Assembly (NCBI GenBank): GCA_002189035.1
Contig: NEEC01000004.1
Coordinates: forward strand, 2,356,001 to 2,420,000
Origin: Utricularia gibba
Lineage: Eukaryota > Plantae > Magnoliophyta
Direction of reading: 5' to 3'
DNA length: 64,000 bases
Shown here: positions 1 through 64,000 of the stretch, one piece after another
Layout: the number at the start of each line of letters is the position of its first letter
How positions within the stretch are numbered: the stretch's first letter is position 1
Notes under the pieces: generated by a model
Databases searched by the model: none
What the model saw: the letters and a program-made list of their open reading frames with translations, nothing else
What the model was told of the DNA's origin: nothing
Position numbers and translations under genes: made by a program

Positions 1-1800
1 TGATTTCTACAAAAGGAATTGAGGTAAATAGAGTGAAATTTGAGATTATATCTAAGCATCGTTATTCTATTGATGTGAAAGGTGTTAGATTATTCTTAGG
101 ATATGTTGGCTTTTATAGGAGGTTCATTAATAAATTTTCAAAAATTGCTTTGCCTCTTAAAAGGTTATTGTATAATGATGTTGTCTTTAATTTTGATGAT
201 TTATGTAAGCATACTTTTAATTGCTTGAAGAAGGCTATTACTATTGCATCCGTGATGCAACCACTTGATTGGAGGTATGATTTTAAGATTATGTATGATG
301 CTAGTAACCATGTTTTGGGATCAGTTTTAGGACAAAAAATTGAAGAGAAGCACCAACTTATTTCCTATGCTTTCAAAACCTCATAGAAAAAGTACACCAT
401 CACAAAAAGGGATATGTAATTTTTGCCTTGGAAAAATTTCATTCTTATCTTTTAGATAGCAAAATGGTGATTTACATGGATCATTTAGCAATAAAGGACT
501 TGATGGAGAAGGACTCTAAACCAAGACTTATTAGATGGATCCTTTTGGTTCAAGAGTTTGATGTTGAAATCAAGGATAGACTTGGAAGAGAGAACTTGGT
601 TGCTGATCATCTCAGCAGAATTGAAGGGAATGAAGATGATGAAACCGTCACAGAAACATTTCCAAATGAACAACTATTCTCAGTTCAACCTACTGTATGT
701 GAACCATAATTTTCTGATCTTGCAAACTTTGTTTCAATAGGAATGATGCAACCTAAAATAGATTATCATGTGAGGAACAAGTTGAAGACTGATGCCAGCT
801 AGAATAGATTATCATGCGAGGAACAAGTTGAAGACTGATGCCACCTGGAATAGATTATCAAGGAGGAACAAGTTGAAGAGTGATGTCAAATATTACATAT
901 AGGATGATTCATACTTATGGAGGAGATGTAATGATGGCATCATTTAAAGGTGCGTTCATGAAAATAAAATTTCAAAAATCAATGATTCTTGTCATGTAGG
1001 ACCTTTTTGTGGTCATCAAGAACTGAACTGAATAGCCAAGAAAATCTTAGATTGCGGATTTTATTGGCCTCACATCTTCAAAGATTGTTATGCTTATTGC
1101 AAAAGTTATGAATTGTGCCAAAGGGTAGGAAATTTATCAAATAGAAATGAAATGCCTCAACAAGGAATCTTGTATGTAAGTTTATTTGATGCATGGGATA
1201 TAGATTTTATTGTACTATTTCCTACTTCAACGGTTCACAATTACATTTTGGTTGCGGTTGATTATATATCCAAATAGATTGAGGCAATCCCCACATGGGC
1301 GGATGATGCGAAGACTATGATTAAGTTTCTATGCAATAATATCTTCATGAGACATGGAACTCCTAAGGCCTTGATCAATGATAGAAGAACCCATTTTTAC
1401 AATAAAACCTTGAGGAGTGTTTTGAAGCAGTTCAATGTTTGGTGCAAGTCTTCTACTACATATCATTTTCAAAACAACAGACAAACTAAAGTCTCCAATA
1501 AGGAAATTAAATAAATCCTGAAGAAAGCAATTCAATGTTGGGTGCAAGTCTTCTATTGGAGTTTGAAATGGAAGGATCCACTTTGTATCATATAGATAGC
1601 ATACAGGACTTCCATTAGGACCTCACCATTTTGATTGGTCTATGGTAACTTTATAGGCTGCTAGCAGCACTTGAGCACAAGGCTTAGTGCAAGTCATAGA
1701 AAGCTTCAACTTTCATGATGGATATGGCATTTTATTGTGAAGTACATTCTTCCAAACATCGCCATAGAGATATATGATGTAGATGTCAATAAGGAATTTT
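1..1800 (+). mobile_element. Ty3/Gypsy (Athila-like) pol remnant: RT end, RNase H, integrase; degenerate and truncated by the window start
   Basis: ORF 33-386 (FLGYVGFYRRFINKFSKIALPL; MYDASNHVLGSVLGQ), ORF 428-709 ([34 protein letters not shown], RNase H) and ORF 1317-1514 (IFMRHGTPKALINDRRTHF...YHFQNNRQTKVSNKEIK, integrase core) are in Gypsy order RT-RH-INT. Many stops and frameshifts. Confidence 0.9.
757..890 (+). repeat. 46-bp tandem repeat, about 3 copies, inside the pol remnant
   Basis: Unit aatagattatcatg(t/c)gaggaacaagttgaagactgatgcca(g/c)ct(a/g)g at 757-802 and 803-848, with a more diverged copy from 849. No spacers. Confidence 0.9.
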
Positions 1801-1949
1801 TAGTAAATGGGCATCAATTGCAAATTTTTATGAAAATCTTAAAAACATGTTCACAAGAAATCTGAAGATGATCATGTTGGTGGATGCACAAAAAACATAG
1901 CCGAACCTGCTCCTGAAGAAGAGAATGTCACACCTAAAGCACAAACATT

Positions 1950-3170
1950 GCCTATCATTGAGAAAAATGCTGAGAAGTCCAAACATGAAGAAGAAGCATT
2001 GGAGCAAGAATTGAACGTTGGAGATGAAGTTGTGATGCATCAAAATAAGGGCAGAAATGAAGAAAATCGAGATAAGGAAATTGAACATGCAAAGGAAGGA
2101 AGGGAGCAATTGTTAGGAAGTACTACTGAAAAGGAAAATGAAGGTACAATTAAAAGAAAGAAACTTTTACCTAACTTGGTACCTTGGTATGTGAAAGCAT
2201 GAAAGTTTGCACCAGAAAAAGAAAGATTTTAGAGGCAAATGACTCACAAGGAGATTCCCTATTTCAAGCACCACGCAAACATATTGAATACCCGATCTTT
2301 GACCTTCACAGAAGGAACATACTCTGATCGTTATGGTGAGGCCAAGGGTGCAAATGTAACACCTTGTCGTCATACTGATTTCGATATTCTAGTCGGGTTA
2401 GGAATAGTCAAGTCTATTCTATGTTTGAGAACATAGCATTCCTGGCTCTCTTTGAAATGAAATTTCCTACTTACGTAGAATTGTTTTATGAATTTGCTTC
2501 CACTTTTACGTATGAAATACCCAAAACTGTCCTAGACCCTAGTGCTATGTCTACTAGATTGATGGGTATTGAATTTTCTTTTTCATTGATTGAATGGAAT
2601 GTAGTACTAGGATTTTGTTCAAAACAAGATGTAGATTACCATGAATTTGCCACATCTCTTTTCGATTACCCTAATGAATTTGATGCTAAGGAACTTTATG
2701 CAATTCTGACTCATCAGCATGTAATAGAATTTAAGGCAAAGGGAACAAAGGCTGATTTATTTGTTGATCCTGTTATGCACTATGTTCATATATTGATCAC
2801 AACTACTCTTTTGGAAGAACTATAGGTTTTAACTCCCTTTTCAAGCGTGAATTATTTGTCATGTTAACTGAACAAATGAATATGGATTATAGGTGTACAT
2901 AAATTCAGCATTTAAGTATTGGTCACATTTTCACATATCTTGTTCATACTCTATGTCCCAAAAAACTATCTGAATTAGAATTTTTCCACGTTGAGACTAA
3001 AGCAGTAACTTTAGATGCATTTTTTTTTCAAAGTTGTTGTACTAATGAAAGCCCAAGGAAGTGGCTTTGTTTTTAGATCTTTGGCAAGACTGAAAGGGAG
3101 TGTGATTCCAAGGAAGAGAAATGATGCTGCTGCCTGGAAATCATAGAGGTGCTGAGTGATTAAGTGTTTG
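1950..3170 (+). pseudogene. Athila-type extra ORF (env-like/ORF2) downstream of pol, degenerate
   Basis: An acidic/basic low-complexity stretch (1948-2202) precedes LFEMKFPTYVELFYEFASTFTYE...FSFSLIEWNVVLGF (2421-2825). This resembles the 'TY..L..EF.ST' motif I recall from Athila ORF1/plant transposon protein families, and its position 3' of integrase fits. Confidence 0.55.
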
Positions 3171-3971
3171 ACCTGATTCGGGACCTGAAAGAATTGAAAT
3201 AGGGAGACCGACGCCTCCCTAAACAAGTAATTTGCTGATGTGATGGTTTCGTGTTGTTTATTTAATTTTTATTTTTAATGTTCATTTTATTTTTATGTTT
3301 AGGATCCTGTGTATGTGCATGAAGTATGACGTCTACTAGTTTACGTTAGGACTTAAACAATTGTCTGCATGTTTTTATTTAGTGGTAATAATTTTTTTAT
3401 GATAGCTATATGAGATGATTTATATGATGAGCTTTGTGCTCCCTTTCTATTCCAATGAGCATGTTTTTATCCTTTTATTTTATTTTATGAGAGCATGTGT
3501 ATGACTAGAGGAATCTAGGGAGTGTGATCTAGATTAGTCTCAAATGAGTTATTCTATTTCATAATCGCTATGAAAATGGTTGCCAAGAAAAAAGGGTCGA
3601 AAAAAAAAGAAAAAAAGAAAAGCACCATCGAAAAAAAAGAGAGCATGAGACCCAAGTCCTGAAAAGCAACATATAATAAAAGAGCATGTACAGAGTCAAT
3701 AAGAAGTAGAAGAGTTGAGCAGGGATGGATTAATCCGAAGGAGTAGGAGGAGACCTCGTGTTATAAGATGTGAGTGTTTGGGCAACACTCTTTTAAAGAA
3801 AAGGACATTCCATTATGCCTATGTTAATCTTGACCAAGCTGTTCCTTCACTTCTCAAAAAAAAAAAAAAAAACAGAAAAGAAAAAAGTGTTAGCAACTAT
3901 GCTTCTAAGTAATGTGAATGAATCAACTTTACGAACCAATCTTTGAAAACACTCCTCAAGAGGAATCTATT

Positions 3972-4720
3972 TGATAAACGGAAATTTCCTAAAATCGTTG
4001 CAAATAAAAATAGAAAATCCGTATCAAATAAATTTATACTCCCTAATCTACACAAAATACAAATTTAGAAAACTTGTATAGTGGATGTCGGGGTCGATCA
4101 CGAAGAGTTTGTGCTTGCTAAGTGTTTTAGTACATGCATAATTTCGGATAACAGTAGGTCTTAGTCTAAGCTCGGACTAACAGTGGTAAACAAGTTCAGT
4201 AAAAAAAGTAGGTAAGCAATATCACGTCTTGACGCTAAGGTAACAGGTACTGGTTTTGACTCAGACTAATACGAGGACGCCTTAAGGATCTGCGGGTGGT
4301 GTCATACTAAGGTTCCTAACTTAATTTGCTATCTTCCTACACTCACAACTTCGAATAACCTAAGTCTACCCAGGTCATTCATCATATTTTTGGCTTAAGC
4401 TAGTCCACAATATCATAACCAACATTGCAATTAGGTCTACCCGCATGCAAGGCATATAGAACTAGGTCTACCCGGTTCTACTGGTTCTACCCTGGACTAA
4501 CACCGACTGATCCTGTCTTGGTTTATTGGTCTACCTCTAAACCAAGCATCTAAGTTGTGAAACTACTTGCTCCCCTCCTTAGGTCTACCCATGGTTTGTT
4601 AGAAACAAGAGTTAAGGAAGACAACTAAATTTCATCATCAACCTAAGCACATACCACCCACTTCTACTTAAGGCATCCCTAAAACTCTAGCCACTCATGC
4701 TTTGGAAATAAAACACGATT
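3972..4720 (-). mobile_element. LTR 3' portion, family A (Athila-like), reverse orientation
   Basis: The reverse complement aligns by eye with 6033-6696 and 43900-44605. Shared features include gggtagacct motifs, tttgtgtagattag and the terminal ...tt(t/c)atca. TG terminus at 3972. Confidence 0.75.
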
Positions 4721-4899
4721 TCATTCATATAAATTGGCCAAAATGGCAGAGGTAACTAATCCATCAGATGAGCATGAAGATGAAATAACCGGTGATGAAG
4801 ATGAAAGGGGCTGTACCAGATCATGGTTTCCTTTTCATCATCTCCACCTTTAGCAAACGTATGAATGGATTTTATGAGGAAAATGGTTTGAAACATTAC

Positions 4900-5637
4900 T
4901 TAGTGCCTGAGTGAAGAGAGCTCGGTCACGAGCAGGTATATGGGTGCATCCCAGGCCAAGGCAGACGAAAAGGCAATGCCGGAGCTTCACATCCATTCCA
5001 TGCCAGAAGATGTAATCAGACCATGAGTCGAGCTCTTCCACAGACAGAAATCTGTACGTCTCCCTCCAGTGTATTGTCCTCTTCACAAGTGATAGCAAGC
5101 TAGGAAAATCACCATTTGCATTGACATAATGTCGAAGGAGGTCCTTGACAATTCTGAGAAAAATGCAGCAGTCACACTTCTGGAAAAAGATGGCAAAAAC
5201 ATTCTTGCAGTAATGGCAACAAAGCCGAGAACTACTACATCTTGAAGAATCACCATGCTGTAAGCCAGTAGTAGTTCACCTGTCTGGTAAAGTTACACCT
5301 TGCTTTTGCAGCTCTTTGTAAAGACGGTTCAACACCTCCCTAGGCACCAGGTCTTGAGTGCTGGAAGCTCCAACTCTACATGGTTTAAAGAATATTACAA
5401 GCAGATAGGGATTGGAAACCGTTAAGATGTTTGCATGCATTTGCTTCTGCTTAAGTAATTATCGATCGAGAAATGTTTCATACAAAGCATGTCGGAAGAA
5501 TACCTTTCGTTCGAGGGTTCAGTGCCCCCACGAGGAGGTGATGACCTTTCAGTTTCACCTGAAGCATCGTCGGTTGAGTCTGGCTGATCAGAGAAGATAT
5601 CCACCAATGATATTACTAACATTGGCCGCGATAACGC
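4900..5637 (-). pseudogene. Orphan three-exon fragment of a SEC14/CRAL-TRIO lipid-binding protein gene (exons 5637-5504, 5375-5280, 5153-4900)
   Basis: The spliced translation is open for about 161 codons: ALSRPMLVISLVDIFSDQPD...SNER|VGASSTQDLVPREVLNRLYKELQKQGVTLPDR|IVKDLLRHYVNANGDFPSLLSLVKRTIHWRETYRFLSVEELDSWSDYIFWHGMDVKLRHCLFVCLGLGC...FTQAL. Introns 5503-5376 and 5279-5154 are GT-AG with matching phases. It matches the plant SEC14-family signature recalled as LYKEL..QG..LPERI..DEL.RFY...NGDF..LLSS.KKTI.WRETY...FWHG.D...RPCL.VRLGLAC. No start exon or C-terminal exons are visible. Confidence 0.8.
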
Positions 5638-5639
5638 CT

Positions 5640-6032
5640 GTCTAGTGACAGTACGAAATCCCACATTGGTTACGGACGGGATTGGGGACATGCTTAAATA
5701 GAGGGCCTTGCGAATCTTGCATGAGGCTTTTTTCACAGAAGGAGAGAACATAAAACTGTGAGGGTTGGGTGCTTGAAGCGGACAATATCATACAAGGCGA
5801 GTATAGCTCATAACATTTGGTATCAAAACCAAACTCAGGCTCGTGACAATGGTGAGATGAGGTGGCACTTAATGAGGATGCTAAGTGTCTAAGAGAGGAA
5901 AAATGTAAGGATAGAGGCCTAGTGATGGAACAGAATCCCACATTGGTTATGGATAGAGGTGGGAACATGCTTAAATAGAGGGACCTAGCCCAAAGCGGAT
6001 AATATTATGCAAGGCGAGTGTGAGTCGTGACA
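5640..6032 (+). mobile_element. TRIM (terminal-repeat retrotransposon in miniature)
   Basis: Two short direct repeats (about 5640-5815 and about 5904/5923-6032) share ctagtga...aatcccacattggtta...acatgcttaaatagaggg...gcgga(c/t)aatat(c/t)at(a/g)caaggcgagt and end in ACA. A tRNA-Met-like PBS tggtatcaaaacc starts at 5818. A purine tract aagagaggaaaaa precedes the second repeat. The internal region is under 100 bp and non-coding. No TSD found. Confidence 0.7.
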
Positions 6033-6696
6033 CTTAAGATGTAGAATGGTGTGTGGAGCTAGGTTTTATAAGAGAATTAATCAATATGACTTAGTTTTCG
6101 TTTCTATCAATCCTTTAAAAGACCTAAGGGAGGGAATAAATGGTTTTACAACTCAAATATTTGATTTAGAGTTAGACCAACAAATCAAAGCAGGGTTAAT
6201 AGGTGTTAGTCTTAAATAAAACCAGTACAGCCGGGTAGACCTAATTCTACATATTTCGGACATGGGTAGACCTAAGCATGAAATGGATGATGACATTAGG
6301 GACTATGTTAACCAAAAACATGATAAATGATGTGGGCAAACTTAGGTTGTTTGGAGTTGTAAGTATAGAGACATTGTAAGTTAAATTAGAGACCTTAATA
6401 TATCACCTAGACCATCTTGAGACATCATAGTGCCTATACTTGTTATCCTCTGCATTGCGGTTTGATTTTATTTACCAAATTTGGGCATTGCTATTAATTG
6501 GAGCTTGAACTAAAAGTAGTATTATTCTGCAATCTTGCATTTAAGAAAACATTTTTCAAGCACATGCTCTTTAATCAATCCCAAAATCCATTATTCAAGC
6601 ATTTTGAATTTTTATTTTGTGTAGATTAGAGCTTACAATTTTATTTGATACAAAGATTTCATCTTTTGCAACTAAAAAAGAAATTTTCATTTATCA
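6033..6696 (+). mobile_element. LTR 3' portion, family A
   Basis: Collinear with 43950-44605 (cttaag.tgta.aatggtg...tttgatttagag.tagaccaacaaatc...gatttcatcttttgcaa...aaattttcatt.atca). Its 5' end is cut off at the TRIM. Confidence 0.75.
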
Positions 6697-6867
6697 AGAC
6701 TGCAATCAATGTATGAATAAGGATACAAAATTACAACAATATTATGAATAAAAACCTTAACCTTATCAAACTTAAAATGTAACCTTTAGACGTATTACTC
6801 TAATAGTAACTAACTTGAAATCGTGCAAGTATATTCAGATTCTCTTTAATCTTTTGAAATTTCCTAG

Positions 6868-8147
6868 TGTTAATTAAGTGTCATTTTCTACATGTTTATT
6901 ATGTATATGTGTAGATTTAGGCTTAAGTCACTTAAATTAAGAGTTTTATTAATAAATATTTTATTTTATTGAAAAAATCCAATTATTATTATTTTTCTAT
7001 ATTTTTGTAATGTTTTTAGATACTTTCATTGAAATATAGTAGGAAGCAGTATTTGAATGTTGCAGGAGACAAGACATTAACATTTCATGACTTACACACG
7101 ACTTGGAATAGTTATGGATAGAAGACTCACACTATTGAGAGCCCAAGACTTACCACATATTATAGTCTACATTAATGATTGGATGTTTACTTGCATGAAT
7201 GATAAAACTGGTTGTATGCGTAAGACAAAAAGAATGATGGAAAAGGAGGATAAGAAGTTAATGCATGTGAGATTGAATTAAAGAAAAACATGAAACACTT
7301 TGGACGGATGTTTTTCACTTTACTTTCACATTTGAACTTTTGATTCTTCTTCTCCACCAAAAGAAAAAGAACACTTTCATTTTGCAATTTCAATTTCTGT
7401 TTTTATGGTCATTTGTGGTTAAACTTTCTAGTTTGTGGGAATAAATAAAATTTCCTTCAACGTCTTGAGCATAAATCTCGATTTTTCTCTAAATTTCTTT
7501 TGGATTTCACATATTTCTACACATCATATTATAGCATTTCTGTAAATTCTCTTAGTCACGGTCCATTAGTAGTCGACCACTTCTTGCAGATTTTGATAAA
7601 GAGTAATGTGAAGATCACCATCTCCAATCCTATTGGTTCGAGGGAGATAGTAAATTGCCCGTGATCGGGATACTTCGATAATAGACAGGTAGTAATCTTG
7701 TACCATTATTGGTCATTGACAACAGCTGAGTACATGCACAGAATTCAATTTTGAGGGCAATCGACATCATTTTTCTTATTATCTCAATCGTCCAAGAAGG
7801 AATCACATGAAACTATTCTCGTGCCTCCTTGTCTATCAAAACGTAAATAAGAGTAGGTTATTTCTTGCTCTTAATTACTCAGAAGAACCAGTAAAAGCCG
7901 AGGCAAGGATAACTTAAGGAGGAAATGAAATATCTTTCCTAATAACTATTTTCTTTAGTCAAAGTCTATTACTTATATTGTACTTTGTATTTTAATACTT
8001 TAAAATTCCTTTTATAAATTTGTGACAGTAAAAGTTTAGCACAAAGCGTTCACAAAACTCAACTCTCTAAAATTGACATTCATATTATGCTCATCTGTAT
8101 TTTATGTTTTTTATATTCAAAATTTATGAAGGAAACAGCATGCAACA
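6868..8147 (+). mobile_element. Solo LTR, family B, TSD CCTAG
   Basis: TG at 6868 and ...gcatgcaaCA at 8147. CCTAG flanks both sides (6863-6867 and 8148-8152). It is the reverse complement of the elements at 23835-25152 and 40713-42017. Confidence 0.85.
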
Positions 8148-11100
8148 CCTAGATCATCTTATAGTTAGGAATATCATTTTATAAGATAAATAACATTAGG
8201 TATATCTTATCATATTAGGCTTTACCCAAAAAAAATCTACTTATATATTCACATCTCAATGTTTTGGTCTATCTTTAAGTTATATTTTCTAAGTTAGATG
8301 TTTTATCCCTTTCCCATTGCGGATCTATCATAATTCGTTAAAAAAAAGATACCCAATCATATACAACTTTTGGAACCTAAGCTAGACTACACACATCTCC
8401 CTTTTTACTAGAAGCACCACACAAAATATTAACTAATGATGTTAAAATAAATCAAATTAACTTCATAAAATGAAAGTAAAATGACAAGCAAAAATAAAAC
8501 TTTCAAATCTTGAAAATGTAAATAAGTCAAGTTCTACTTTCATAATACTATTCCTATTTAAAAGCAATTTCATCTGAAATCAGTCTTTTGATCTTTCACC
8601 TGCAATAAAGTTTATTCTACTTGTTCTTCCTTCTCGTTCGTCTCCTTTCCCTCTCTGATATATTGTCCCCGTAAAAATCATCTCTTTTCTTTTTATTTTT
8701 TAAATGTTTTGAGGAGTACATAGAAATAATTTCTTTCTTTTTCCCCCATCCATGATAATGGTGTATACTATATTTTCTTTTTCACTTCATCTTTATGTTG
8801 CTTTTTACTTGTCCCATCACAAAATATTTCTTCGATTCTCTTTTGTGTTGCTGTGTTTCTTTCTAAGAATAATTTTTCTTCTTACTTTATCCATTCATTT
8901 TGGAAAAATTAACCATTATGCCCCTGCTTCATGTTGCACGGCACCCATTTGGGATATAGAGGTTAACGTGATAAGTCAACAAACTTACAACTAAGATTTA
9001 TATAAATCAACATAAAACCTAAAGAGATATTAAATACGTAGTTCACTTTTGGACATAGAAATTAAAATATTCTTAAAATTACTAAAACATTAAAATTTAT
9101 AAAAAAAAAACTTCATTTCACTGAAAAATACATTAACTTATTATATTAAAAACACCTAGAAAACATCAATTCACAACAGCCTAAGCCAAAAATACAGCTG
9201 CATCCACCATATTGGCCATTTTTCAAGGTAATAATATTCTACTTGTGCAATAAATTTCTTTTTTTTTTCATTAGCCAATTTTAATCATTATGATTAAGGA
9301 ATGTATTGCATGTATATATGACACTCACATCCTTACGTGTATACCATTTGATAAGATAAGACCATGAATAGGAAAATACAAGAAGTCTTCACAAAATATT
9401 ATGTTTGTGATTTTGATTATAATATTACTTGTTGCATAGTAAGTGCATAAGAATATCAACATACTTTTACGTATATTTGGAGAAGCTGAACAAGATAGAA
9501 AATGGAATTTTCCAATGCCGCCAATTCGTATACCCATTTTAAAATATTTTATGATAATGTGAGTTACATGAATACTTATTATTATTTTACATAAAATATT
9601 ACCCAATTGAGTTCAGATATCCAAACAGACAGAATTTCAAACTCCATATAGAAGCATAGTTTACTAGCAGTTATCACAACGCCAATGAGCTTTGCAATCA
9701 TCATCATTTAAAACGTCATTTGATGGTTGAAAGAATCATAGAATGTGGAAAAACAAGTTCAACTGAATAACTTCTATTAGAATAAATATTGCTAATCGAC
9801 ACAAGTCGCACTTGTGACAACCACGATGGTTATACATAATTTCATAAATTTAGTGAATCAGATAAATCCCACTTTTCTAGAAATAAATATATAGTTTTAA
9901 ATAAATTCATAAACATAGAATTAAAAAAATTCATGTAATATCAAAATTATTTAAATTTATTAATTAAACACCCTATAATATATAATACTAGCTTTAAACC
10001 ATATAATTCTATCAAACAGACATTACTTTAGTGTGAATGAACTAATCGATAATAGACATATGGATGGTGTTAGGGATCTAATCCATGAAACCATTGTCAA
10101 ATCTAGAGTTGCTCGGCATGCACGACTAGTCATTGTGATACTTACAATTTACAAACATTGAAAACATAAAAAAAATAGATATTTTGTGAACTAAACGGAA
10201 TTGTTTTACTTCTTACCCGAGTAGTCCGACAGACCACCAGCAAGCCAGACAACAGAACGTCTCTAAAGCCGCTTCCATTTGAGAAATTTGGAAGTCATCA
10301 GAAAACAGAGGATACACGACCAGCCAAGGGATGAGGTCATTGGAACGGTCTTCACAGCAATCCCTGAAACAGAAGGTGTGGCTGCTGCGATGGGTCCCTC
10401 CGGTTAAGAAAAAATAAAATGAAGAAAACGTGTAGCATGTAGCCAACCAACCTTTTAATGTTGGTGTGTTATTCCTCTATATAAATAAAGGGATACTAGT
10501 TTCTTTTTTGTATCTCCAACGGTTTCTCTGAGGTTTGAGTAGAATTCCGATTAAGAATTTGAGTGATTTTTAAGAGTAGAATAGAAAGAGAAGAATGATA
10601 GTAATGTTTTTTTATTAATTATATTTATTATCCAATAAAAAATTTTAAGAAGAAAATAAAAAATGATAAATTTCAATAATTTACTAAAGTACATCTATTC
10701 GTATTCAATATGATAAATATTTAATTTTTTTGAATTAAATATAGATGTAATCTTACTTTTGAGTTGAAACATATCAAATTGGGTATCTATTTTTTGATTA
10801 ATTTATTATTTTGATAACACTTAGGTAGAACACTCATAATGGGTTGTGTGTTGTCAAGGTGTTGGTGATGGGATGAAGAATATGAGATTCTGGTCAAGTG
10901 AAGCTGATTGCCCAGCAGTGGCAGAAGATGAAGCATACATATCCCACGGGTGTACGACACAAGGCCTCCTTACACCACCAGATCCTCCTGTGCTCTGCAT
11001 ATCGAGTGGCTGCTCCTCTCCTACTCAGTTTGCCTTGCACGTGACCAAGTCATTTGTATTGCAACAATGCAACTCCAGAACGATGCAAATAAATTATTAT

Positions 11101-12082
11101 TCTAAACTCGACTCGCATATGTTTCTTACATCACAGAATCGCGAAAGGCTTGGATTGTGTCAATACAATCCATCCATCTCCTGGGAAACGTTTCAAAGGT
11201 AGCGAGATGAGTGTCTCCGCATGGGGTGCCTTTCCATATCCTTTACTTTAGTGCTAGTGGCAGCAGTGATGAGCGAAGCCACATCAATTTCTATTTTGGT
11301 GGTCCTAAAACCCTAATCTTATGATGTTGACCTCGGCTCACAATTATGTGCCCCTCACGCGCCGACTGCGTCATAAAATACAATGCACGTAGACTTCAAC
11401 TCTTCTCAAAAATCCAAAAAGACAAACGAAACGAAAATATGTGCTTATCCTGAAATTCTACATTTATTTTATTATCAAGCCCTTTTTATTTTATGCAAGT
11501 GGATAAAATACATTAAATCAATTTTTGTTTCTAAAATATCATCTACATTTTTAACATTTATTAAATTTTCTTTTATGAGAATTAAATCAATTCTATCATA
11601 ATTATAAAAGACTAGGTTTTCTACTAGAATTAATATTAAGATTTGAATTATATTCATTCTTTTTTTGAATTATTCTAATATTTTAATTATTTATAATATT
11701 TATGATATAAATGATTTATAAAATATTATTATTAATAAATATAAATATATCATTTTTATTTAATTACACTCTAAACATAAATCATTTTTATATTAATTAT
11801 TCCTAAATTGCATTTGCAAATATATATCAATTTTTATTTCATTAGAATATTCAATTTTATTTACATCACTCCTGAAGTGATTTTTCAAACGTAAATGTGA
11901 TTTTTCTGAATATAATAATTAAACTTACAGAGTAAATCCATGGATGAAAATGCGGAAAATTATTGTGTTTATGGGTCCCGTGATCATCTGCTGGATAACT
12001 ATTATTTATTATTTTATGTATTTATTGTGCTGAGGTATTTTTCCCAGTCCCGTATGCCCTCCCACCCAGTCAGGCTCCCATC

Positions 12083-12089
12083 TATAAAT
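12083..12089 (+). promoter_or_regulatory. TATA box of the bZIP gene
   Basis: tcTATAAATccc is followed by a pyrimidine-rich leader, about 230 bp upstream of the ATG at 12311. Confidence 0.6.
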
Positions 12090-12190
12090 CCCACTGTTTT
12101 CGGGTCCACGCCGCCCATCCAGATTCTTCTTTTTCTTCCATTTCCTTCCTTTCGTTTTTGTCGACAGATTGAGCTCCAGACCTTGAAGCG

Positions 12191-12310
12191 CAGACTCTTT
12201 TGATTCTCAGAGAAGTCGAAGGCGATCGCCTTCGAATCCATCCATTGTCCTCAGTTTCTTTTTCATCTGCGTGGAAGATTTTATTGGAAACGAATCATAA
12301 CTGCCCCCGC
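12191..12310 (+). other. Vestigial (start-less and stop-less) conserved-peptide uORF of S1 bZIPs
   Basis: The frame reads QTLLILREVEGDRLRIHPLSSVSFSSAWKILLETNHNCPR directly into the bZIP ATG. It is compared with the recalled SIRT uORF consensus MSPIILSEI...RRRTHLVQSFSVVFLYW. No ATG occurs between the TATA box and 12311. Confidence 0.5.
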
Positions 12311-12763
12311 ATGTCTCATTTCTCCCCCGAGTATCGCACGCTGCTGACATCCTCCACTTCCGGTTCGGAGGGGGAGAAGAGAAAGAGGAAGCGGATGGAA
12401 TCGAATCGGGAATCGGCGAGGCGGTCGAGGCAACGGAAGCAGAAGCATCTGGACGATCTCACGGCGCAGGTGGCGGAGCTGCGAAGAAAGAAGGCCGAGA
12501 TTACGATTTGCGTATCATCGGTAACGCAACGATTCATCGACGTCGAGACGGAAAACTCTGCCTTGAAGGCTCGGATGGCGGAGCTGACGGAGGCCCTTCA
12601 CTATCTCAACGGAATACTCAATTTCCTCGACCCTCATGCGGCGTGCGGCGGCGCGTGCAGTATTGAGACGGCGGAGTTTCAACTTCACCATGCCGATCCA
12701 GGCGATGGCATCATCGGTTCCGTCGGCGAGCTCCCCACCACGGCGAGATTTTTCAACATCTAG
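12311..12763 (+). CDS. bZIP11-like: S1-group basic leucine zipper transcription factor (bZIP11/2/44-like), 150 aa, intronless
   Basis: Contains SSTSGSE...KRKRKRMESNRESARRSRQRKQKHLDDLTAQV and a long zipper ...ETENSALKARMAELTEALHYLNGILNFL. The first ATG is at 12311; the ORF-track start at 12200 is TTG. Confidence 0.9.
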   Translation: MSHFSPEYRTLLTSSTSGSEGEKRKRKRMESNRESARRSRQRKQKHLDDLTAQVAELRRKKAEITICVSSVTQRFIDVETENSALKARMAELTEALHYLNGILNFLDPHAACGGACSIETAEFQLHHADPGDGIIGSVGELPTTARFFNI

Positions 12764-13007
12764 ACGTTTTCAGTTAGACGGGACGAACCCAAAAAATTGT
12801 ATTATATTTCACGTCATGTTGAAATGGCCGTAGTTTCTTCTTTGCGTGTAAGTTTTATTTAGCGTGTAATTAATTGATTTAATCATTTTTCTGGATAGAA
12901 TATGTGAACAGAGTTTGGTGTACAATTGCTTCAAGTGCCATTGCAGCCAGCAGGCATTGCCAAAGAACAAAACTCTGGTATTACCGGCACAAATATATGC
13001 AACATTC

Positions 13008-15076
13008 TCAGACCGCAGCTACAGATTCTGCAACATCATGTTTCCAGAACCTGTTGATGAGAAGCAAGGAATCGGCTTCAACAGCGATGCCGTCTTGGTT
13101 CCGATGCCACCCGAAGTAAGCATGCGTCCTGTTCTTGATATCGAACACCCCGTGTCCGAAGCTCGCTTCCCGGTATGCAGAGTATGCCGGTTGCGGGTGT
13201 GTCATGCTGCCAAAGATGAATGCAGATGAGAAGAGACTGAGGTCGCTGTGGTGAATGTGGAGAGTGAGCAACACTTACTCTGTCACCAACCCTTCTGAGT
13301 TCCCCCGTCTCCGATCGTGATGTACACCGGAGCAGACTCATCGGTAACAGGGGAACAAAGCCCATTCACTACATTGTATGCTATGTTGGAAATTCGTTCC
13401 TGCTCAATGCCCAAGTCTTTTAACTTGGAAGTTCATGTGCCTCTTCTGTTAATTGATTCACGGTGATACTTACAGAGCGTTCGTAGGCGTGAACATGGCC
13501 GGCAAATACGACGTCCACCTTGTACTTTACGAACCATGGCTCGTAAAGCACGCGCATACTTTCTCCTTCCATGTAGTGATGCACATAGCTGCTATAAAAA
13601 GGGACGTGTAGTAGTACAACTAGCCATGGTGTCTCTGACCTGTTCACTTTTGGTAGTTCGTTTGCAAGCCACTTGTATTGAGGGGTGTACGTTCCTGCAG
13701 CACAAAACCAATCAAATACATGAAACGCCATGTCTGCTGCCACAAGAAGTAGAAGAAATGGAGGAAAGCAAGTCACCGTAAGCTGAGTAACAAGAGAGGA
13801 CAATGATGTGGGCTGAAGCTCGCTTGATTGAGTACCAGAGTGGTGATGTGCTTTCAGATGCTTTGTACGGTGTAAAAAATCGGTTCAAAAAAGGTTTGAA
13901 GGGCACGTTTTCTCCCTACAAATTTGACGAGTTCCACTCCATCAAACTCAGAGGAAACTGGAAGAGCAGCATCCTTCTGGGAAAAAATACTTACAATTGC
14001 AGGAACAGTATCGATCTCATGATTTCCTACAGTCCAGATCCATGGCTGGTAAGCTGCACTTCTCTCAACGAATCTCCCCCATGAATCCCACCTCATGTTA
14101 TCATGGTTTGGATATCGGTCTGCATACGACAGATCCCCAACGAATAAAACCGTTTGCCCTTTCAGAGGATTCATCTCATAATGAGTTAGTGTCCTACTGG
14201 AGTCCCCAGTTTGTCCAAGATCACCTATTCATGATGCCAATCAGATCAACAGAAACGTTTACATTTTGGGAAGCGAGCCTAAACAGTTACCAACGTAGAA
14301 TACAACTAAAATTCAATGAAGTCATCTAACTAAGCATTGATAACACCAATTCTTCCTCTTGTGAGTAACTATTTTATCAAACTCGAAAAAAGGAAAAAAA
14401 AAAAAAAACTTCCATTCATGAAGTCTACACACCTATGAGCCCAAAGGTATAAGGAACGTCAGGGCCTGGTTTAGGAGGGGTTGTGAACCAGAACTGTCTT
14501 GCGGCACTCCCTGTCCCTATCTCATAGTAGTATTTTGTATCAAACTGCAGTTTTGACCGGATTGTTTAGTAATGTTTTACGTTAATGAACAGAGAAAGTA
14601 AAACAGAACACCATACAAGCAAATCCTCGATGGTGCAATGATGAATGAAACCAGACGTATAAGTGAAAAATTTGTATCTCCTGATAACCGCATACGCAGT
14701 TTGCTTAATCTCGCTGTTATCCTCCCAATAAACCACCGAATTGGAGCCTCGTGCATCCGGCGTAATCCAAGATATAATCACACCTCTACCCTCATAATCC
14801 CCTTGTGTAATGTGAACCTTCAAACCAACAAATCAAGCCCAGAAATCGAATATATTGAGATGAGGCAACAGAAATTAGAAAAAAGACTTCGCTTAGTACC
14901 TGCTGCGGAGCATTGTAACCCGGAGGGATACGAAACACATCGCTGTCGAAAGGCATATCTTCGGTGACGTCATTGATTCTCAGGTAGTTACTGGTGAATC
15001 CTGCTTGACATGACCGAATTAGCATCAAGCCCAGAAGCAGATACCCAAATCCATGCTGAACGCCATGGAACCCCAT
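13008..15076 (-). CDS. PAP: Purple acid phosphatase (PAP10/12/26 group), 8 exons: 15076-14900, 14817-14617, 14544-14433, 14224-13995, 13915-13777, 13694-13474, 13399-13279, 13206-13008. About 466 aa once an apparent 1-nt deletion in exon 7 is corrected.
   Basis: Signal-peptide-like N-terminus and all five metal-ligand motifs (GDLG, GDLSY, GNHE, VLLH, GHVH). All seven introns are GT-AG (72-208 bp) with consistent phases, except that exon 7 is 121 nt rather than 122 nt. Confidence 0.92.
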
Positions 15077-15167
15077 CCTTGAGCTGAGCTTCTGTGCGAC
15101 TGGAAAAAGAAAAGGGGAACTCTGGCTTATAGTTCTCAAGGATGGCAAGCAAAGATGGGAACGGAAG

Positions 15168-15175
15168 GAATATAC
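15168..15175. promoter_or_regulatory. P1BS (GNATATNC) PHR1-binding motif upstream of PAP
   Basis: gaatatac lies 92 bp upstream of the PAP ATG. A single 8-bp degenerate motif could occur by chance. Confidence 0.4.
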
Positions 15176-16149
15176 TGAAGAATATTTTTAGGCCAGAGAA
15201 GATCTGAAATGCAACGTCCATTTTAGGGATACGACAACAGCAATGGCTAAAATAGGAACGACAAAAGCTCATCTAAAACCATATTTCCCACAATAAATAT
15301 ATATATATATATGAAAAAATAATTCCTCAAAATGAATTCTCGTAAAAAAACTAATTTTCCGGAATAGATACATATTTGTAACAAACTTCCAGAAATGAGT
15401 TTTCTAAAATTAAATATGTTTGGAGTATTAGTGCTTGATAACTGATTATTAATAATATTTTACTTATTTACCCTTTCGATATCATTATTTTTATTCTGAC
15501 TAAATATACAATTCAGAATACCATATAATGTCGAAAATATCATTAAACTTTACATCATATGTTTTCAAATCGGAGTTCAAAGATAGACAGACATGAGACT
15601 GGTTTGGTCTGGAACCCGATTTTAATCGATCAAACAATAATTAATCAAAATAAATTATCACTTTAAAAAATTCTTTTGAAAGTCATATAAAATAAAATAT
15701 TGATATCAAATAATTATAATATATTATTAAATATATTTAATAATAGATGTATTGTGGATTTTAATGTTAATTATACAAATACACATAAATCATCTATAAA
15801 TAAAATCGTCTATATAGATAATTGATATTTGTGCCTTTTTTTCTAAATGCATTAAAAAACAAACGATAATAAAATAAAAGGATAATTTTAAAACGACATA
15901 AAATATAATCTTTTGATCAAACTTCATCATGTAGAAGATTGATCATATCTATGTATATGTAAACTTAAAAATGGGTTTGCTTATGCAAGTTTTGAAAATA
16001 TTATTATAAAATAATATTACTTGTTAATCGTTATTGTACTATCATTCGTTTAATAGGATTATAAAATTAAGTGAGTTATCATAATTATTTTATCTCCCAC
16101 AATTCTCAGGTTCTTCTACATATTTAATTCTAATACCTAAACCTCATAT

Positions 16150-16875
16150 TCTTAATGATAGATTAGCCCAAGTGTATCTTAACAACAATGATCAATTAAA
16201 CCTACTTAGGTTTAATTTGGGATTCTCTCACATTTACTTAGAGTGTTGTGGTAATCATGGCACAATAATAAAGAAAAAATATTACAAAAAAGAAATCATA
16301 ATTTCAACTAAATATCAAATACATTGTAAAACAAAGATACATGTAGGTATTTGCACAAGCAAATTTAGCATAAATCCTTAGTCACTGCACATAGTTGACT
16401 CCAAGTATGAAAAACAAAAAGAAAAGCTAACAAAACAAGTGATAGACTTGAAGACTCTTCAAGCAACTCTAAAACTTGGAACTCCAAAAAGCGTGGTACA
16501 TAAGGTCTTTTATAAAGTGGAAGATGTATTGAGATTTTTTCATGAGTCTAGTCTATCTTATATTCAAATCAATTTTTTTAAATTATATTAAATATTTTAT
16601 CTAATTCTCTTATCTTGGATCCAATGTTCATCTTTGAACCTTATTTTGATCTCAATTTCGATCTCCAACATGCCCATCTAACTTGAACCATGATTTTCCT
16701 TTAATTAGGGTTAATATTTACTTCAAAAATCACAAAATACACTTTTTTTTTCCAAAAATATCAATTTAATATAAAATATAATTAAAAATATAGAAAATGC
16801 TAAATAAAAGATGCAGAAAATGAGTAAAAAGGTATTGAAAAACAAAGAATATAAGTGAGAAAAAAACAATTATCA
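16150..16875 (-). mobile_element. LTR 5' fragment related to family C
   Basis: The reverse complement starts tgataattg... and resembles the 5' part of 53244-54402 (ttttggaaaaaaaa.gtg..ttttgtgatttt). The left boundary is uncertain. Confidence 0.4.
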
Positions 16876-18456
16876 CATTTGCATTAATAAAAACATAGTT
16901 CATTAGTGAATTGCTGAAAACCAATTAACCCTTCAATCAATTTAGCATTGAAATTTTTTAAAACCTTATTGATTTGTTTACTTTTTTATTTTGAACAATA
17001 AAATTTGATTTAAAAAAAATTAAATCCAAAACTGACAATCGAACATATAGTTCATTAATGAGTTGCTGAAAACCAATTAATCCATCGAGTTGAAAACACA
17101 GTTTACATCTAAAAGACAAACAATATGAAATAAATAAAAAAATAAAATTGTATTGGATTTTGTGAACTTTTATTATGAACATTATTTACTAAAGGAAGTA
17201 GAAGGATAGTGTTGATACTTCAAAAAACCTTAATGATTGATGCAACCAATTTCAAGACAAGTTCAATCTCTAGATCGAGAAATTGTGCAAGTTTCGCATA
17301 TCTTTAACTGTTAAGAATGCGTTTATTAAGACCAATCCGATGAGTAGACCAAAGCATACTCAATGAGAACACCCATAAGGTATCAAATGATGAAGAGCAT
17401 TCAGGCCCAAACTAACCACTCTTCAAGAGATGCATGATGATAATACAAATTATTTTAGTAGTTTTATGATATAAAATTAGGGTTTTTTTTATGAAATTTA
17501 TTGTTTTAGTATGAATTTTAATATTATTATATTTTTGTCTGTAAAAATAAACTAAATCATTGATTTAGTGCGTCATAGATTCCAATGTTGATTTTATGAG
17601 TTATTTATAGCAATTTTCCCATATTATCAAATCAAACTCTCTATCATGATAACACCAATAAGGCCTAGTCATATTTGTTTTATGAAATACTAGATATAAG
17701 TATTGTAACATGGATGAGTTATAAAACTTAAAAGGATTAAAATTGAAAAATCATAAAAAGGATCCTGATAGACTTAGGCGCTTTCGGGTTAATTAACACT
17801 TAAAACGTTAAAAACAAAAGTTGAGTAAACACAATTTCTTGGAATTTCTGAGACATCCATGTTTTATATTTGATGAATTTGATGTTGATAATTCAATATA
17901 TTGTTATTTTTAATTTTCTTATCTCACTTTTAAGTTATTATTTTTAATAAAAAATATTATCGAATTTGATATTTAGAAATGCATGAAATCACTATACTAC
18001 AATCATCAATTTCATGAATTCGATCTTAAACCCAACAAATAATCTCCTTTGTTTGTAATATATATGCATTAGGGATTATAAATTTTATTTAATTTGAAAT
18101 TTTTATTTTACAATGATTGAGAAATTTTTGTTAAGCATCATGTGTTGATGAATTGGCAGGCCTAATAAGCATGATAAAGAAGATGGGTGGAATAATGAAA
18201 CCATTTCTAAAAATTAGATATCTTCAAATTATATCTAAATAACATAATCAACCACATTTTACTTCACAAATACATATAAATGGAGGAGCAAGCTCACTCG
18301 AGAGAGAAGTCCTCTCGGAAAGTTCGCGCGTGTTCTCACATTTATCCTAATTCTAGCGAATTTTGTGACTCACATTAGATAGTTTTAGATGATAATTGCT
18401 ATTTTTTTGAATTATTACACCATGCCAAAAAAAGTACGTGTGCAACAAATGGATTT

Positions 18457-18900
18457 TGATGACTGATTATGTGTTGTTATAAACATATTTTTTCATTACT
18501 CTTCAAAATTGTTTTTACCTAGATTATACTCTAATTTATTATTATTTTCAATTCATTTTATATCTTTTACACTAATTTAATCTTTTTAAAGATATTTTTG
18601 AATTTATCCTAATTCTAGTTTGTTGATTTTTAGGATATTTTTGGATTAATTTGATGAAAAATCAATATCCAACAATTTATAAGTTTGTTTAAGTATGAAT
18701 CTCAGCCCAAGATTAAGTTAAAAGATGAAGATTCAGTTCAAAATTTATGATTAAGGTAAAGATTTAAAAATGATAATGAAAAATTTAAATTAAATATTCG
18801 AATATAAGATATTATTCAAATCCATCAAATAATACCAACATAAGATTTAGATTTTCTCTGTCATAGATACTCACTATCTCATATTTGTTTTCAATAATTT
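18457..18900 (+). mobile_element. LTR 5' fragment related to family C
   Basis: tgatgactgattatgtgttgttataaacatattttttcattac...ttattttcaatt aligns with 50082-50190. The right boundary is uncertain. Confidence 0.45.
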
Positions 18901-19192
18901 TAATTTTTTGTTTTATCTCAACCTACATGACGAAATAAATAAAATAATAATGTCAAAAAGAATTTCATAGTAGGCCAATGGGCTTGTAATTATAACATGG
19001 GTAAATTGGCCAATTAGAACTTTTTTAAAAATTAAAATTAATTCAAAAAATATATAATAATTAAAAAAGATTAATTCATATACTAAAAATTTTAATTTTC
19101 ATTAATTACAATTTTCATAAAACTAATAGTATAAAATTGAAATGTCATATATATTATAACAATTTATATTATAAAATCGAAATATTTGATTT

Positions 19193-19198
<6 letters not shown>

Positions 19199-19228
<30 letters not shown>
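19199..19228. repeat. (AT)15 microsatellite
   Basis: Read directly from the sequence. Confidence 0.9.
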
Positions 19229-19231
<3 letters not shown>

Positions 19232-19604
19232 TTTGTTTTACAGTTTTTTATTATATTAAATATATCTAAAAGGTAGGGCTATTCAACAAAAAAAAAAAAA
19301 TAATATTATGCAAAAGTTTGTGAAATAGGATCATATAACAAATAAATTTTTGACAGAGGATTAGTTGGAGAATTTACCCATTATTGGGTACCCAATTTTC
19401 AGGGCCTAAATGAACGTGAAAGCACAAGAAATGAAGAAAAACATGCCTGTGAATTGTGATCCTTGAAGTGGCGTAAAGTACAAGTCACCCATTTCCATTG
19501 GTCCACGTCGCGCTTTCTTACTTGGGACTGCCCCTATCTTCTCTCTTTAAAGTCGCTGTGGATAGGAAGAAAAATTGCTGCTTGCGCTCTGCTGTGCTTC
19601 TTCC

Positions 19605-21371
<1,767 letters not shown>

Positions 21372-21401
21372 GACACGCGTGAATCCCATTACGCAGGAAT
21401 A

Positions 21402-21422
21402 GGAGGAGGAGGAGGAGGAGGA
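21402..21422 (+). repeat. (GGA)7 microsatellite in the RD19 3' UTR
   Basis: Read directly from the sequence, 30 bp after the inferred stop codon. Confidence 0.85.
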
Positions 21423-23549
21423 TGCCACAAATCCTCCAGCCGTTTGTAAATATATCTATTGGTCATCCGCCACCCGCAGGTTCTGCAGAATATGAGGCCT
21501 TCCGGTTGAAAGCAAGTTATCCATACACCCAAACACCTCCAAAGTCCAGATTTGGTGAATAGTTTATAAGATCAGAAGAAATAAACCTCAGAGTTGTGCG
21601 CCCAATTAGTTCTGGGGTCGTACAATCCAACTGATTAATCGAAATGCGTGTGCAAAAAACATCTCATTTAACACCTCCCGCGCGAAGATTCGTTATTGAC
21701 ATGGAGGAAAGAAAAAAAGTTCCATTAAGTTCATTGCTCGTGACCTACAATATTGTATTGACCTCCGAAGTACACGACAAAAGTATGATGACATCATTTG
21801 ACTTGATATTTTAACTTTTCATGAGTAAAAAAACTTATAAGTAAAATATTATATCATTTACGTGGCAGAATAATATTTATCTTTGATTTTTCACAATCCG
21901 TAAATTTTAATGATGGTTTTTCTTTATTCTTCAGTTGGAATTTAGGCTTTATGTGTTCTTGCAATGAAATAAAAAAACACAAAATAAAAAATGCTTCTAC
22001 TTGTTAGTGTTCGTCTCTTGGAAGAATCCAAAAGAGCATCACTAAAAAAATTCACCTAAACATGCACAAGGAAAAATATGACGTAAATTAAAAATTATTT
22101 AAATGTTGTTTTTGGTCACATGTGTGATTGTGTGAATGGGTTATGAAACCCTATTAAAGAGAGTATTCGAATGAATGAATAGTGATTTTTGCCCCTCAAG
22201 GTGAATTCTTGAAGTTTCTCTATCTTTGCCAAATCATGAATCAAAATCAATATGGTATCAAAGCTAATGACCTATGGTTGTTATGAGGAATGAAAGAATT
22301 CCTAGTTCTTTTTTCTAAAAAATAACCCCTTAGCTGAAATGGAGAAAACATTGGTCAATAGTAAAAAAGGAGATGTGTGAGCCGAGCTTATCTTGATTCT
22401 CCTACTATAGCTCAAGAAGTTGGAAGCATTTGAAGAAGCAAAGTATGTAGCAATTACATCTCTACGTGCAGCTCTATCCAAGGAGATATTCAACAAAATC
22501 TCCACTTGCCATACTTCTAAGTAGATCTAGGTCAAACTTAAGGAGATATATGTTAGAGATGACAAGATGAGAAGTACAATCGAAGAAGTCGCATGGAAGA
22601 GCTTGAAAGGAACAAGATGGAAGAATGTGAAATGCTCAAGTAGTACCATGACAGAACCTCCAAACTAGTTAACGAAATTAAAACATTGGGGGAAGATCTT
22701 TTAGATGCTAAAGTCAAAGAGAAGGCTATGATGAACTTATCAGAAGAATTTGAAGCAAAACTCAATGCCATTGAACTTGAGGAAAATAAGAGAAAACTTA
22801 ATGATAATAACAAAAGAATGACGTTTTTTTGAATTTAAGATGAGTTGCAATCATTTGAAAAGAGAATGCAAACAAAGGAGAAACATAACATATCAAATTT
22901 TAAAGGTGATGTTGTGCTTTTCTCAAAAGGATCCATTGACCCAAAAGGAAAGGTAAAGAGTGAGATCATTAATGTGGCAAATGCTAAGTCACAAGGATGT
23001 ATATCTCCCAAGAAGAAATTTGATGTGACTGGTTTGAGAGATATACATTACTATCTAGGGATAGAATTAAATCAACAAGTGAGAAAACACACATTTCTCT
23101 ATCAAAGAAAATATTCACTAGAACTAATAAACAAGTTTAGCATGACAAATGCAAACTTTTATCGCATTCCAATGGAGTCTACAAAGTGAAATAAAAAATC
23201 AAGTGAAGATCAAGATTGTAATATGTTAATGCTCAGAAGCTTGCTGATCAACTTGATTTACCTGAGTCTCCAACACTCTAATTTATGCCATAGTGTGGAT
23301 ATTTTGTCAAGATGCATGAAGAACCCTTGAATGAGTCATTATCAAGTACGTGAAAGGGTTCTAAGATATGAAAAAAGGATTGTTGCTTATGATGTGTTGT
23401 TCTCATACATATGAAAATGGAAGAAGCACAGTTACATATATCATCAATATAAATAACAATCCTTTTTCATGGTTAACAAGACATCACTTTGTGGTTGTTT
23501 AGTTTATGTTCAAGGCTAGACCAACCTCATTAATAACACATAGTTTTGA

Positions 23550-26500
23550 GTGATTTAAGATAGGAAAATGATTAGAATTATACTACAAAAACTTAGATTT
23601 TATCATAAAAATTGTTAAAATCGAAACCAATAATAAATGATCTGGATATGGATATAAGATTATAATAACCAATTATAAATGGTCCGGATTTGGATTCTAC
23701 CTTTTAGGAACCATTTTATCCAAATCCAAACCGATTATTTTTAATTTTATATAAATATATTATGTAAGATTTATTGCACAGCAAGTAATAATAATGTATT
23801 TTTATGAAAACTCACATAGTTTTTAAAAGAGATACGTTGCGTGTCGTTTCCTCAACAAATTTTAAATATGTAAAACGTAAAACACAAAAAAAACGTAGTA
23901 CGAATATCGATCTCAGGGAATTGAGTTCTACGAAAAGTATGTTGTAGAAAACTTTCACAAATTATCACGGATTTGTAAAAAGGGGTTTTAGAAGTACAAG
24001 AAATAAAGATACAACCAAAGTAATGGACTTTGACTAAGGGTTGCAGTTTCTAGGAAATGAACTTCGTTTCCTCCTTTTGTCTATCCTTGCTTCGGTTTTC
24101 ACTGATTCCTTACGAATAACTGGTTATAGGAGCAAAAAATAGCCTATTCTTTCTTACACTTTGATTGACAATGAGGCACGGGAATAGCTTCATGTGATTC
24201 CCTCTTGGATGATTAAGAAGACAAGAGGATTGCTGTCGATTACCTTCAAAATTGAATTATGCGCATGTGCCCAACTGTTGTCAATGATCAGTGGCAAGCA
24301 CGAGGTCACTACTCGTCCACTATCGCAGTACCTCGGCCACAAACAATTCGCTACTTCCCTCGAACCAGTAGGGTTAGAGTTGGTGCTCTTCACCTTAGTC
24401 TTCATCAAAATTTGCAAACAGTGGCCTGCTACTCATGGACTGTGACTAAGAGTCGTTATAGAAAGACTGCAACAAAATGCATGGAAGTATGCAAAGTCCG
24501 GAATGAATTCAGCGAAGAACCAAGTGGAATGCTCAAGACTTGGAAGGAAACTTCATCTACTCCCAGTAATTAAAAGAGTTTAGCCGTAAAAGGCCATGAA
24601 AACAGAAAACGAAAAATGAAAGTTAAAGTGTTCTTCCTCTTTTGGAGGAGAGGAAGAACTCAAAAGTTGTAAGTCTAGAAAGAAAATATCCAAAAGTTCA
24701 AAAATAAGTGTTCCGAGTTGATTTTATATCACTCTCCACGTGCATTAACTCTTTATGATCCTCTTCCCATCATTCCTTCTGTCTTGCGTGCACCACCAGC
24801 TTTCATTTGCATGCAAATTAGTGCCCAATCATTGCTCCAAACTCTGACATACCGTAAATCAGGGATCTTGACTAGTGTTAGTCTTCTGTCTACAATTGTT
24901 CCAACTCGCGTGCAAGGCACGAAAAGTCAGAGTCTAACCTCCTGCAATACTCCTACAACACTCCACGACTGCCCCTTTTGACATATCTCGGTCAATGTGT
25001 ACGAAAAAGACCAAAAAAACTATATAAAATAGAAAAAGAGGAATTTTTTGATAAAATCAAATACTTAACAATCAGACTCCTAATTTGGGTGACTTAATAC
25101 TAGATTAATACCTAATAATACATAATAAACAACTAGAAAATTATGCTTAACAAGATAATATCATAATACAAGTTGATCATTTGAAAAAATCAAAAAGATT
25201 AAAACTTCTTAAAATAATAATATTAAAATATCATAGTCCAATCTACTAATATAACATCAACAGCAAATCAACAAAATAATCCTTAAAATAAAATTTAAAG
25301 TACAAAGAAATAAGGTTTTCCTATTTGATAATTTAGTTAACTTCATTTCATTGCATGACAAAAAGACAATCTTATCAAATTTCAACTAATTAAGAAGCTT
25401 TCACTGTCAAGTGCCGATGATGCCAAACCTAAAAATAAATGAACAAGTAAATAATTAAAAACATGAATAATTTAGTATTTTTAATAATCATACAGAAATA
25501 ATTTAATAAAAATATAATGATCTACCGTCATTATCATTATCTTCAATATCATAACCATCAAACATTGATTACTTTCTTTTTATTGTCAAATTTGTACCTT
25601 ACATAAAAAACATCTATATAATCATTTGAAAAATTGAAAACATAATAAAAAATGAATATATTTAACTTACCATGAATGTTACTCTGCAATCAACATCTAT
25701 CATTGGGAAGTCTGCTACATGTAGGACAAATTATATTTCCACTTGTACTAAAAGCAGATTCCGATGCAACACTCTAAATTGGAATTGCCAAAATATCCTA
25801 AGTCATTTTTTGTAAGATGGAATAGGCACCACCATTCATTTGCCATCATGCAAGAGCATTAAAATTTTCAGTTCTTGTTAACACCAGCTCATGTAGATAA
25901 GAATCTAATTTCGTTAAAGCATACTTTGCAACAATCTTATTCTTCTCAACAACAAATTGATCAAACTTTGACAAAGTCCTACATGTCTTGTTTGAAGATG
26001 AGCCACTTAAAGTCACATATGAGCCACATTGATCTTTTGTATGTTTTATGAAAAGAGCATATTAGGAGTCATCTTATAGACATTTAAAATATCACGGCAA
26101 CTTCTCCAAATCTCTTCAATCCTCTCACGTGCTGCATCTTCACCATAAATCTCATAAAAATAAAATCCAAGCAATGACATTTTATATCGTGGATCCAATA
26201 CAGCTGCCACTCCAAGAATGATATGACAACTTTCCCAATATTGATCAAACTTTATTGTCATCTCTTTAGCCATAGATGAAATATCATAATCCTTACTTTT
26301 CAATCAATCATCAATGTTCATCTTTAAATCACAGATAACTAGAAAAAAATATTACAAGTCGGATTCTTAGTACTAGAGAAAAGCAAAATAGCTTTATAAA
26401 AAATTTTCAATTTATCACATATTGTGTCCACTAACTGCCAATACTCTTCAGAAATGTAACATTTGCATTGTTTATCCATACGATGTAGAATGACACTTTG

Positions 26501-28363
26501 TAGAGAATGATAGTTTCAAGCATTAAAAATGTAGAATTCCAACAAGTTTGACAATCAACTGATAACATCTTCGTAGAAACAATATCACATTGATGAACAG
26601 CCTATTCAAATTTCTCTACTCTTTTAGGGGAGAAGGTCCAAAACACTACACTATCATGAATACTTTCAACTGTACCCACAATCTTACTCAGCTCCACTTG
26701 CACAATTAAATTCAAAATACGAGCATTGCAACAAAAATGTAATACCTATCCATGTAATAACAAATCCTTGGAAAACTTTGCAAAAGCTTTGGAAAAATAG
26801 CATCAACTGTAGCACAATTATCCACATTGATTGTAGATAATTTTCGATCTATATTTCTAGACAAAATGTTTCCATCAAAATAGCTAATAACATTTCAGCC
26901 ATATGTGAAGTTGGGACATAGGCAAATCTAAATAAAAAAAATAAATAGATCAAAAAATATAATAAAGTAATAAATAATAAAATTAAAAATACCTCAAAAT
27001 ATATCAATATAATGTACTATAATTGATATGTAACTTTTCTTTTGATTTGTAGATGTCCACATATCTATTGTAATGACAATTCGACTCTTCAGCTTTCCCA
27101 ACGATGCATAATTTCTATTTTTTCTGTTTGTATATAATTTCATAATATCTTTCCTCAAAGTATGTCTTGAAATAATGGTGAATGCAGAATTTAAACCATG
27201 AGAATATTTTCAAAATCAATAATAATCCACCATACTTAATGGATAATTATGTAAAATGACCATTTTTGTGAAATCCTCTCTTGATTTTTCTAAATTAAAC
27301 ATGTGGCTTTCAACATTGATACTCTTCCCCAATTTGATCAAACATTGGTTGATATCCACATTCCCAAATTTTTTTGGACAATGCAAATCAACATGCTTTA
27401 TCAAATTTAATGTCTCTTTATTTGACTCTAAATGTTTTTTTACAATTATTACACTCTGTCATCCATGATTCAGTTTTCTTATCTTAATATCTCTTAAAAA
27501 GATTTCAAACATGAGAAGCTAATTTTCTTTTCCTACTAACCCCACTTAGTTCTTCGACATTTTCCAATCTAATAACATCACTTTCAGTATTTCCATCAAT
27601 CACAACATGTGTGGCTTTACATAATCATTTTCCACCGAAAGTATAGACTCTTTAGATATACCACAACTAGCTTGAAAATTAGTGTTGAATCCATCTGTAA
27701 TTAAAGCAATATTTAGATCAAACATTAACACAAATAAATACAACCAATACATTTTTTTTCAATATAGCAGCAGAAAATCAAAGAAAAAATAATAGAAAAC
27801 TTGTTTTACTTAGCTACCAATAGAAATCATTATAAATCTACGAATAGTTCAAAAACTAAAGAAATGAAATGACTTGAATATATACAATCACATAATAATA
27901 GAGAAGTTTAAATGAATAACCACACAATAAAATAAAATACCTGAAAATTCATATATATAAAATGACAAAATCTTTATTATATTAGAAAGTATGGTACAAG
28001 TGGGAATATATATATTTTACCTTTTCAATGATACCTCCAACTCTTTCTTTTCATGTAAAACCATTGATTGTTTACCTAAGTGTCTAGGTAGGATACTTCA
28101 GCAAAAAGAGTAGGAACTCGGTTCTTACCTGATCGAGGAAAGTAGTTTTAGATATTTGAAACTAAAAAAAGAGATTGAGATTTAAAAATCAGGGCTGAGG
28201 AAATTTATATTCCGTTTTTACCTTAATCCGATTAGAAATAGATCGGGTAATCGGTTTCGATTCCTAATCAATTTCAATTCGGATCCACATAAAAAAGTTT
28301 TAAATTGGGTTCGGTTTTGGTTATTATTAGTACCGGACCAAACTAGAACCATGAACATCCCTA
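23550..28363 (-). mobile_element. hAT (Ac/DAYSLEEPER-like) transposon remnant
   Basis: KFDQYWE...AAVLDPRYKM (26046-26303), SREDFTKMVILHNYPLSMVD (27216-27404) and a dimerisation motif DILAIPI.SVASESAFSTSG (about 25720-25830). The right terminus reads tagggatgttca on the minus strand. The left TIR is decayed, so that boundary is approximate. Confidence 0.85.
23835..25152 (-). mobile_element. Solo LTR, family B, TSD AGATA
   Basis: Termini cgttgcgtg... and ...gcttaaca. AGATA at 23830-23834 and 25153-25157. Collinear with 40713-42017. Confidence 0.88.
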
Positions 28364-29299
28364 CCTATGGCTAAGAAAATTGATTACGTAAATCAAATTT
28401 AAGGAAAGAAGACTCATACCTCTAAATGAGGATGACAAACATCCATTCAAATTACAAAGAATTTGTGAAAATTTAGCAAAGAAAATCATATTATGGTAAA
28501 GTCTCATGCCATTAGAGATGCTATTAAGAGACACAAAATTGAAGTTCAATATATATCTTCCAAAGATCAACTAGCTGATATTTTAATCAAAGCTTTTGGA
28601 AAACAGAAGTTCAAGATCAACATACGCAAAATTGGAGTATATAAGGTGACATATTTGAAGAATTTTATCATTAGAAAGGATAGAGGGAGTGTTAGTGGTC
28701 TTCTTGAGGAAGAATGAAGAACAATCATGTAAGAAATTCACTGAAAAATACACAAATGAAAAGAGATCATGAATTAAAAACTATTGAAATATTGCTTTTT
28801 GGTGATATGAGTATATATGTGAATTGGTTATGAAACCCTACTAAATAGATGTTGTTAAGGAGAGTGTTTTAATGAATGAATAGTGACTTTTGTTTTGAAA
28901 GTGAATTCATGAAGTTTTTTTATTACTATCAAACCATGAATCAAAATTCAACACTACTTACAGTAGAGAAATAGTTCAACTAAGAACACAAAATTAGGTA
29001 GATAACTTTGCAAGATGGTTCCAAAGTGTTGGAGGGGAGGTTGCAATGAACTCAATTTATAGAAAGCTTCAAGAGAGTGTCTTAGGTTTCTATAAATTTT
29101 ATGTATTAGATGCTTCTACAAAAGAAAAGATGCAAATTGTACGAGAATGTAGATATATAACTAAAGGAAATTTTTTTATATAAGTTATGTGTACCTGGGA
29201 TGGATTGAATGTATCCTATCTCAAGGGTACATATGAGATTTTTTCTTATCTTTCGTTGTGATTCTTTTCATCTTAGCATGGTCTTGCATATCACTTATA

Positions 29300-30600
29300 G
29301 TTGCATTTCACTAATTCTCTTATACCACCACCTAATGTTTTTACAAGAGATCACAAGAGGCTATTATTTTCCATTTATTGTAAGTCTAGTCTTTATTATA
29401 CCGCTTTCTTTTATAAGATGAAAGCATCTCTATTAATAAGCATCATTAATGTTTGCATACTTGGATATTTTGTGTATTTTCTAATAGTCATTGATGAGTC
29501 ATAACTTTTTAAGTTTTTGTATCAAATTTTTCAATAGTGACCCTAACAACGTACTCATTCGCAACCCTAACGTTTGTACTATGGATTGTTGTTTGCCATA
29601 CTACAAATTGTTACTCAATCACTTATTATCCACAACCCTAGTACTTGAGCATGTATCCTCAAAATCATCTATATGCTTGCTTTGTGAATTCGAGCACTTA
29701 CCTTTGCCATTCTCTCTTTTACGATCTTGATTGTGTATCTCTTTGAGAGATTGTTGAGGATCTAGTACTTTTACCTACTATTTAGCACTCCTTTTTTTAT
29801 CAACAATACTCCTTGAGCTTTCCACATGCATAAGACTTCTTACTCTATGGGCATCAAACCTGATTTCTATCTTCTTGCATATGCATTTATCTCCTAGATT
29901 CTTGCTATTTTAGCAATCCTTACTAAGTCTTTCAATATACAAGAGATTGCTTCCAAACATTCAACTCTTGAGTAGTTTTTAAGGTCTCATTCATTTCCAA
30001 CCTGGATCTTTATTTTATTTATTTCCTGAATACGAAGTGTTTGAGTTGGCCAACTATAGAAATGTCTTTCCCAACTATTCCTATTCAAATCTTTTAGTCA
30101 AAATGACTTCTTGAGTATTTCCAACCCCACATAAGTGCTTCTTTTTCTTCATGAGAAAATATCATGAAGTGCTCTTGTTCTATCATGCTAACGACCCTTT
30201 CCAAGTTCTTCGTATGTTAATTAGAATTCATTTTTAAGCTTTTATTCTTAGCTTTTTATGTGAGTCTTCTTATAGAAGGAAATAGAAATATCTTCTTAAA
30301 TATTTCTTATTTTGACCTCTTCCAAAAGAAATGCTTTCTCACCAAAATTTTTGTGTTTAAGTCTTGTTCCCTCAAAGATATTTTCTTGTATATTTCATAC
30401 TACACAAAGATATTTTTTTAGACAATTTGCGTATATGCCTTCTTTCTACTTGTTCGCAACTCATTTGCGTCTTCTTTGTGCGAGAGACCTTATTATGGCA
30501 CTCTCGGACCTAGGTGTTGTCTTTCAGGGCACCCCTTATATGTCACTCTTCCTTTGAGTGCTTGGTATCTTGAGTTTTCTACTCGGGTGTTGCCCTATTT
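29300..30600 (-). mobile_element. Degenerate Copia gag/protease fragment
   Basis: The minus strand shows gag-like and protease-like remnants but no intact ORF, and no LTR pair was resolved. Confidence 0.4.
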
Positions 30601-30615
30601 GTAGAGTTTCTCTTA

Positions 30616-32437
30616 GGTTGTGTTTGATAGCTAATATAAGCAGGGATATATTAAGTACTAGAATATAAAATTTCTGTTTAGTAATCAATATAAGTTTTCC
30701 CAATATATATTTTCACTTACTATAAACATATATTTCTCCTATGTGCTGCCCCTCGTTAAATTTATCGTGATATCATGGATAATTTATCCCACTTCACGAA
30801 ATATATGAAATTATCACATTGGCCTAAATTGTTTAATAATGTACACTTCAATTTAAGAACAAAATTGAATCGAAACCCTAACCCTTCCCCTTGAATTGGA
30901 GATTGCTGAATTCGTCATACTAAAACTCCAATTTCAGTTCTTGGGTTCGAACTTATTGACCTACTGATGATTCTTGCTTGTCCAAGTGGAAAAAGACATG
31001 TTTGATGATAGGAATAGTTCTTCGCATTAGTACATACATCTCTCGATTCTCGACCTTCAATTGGGTATGAGGTCAATTTTTAATTTGTTACATTCAAAAT
31101 CTGTATTCGGTTGCTTTTTTCTCTTTTTGTGTAATTGTGTCCATCACATCATTTTTAGATTTTAAGGCTTATGATTTTTGATGTTTGAGGTTTTGTGAAT
31201 CTGATTCAAAGTCATAGATTGTATTTTCATTTTATATCATGCTGTCTATATTTTCACTAGAATTTTTTGTAACTTCAAAATAGATTCAATCGAGGAGCAG
31301 AGCGATTTGTTGGAGTTAGCTTATATATTGAATATGAATTTGACTATTAATCACATTATTGTGATATTCATTCTATTGAATGCAGTCTCAAGTTATAACT
31401 AGCAAAAGTTATTATTCTTATACAATGGAGATATCCAAAAAAGAAGAACATCTTCATAATCATGTGGCTAATGTTCACAGCACATTGCTAGAAGAACTCC
31501 GGATGAATCACAATTTATTTGATCGTTTGTGTGTCCTTCATGACTATGTAGGGCTACCTATTTCAAGGTATGTTACTATTACTAAGAAGGTGTGCATTCT
31601 TCTTGGTATTAGAGCTCATCATAAGAAAAAAAGGGTGCAAAAATATTCGTTCAAAAGATCCACATGGATATTTAGATATCACTTCAAGACAATCCTTACT
31701 CTAAGAACTCCAAACGTAACGAACTCATATAATTAATTAATCACAATATAACTCATTGGCATACTTACCAATTCATCCCATAGCTTATCAAGGGCATCTA
31801 TCATTTGCATGGTGCTATTCCAATTGGCTCCAGATTGTGAGAGTATATCCATAATCATATAGTATTCCTTCTTCGAAATCTTAATCTTCAACGAGATATG
31901 AGAGATTGATGTCAACGTAGAATCAGGTTTACGTTTCTTCAATGCCTTCTCTAGTGCAACTTAGAACCCATTTCGAAAGCCATTTTTGCTCTTCCAAGCA
32001 CTATCAATTATTTTTTTGAACACCACAACCAGAAGGTGTTTCTCTTCAGCATTCCAGTTCTGTTTCGATTTGGACCGAACATTGTTATTATCGGCAATAG
32101 AACTTGCCATGGATACTTACAAGAGAGAATCGATTTGACAGATCACAATTAGAAGCGGGCACAATCAAAGCAGCACAATATACTACGAAGAACACTAGAT
32201 TAAATTGAGACAAAATGTTAAAGGATAGATAAGTAATCTCAAATTCATTAACTCAACTTATCCTGAACTCTACTACCTACAAAACATCGAATAAATTTGT
32301 ATCAAGACATAAAAAATATGTTACCACAATAAATACATTAATATCTTGATATAAATTTATATCAAGATAAATATACCTATATAACTTTAGTTGGCGACCA
32401 AAGAAACGCTTAAGGACTGTTTTTATCAGACACCACA
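30616..32437. mobile_element. PIF/Harbinger deletion derivative: transposase N-terminus (+, 31380-31736) convergent with a Myb/SANT gene remnant (-, about 31733-32110)
   Basis: LEELRMNHNLFDRLC...RYVTITKKVCILLGIRAHHKKKRVQKYSFKRS matches the Harbinger transposase N-terminus. The minus strand gives MASSIADNNNVRSKSKQNWNAEEK...WKSKNGFRNG...HISLKIKISKKEYYMIMDILSQSGANWN (Myb/SANT-like, frameshifted). Imperfect TIRs ggttgtgtttgata / tatcagacaccaca (11/14) are flanked by TTA and TAA. Confidence 0.75.
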
Positions 32438-32527
32438 TAATGGGGTTCTCTTCGTTGAGAGGTGTCAATCAGAAATCATAATTTTTGGGCATGTCTTCAC
32501 TCAAGCACTTGAATACATGCATGCCCC

Positions 32528-32728
32528 CAGGGGTGGATCTTCAACTTCAATATAGGGGGACAAAAAAAATATTTTGTAAACCCAGGGGGGGGGGGGGGGG
32601 GGGGAGGGGGGAGAGGGGGTTAAAATTTAATTATTATACCTTTAAAACTTATTAACTCTAAACTGATTCATTTTTTTTATATAGGGGGGGCCACAGCCCA
32701 TGCTTATTATGGTTAAGATCCGCCCCTG
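32528..32728. mobile_element. hAT-type MITE (201 bp) with an internal poly-G tract
   Basis: TIRs caggggtggatctt / aagatccgcccctg. 8-bp TSD catgcccc / cctgcccc (7/8). G20 at 32585-32604 followed by further G runs. Confidence 0.8.
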
Positions 32729-33246
32729 CCTGCCCCGAAATGCGTTGAGGCGCAGCAGTTGACTGAACATCCAGGGTAAAGAACAGTTTAGGCGCGGATC
32801 GTAATGTGGCGTCATGCAAAAAAAACTGTTAGGATTTCATCTTATTCTACCTGAGAATACCCTTGGCCAAATCATTTTATCCGTTGACTTCTATTAAACA
32901 TACCGAGGATTGAAGAATTATTGCTGACTTAAATTATTCTTTTATCATAATAAATTCTGAGTTAACAAAACGACTCGGAACAACAACACATGCTTTTTTA
33001 TTCATTGTTTATAAAGCTTTTGTTTCTGGCCACCGACAACTTTTGATTCTGTCTCCAGCTTCTTTGGGACGCTACAAATAAACAGACGCATAAAAAAAAA
33101 TGGCATTTCTTTTATTAGCAAGGTATGAAGCGTAAAATCACATTACATCTGACACATGCTACAGGTGGGTTGGTATTCCGACGGCATCCTAAAGGAATTT
33201 CGGTGATTAAAAGAAGGCATTATTCATATATTTCTGAGGTGGGACT

Positions 33247-34908
33247 TCACCGGAGTTGTATCCACATCCCTTCGCTGGGAATGCGCTCATGGACCAGGTA
33301 CAGGATGTAGAACCCGGAGGGCGCGTAACTCCGCGACCCCGGAGTTTTGATCCGCATCTGAAACGTGAATTTCCCGACTTGCGCCACATCTAACGGATTC
33401 ACAACCACTAGCCTTTGGTTCATGGAGAACGAGTGGGTGTTGAACGGCGGCGCGTAGAAGGCAACCGTCAGTCCTTTCGTGTTCAGTTTCTGAGGTGCGA
33501 TCGTGAATTGGATGTTGAGAAGCTGATTGTGGCCGGCTGTGAGATGGTAGGGCGGTGGAGGGGCAACGATGATGGGGCGGAGATCGGCGAATTCAGGGGA
33601 TAAATACGGCGGGGAGAAGGATTGGAGGGACAAGTCGGTCGGGAAATTGACTCCCGTGAATCGGTAAAGTAGGTGGGGGTTGCTTCCGCTGACCAGCACC
33701 CTGCCGTCGCGGAGGAGAACGGCGGTGGAGTGGTACATGCGCGGCGTGGAGCTTCCGGTCTGCACTTCGAATCTTGAACCGGCCGGGTTCGTGGGTTTGT
33801 AGATAACAGGATTGAGAACCGGGTCCCTGCCTAGTTCCCAACCGGCGGTACCTTTGCTCCCGCCGTTGATGATCAAAACGTCGCCGTTTGGGAGCAAAAC
33901 CATATCCCCCATTGTTCTGCGTAACGGCATTTTCTCCATACTCCACTGCGGGTTCTTGACGTTAACTCCTATTCGGCCGCAAGTATCAAGCGCATCCACA
34001 AATTGCCCCTTCTTGGCCATGAGGAAAGATCCCTTGGGTGCGCCGCCGCAAACCAGAACCTCGATTCCAGCGGCGTCCCCGTCCAATATCGGAAGAACGA
34101 CTGCCGAGCCTGTACTCGGGTAAGTCCTGGGATCGCCGCCGGGGATTTCTGGGTAATTTCTCACTACTCTGGATGTCTTGTAATCGAACAGAATAGCACG
34201 ATTATTGGCGAAGATGAAGAGATTCCCATCATGATTGAGAAACACGAACGGGTAAAGATTGTTCTCGATTTTCGGATCGTTCGTCTCCTTCAGAAATGGG
34301 AAGTAGAAAGAACCTTCACGGGGAGATGTTTTCGGAAAGAATTCGTAATTGAACTGCGCCCGCCCTCCGATTATGATCTCCCTACCGTCGGGTAAAATAT
34401 GATTCGTCGCGTACCACCGTTTCTGAGCTAAGCCGCCCTGGATTTCTTCCCATTCGCAAGAATTGTCATCGCAGGGGTTGTAGATTCTAACGGTATGATC
34501 ACCGTCATTGTAGCCGCCCGTTTGCATAAGCCTCCCGTCCGGCGAGACGGCTCCAGAGGAGCACCATACGTCGGTAAGAACCATCAATGGGCGGACGGCG
34601 TTCTTGGCGACGTCGTACTCAACGGAGTGAGCGGTGCAATCGACTTTCAACGCGGTATCCCTTGCATCATGGCGGCACTTACCACCGGGAAGTGATATGT
34701 TGGATTTGCCGAAGTCGGTGCGGTCGAAAATGACGACGCGGTCGTTGTGGAGGAGCTGCATGTGCATGGCTGAGATTCCAATGTTGGTGAGTAGGAGCTT
34801 CCATGTAGCAGTAGGGGCGGCGCGTGTGAGAACGCTCAAGACGTCGATGAGTAGAAGGAAAAGAATTAAGCCCCGGAGGGAGAAGGGTGCGGCGGTTGCC
34901 GGAGACAT
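33247..34908 (-). CDS. GLOX: Glyoxal/aldehyde oxidase (GLOX, galactose-oxidase-like copper radical oxidase), 553 aa, intronless, secreted
   Basis: Signal peptide, ISAMHMQLL, WCSSG (Cys of the Cys-Tyr cofactor), RWYATN, RMYHS and FNTHSFSMNQR copper-ligand motifs. ATG at 34908; the ORF-track start at 34938 is GTG. Confidence 0.95.
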   Translation of the reverse strand: MSPATAAPFSLRGLILFLLLIDVLSVLTRAAPTATWKLLLTNIGISAMHMQLLHNDRVVIFDRTDFGKSNISLPGGKCRHDARDTALKVDCTAHSVEYDVAKNAVRPLMVLTDVWCSSGAVSPDGRLMQTGGYNDGDHTVRIYNPCDDNSCEWEEIQGGLAQKRWYATNHILPDGREIIIGGRAQFNYEFFPKTSPREGSFYFPFLKETNDPKIENNLYPFVFLNHDGNLFIFANNRAILFDYKTSRVVRNYPEIPGGDPRTYPSTGSAVVLPILDGDAAGIEVLVCGGAPKGSFLMAKKGQFVDALDTCGRIGVNVKNPQWSMEKMPLRRTMGDMVLLPNGDVLIINGGSKGTAGWELGRDPVLNPVIYKPTNPAGSRFEVQTGSSTPRMYHSTAVLLRDGRVLVSGSNPHLLYRFTGVNFPTDLSLQSFSPPYLSPEFADLRPIIVAPPPPYHLTAGHNQLLNIQFTIAPQKLNTKGLTVAFYAPPFNTHSFSMNQRLVVVNPLDVAQVGKFTFQMRIKTPGSRSYAPSGFYILYLVHERIPSEGMWIQLR

Positions 34909-35088
34909 GATTTTGTAAGGCCGTGACGTGCCACCCACCCTGAGTCGGGCTTCTTAAGTAGCTGTTGCCAGAGAACGCCATATTAGATAGAGTCTCGCAC
35001 GCAAGATAGAGCTAATTAAATTCATCCCCCCTTTTTTTCTTTTATAAAGAGATTTTTTTGGTTAATTCAACCGGTAGGTAATATCACC

Positions 35089-35102
35089 CTCTCTCTCTCT
35101 CT
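35089..35102. promoter_or_regulatory. (GA/TC)7 tract in the GLOX proximal promoter
   Basis: ctctctctctctct lies about 180 bp upstream of the ATG and about 40 bp upstream of a TATA-like tttataaa at 35041. Confidence 0.45.
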
Positions 35103-37395
35103 TTTTTTTTTAAAAAAAAAAGAGAATATTTTCCTGAATTTCCTCACATGCAAGCTGGCCGGATAAACATAAAGGGCGATTTTTTTTTTTTTTATAAATT
35201 TTACAAAATACAAAAACTTGACATTAGCCAAATGTTTTCAGGTGCAAATTATTTTTTAAATAATCTCAAAATGATTATTTTAATTCACAATTTTGAAGAA
35301 AAAAAAGTAATATTCACGTGGATATGACACTAAGATATTGCTTCTGCGTATTCATTGCTTGGAATATGTAAATTCAGTTTTATGTGACTAATTAACGTGC
35401 TCATAATGAAAATGTGTATACCTGGTACAGGATTGGGGAAAGCATTGTTGATTTTGTATTATATATGAATAATTCGTATTAAAAATAATTATTTTATTTT
35501 AAGAAATAGAGACCGTATTCAGTCTACTTGTAGAATGGACGTGCTATGAATGAACAAGAAAAAAAGGACTTGCCCTAGGGTTTTGATTATTTTTATTTTT
35601 ATTATTTATATGATTATTATTCTTATTTTGAAAAAGGATTTCGGATTGCTATGGCAGAGCTACATCAAATATCCTCGTAGTAATTACTCTTTTATTTTTG
35701 TCATATCATTTTTCATCCCCCGTTTAGATTCAACTTTTTTTTATTAGCACTCATCTAAAATATAGATAATAAAATTTAGATTTTTTTTTATTTTACTTCC
35801 CAAAAATCGATTTTCAAGAAGTTTTTTTAAAATAAAATAGAAATTTAGAATTTTTTTAAATAAAATAGAAATTATATTTCTGTAACTTTTTAAAAATAAA
35901 TATGTTTCTGAATTAGATGTTCTTTATATTTTTAGAACCGTTTTTAGAATGTTTGTCTAACATCGAAATGTTAAAACAGTGTATGATGAACGCCCTAGTC
36001 ATCAAGGGAGAGAGAGACCAGATGTGCGATGGTGCCTAGAAAAAGTATTTGAGAAGATAAAATACTCATTCACGGGTCAGAATTCCGGATTTGAGAAGAT
36101 AAGCATCCAATTAAATGCATAAGACGCCTAATTCAAGAAAAGAATGACAAAACCGGGTGTGCCAAAAGGAGAACAGGGTGCTGCAATATGTTTTTTTTTC
36201 AAAGGAAATGATGGGGTTTTTATGGCTCAAAGGGAATTCGAAAGTTATCGGGACAAGCTACAAGCAGCACTAAAGACAGACTAGGCGTTGGGTGCACCTA
36301 CGAAGAATTGCAAGCCCGCCTACCGCTGAACTCATTCTTATTTTGATGCTTTAAGAAATCCCGTGGACGAGGGCCATGAATTCGATTCAGGGTTTTTGTG
36401 CTAACATGGAAATGAGAAGAAAATGAGGTGTGTAGCGAAAAGCAGCTTATGAATGCGATGGATCCCTGCAACAAAAAAAAAAAAAAAAAAGAGCTATTTT
36501 TCAAGAAGTTGAGGTGTGCACACCACCATTGTAGTAGGTTTGCATCTAGAAAAAAAAAAAACATTTTGATGACTTCAGGGTTTATAAAATGTAAAATTCC
36601 TTTCAATGATTTGGATTTGATGTATCTTGGTTAGAAGTTAGGACCCAACACGCGTGAAGTTGTCTTTGATGCCCATTAATGATGTGTTCTTTTTTAGGGC
36701 CCAATAGTCACCCAAATCTGCTTCGTGGGATGAATATCACAGGCGTGAGGGGCAAACTCAAGGAGAATGTTGTTGAGGGGGGTTTTTTAGGCATATTTCA
36801 ACCAATGAAGTAAAAAACACTTCGGTCCCATTTGGAAGATTGTTTAATTTAGAGTTCACTAAAAGTATTATTGTTTAGATAAATAAACATCTATTGTTTA
36901 GATTGAATATGTGTTTAGTAACATTTTATTTAAATGAGAATGTTTATAATATTTTATGTTTAATAAACTGTTATTAAATAAATTCTTTTATGGAAATTGT
37001 CTAAAATACCCCCATAATTATTTAAAGACCTTTTACAATCATTTTTCCTATTCTTCCAATTATGTTCCTTGAATTTTCTAGGATTCTTCTCTAGTGTTTC
37101 ACATCCATGTAAGATCCATCTCTATTTTCAATTTATGATATTGATTCCACACTCCTATCTCATCAACTCCATTGTTTTCAAAGTTTTTAGATTGATCTAT
37201 ATAAGAAACAAATTATGCTACTTTTTTATTGTTGATTCGATTGAGATTTTTTAGTTATATTTACTGTAATCTCTTGGCATGGACTTAATAGCTAATGGGT
37301 GATGTTATATGAGAAACAAACTGATTAGACCCAAGAATAAATGACATGTACCGAAGGAAGAGAGGTTCTAGGGTTAGATGTAATTAGAATGTGCA

Positions 37396-38605
37396 TAATA
37401 CATGCCGTTTCCACAACAAATTTTAAATATTTTTAAAATTTGTAAAACACAAAATATGTAATATGGGTGTCAAACACAAGGAATTGCTTTTCAATTAAAT
37501 GTGAAACTACCCCAAATACAACTATCATGATTTATAAACGGTTTGTAAAATAAAATGTGTGAGAAACGTAAGTGATGAATCTTGAATAAGGTAGTAAGGA
37601 GGTTTAAAAAAATAATGGAAATGAACGATAAACCTTAAATAAAGAGAATGTCCTTGGGATTGGAATCATGCCTAACTACGTTCATGATTCCAATGACTCA
37701 ATGACTATCGTACCCAAATGGTCGAATTGTACATGTCCGAGTGTTACCAATGACTCAATGAGTCTAGATAATAGGTCACTATCTGTCTATTGATCCTGAG
37801 GTACGGCCACACATAAAAAGTTGTCTCCCTACTGCCAAAAGGGCATGAGTTGGTACTTTTCATCTTACTTCTCTTCAAAACTCACAAATAGTGATCAGCT
37901 AATCATAAATCTTAAATAAATGGACTGCTACAAAAAGACTGTAACATAAATTACATGGAGGCATACAGAATGCAATCAGATTCAAAGAAGAAATAGAGAT
38001 TAACTAACGAAATGTAGAATTGGGAGTCTCCCAACCGAGAAACGAAAGTTTCTAGTTGCAAACGACCATACAAACTAAGGAAAATGAAGCAGGTTTTAGA
38101 GAGAAGCTAGAGGAAAAATCTTTTAGAGAGAGAAGTTGAAGTAGAACTAAAAACTAGAATTGAATGCTAACTATCTGAATTGAATTGAACTACTTTTTCT
38201 GAGTTTCCGTGTTCTTCTATTCATGCTGGATTGGAGTGACTTGCAAGAAAGCTTCTTCTCTAACATTGGTATGCTAATGATTTTATTTGTCAAAAACTCC
38301 TGTGTACCGCACGTCGACACTCATCATTAGGCGTCTTCGTTCTTTTGGAAATTAAGGAGATGTCAGTTTAGGAAGATCTATTTTGTCGCCACTATTGCTT
38401 CCTTTTCACACTTCCTGCCACATGTTCGCCTTTAGAAAAATTTAAACAAAATTAGACAAAACATTAGATAAATACAAGATTTAGGATAATTATCCTAATT
38501 TAGATAAATATCTAAATCTTATATTATAAACTCCTAACTAAATAAATTTAATCATATTTAGACATAAAAACGACCTAAAAGATAGTGACAAAATGACACT
38601 TAACA
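37396..38605 (-). mobile_element. Solo LTR, family B-related termini, TSD GTGCA
   Basis: The ends taatacatgccgtttccacaacaaattttaaa and aaaatgacacttaaca match family B termini. GTGCA at 37391-37395 and 38606-38610. Confidence 0.8.
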
Positions 38606-40712
38606 GTGCATGAAGAGAGATCGTTTATAATTGCATTGAAGGAATTAATAGCTAGTGGGTGATGTTGTGAGAATGGATGGAAGCCAAAGTAATGCAATCG
38701 TCTCTTCGAGTTATAATAGTAATCATCTCGTTTGCTGGAAGAGACGAAGATTAGCCATAAAAATCCAAAGAATACAAACACTTACCTAAAGATAGGTAAT
38801 GGAATCTGGTTTGACCACAATAGGCATGATGTTTTGGTGAGGGAAGCCATGTGTAATAAGAGATGAATTATGGTGATGGGAGGGATAAAATAGGAATAAT
38901 GAGAGGTTGTTAGGATAAACATAGACCCCTCCACCCCCACCCCCCTCCTCCAACTACGTTAAGCTTAATCCACCAAAATTTGTTTCATATATATTTAGAT
39001 AAACATGGTTGTGTACCTTAACAACTGTTAACAAACAGAGTTTTAACTTAAAACCCTTGTTAAGGTCCCTTAACATGCATACCAAACAAGACCTACATTT
39101 ACCTTTAAAAACCACATGTTTGTTAGGTTGCAAATGTAGAGAAGTACATAAATTGGTGCATTGAGGGTTGTGAGGAAGCCAAATGGTTAAGATGTTTTGA
39201 ATGCAAAGTGAGAACAGGAAAGGCTATTTATGGGTTGTTTCCGAAAGAAAAAAATGCAAGGAAAAATTCTTTGTGTTTGACAGTCTAAGTTTTACATGAA
39301 TTCAAGCCCTATATGTAGAGCTGGAAAAGAGACTAATAAATTAAATTAAAAAACAAAACGCTAAGCTTTAAATTTTGCACATATTGGTTGCTCTTCCAAT
39401 AGCTCTATTTCCTCTCATTTCCATATTTACCAAAATATGAGAGATTTTTGCCAAAGACCTGTCTACCTTCTTGAGTATATTCATACATTCGGTCAACTCG
39501 TATATCTCCCAACCTTCGTTATTACTTCTCATCCTTTTCTCTACGTGAACCTTTTGAGAAGTTTTGATCTTAACACCCTACCTTAAACGATGCAAGGTCT
39601 GTAAATTGAGTTTTTGACAAAGATATTGCATTCTTTGAACTGGCATACGTTTGACGAAGTGATCTCCCACTTGATCATTAGTATGAATATACTGAGAGAT
39701 TAGATATCCTAAGGCAACTTTCTCTCTAATAAAATGATAGTGAAGTTCGATATGCTTACTGCAAGAGTAATGAATTGGATTGATGGAGAGGTGGAAAGCA
39801 CTTAGGTTATCACAATAAATTGAATTCATGTTACTTCATGAATTGGAATTTTGATCTAGTTAACTCTCAAGTCCTTAAGGAGGAATTGAATTCATGTTAC
39901 TTCGGCTGCTGTTTTGTGCCATTGCTCAATACTTTGCCTTTGTACTTGACCTAGATATTGTGTGTTGTTTCTTTGAGCACCATGAGATTGGATTGCTGCC
40001 AAGAGTCTCACAATATCCGATAACATATCTTCATGTAATTGGACAGCTAGCCCAATCTGCATCTCAGTAGGCACTTATACGAAAGTCAGTGTCTTGCTGA
40101 AACTCGAGGCTGAGCTCTAGGGTTCCTTTCACATAATTGAGTATTCTTTGCACTAACCGGTAGTGAAAGACTGTTGGTTCATTTGGTGAATGAACTGCAC
40201 AACATAATTGACACTATAGGAGATATTTGTTCGTGTGAAAGTAAGATACTACAGTGCTCCAACTAATGCTTTGAAGGTGGTTGGTTCATCAAGTAGATCA
40301 TCATATGAGGGAGTTTGAAGCTTCGAAGCTTGCAGTAATGTACTTGGTAACGGATGGAAAATTTTGAAGATGTCGCAAGTCTAAAGATTTTCCCCATCAA
40401 AAAAAATTTATAAACTGAACAAACAAACCACAAAAAGCAAACGATTTTCAATTGTTCGCTCTATGCATAAACTGGATTGAATGAGGGGTTTTTTGGAAAT
40501 GGTTTCTACTCTAACTTAAATTAATAAAAGACTTCTACTTGTTCCTAAAATAAAAGCAAATAACATAGTCAGTAAATCAGATGATGCAAGTAATTGAACA
40601 TCTTGAATATTGAAAACACGAGATGGAAATTGCACATGTTGAGGACATATGATGCAAGAAATACGATTTTTGAGAAAAGTAAAATTTTTTTTCGATTCTC
40701 CAGTTTTGTATT

Positions 40713-42017
40713 TGTTGCGTGTTGTTTTCTCAATAAATTTTAAATATATAAAAGAGCGTAGTACGAGTATCGATCTTAGGGAGTTAAGTTTTGCGGAAAG
40801 TGTTTTGTAGGATACTTTTACAAAATATCACGGTTTAGTAAAAGGAGGTTTTTGAGATGCAAAAATAAAAGTTACAACCTAAGTGATGGGCCTTGACTAC
40901 GGGACGCAGTTCCTGGGAATGAGATTCCATCTCCTTTGTCTATCCTCGTCTCGGTTTTCACTGATTTCTTCCGCATAGCTGGTTATAGGAGCAAGGAATA
41001 GCCTACTCTCACTTACACTCTGATTGACAAGAAGACACGGGAATAGCTTCATGTGATTCCCTCTTGGACGATTAAGAAGACAAGAGAATTTTCATCGATT
41101 GTCTTCAAAACCAAATGGCGCACGTGTGCCCAACTGTTGCCAATGACCAGTGGCAGGCACGAGGTCACTACCTATCTACTGTCGCGATACCTCAGTCACA
41201 AACAATCCGCTACTTCCCTCAAACCAGTAGGGTTGGAGTTGATGCTCTTCACCTTGATCTTCACCAAAATCCGCAAGGAGTGGCCGGCTACTCATAGACC
41301 TTGACTAGGAGTCGTTACAAAAAGACTACAAATAGATGCGTGGAAGTATGCGAAATCTGAAATGAATTCAGCGAATAACCGAGTGTATTGCTCATGACTT
41401 AGAAGAAAACTTCATCGACTCCCAAAAATTAAAGGAGTTTAGCCCAAAACGACCATGAAAATAGAAAAGAAAATGAAAGCTAAGTGTTCTTCCTCCCTTG
41501 GAGAAGCGGAAGAACTCAAAAAGTTCTAAGTCTCAAAAGAAAAATATCAAAAGTCTAGAGTTGAAAAGTTCAAAAATAAGTGTTCCAAGTTGCTTTTATA
41601 TCAATCCCCACATGCATTAACTCATTATGATTCTTTTCCCATCATTCCTTCTGTCATGTATGTGCCACCAGCTTTCTTTTGTGTGCAAGTTAGTGCCTAA
41701 TCATTTTTGCAAACTTTGACATGCCATAAATCATTTTTGCAAACTTTGATTAGTGTCAGTCTTCTGTCCACAATTATTCCAAGTCGCATACAAGGCACGA
41801 AAAATCAGAGTCTGACCTCCTACAACACTCCACGATTGCTTACTGACATATCTTGGTCAAAGTGTACGAAAAAGACAGAGAAAATATATAGAAAATAAAA
41901 AAAGAGGAATTTTCTAATAAAATCAAATACTTAATAATAACACTCCTAATTTAGGTGACTTAATACTAGATTAAACATAATAATACATAATAATAAGTTA
42001 GAAAATGACACTTAAAA
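40713..42017 (-). mobile_element. LTR, family B (probable solo LTR, TSD degraded: gtatt/ctgtt)
   Basis: Collinear along its whole length with 23835-25152. It sits inside another unclassified insertion (about 40270-42690) that splits the Copia RT. Confidence 0.8.
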
Positions 42018-43381
42018 CTGTTCTCCATTTCTTCTTCCCAATCTGCAAATTTTCAAGCCTCCTTGTCATTCGTTCACGTCTCAACTGCACTTCAATGGCG
42101 AAAATTAGTCTCAGTGATGCTAGAACGCCTCTCCTTCACCTTCTCTTTCACTCCAATCGCCAAAACGTTGTCAAGATGAAAATCTCTCTAAAACAGAAGA
42201 ATCCTTAGGCCAAAAAAAGTCTCCAAAGCAGAGCCTCAGGTTTCGGTTTGTTTGTCCCCCTATAGGTGTGTGTCCTTTAATATTCTATAGAGAAAGGAAT
42301 TTTATTGGCAACTGATCATTTCCTTTCTTTATTCGCACCAGTCATAGTTAGTTGTACCTGTTGCGATCTTCTTGCCTTTTTTCACCAACCTTCCTTATCC
42401 TTCCTCTGCATTCAAACTTGTAATTTCCGTTTGCCCCTATACTCATTACAACTTCAGACTTGTCAAACAATGCAGTCCAACTCAAATGCGCTAGACATAC
42501 ATGGGCTTTGAAGAACAATAAAACCATCCTACACTTGGATTAAGGGGAAAATGACCCAAATCATGTTTTTTATTGAAAATAAATTGACCAAGCGATGCTT
42601 TGGTATTTTCCTTATTCTAACTCACTTAATCCTAATATTCTAACATTGAAATTGACTCAAATACAAAGAAAAATGGTGCAACATCAATTGACTTGCAATC
42701 CTTCATTCCAAATCTGTCCAAAATAGAAAGAGCCTCTTGAGTTCGCGAGAGGTGAAGACCATCTCTTTCATGTGTGATTTCTATAGCTAAGAAATGATGT
42801 AGTGGTCCAAAATCCTTCATTGCAAATGCTGCACTCAAATTATTCAGTAGTTCTTGTTATAGTGCGTCGAACTTCGTGTGAGAATAATGTGGTGGTCTGG
42901 ACATCTATATCGGTTGAGTGGTTTGGATGTCATATGCTCGTAACTTTAGGTTGTTATATTGATTTAGAGTTACAACATCACTGTCATTTGTTTCTATCCC
43001 TACAACATCATTTGGTGCAGATGTTCTTGTTTTTTCATCTTCTAATTCATGTATCCACTCTGCAAAAATTGCTTCAATATTATGTATATTTTTGGTTAGT
43101 CCATTAGCATGTTTGTACGAAAAGCACGATTCATAAAAAACAACATGTCTCAAGACTATGATTTTGTTTCTTGATCAGGGAAAGCATTTATAACCTTTAA
43201 CTACATTAGTATACCCAACGAAGACACATAGGACACTCTTTGGGTTGAATTTATTTTTTCTTGTATCCCAAGCGTAAGGAAAGCACTTGGACCCAAACAC
43301 ACATAAATTAGAATAATCTGGCATTTTATTAAATAACATCATATAAGGTACATACTATTGGGGCTGCTGTTGGTATCCTAT

Positions 43382-44605
43382 TGATAGCACACAAATTTTC
43401 CTATTTTTAAGAAATATGAAAATTAAAACTTTTTAATTATATTTTAGGTGTTTATTTTATGGTTTAAGTATTTTTACAAAAGTTTAGGAAAAGTAGGAAT
43501 TTGTATGCATATGGGCTAAACCCTTTGATTTAGCCTATTCTATATTATTAACCCAATTTGAAGTCGAGTAGAAAATTCCAAAAATAAGGGAAAGGTGCAA
43601 GGATTTCGTGCAAGCATAAAAAGAGAGGATAATGAGTACACTTCCATCATAGCAGACAGCAAGCCAGGTGTAGGAACAACAATGTTGTCAGAGAATTGTA
43701 CTTGCTTAGGGAAATGGAGAAAGAAAGTTTTTTTTTTTTTTTTTTGAGGAGGAAGAGAAAAAAAGAGGAGTGCTTCGACAGAAAAGATTTTTACACACGA
43801 AAAAGCTTCCAAGATCACCAAACCAGAAAGAAGAAGAAGGAGATTAAAGGGGAGAAGACTCTCTCAAAGTGTCTTTGATATCTTCACTATTTTATCTTAA
43901 TGATATCATGTTTCATCTTCCACACGCGAGTAGCTAAACTTAGGGGATGGCTTAAGGTGTAAAATGGTGATATGGGACTAGGGTTCATAACACAATCTAT
44001 TATTTCTTAGATTTTGTTTCTATCATTCTTTGGGTAAACTTAAGGGGGAGTGAATGAATAGCTTTGCAACTCAAATGTTTGATTTAGAGGTAGACCAACA
44101 AATCAAGACAGGAATAATAGGTATTAGTCCTTGGTAGAACCAGTAGAGTCAAGTATATCTAGTTTATATATTTCGCACATGGATAGACCTAAGTGTGGGA
44201 TATGTGATGAAATCAGAGGCTATATTAATCAAAAACATGAGAAATAACCTGCGTAAACTTAGGTTGTTTAGAGTTGTAAGTATAGAAACATTGTAAATTA
44301 AATTAGGAAACTTAGCCCCACATCTTAGTATTACTTTGTACTTGAAACATATATTTGTTACTTTCAGCATTGAAACTTAATCTTATTTATTGAATTCACA
44401 TGATGCTGCTAGTTTGAGCTTAGACTAAGAACAATGTTTCTTTCGAATTTTGCGTCACATAAAATACATTGCAAGTACCAGTTTCTCTTGATCGATCATG
44501 AATTCCACTTTATATATTGGGTTTGTTTTGTATCTTGTAAGAATTATGGCTTATGATACGAAGATTTCATCTTTTGCAATGATTTAAAGAAATTTTCATT
44601 CATCA
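43382..44605 (+). mobile_element. Solo LTR, family A, TSD CCTAT, inserted in the Copia integrase
   Basis: TGatagcac...ttcatCA, with CCTAT at 43377-43381 and 44606-44610. Removing it restores the minus-strand integrase motif VYFMNR|IPT. Confidence 0.88.
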
Positions 44606-47600
44606 CCTATTCATAAAGTAGACTACTGTCCCAAATGCTTTGACCCACATCTTTAGAGGGAGTACACTATGAAATAATAATGTCATCCCATGTTCTATGC
44701 CTATTTTGAAAAGTGGCTTTTTCAAGAATTATTCACAAATTCTCCACCTCCATGTGACTGAAAGACCTTTATTTGTTTCCCAAACTGTCCTTCCACATAT
44801 TTCTGAAACTACATAAATAAATCAACAAAATCAGATTTTTGCCATAAAGGATAAAACCGCATGTATTTTGTGTAATCATCCCTTAAACACGCATAAAATT
44901 GAAATTTATTTAGTGACTCAACTGGTGCAGGTCCTCATAAATCACAAAAAAAAAAATTCAAATGGAGCACTTGAGGTACAAGTACAGGCCAAAAATGATA
45001 ATTTTCCAAGTTTCCATAGGTTACAACTTTCAAAATATGATTGAGACGTTGGCTTGGTCACTTTGGGCAAGATTTTATTTTTCAAGAATGTAAATAATGA
45101 TTTGTGAGGATGCCCTAATCGTTGATGCCAAATATCCTCAGTGTATGATTTGAATTGACTTGAAAAAAAGGCCTGAGGAGAGTTTTGCAACATAAAGGTC
45201 TCCTCTGCAACTTCCCTTTGCCACTCATTTCTCTATTTTAAGTTCCTTGAAAAAAAGAAATTGTTAATAAAATCACAATTAATAGGATATTGGTCGGTTA
45301 ATTGACTAATTGAAAGTAAACTCCTCTTCAATTTTGGAACATATAAGATATTTTTTAATATTAATGTAGTCTATGTACTATGTATATGCGACTCACCAAT
45401 ACCTCTGATTGGTACTAACATCTCCGAAGCCCACATGTTTAGAACCTATATATTTATTTAATGAAGTAAAAATTTTAGTCATACCTGACATGTGATTCGA
45501 CGCTCCAATGTCTAAGATCCACTCTATCTCAGTTAGGTCAGTGTCAAAGGCTAATGCTGCCAAGGCTTTTGATATTTTGGTCTTTTTGAGTTAATGAGAA
45601 TTGTTTACAGTGGTTGATGGGAGTTTCTAGCAGATTTTTGCTATATTCCCCTTGATATTGCAGAACTAGAAAATTTCATCTTTATAGAACTTTTGTTCTT
45701 CTGGAGTCATCCTCCTTTTTCCAAGTGGGAGAAGTTAGGATTGGAAGTTGGATCATTGATTGTTCCTAGTGCTTTGCACTTGAAATCCCCTACCTGTAGA
45801 AGAGAAGTTTTAATATTATTGTACTTATTATTTGGTTGTTGGACTACATTGTATGCAGTTAAAGGGTTGTTTGATTCTCGAAACCAAGCTCTTCTCATCT
45901 CGAAACTTTCCAATTAAGAGATCAATTGTCCATAGTTTGGTTTTGGATCCTTGTTCATTGCAATGATGAATGCATCATAGTCTCTTCCTAGACTATGCAG
46001 CATGTAGGAGATTTTCTCACTGTCAAAAATAGATTTTCTGATCGCTGCTAGGATGTAGTAAATCACCTTGAATTCTAGAAGATGGCCTGTAACGTATTTT
46101 TCTCCTTTTTGCTAGAATGTGAGTCTATGCCATCGAGTGAATTCTCATTCTTCAAATATGCCAGCATAAGTATTTTTCAGGGTATCAAAGATTTCTCAGG
46201 CAATTTCTTATTCAACTACATATATCAGTACTTCTTTTGTAATTTTTCCGATCATCCAGCCGCTAAGAAGACGATCTGCCTTTTTCATTCTTGCTATTAT
46301 CTTGAGATTTGAGAGACAAACTCTCCCTCATGATTGGATGGTCTAGTTATGAAGTTTGTAGGTGGTGTGGCTTCTCCTTTAATGTGATCCACAAGTACAT
46401 GGCTCTACTAAGGCAATGAATTGGAGCCTCCACAGGTTAGAGTTTGTTGAAGTGAGTCTGATGGGCGCAAAGATGCTTACAAAGAAGAAAATGGTGGCCA
46501 TTTATGTTGTTTGGGTAGCTGTTTTGCTGAGGGGAATTCCTTGGGGGAAGCGTAAACAAGATCCGATGTGAAACCTTTCTCTAATACTAGAAAGAAAAAA
46601 TACAAGGAAAAAATTATTTATACTTTGCACTCTAATTTTTACATGAATTCAAGCTCTATATAGAGCTGGTAAAGAGACTAATAAATTCAACTAACAAACA
46701 AAATAGTAAGTTTTAACTTTTGCACGGATTTGATGTTCTTCTAGTGGCTACTTTGCCCCTCGTTCCCATATTTTGCCTTGATTACCAAATATGAGACATT
46801 TTTGCCAAAGATCTATCTTACTTCTCGAATATATTCATAACTTATCTCAAGTCTTCCTTATATCTCGCATCCATACTTATTACTCCTCATCCTTATCTGT
46901 CCATGGACCTTGTGGTAAGTTTGTGATCTTAACAGTTTCTGCTCAGGTGAATGCATGTGCAATCATGATATTTTAATTGCCTCTTTGTTCTGTTTTTTAA
47001 AATGAATGTCACGGTTTCTTTTTCCTTTTTGTTCATCTTATCGTTTGCTCAAGTTGAAAGTGCATGCATGCCGAATTCAACTTCTTTATTTGTGGGGTTT
47101 TGTAGTGAAAGTGTCATAACCTTTACAAGTTTGATTGGAACATATTTTGGTTGCATTATTCAATGTTGGTATGTAGAGATACTATGTAAATAGCATGAAG
47201 TCTCTCTTGTTGATGAATGAGGACAAAGTCAATCCAAAGAAGGTCCTAGAAAATCAAAAGAGATCTATTTTCTATTAGAAGTTTTTTTAGACCATCTGTA
47301 TGCATGTGCATAAGTATTTGAACCTTATTTAATATGTTGCATAACATAGCGATTTTGGCTGTCAATGGTGCATCCTTGAATACACCTCCTCTTCAAAACA
47401 ATCAATCAAAAACTCTTCATGGTATTATAGCTTACAAGGCTACTTGTGAACAAGTATAGTGGATTGATCGTCAAATCAAATAGTCATAAGATGGGAGAGC
47501 AAAACAAACTCACTTAATAGTAGTATCAAACTTTGGTGCAGCTAGGAATCAACACATCAAGACAACGATAAAACTACCACTAATGGATGCTCAAAATCAA

Positions 47601-47699
47601 CATTTTAAAACCCACGTTTGGATTAGGTGGGTATAAATACCTCATTATTTTCAAAAAGCCTAGTTTTCTCAATTCTCTATTCTTCATTTTGCCGATGCT

Positions 47700-49900
47700 A
47701 TCTTCTATCTTTAGAGAACAAGATTGAAATGGATGACTCTAGCAACAACACACATCAATCTCAATCAACCCAATGTTGAAGAACAGATGAAGCATGAGAT
47801 TACATAGGGGAGAGACCTTATTGGGATGGAAAGATGAAACTTTTTTGTTGTTTTACGGATCACAAAATGGGTGGTGGTAGAATTTATCGAGTAAAATAAC
47901 CTCTAGCTTGTCAAAGTGGTGATGTTGCTCCATTTCTTAAGGTACAAACATTCAATAGAAATTTGATAATGCTCTTGAAGTTGGTAGCAAGAAAAAGAAA
48001 AGTCCGGCTAGTATTCACAATTTCTTCCAAGACTGTGAGATTGAAGATCTAGAAAATGCTAAAAAGCATGGTAGTGCAGTAGAAAAAACACAAATTCAAG
48101 CTACTTTGAAGAGGTGTTGGGCTGGAAAAATAGAAATAAAAAAGGCCAAATTAGAGGTGGCAAGTTTTTTTATGATACTAGGATACCTAATAATGCCTCT
48201 GCATCAAGGGATTATAAGTCCATGTTTATTGCTGCAATTAAGCTTGAAGATGTATTTGTTCCCCCTATGAAATTTATCTAACATGTATGAAAAAATTGAA
48301 GCAGGAATTCCAATTGTAGATTGATGATATCAAAAGTGGATGGAAAGCAACTAGATGCACAATTATGGATGATGGATGGATAAATAATTCACATCGCACT
48401 TTGATAAATTTCTTGATTTACAGCCCTCATGATACTATATTTTGGTATTTTGTAGATGCCTCTGACATAGCAAAGAATGTTGAAATCTTGTTCTATCTAT
48501 TTAAAGAAGTTGTTGATTGGCTTGGTCATGAGAATGTAGTTCATATGCTAACAGATAATGCTGTGAATTACGTAGATGTTGATAAATTAGTTAATCACCA
48601 CTATCCTTAAATTAATTGATCCTTATGTGTGGTTGTTTGAATTTGATTCTGAAGTATATTGGCAAGTTGGGAGTGTGTAAAAGCTGAAGTTTCTAGAGCT
48701 CAAAGTGCACAAGATTTATTTACAATCATGTGACATTTTTGGCCAAGTTGAGAAAAAAATATGGTTCCAAAGAAATCAAAGAATCATGTGAAACTAGATT
48801 TACATCAACTTTCATTGTAAGTTCACAAATTTAGGCTTTTGCATTTGATTGTGAGTTCATCTCATCTAGGCTTGGTAGAAGTTGCAAAGGAAGAGACATT
48901 GGAACAATGTTACAAATAGGAGATTGTGAAATGATTGTCTAATTATTGTAAGGTGCATGGAACCTTTGATTAAACTCATGAAAATTTTAGATGGAGATAA
49001 AAAAAACCTTCACTTGGGTATGTTTATGAACGAATACACCAAGCTCATAAGTCCATCAAAAGGATCTTTAATTGTGAAAGATAGTTATACTTCATCTTCA
49101 CTAATATTATCAAGGATCGGTGGGATACTCAACTAAAAAAAGATTTCCATGCTGCTGCATATTTTCTAGATCCATGCCTCTAATATCCATTGCATCGAGA
49201 GAAAATGGAAAAGATTATATGTGATGTAATTGATGTTATTATCAAAAGATTAGATGCTCATGTGGATAAGTGTCTGAATGATATAAAATTGTTTGGAGAG
49301 AGATGAGGGAATTTTGGAATGAGAACTACAACAAAGGTAACTAAGATTATGTTACTACTTATTAAGTGTTTTTGTTTTAGATCGTTTGGATTCTTAATTT
49401 CATCCAAATTATTACAATATCCATTTAATTTGAAGGTGATTGGTCGTTTGGTTTTGATCAAGTGCTCCCGAGATAAAAAGTATGATTGTTAAAGTCCTTG
49501 GACAAACTAGTTCGGCCACGGGTTGTAAAAGAAACTGGAGTATGTTTGATCAAATTCATACAAAATTAAGAAATCAATTGGAACATCACAAATTGAATGA
49601 TCTTCTATACATGCATTATAATAAAAAACTGCATGATAGGTATATTAAATTTATATCTTATGCTCTATTTATTTGCATTCTTGAAGATAATAAATTTGTT
49701 GTTATTACAAGTGGCTTAAAAAACCTATTTCTTTTGATCCAATTGATATTGAGAATCTTCATACAAGTTTTTGAAGAGAGACACAAGAATCTTTGTAAAA
49801 CCTTGAGGAGGGAAGTGATCCCTTTTTGGATTATACAGAGACTGAAAGAATGTTTTATGAAGATCTAGGACCTCCTATAATTGAAGAGGAAAATATTGTT
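47700..49900 (+). mobile_element. hAT transposase remnant (DUF659 type)
   Basis: DGWINNSHRTLINFLIYSP...VDASD...ENVVHMLTDNAVNY (48365-48610) and the dimerisation motif KVLGQTSSATGCKRNWSMFDQIHTKLRNQL (49482-). Termini not resolved. Confidence 0.8.
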
Positions 49901-50081
49901 CATCTTGAAGTTATTCTGTTTTTTAATATTTGCATTAGTATTTGCTTTGAATTAATCCTTCATCTTTTATATTTTAGTTAAAATGTCTTAAAAGTTTAAC
50001 TTAAGAGTGATGAAGATCTAGATTTCACTTCTTTCACTGTTGCAATTTACTTTAATTAATGATTAATATTTCTTGAAATAT

Positions 50082-51026
50082 TAATAGCAAGTGATTTTGT
50101 GTAATATCAAAACATGTTCTTTCATTACTTTTAAGTGTTGTTTTCAGTTACATTAAACTTCACATTCTCATTATTTTCAATTGATTTTGCATCATTCACA
50201 TTAATTTCATTCTTTTGAAGAGAAATTGCATTTTGTAGATTTTTAGGGTATTGCGGATCAATTTTAGGAGAAATCAAGACCCAACAAATTATGGGCTTGA
50301 TGGGCCATAAATCTTAGCTCAAAACTCAGTCAAAGGATAAAGATTTGGACCAACATTTTTGAATAAGATAAAGATTTGAAGATGATATTGAAAGATCTAG
50401 ATAAAAGATTTAGATAGAAAATTTTATCCAAGTCCATCAAGCAAGTTTAATATGAAAATTTGGATCTCCTCTCTTATAAATACCCCACTCTATCAACCAT
50501 TAGAGATGTCTTTGGAGCACTTTTTCTTAACATTTTTTCCTATTTTCGTGTTTATTGTCATGTTAAAGTCAAGCATATGCATGTATATGCTTGTGGCAAA
50601 GGATTTGCAGTAAAGCCTTATTTGCGCAAATCCTATGCATGTAACTGATTTACTATACTTTTCGACATTTAATTTGATGTTTGATTCTGTTTTTCACAAC
50701 GTCTTCTTTATCAATGTGCTCTTTTATAGCACATAAGCCCAAGGGAGTGTGGGGAAAACATAGATTATCATAGAAGGTGAAATGGCTCTAGTTGTGTGGT
50801 TGATTCTATAATTCCTCTAAACAATGGATAATGCTATAATGGTCAATCCTCAAGATTTATACATGTATGGATGAGTTTTGAACAAGGTGAATGCTAGATC
50901 CAAAACCACTTTTATGTTGTTTTTTGAATCTTTTTTTGAAAAAGAAAAATCCAATAAAAATTCCAAGTGGATGCGATCTTATTTTTTAACTTCGAAAGTT
51001 TTTGCACATTTACAGAATTATCATCA
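50082..51026 (+). mobile_element. Probable solo LTR, family C
   Basis: Collinear with 53244-54402 (taaagcctt.tttgcgcaa.tcct; ggatgcgatct...cagaatta.catca). TSD weak (aatat/attac). Confidence 0.65.
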
Positions 51027-51399
51027 ATTACCATTAGTTTACCTGCTATTTTTCGAACGCACATTTGCTTAGACATCTTGAGTTGAGACTTTAATTCAAA
51101 TTTGTATACTTGTGCACTAATTTATGAGATGCTATCTTTTGAAATCTTTTAAGATTCGTAAGTCATTGAGAATATTATAATGAATCTATCAGAACATTTA
51201 TAAGTGAAACTCTATGTTATTGTACTTGAAGGAAATATGAGAAAAGTGTTGGGAAATGAGGAAAAAACGACTTTCTTAGGGTTTATAGTTGAACTATAGT
51301 CCTCTAAAAAGAGAATGCAAATTAGGTAGAAGCGTAGTTTGACAAACATCAAAAGTAAATTATTTCTATTCTCAAAAAAATCTACTAACTAGAACTTAA

Positions 51400-52540
51400 T
51401 GTCAAATAAAAATACTAAAGTTGTATCAAATGCAAAATCAAAAGGATATCCCTATTTCAACAAAACAAATCACACTTCAGTGACTTGTTAGAGAAAAAGT
51501 GAATCTGTGTATTCATTGCTTCAAACCATTCCATGAATCAAAGGCATGCTGATTCCGACCTAATGCAATCCACACTCATTGCAAAGAGAAGAGACATGAT
51601 GAAAAGGTTTTAAAATAAAGAAGGGAGAACCAGAATAGATGAGGAATGTGTAACAAACAATTATGCTATCTTACAAAATGAAGTAGAAAATCTCATTCTT
51701 AGATGCTTGCAATTCTAAGTTTGCATTGATGACCTATCAATGAAAACAAACAAAAATATGGTATATCGATGATAGTGCTACCAGTCACATTTGCAAAGAA
51801 TTGAAATTCTTCCCACAATTCATGAAAATACCTAAAGGAAATGTATGGAAAAGATATTATTCACCTACTAGTGGTAGCTGGATTTTTGACAATTGAGAAT
51901 GTTTTCTACGCACCTCAAGTCGTGTAGAATTTACTCAGCCTTGGTCAACTACAAAAAACAAAACTTTGAATTGGAAATACAAATGGAAGGAGTTAAAAAA
52001 AATTGAACCAAAAACTTTCAAAAAAAACTAGAGTGATCATACTTGAAGAAATTAAGATCTGATAACATAAGGGAGTTTTCACCTAAATTATTGAATGAAT
52101 AATGTAATAGTGAAGGCATAACTCGTGAGTTTACAACATGCTAGATGCAAAAAAATGGAGTTATTTAAAGGAAAAACGGAACCATATTAAACATGCCAAG
52201 ATGTCTATTATTTGAAAAGTATATGTTACTACTTTTTAAGGTAGAGGTAGTTGTGGCAAATATCTACCTATTAAATCTACTTTTCTAAGGACTATAAACA
52301 GTAAAACAACATGGTAACTATGATCAGAGAGAAAAATGTATGTTGGTCATATGAAAGCATTTGGTTCCATATGGTATGTACATCTATCAGAAGAAAAGTT
52401 TTCGTTGGATACAAAATCAAAAGGTTTTCAAAGGGACGAGTGTAGCTGGGTATTATTGAGTGTCAAAATCCCACACTCTATATATTATCTTGATCGACCG
52501 AGTGTCACTTTGCCTAAACGATTAGGTGTCACTATGTCTT
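51400..52540 (+). mobile_element. Degenerate Copia protease/integrase fragment
   Basis: DDSATSHIC-type protease motif (about 51770) and EGITREFTT...QKNGV..RKNGTILNMPRCL integrase motif (about 52110-52210). Confidence 0.6.
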
Positions 52541-52559
52541 GATGACCGAGTATGAGGAC

Positions 52560-53243
52560 ATGTAATCCATTGAAAGGTTTTCTCTTAATATGTTTCTCTC
52601 TCTATTCTTCATATTGATTCACGAATAAGAATTTAATTGGGTAAATAGATGTTTCATATTTATTATATGCATAATTGCTTCAATATGATATCAATTTATG
52701 TCAATGATCATGTTGTTCAGTGTGAGATTTGCTAATGCATAAGGAATAGTCATGATGCGAGGGTCTGCTTGCTTATGAACAAGTCACTTACAAATCTTAT
52801 TCATATGACTGAAAACATAAAAAATTTGGCATATTGCATTTTTGTACAACTCTCTTTCCTATAAGGGCATGGGTTGATGATGGTAGGTGTCTTTGATGAG
52901 ATAAAACACATTATTGTTGTAGACAATTTTCATTGGAAGTATTTAGATTTTGTTAGTTGGCCTATTTGGTATTCATGAGTGGATCTATGTTCTCTGATGA
53001 AGGCCATAAGATTGTGGATTGTGGAGAATTGCCAATCCGCTACCTCATTCAGCTTACATCGCATTTCATAACTATTAAGTGAGGGATCAAGTCTCCATCA
53101 TCAACATCTCCAATAGTAGCTAAGGTATCTACAAAACACTTGAATTTGAGAAGGTAATCATTAGGTTCTTCGTCAAATGGTCTTTGAATCTTAACAAGTT
53201 TGTACAATATGGCATAATGTTGTTCCTTCAATATTTTGAACAT
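52560..53243 (-). mobile_element. Degenerate Copia gag fragment
   Basis: DYLLKFKCFVDTLATIGDVDDGDLI (53049-53243) resembles the Copia gag consensus YL..IK.L.D.LA.IG.PV.D.DL. Confidence 0.5.
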
Positions 53244-54402
53244 TAATAATTGATTTTGTGTTACTTATATTTATTCTTTTTAGAACCCACTTGGTTGAGT
53301 TTTGTGTCCTTTTTATCTCATTTTCCTTATGTTTTTAAAAGAATTTTATATCTTTCATGACGCTTTGATCTTTTTGGAGAAAAAATGTGTTTTGTGATTT
53401 TTTAAGATAATTTTGGTATAATTTGGAGGATTATCAAGTTGACTTGAGTGAAGGAAAAGATTTTGTCTATTCGAATGAAGACCCAGTCAAAGATTCTTGA
53501 ATAAGATTTGCATCTTATCTTAGAAAATTTGGATATTATCCTAGAAGATCTGTATCACATCTTAGAAGATCCGAATAGAAGATTTGATATATGTCCATCA
53601 AGAAAACCCAACAAATACTCACCATTATATAATGACTAGAAATCGAAGATCGAAGAGGGGGAGATAGTTTTAGGGTTTAGAGTCGAGTCTAACATATTTT
53701 GGATTTTTTTCCATTCGTTTTCATCAACTTTTGTTATTTAGAGTCGAGCATGTGTGTGAGCGCTTGCAGCTAAGAATCTGCGCTAAAGCCTTGTTTGCGC
53801 AAGTCCTGTCGTGTGACTGTCTTACTATATTTTTCAGCATTTAATTTGAGGTTTGATTCTATTTTTTGCAACGTTTTCTTTACCAGCATAATCTTTAGTA
53901 TCATATAATCCTAAGGGAGCGTGGGAAAATCAAAGATTGGCCTCAAACAACAAAGAAGAAGGGCTGAATAGGACATCATTGGTAAGCGATATTCTATCTC
54001 ATCTATCTGAGAGGTGAGAGGTGTAGAGATTACATTTGGATGTGGGGAAAACATGGGTTATCACTAGAGATGAAATAGCTCTAATAGCGTGGTTAATTCC
54101 ATAATCCCACAAAACAAGGGACAGCGCTATAACGGTCACCAAGTAGTACTACTTTAGAATAACACCTACAAAACTTACACAAGTCAGTCTTCAAGGTTGG
54201 CATACACACAAGGACGAGTTTTAAACATGATGAATTCTAGATCCAAGGCAACTTTTCTTATTGTTTTTAAAACCAAATCTTTTTTTTGTTTTTAGTCTTT
54301 TTTAGTCTTTGTTTAAAAAGAGAATTTCAATAATAATTCTCTATGGATGCGATCTAATTTTATTATTTCGACAGTTTTTGTGTACTTGCAGAATTACCAT
54401 CA
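53244..54402 (+). mobile_element. Solo LTR, family C, TSD AACAT/ACCAT
   Basis: Termini taataattg...taccatca. The 5-bp flanks differ at one base. Collinear with 50082-51026. Confidence 0.75.
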
Positions 54403-55257
54403 ACCATACACATCACAAAGAGTATCTTATAACAATAGGTACATCACACCCTATTTATGAGTAGCCAAGATTCTCTAGAGAAGATGATCAAAAGACCACT
54501 CTTTTACATATTCTTCTATTTAAATTGTTGGATTGGTTGATGTTTGACGTCTAGGGGTAGCAATTAATTGCTTAGATGATTGAATCTCTTCAATAAAATG
54601 AACAAACATTCCTTGATATTTAGCAAGCTGGATTGTCATTTGCTTACATAGATGATAAATGGTATTGTTGATTTTCAAGGTGATGAAAATGAACAAACAA
54701 GAGGGTAGAAATGTGAAAAAGTGGGGTTCAAGAGGACAACGAAATACGAAGAGTTGTTAACTCTTATACCAATAGGAAAAACAATATAAAAATGATGAAA
54801 AAGGCAATGAACCTCAAGAGCGGCACTGGAAATGGAATGGTATTCAAAGATTGATCAAGAATGATTACAAGTTAAACCATAAATAGAAGTAAAGAAAGTG
54901 GTTTGAGATTCACAAAATCCTACAAAATTAGAGAACTATCCTAGATCATGAGCTTGAATAAATGGAAATATATCTCAGTGAATGTTCAAAAAAGATTATG
55001 GTGAGCATGTGCATTGAGTGATGATTTGAATGAGTACAATAAACTTAACCTATCGAACAACTATTGTATCCCGAATGAAAAATGCATTTGCTCCTTATTA
55101 ATTCCTTTCTTACTTCTTACTTCAACCTTATTCTTCCACTGAATGTTTTCTTCATTATCATCATGGTCGGATCTCTGCAATGAGCATTTGGAAGAGAACC
55201 CATTCAAGTTAGATTCGTAGCCATGGGCAAGTAATATACAAGGAGGCACCCAATGCA

Positions 55258-57919
55258 CAAAGACGGAGCTATGAGGGGGGACGGGAAGGCGATGGTAGTT
55301 GCTGTCTCACCCATTTTTTATGAAAAAAGTTTTAGTATATAATAATTATTGTATATAAAAAAGCTTATTGATTGACTTAGTGACTCAAAATTGATTGAGG
55401 TTTAAAGTTTCGATGGAAGCCGAAAAGTTATATGCTTTTCAAGCAATTGCATTTAATGACATGATGAGAGTTCACATTCGACTAACAGGTGCAATGTTTT
55501 GGAGATGATAAGCTACACAAGTATGTTTAACAGTGAAGTTGCTACTATTATTCTTGAAAATGCTCACAAAATGGATCATATACTTCCCCTACAATTCACA
55601 AAGAGATACTTTCTCACTATGCATTAAAATTCAAAGATTCATATGTTTAGAGATTGATGCTTTGAAATTTTGTATTATGATGAATCTCGAGATGAATCGG
55701 AGTAGGAAGCAAATGGCCATTGTGTTAAAATTTGTAAATGGTGATGGTTTTCTCGAAAAAAATTCTTTGATACTGGCTATGTGAAAAATACTAATAAATG
55801 GATAATATGCATGTCGTTGAATAAAATGCTAATTTCTCTACTAAATAAATTTATAAGTCTAATTTACACTCAATCATAAAATAAATACAAAAAAAGTGGA
55901 TTAGGTTTGAATACAAGAAGCTTTGTGTTTGTCATGTGAAGACTAATACATTTTGTTTTTATCATGATAAAAGATTAAATCTAAGCTAGTACCAATGCAA
56001 ATCTCTGATAAAATATAGTAAAGAAATAAACACTAACAAAATGTAAACAATTCAACATAGAATGTTAAATCGTTGCGATATACTCCTGGTTGGAAGTAAT
56101 ATTTGTGATAAACAAAAGAAATCTTCAAAGGTGAACTTGGTAAGTGGTTTATTCTTCTATCTTCATCATTCTTGTGCAATTTTCTTCCTAGATCTCCTTC
56201 TGAGAGCTCCTTACATGTTTTCGAAGTTCCAAGAAATTTTCTCTCATCCCATCTTATCCAAAAATCTGCTTTCTCATCTTTTTGGAATTAAGTTTTTTCT
56301 ATTTCCTTCCTTTTGTCCCATTTTCCTACCACCTTTATTGTTAATCACAAAACACCAAACTGTTTAATAAAATCCTAATTTTATAATATAATATTACTCA
56401 TCTTTTAGGTTCAAAACACTGAAAAATTGTGTGTTATCAAATACTCAATCAGTGATGTTAAATAAAGAGAGATGTGATGTTCTATCTTATCATAATCTAA
56501 GCATACAAGATATTCGAGGACAAGAATATAATAGTGTGCATGGAGAGTGGAATGGTTCACAAGCATCGATCTTAGATGAATGCCCTTATGAATATTACGT
56601 TCATTACTTTGTTCTTAGATTACAATTAGTATTGGTAACAATAGCAAAAAGTATCATCCCTATTGAAAATTTCTTTTCATATATCATGTTGATCATTAAC
56701 TTAATTTCATCTTTTAAACATCAAGATCAATTGCAAAGTGCTAGATTACTGAAAATTAAAGAATTGACCTATGTTGGTGAGCTTGAAAAAGATACTGAAA
56801 AAATCAAATTAGTAGCCAATAATGCCCTAGTAAAACACGTTGGTGTTCTCATTTTAAATCTCTTATTAGTCTACTTGAAATGTTTAATCCAATTATTCAT
56901 GTGTCAGAAGATATAATAGATTATAAGCGCTCTGTTTCATCAAGATCATCAGCTAAAGGAGCTTGTGAGGTAAGATTATTTTTTGAATTTGTGTTTATCT
57001 TGCATTTCATGATAAATTGAGAAAGACAAAAGATCCATGTAGAATATTACAGCATAGAGATCAGGATATATTGAATGCTATTGATTTAGTTGAATATGCT
57101 AAAGAAATCATTCATGGTTTCCAAGAAAATGGATGGAATGAACTGTTAGAAAATGTAAATAAGTTTTAAATGATTCATGATATAGATATTCTTGATATAG
57201 ATGATATTTCTCAAACAAGTAAAGGTCATCCTAGAAAATCTTATTCTGTTACATATGAATATTATTATCGAGATATTTACAAGCACTATAGACTGCATAT
57301 TAGAAGAGATGAGAAGTAGATTTAATGAAAAGGTAGTTGAATTGTTTAAATCGTGTTCAGCTATGAGCCCTAAGGATGGTTATGAATAATGTGATTTTCA
57401 CAAAATTTATGATTAGTTGAAAAGTTCTATCCAACTTATTTTATAGATAAAAAAAAAGTACAATTAAGATATCAATTAGGGCTTTTTGGATGTGATGTTA
57501 AGAGAAATTTCAGTGTCATCTTAAATCTCTCTGCATTGTATCGAATTATGGCAAAATCTAGGAAGTCAGTGAATTATTATTTTGTTGATAGGTTGATTCA
57601 ACTTGTTTTGACTCTTTCAATTTCGATATCAATATCTAAATGTGCATTTTCAGTGATAAAAATTGTGAAGGATCGATTGTGGAATAAAATGGAAAATAAT
57701 TTTTTATCTAGTTCATTGAATATGTATACTAAAAAAAATATTAATCGTGATTTTGGTGTTGATAGTTTCATAAATGAATTTGAAAATATGAAAAGCTGTA
57801 AATTACAATTTATATTATGTTAAATGTATTGTTTTTGAAAATTTATTTTTATATAATGCTATATTGTAATATTGGTATTTAGTCGCTCCTTCTTCTATAA
57901 AATCATGCCTCCGTCCCTG
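55258..57919 (+). mobile_element. hAT transposon remnant (ZMYM1/DUF4371-type transposase)
   Basis: TIRs caaagacggag / ctccgtccctg and degraded 8-bp TSD ccaatgca/ccaatatg. Protein remnants LSIQDIRGQEYN, EIFTSTIDCILEEMRSRFNE and DRLIQLVLTL...CAFSVIKIVKDRLWNKM. Confidence 0.85.
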
Positions 57920-58230
57920 CCAATATGGATGATATGTTGTTGATTGTAAGCGTGAGCATCACAATGACTCGTGCACAGTGGAGACTCTCAGTAATTTTAG
58001 GGTGGCTGCCGGGGGAATTTGATTATGTTTCACTTGTAAATACTGAGAATTGCTATGCTGTCATATGACAAGCTAACTGATGTGTGGGATGATTTATATC
58101 GAGTCCCCATAGACAACGGCATCATTTTCATAGGACAGAACGTGAATGGATGCCCTTAATCATCGATCAGCTCAAGTAGCAACCTTTTGATGTACATTGA
58201 GTTCACGATTGTGTTGGCAGCAAATATTTC

Positions 58231-59151
58231 TTACCTGATAGTGATGTAGCGGTTTGTGCCATGTTTCGCCCAGTGCTCTTTAAGATCAACAGGGTTGGAT
58301 AGATCATGCCCATTTTCTGCCAGCCTGCTGAGAAGCTTACCGAATGCGCTTCCGCTCATCTTACGGCCGCCAACCCGAGCATGTCTCTTGTTCGGTAAAG
58401 CAGGGAGTGGATACATGGATAGATTCATGGTGCAGCAAGATGATTGCCAGCCTCCGCTTCCCCATTTATAGCATGGTCTCACAACACCGGTGCAGGAACA
58501 GACAGGGACAGGCATTGTGGTCTCATCAAACGCAACCTGGTGCTGCTCCTGCCAGTCTTGCTTGCAAGGAGCAATTAGACGATTGCTGCTGTCATGTCCC
58601 TCCTGTTTAATCACCCTCTTCGATGCCTTGGATGCCTTCTTTGAAGCACTGGCAATATGCTTCATCTCCCTTGGATGTTTCCCACGATGGGGGTTCATGG
58701 ATGGTGGCTCGATGGAAAGGGAGGAGGAGTCGTATTGGGGCTCAACGATACGAGGTTGAATGTGCTTTACTCCATGCCGGCACTGAAGAGTGGCGATGGC
58801 ATTGTCCCTTTCCAAAATAGCGGTGTTACGTTCAGCTATAGCTGCATCTCTGTGCAGAATAGCCATGTCTCTTTCAGCCAAGGCAGTTTTCTTCTCAGAA
58901 ATGGCTAAGTTTCTCTCCTGGATAGCAGCATCTCTTTCGGCCATGATCCCCGTTATATGTATCATTGACGGATGTTGCTGCTGCATTAACCACTGCGAAC
59001 AACACATCAGACTCGAAGTTTATGTGTTCACCCAAATGCCAAGGCAAGCCACAGACAAATAAACTGAAAGAGTTTGATGTACTTGACACTGAGCCTGAGG
59101 AGGAGGTTTATGCCCTCCATTTTCACAGTGCCCAGTCCCATTCTCATCCAT
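58231..59151 (-). CDS. BPC6-like: BARLEY B RECOMBINANT/BASIC PENTACYSTEINE class II (BPC4/5/6-like) GAGA-binding factor, 276 aa; coding exons 59151-59083 and 58992-58231
   Basis: [15 protein letters not shown]...Q|[10 protein letters not shown] with a 90-bp GT-AG intron. Alanine-zipper [13 protein letters not shown] repeats and C-terminal CSCTG...[15 protein letters not shown]...[13 protein letters not shown] with five Cys. Confidence 0.93.
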
Positions 59152-59777
59152 CAACAAAATCTCTACACCCACAGATATGAAGAAAGTTTAGCATAACAAA
59201 AATCAGGAAACATAGAAATTGACCAGCAGGTGAACCAACACTTGGAACCAGAAGAAATCATGAAGAAATTCATTCATGCATCCACCCCCAAATCTCTCAA
59301 GAACAACAACCAGAAATATCCTTTTTTATTCTGGATCCATCATTTGGCACCCCACCTTTTTTCCCTTTTTCAATTTCCCGCACCCAGAAGACAATAACAA
59401 TAAAAAGAGCAGAATGCATGTTTCTTTCAATTGCCTTGGCACTCTCACACACACACACAAAGAAGTGGACCTTGGCGACCCTGTGTTTCCTTTTTAACAA
59501 TTGATTGTGGTGGTTGGAGCCTGGCATTAATCATGTGATTTCCTTATTTTCCTACCATTCATTATTTCATTGAGATTCCACTTCCCGATAATCAAAATGT
59601 TGATTATATTAGAATATTACTGATATAACGTCGACAGTTGCGTTCGCTAAAAAGAGGTTAACTGTTATTCATTGAATCAAACTGCTGAATGATGTAACTT
59701 TTTTTCATGCAAATACAAAAGTGAACATTAAATTAGTTTCCCTATGGAATAAATATTACACTCGTGAAAATCGTTTC

Positions 59778-59831
59778 GGCCCAATATCATACTCTTGGGC
59801 CCTTAATGGGTCTCAGTTTACACGTGGGCCC
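59778..59831. promoter_or_regulatory. Site II/TCP-type motifs and G-box in the likely BPC promoter
   Basis: ggccca (59778), tgggccc (59796) and cacgtgggccc (59821-59831) are clustered about 650 bp upstream of the BPC ATG. Confidence 0.45.
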
Positions 59832-60837
59832 CCAATTACTACAACTTGCATCCGCAGTCTGGATGGTTACATTTTCAGTGAACAAACACACTGCAAGTGT
59901 ACAAGACCTTTTTTTTAATTTTAATTTGGTAATAAGTAAATAAAATCATTTGAATGGGACCGGGGCGGGGAGCGAGTGTTTAGTGGTGCCGTGCCATAAA
60001 GGTGTGGGTGGACCCCACCGCCCCAACCCCAATATAATATAATACTAATAACTCCCGTCCCGGGTTTCTGTGCCAAGAAAATGAGGATCCAAACCTCACC
60101 TCTGCGGCTTGGGCAACAAACATTCCAATGAAACCAACCTTAAAGTCACTTACTCTAGCATGGATGATGTCATCTTCTCCAATTTCACATAGCAAAAGGG
60201 AAAGGGTGTTGTCGTTATCAGAGTTAACCCAAATGCCCCCTCCCCAACGAGTCCGGCGACCACCCTCGTACGGAAGGACAGTGTCTAGCGAGCGGTTGTC
60301 TTCAGCCAGTCAGTGAGTCATCGAAATGAGTCGATGAGAGGAGAAAGGGGGAGGGAACTGGAAGGGAGAGGGGAGAAATAAATTTATAGGTAAGATTCCG
60401 TCCCAGTCCCAGTCCAGTTTTGAAGGAAGTGTGTAGCGTGGGGCGGGCCCTAGAGGTAGCCGCCCCTCCTCCCCTCTCCTCTCCTCTCCTCTCAATAATG
60501 GCTACTAATTTCCCATTTAATGAGGCATTAAACCCACTGTTAAGTCGACTGCCATGGGAACTGGGAAGGGAAGGGGCCATAACCATAACCAACACTTGTC
60601 CACTGATTATCTTTATTTTCTAATTTTGGGAAATCCAACAACAAGCCCCTCAGCATATTTGGTTGATATATTAGACATCTGATTTTATATGTGAAAAATG
60701 GAAATATTGGCTGCCTTTCTTTTCCCCTGTGCCACTGGATCTGATTGCATCCGGCGGGAGTAGTCGTTTGATACATAATTTTATATTGAATAATATATTA
60801 TAATCATATATTTGGTGATAGATATATGACCAATTCT

Positions 60838-61460
60838 TGTGTTAATCATCCTGATAGGTCTCAAAATCTGTAAATGCCATGTGAAAATCAAAACAGAAGA
60901 TCATTGTGAATCGGTTCATTGGGGAGTGACCAAATTGGTTTTCCTCGACATAAATCTGTGGGAAAAAGATCTCAAAAGTCTTCTAACCCCCGGTATGCCA
61001 ACAAACCGAAAAGTATCAAAATCTGATAGCAGTAGCCATTTTGTAGTTTTGAAAAGTAGCCGAATTATAAGAATATCAAAGTAAACGATGGTTATCTGTC
61101 AGCGAGACTATGGTACGACTACTATTCACATAAAGTAACCAATCTCGATAGAATTTGATCGACTTCAGTTCTCCCTATAAATAAGAGAAAGTTGGAAAAA
61201 TAAAGGATTGATCTCTCTTCATTCTACTTGTATTCTTCCCTCTTCCTTAGGTTAATGAATCTCATTTTTTAGTGAACTCCGTCAATTCGATGGTTTTTTT
61301 GTCTTCCAGCATTTTCCATATAAAATTTCTGATCTCTTTTTATCATTTTTGTTAAAACCACAACCTATAATACCCACATACCTTAAATTGAACCCAAGCA
61401 ATTCGGTCCAGTAGCTCGGAAATCGGACTCCCTTGATATAACTGATTTCTGACCATAACA
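60838..61460 (+). mobile_element. Solo-LTR-like element
   Basis: TG...CA ends (tgtgttaatc / cataaca) and an internal ctataaata followed by a CT-rich tract. No TSD and no second copy in the window. Confidence 0.4.
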
Positions 61461-63480
61461 CATCCATTTATATTGAAATACAAACCTATGTATGAGATGA
61501 GTTGAGTTAATCATACAATAGTAAAATAAGATATTATTTTTTTATTTTTCAATTGCATGATAAATAATTATGTATAAATGAACAATTATGGATATTTTAA
61601 TAATCTTATATATAAAATTAAATTATAAACATTTATCTCAAACGAATAATAAATAGTTTTTCCTAAATAATATTTTGTTTAAATCACTTGCTTCTAGTAC
61701 AAATTAATCTTAGTCACTCATATTTAATATTGTGTAACATTAAAAATTACTACCAAACAAGCACTTGTTTAATAAACAAACACAATGTTATACTAAATTG
61801 GCAACACCATCTCGATGGATGGTGTTTTTTTCATTGGAAGAAGGGTAATCAGTACAGGGTGGGGTTGCGTCATGGCGCTGCTTCATTGGTTGCACTGGTG
61901 CGCAACGGCAAGTACACACTGTTGTGGCTAAGAAATGCTTCCCTCAGTGCATTCCCCCCTTCCCTTCCCCACAAATACGCTGACACTCACCCGATCAGAT
62001 CAGATGAGATCAGATCAGGGATGGTGGTGGGTATTATGCCCTACTAGGCACTGCGCTTTGGCGTTGTCGCTGTTCGATGCCCTCACATGACCTCCACGTG
62101 ACTTGACATCTTTCTGCTACCTCAGTCGCGTGCGTCTGTCTGGTGCGGTGTAGTAGCAGTCTCACATTAGCTTCAACACATGACCATTATTTGAAGTGAA
62201 ACCCGTTTGTTGTTTTGCTTGGCGAAAGCGATAATGTTGAGGAGGAGCATGATGGGATGGGATGCGCCTGGGGCTGGGAATTGGGGATTGGGGATGATGA
62301 GCCGCGGCTCATAAAGCTGCTGTAGTTTTTGAAATACATGTAATAATATCAATTTATGTGAAAAAGTGCGACAGCCAGGGAGGCTTTTTTTGTGTGTGTG
62401 CTCGCCAGCCTGTCTGTGTTCCTCATAAACGCCTTCAATTATTTTGTCTCCAAATCACGTGTTTAATTTCATAATAAAATAAGTATTTCTCAAATTTCCC
62501 ATCATTAATTACTATAATTGTTCAAATTATTTTGAAAATCCATTTTTTGTAGATATATTCGATTTCATATACACGTTAGCATATATATTTTGATATTCTA
62601 ATAACTGATTTGTATTCAAATGAATTCGTTAATAATGCAGTCGGATGTGGTGTTTATTTAGATCTGTTACATTGGCAATGGTTACTAAATCATAATTATT
62701 TCTGTGATTTTTAGTGATATTCTTTGAATAAAAAATAATACTAATTTAAAGCATAGATTTGAAAAAAATTGTAGTATCATCTTAAAATTGAAAAATCTAA
62801 CATTTTATCTAAAAAATGATAAATTATGTACTATTTGATAATTTGATATGAATATTGAAAATTGATATATGGATGGAGACACTAGTTTAGGATTGAGACG
62901 CGCATAAAACATGTACCGTAAATGTCCTGCGATTAAAAATTGAATAAGAAACCGCGTTCTTGGATGTGCACGTCCTTGTACCAAGCGGAGTCTCCGATAT
63001 TGTGTTTGTATGAAATGACGCTGATTTGTTTTTATTGTATTTGAAAACTGCAAATTAAAGATATCATTTTAATTTTATTTTTAAATGCGCTGTTAAAAAT
63101 TGCAGTTAGTTGTAAGATATGAGGTGTTACTTGTTTTTCTTTTGTTTATTAGAAAACTAATGTACAGTAAGATATTTACTCGTACCTAGCATTACTAAAG
63201 TAAATTGCTCGCTGATTCCCTAATCCATGTTCAAAGTCCCGTGCTCTTTTCATTCATTCAACTTGTACGCAACGGGTCTTTTTTAATTTTTTTTATTTAT
63301 GTAAATTTAAACATAAAATCCATACAATAAATGTTTTTAATTATTGCATGCTACACAATAAATCAACAGCCGACTGTTTCAGTTTTGTATATCTTTTATG
63401 GAAAAATTGATTAACCAGAATCATGGTCGCGCCCGATTGAATGATTTGAACTTTCCCTAATTGTAAAAATCACGCATTGA

Positions 63481-63503
63481 TTATTATTATTATTATTATT
63501 ATT
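63481..63503. repeat. (TTA)n microsatellite
   Basis: Read directly: ttattattattattattattatt. Confidence 0.8.
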
Positions 63504-64000
63504 AATATTACTATTACTGTGGTTGTTGTTTTTCCAATTCAAGGGCGTGGGGTGGGGCTTGGATCGGTAACTACTTTAGGCGTACAAGTTGGTTTGCATG
63601 TGCAAGGGTAAAGCTGTGGAATAAATGTATAAAGGGAATCCCAAAAATAACTTTCAAGTACGTGTTGCCTCCAAAGCTCCTTTTCCTTTTACGTTTGTGC
63701 ATAGGCTCCAGGCATGGGATGCTGCGTCAAGAAATAACCTAATTCAACTTGGGATTAATGAACGCCTGGGCTACCCGCCTGCACCTACGGAAAACAGTTG
63801 TCATTACCTAATTTATTAGGATTTTTCTTATCAGCAATTTGTTTGAACTATGTAGCTTCCTGCCTGCGGCCTCCTCTGTTATTAGCAGTTTACCAGCTGC
63901 TTGTTGATAATTTAACTTTTTTTTTTTCTGTAAGATCAAGTTGATAAAATACAATGATTTTAAATTATAGATATAAAATAATAAACTTGGTGTGAGAAAC

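Follow-up and report, generated by a model that had tools for sequence, protein, structure and literature searches.

Few translational switches in seed plants are as highly conserved as the sucrose-control uORF, whose deletion or editing has been used to obtain a higher sugar content in crops. The SIRT uORF has been described as a characterizing feature of S1 transcripts, and SIRT requires Leu-35, Tyr-39, and a fixed position of the stop codon (Peviani et al. 2016, PMC4960570). In Arabidopsis, all 12 retained duplicate pairs studied by Hayden and Jorgensen kept conserved uORFs in both copies. Removal or editing of the uORF is reported to raise sugar content in the case of tobacco tbz17 (PMC3310857) and strawberry FvebZIPs1.1 (PMC7470447). 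Like these alleles, the locus described here would yield an S1 bZIP transcript that carries no working sucrose-control uORF; unlike them, it is a natural locus rather than a laboratory allele, and its protein, which in the laboratory alleles is otherwise unchanged, has also diverged.

Natural S1 members without the uORF are already in the literature. Among S1-classified bZIPs, a 2024 survey (PMC11120861) reports that 5 of the 10 from Populus tomentosa lack it, as do 4 of the 7 tomato and 3 of the 5 maize members. The survey rests on annotated UTRs and ORFfinder and reports no uORFs in apple and potato, a zero that probably reflects missing UTR annotation. Whereas those cases depend on annotation, absence at the present locus was established on genomic DNA, over 12 kb of upstream sequence, by profile searches with a positive control. 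We therefore regard it as a better-documented further case.

The gene lies in a window of 64 kb, by which we mean the whole stretch of DNA that was analyzed. It resembles the bZIP11/ATB2-type S1 genes of Arabidopsis (bZIP1, 2, 11, 44, and 53) in being a small intronless bZIP gene whose product has a basic region of the form M-x-SNRESARRSR-x-RKQKHLDDL, a nine-heptad zipper, and an SGSE N-terminal motif. It differs from them in having no uORF, a predicted leader of only ~195 nt, a Lys in place of the zipper Asn, and no PIMA..EM.DY motif.

An S1-type bZIP gene and its relatives

The bZIP ORF (Table 1) matches the Pfam families bZIP_1 (E 3.7e-10) and bZIP_2 (E 7e-07), and its product has the N-x7-R basic region followed by leucine heptads that marks a bZIP domain. 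Its size and structure fit the S1 group, whose members are small (~140-200 aa) and intronless, in that it is a single ORF and its homologues are 119-203 aa long. The GC content is 55-60% within the ORF, and the flanks are AT-rich (10-30% GC).

Table 1. Positions of the features of the bZIP locus, numbered from the first nucleotide of the window
Feature	Position	Strand	Details and basis
87-codon ORF (a second in-frame ATG at 12054 gives 49 codons)	11940-12203	+	ORF list; spans the TATA box
TATA box, TATAAAT	12083-12089	+	C-rich stretch just before; read from the sequence
Predicted 5' leader, ~195 nt, without AUG and without the sucrose-control uORF	12113-12310	+	Transcription start predicted from where the TATA box lies
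Pyrimidine-rich (CT) tract early in the leader	12124-12162	+	Best local alignments to relatives' leaders
Stop-free stretch in the bZIP frame (proposed fossil)	12173-12310	+	In-frame stop TGA at 12170
bZIP CDS, S1-type, intronless	12311-12763	+	150 codons plus TAG; ORF list and Pfam
Basic (DNA-binding) region, residues 24-50	12380-12460	+	Every conserved column equals the consensus of 120 homologues
Leucine zipper, nine heptads (L50, L57, I64, V71, V78, L85, L92, L99, L106)	12458-12628	+	

We searched a collection of 5.8 billion sequences for homologues and took the best 120 proteins, all of which are small bZIPs and most of which come from Lamiales and other asterids. Those named by their source are bZIP44-like, bZIP11-like, or OBF1 (ocs-element-binding factor 1), and the rest carry generic names. 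The closest proteins, both among these 120 and in a HMMER scan of representatives, are those of Genlisea aurea, with 60-61% identity; when the scan was run exhaustively over 1.84 billion representatives, nothing closer than Genlisea (61%) was found, and querying public assemblies for an identical protein gave no match. The two Genlisea genes, M569_16628 and M569_12984 (L001 and L002), also have a similar TATA/pyrimidine layout. Unlike the window gene, however, both retain the 41-codon uORF intact, its end lying 30 nt upstream of the main ATG in one gene and 118 nt in the other, and their branches are 2.5-10x shorter than that of the window protein.

In a quick tree of 76 rows, the protein and the Genlisea S1 pair are sister groups (SH-aLRT 86), and the same grouping appears in a more careful tree of 34 rows (UFboot 94, SH-aLRT 74). 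It lies inside the eudicot S1 set in a tree that is rooted on a Typha bZIP53-like protein and has no named non-S1 S-group outgroup. As the protein is short, the backbone is poorly resolved, with AU p values of 0.2-0.3 for the Lamiales groupings, and the AU test does not decide between Lamiales monophyly with and without the window protein. The assignment to S1 made in the first-pass annotation holds at this low resolution, through the names of the best 120 homologues and the sister relationship to the Genlisea S1 pair.

The bZIP gene is linked to a GLOX gene 21 kb away in the window. In Penstemon the two share a chromosome at a distance of 220 kb, and the Penstemon homologue in the GLOX neighborhood carries the uORF. 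Nearby locus tags or shared contigs suggest the same linkage in Erythranthe, Castilleja, Rehmannia, Phlomoides, Andrographis, Salvia, and Sesamum. Within ±10 kb, the bZIP gene alone is common to the window and Penstemon. The linkage gives moderate support to the bZIP gene being a positional orthologue of the bZIP44-like gene of Lamiales. The window GLOX gene itself (33247-34938 or, on a narrower delimitation, 33250-34908, minus strand) is intronless and encodes an aldehyde oxidase GLOX/glyoxal-oxidase of 553-563 aa, and its homologues carry the Pfam domains Glyoxal_oxid_N and GO-like_E_set. Its best matches are from Lamiales, with 68% identity, which points to the genome of an isolated, fast-evolving Lamiales lineage, probably Lentibulariaceae-like given the affinity to Genlisea.

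The sucrose-control uORF in relatives and in the window

We examined seven loci of relatives, namely, the two Genlisea genes (L001 and L002), three Logan contigs (L003, L004, and L007), an Erythranthe locus (L005), and a Penstemon locus (L006/L008), and found an intact 41-codon sucrose-control uORF in all seven, with 30-118 nt between its end and the main ATG. The encoded peptides are of the type M-x-x-V-L-SEILRSGFMINSSLRRRTHLVQSFSVVFLYWFYVFS. One of them, at 499-621 of L007 (Logan contig SRR30940501_285263), reads FLHWFY where FLYWFY is usual, a Tyr-to-His change in the conserved core, and is otherwise intact.

We built a profile HMM of the uORF from six of the relatives and used the seventh as a positive control, which scored E 3e-30. 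Run with all filters off against every stop-to-stop fragment in the six frames of the 64-kb window, the profile returned nothing significant, the best match having an E value of 0.05 (32413-32475, minus strand), and the frame that leads into the bZIP was absent from the 2,571 fragments listed at E<1000. Searches of the region 11400-12320 with a DNA profile of the uORF (nhmmer) and with the uORF peptides (tblastn) were likewise without a match. Together, these negative results indicate that the uORF is missing from the leader and likewise from every upstream exon that splicing could join to it.

Three stretches elsewhere in the window, all on the minus strand, were considered as candidates and set aside as chance matches. 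The best HMM match (FLIDTSQRREPHYVVS, 32413-32475) lies in AT-rich sequence, with no bZIP downstream. A second stretch, at 10157-10261 (DVLLSGLL...FFYVFN), had an E value of 0.03 in tblastn but 2.5 with the HMM and also has no bZIP downstream. The third, “LYWFY” at 44134-44150, is a match at chance level that adjoins no bZIP.

Since all seven relatives have the uORF and the window gene is nested among uORF-bearing genes, its absence represents a secondary loss, and loss of the sucrose-control uORF from the bZIP locus is well supported. This agrees with the earlier description of the gene as an S1-type bZIP without the uORF, and the possibility that a longer leader might contain an intact copy was not borne out, as profile searches with a positive control found none over 12 kb of upstream sequence. 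On balance, we think that the locus is an S1-clade bZIP gene of a fast-evolving Lamiales genome that has secondarily lost its sucrose-control uORF (CPuORF homology group 1), a reading drawn from genomic sequence.

The leader and the open frame upstream of the bZIP AUG

The sequence and the ORF list confirm the TATA box at 12083 and the bZIP ATG at 12311 and, as had been claimed, there is no ATG from one to the other (12083-12310). Whereas 2.0 ATGs would be expected in a stretch of this length from dinucleotide shuffles, 8.8% of the shuffled sequences are also free of ATG over the 228 nt, so that the depletion is not significant (p 0.088). The context of the bZIP AUG is weak, with C at -3 and T at +4.

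The region of the TATA box shares the string TC(C/T)CATCTATAAAT with Genlisea L001, and L002, L005, and L006 likewise have TATAAA with a pyrimidine tract after it. Pyrimidine-rich tracts are common in plant core promoters generally. The distance from the TATA box to the ATG is 228 nt in the window and 251 nt in Genlisea L001. Homology of the promoter and leader to those of relatives is nevertheless weakly supported (z 1.2-3.5). The best local alignment, that of the leader with L005, scores 17 against 10.9 ± 1.7 for shuffled sequences (p ~0.01) and falls in the pyrimidine-rich tract, and those with L002 and L006 give p values of ~0.08-0.09. In shuffle tests, the leader showed no similarity to the 60 nt that precede the uORF in relatives (p 0.51) or to the spacer that follows it (p 0.35). 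A candidate match found by eye, between TTGATTCTCAGAGAA in the window and the CTTGATGCTGCAGAA element of the relatives, a small upstream ATG, was rejected on the same grounds (TTGATTCTCAG against CTTGATGCTGCAG).

The predicted start of the leader follows from the TATA box, and transcription might instead begin upstream of that box or from another promoter. In that case, an unrelated uORF of 87 or 49 codons, rather than the sucrose peptide, would damp translation of the bZIP. Six ATGs (12054, 12016, 11971, 11950, 11944, and 11940) do lie in the 145 nt that precede the TATA box, as the nearest ones 5' of the ATG-free stretch, and 108 nt separate the end of the ORF that opens at 11940 from the bZIP ATG. 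However, the TATA box and the pyrimidine tract are arranged as in the relatives, whose leader begins there, and the sequence upstream of 12020 has a GC content of 10-28%, like the intergenic background. Moreover, the 11940-12203 ORF matches no Pfam family and has no likeness to the sucrose-control peptide by profile HMM or tblastn. We consider a different leader of this kind quite unlikely.

The first-pass annotation had also proposed that the leader holds a fossil of the uORF, in frame with the bZIP. The translation that it quotes is correct; the frame reads APDLEAQTLLILREVEGDRLRIHPLSSVSFSSAWKILLETNHNCPR upstream of the bZIP Met and does run into the bZIP, being open back to the TGA at 12170, so that initiation at the in-frame TTG at 12200 would add 37 residues. 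The stretch contains several other near-cognate codons, namely, ATT 12203, ATC 12236, TTG 12245, AAG 12275, ATT 12278, TTG 12284, and ACG 12290. If 12191-12274 were a mutated remnant of the uORF fused to the bZIP, initiation at UUG 12200 could give an N-terminally extended factor. Apart from the open frame, a short DNA match of CGCCTTCGAATCCATC to CGCCGTAGAACCCATC (13 of 16 positions), the latter being the RRRTH codons of Genlisea L001, is consistent with this proposal, and the similar distance from TATA box to ATG in L001 would allow for a colinear but heavily substituted remnant.

To address this proposal, we confined the comparison to the last 141 nt ahead of the ATG, aligned all three frames with six uORFs, and repeated the alignments with 1,000 dinucleotide shuffles. 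The best leader peptide had a Smith-Waterman score of 26, whereas the shuffled leaders scored 25.0 ± 3.9 and 40% of them reached 26; another frame of the leader did about as well, with a score of 25. At the DNA level, the score of 10 did not exceed that of the shuffled sequences (10.2 ± 1.4, with 67% of shuffles reaching it). There is no AUG-initiated ORF of ~41 codons at 12191-12274, and where the core SFSVxFLYWFY would be expected, the proposed fossil reads SSVSFSSAWKILLE, with no equivalent of Leu-35 or Tyr-39 and no stop codon. Thus, the AUG, both residues, and the fixed stop position are missing, and the residues and stop are those required for SIRT (PMC4960570). The profile HMM and nhmmer searches described above also find nothing here, and the UUG at 12200 stands in a poor context, with C at -3 and A at +4. 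A remnant fused to the bZIP is therefore very improbable and, as far as the sequence goes, the fact that the leader reads in frame into the bZIP is coincidental rather than a matter of demonstrable ancestry. Of the earlier reading, then, the S1 bZIP that has lost its uORF stands, given the uORF in all seven relatives, and the recognizable fossil does not, its likeness to the uORF being that of shuffled sequence.

In a simulation of decay by substitutions alone, the uORF was detected in ~90% of cases up to ~0.5 substitutions per site, and detection failed by 0.8-1.0. We infer that the uORF either was deleted or has been free of constraint over a span of no less than ~0.6 neutral substitutions per site and has decayed beyond recognition. 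Deletion is not required, since the TATA-to-ATG distance is close to that in L001. If the uORF did decay in place, the gene would have long been kept by selection without it.

State of the protein and predicted regulation

To gauge the state of the protein, we used the 61 columns whose conservation across the best 120 homologues is 85% or more. The window protein is changed in 15 of these, compared with a median of 3 for a homologue and 11 for each of the two Genlisea genes. The changes cluster in the N-terminus, in the zipper, and in the C-terminal PIMA..EM.DY motif, which is gone; those at zipper specificity positions are N61K, Q63E, T71V, Q88R, R95A, and S98Y relative to the 120 homologues. 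Position 61, an a-position, is Asn in 97% of the homologues and Lys in 2 of the 120. Together with the loss of the C-terminal motif, the changed zipper, with its Asn61-to-Lys substitution and a basic RRKK e/g surface, suggests that the protein may have altered dimer partners; S1 factors characteristically prefer to heterodimerize with C-group bZIPs. The changed columns could, however, mean that constraint was relaxed and not that a new function arose.

The end branch of the window protein in the 34-row tree is long (1.18, against a median of 0.19). Changes unique to the bZIP branch are 3-9x as many as in other Lamiales S1 genes, whereas the corresponding ratio for the neighboring GLOX is 0.8-2.4x, indicating a gene-specific acceleration on top of the lineage effect.

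These observations bear on the possibility that the gene is a decaying relic, that is, an S1 duplicate that lost its uORF and is drifting toward a pseudogene with little or no expression, its ORF open by chance. Such decay would fit the gene-specific acceleration (~5x for the bZIP, compared with ~1.6x for the GLOX), the number of conserved columns changed, which include the C-terminal motif and the nearly invariant Asn of the zipper, and the lack of an exact match to the protein in the assemblies and transcript-derived collections searched. It is harder to reconcile with an ORF that has stayed intact over 150 codons and kept its high GC content amid AT-rich flanks, and with a basic region in which all conserved columns are retained, even though synonymous divergence is saturated (pairwise dN/dS to relatives of ~0.2, with dS at 1.1-3.9). 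Moreover, the two Genlisea genes, which keep the uORF, are also changed in 11 of the conserved columns, implying that much of the divergence is lineage-wide. We therefore regard a relic as unlikely. The coding region looks to be under selection but fast-evolving, and we read the gene product as one predicted still to bind DNA through a remodeled dimer interface, the main rival to this reading being relaxed constraint toward loss.

For the preferred reading, that of an S1 bZIP that has lost its uORF, the layout of the locus suggests the following course of events. Transcription would start ~30 nt after the TATA box and yield an AUG-free leader of ~195 nt, along which scanning ribosomes would reach the bZIP AUG at 12311 directly. 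Without the stalling peptide, there would be no sucrose-dependent repression of translation by ribosome stalling, and control by sugar could then be only transcriptional or post-translational. It is reasonable to infer that translation from the predicted leader would be insensitive to sucrose. A bolder version would have the lineage dismantling sucrose-controlled translation family-wide in S1, with the uORF-less copy selected and its zipper retuned to make a sugar-independent regulator, which we consider highly doubtful.

If an S1 bZIP has indeed been kept without its uORF, the switch would be dispensable for at least one paralogue, and the locus would offer a natural allele for asking what an S1 factor does when it is uncoupled from sucrose. 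Its value is limited in that uORF-less S1 members are already listed in other species and the claim of a fossil fails testing.

The remaining features of the window are minor ones. Exons of a metallophosphoesterase (purple-acid-phosphatase-like, Pfam Metallophos) occupy about 13000-14200 on the minus strand, convergent with the bZIP gene, and their 3' end lies within a few hundred nucleotides of the bZIP stop codon. About 1-2 kb 5' of the bZIP, a GC-richer block (10100-11400, 42-49% GC) stands between very AT-rich stretches; its longest ORF (10846-11202, plus strand) has no Pfam match, and exon remnants or a transposon relic are candidate origins for the block. Farther away, an intact ORF at 58231-59007 on the minus strand encodes a 258-aa GAGA-binding factor (BBR/BPC, BASIC PENTACYSTEINE-type; Pfam GAGA_bind, E 1e-92).
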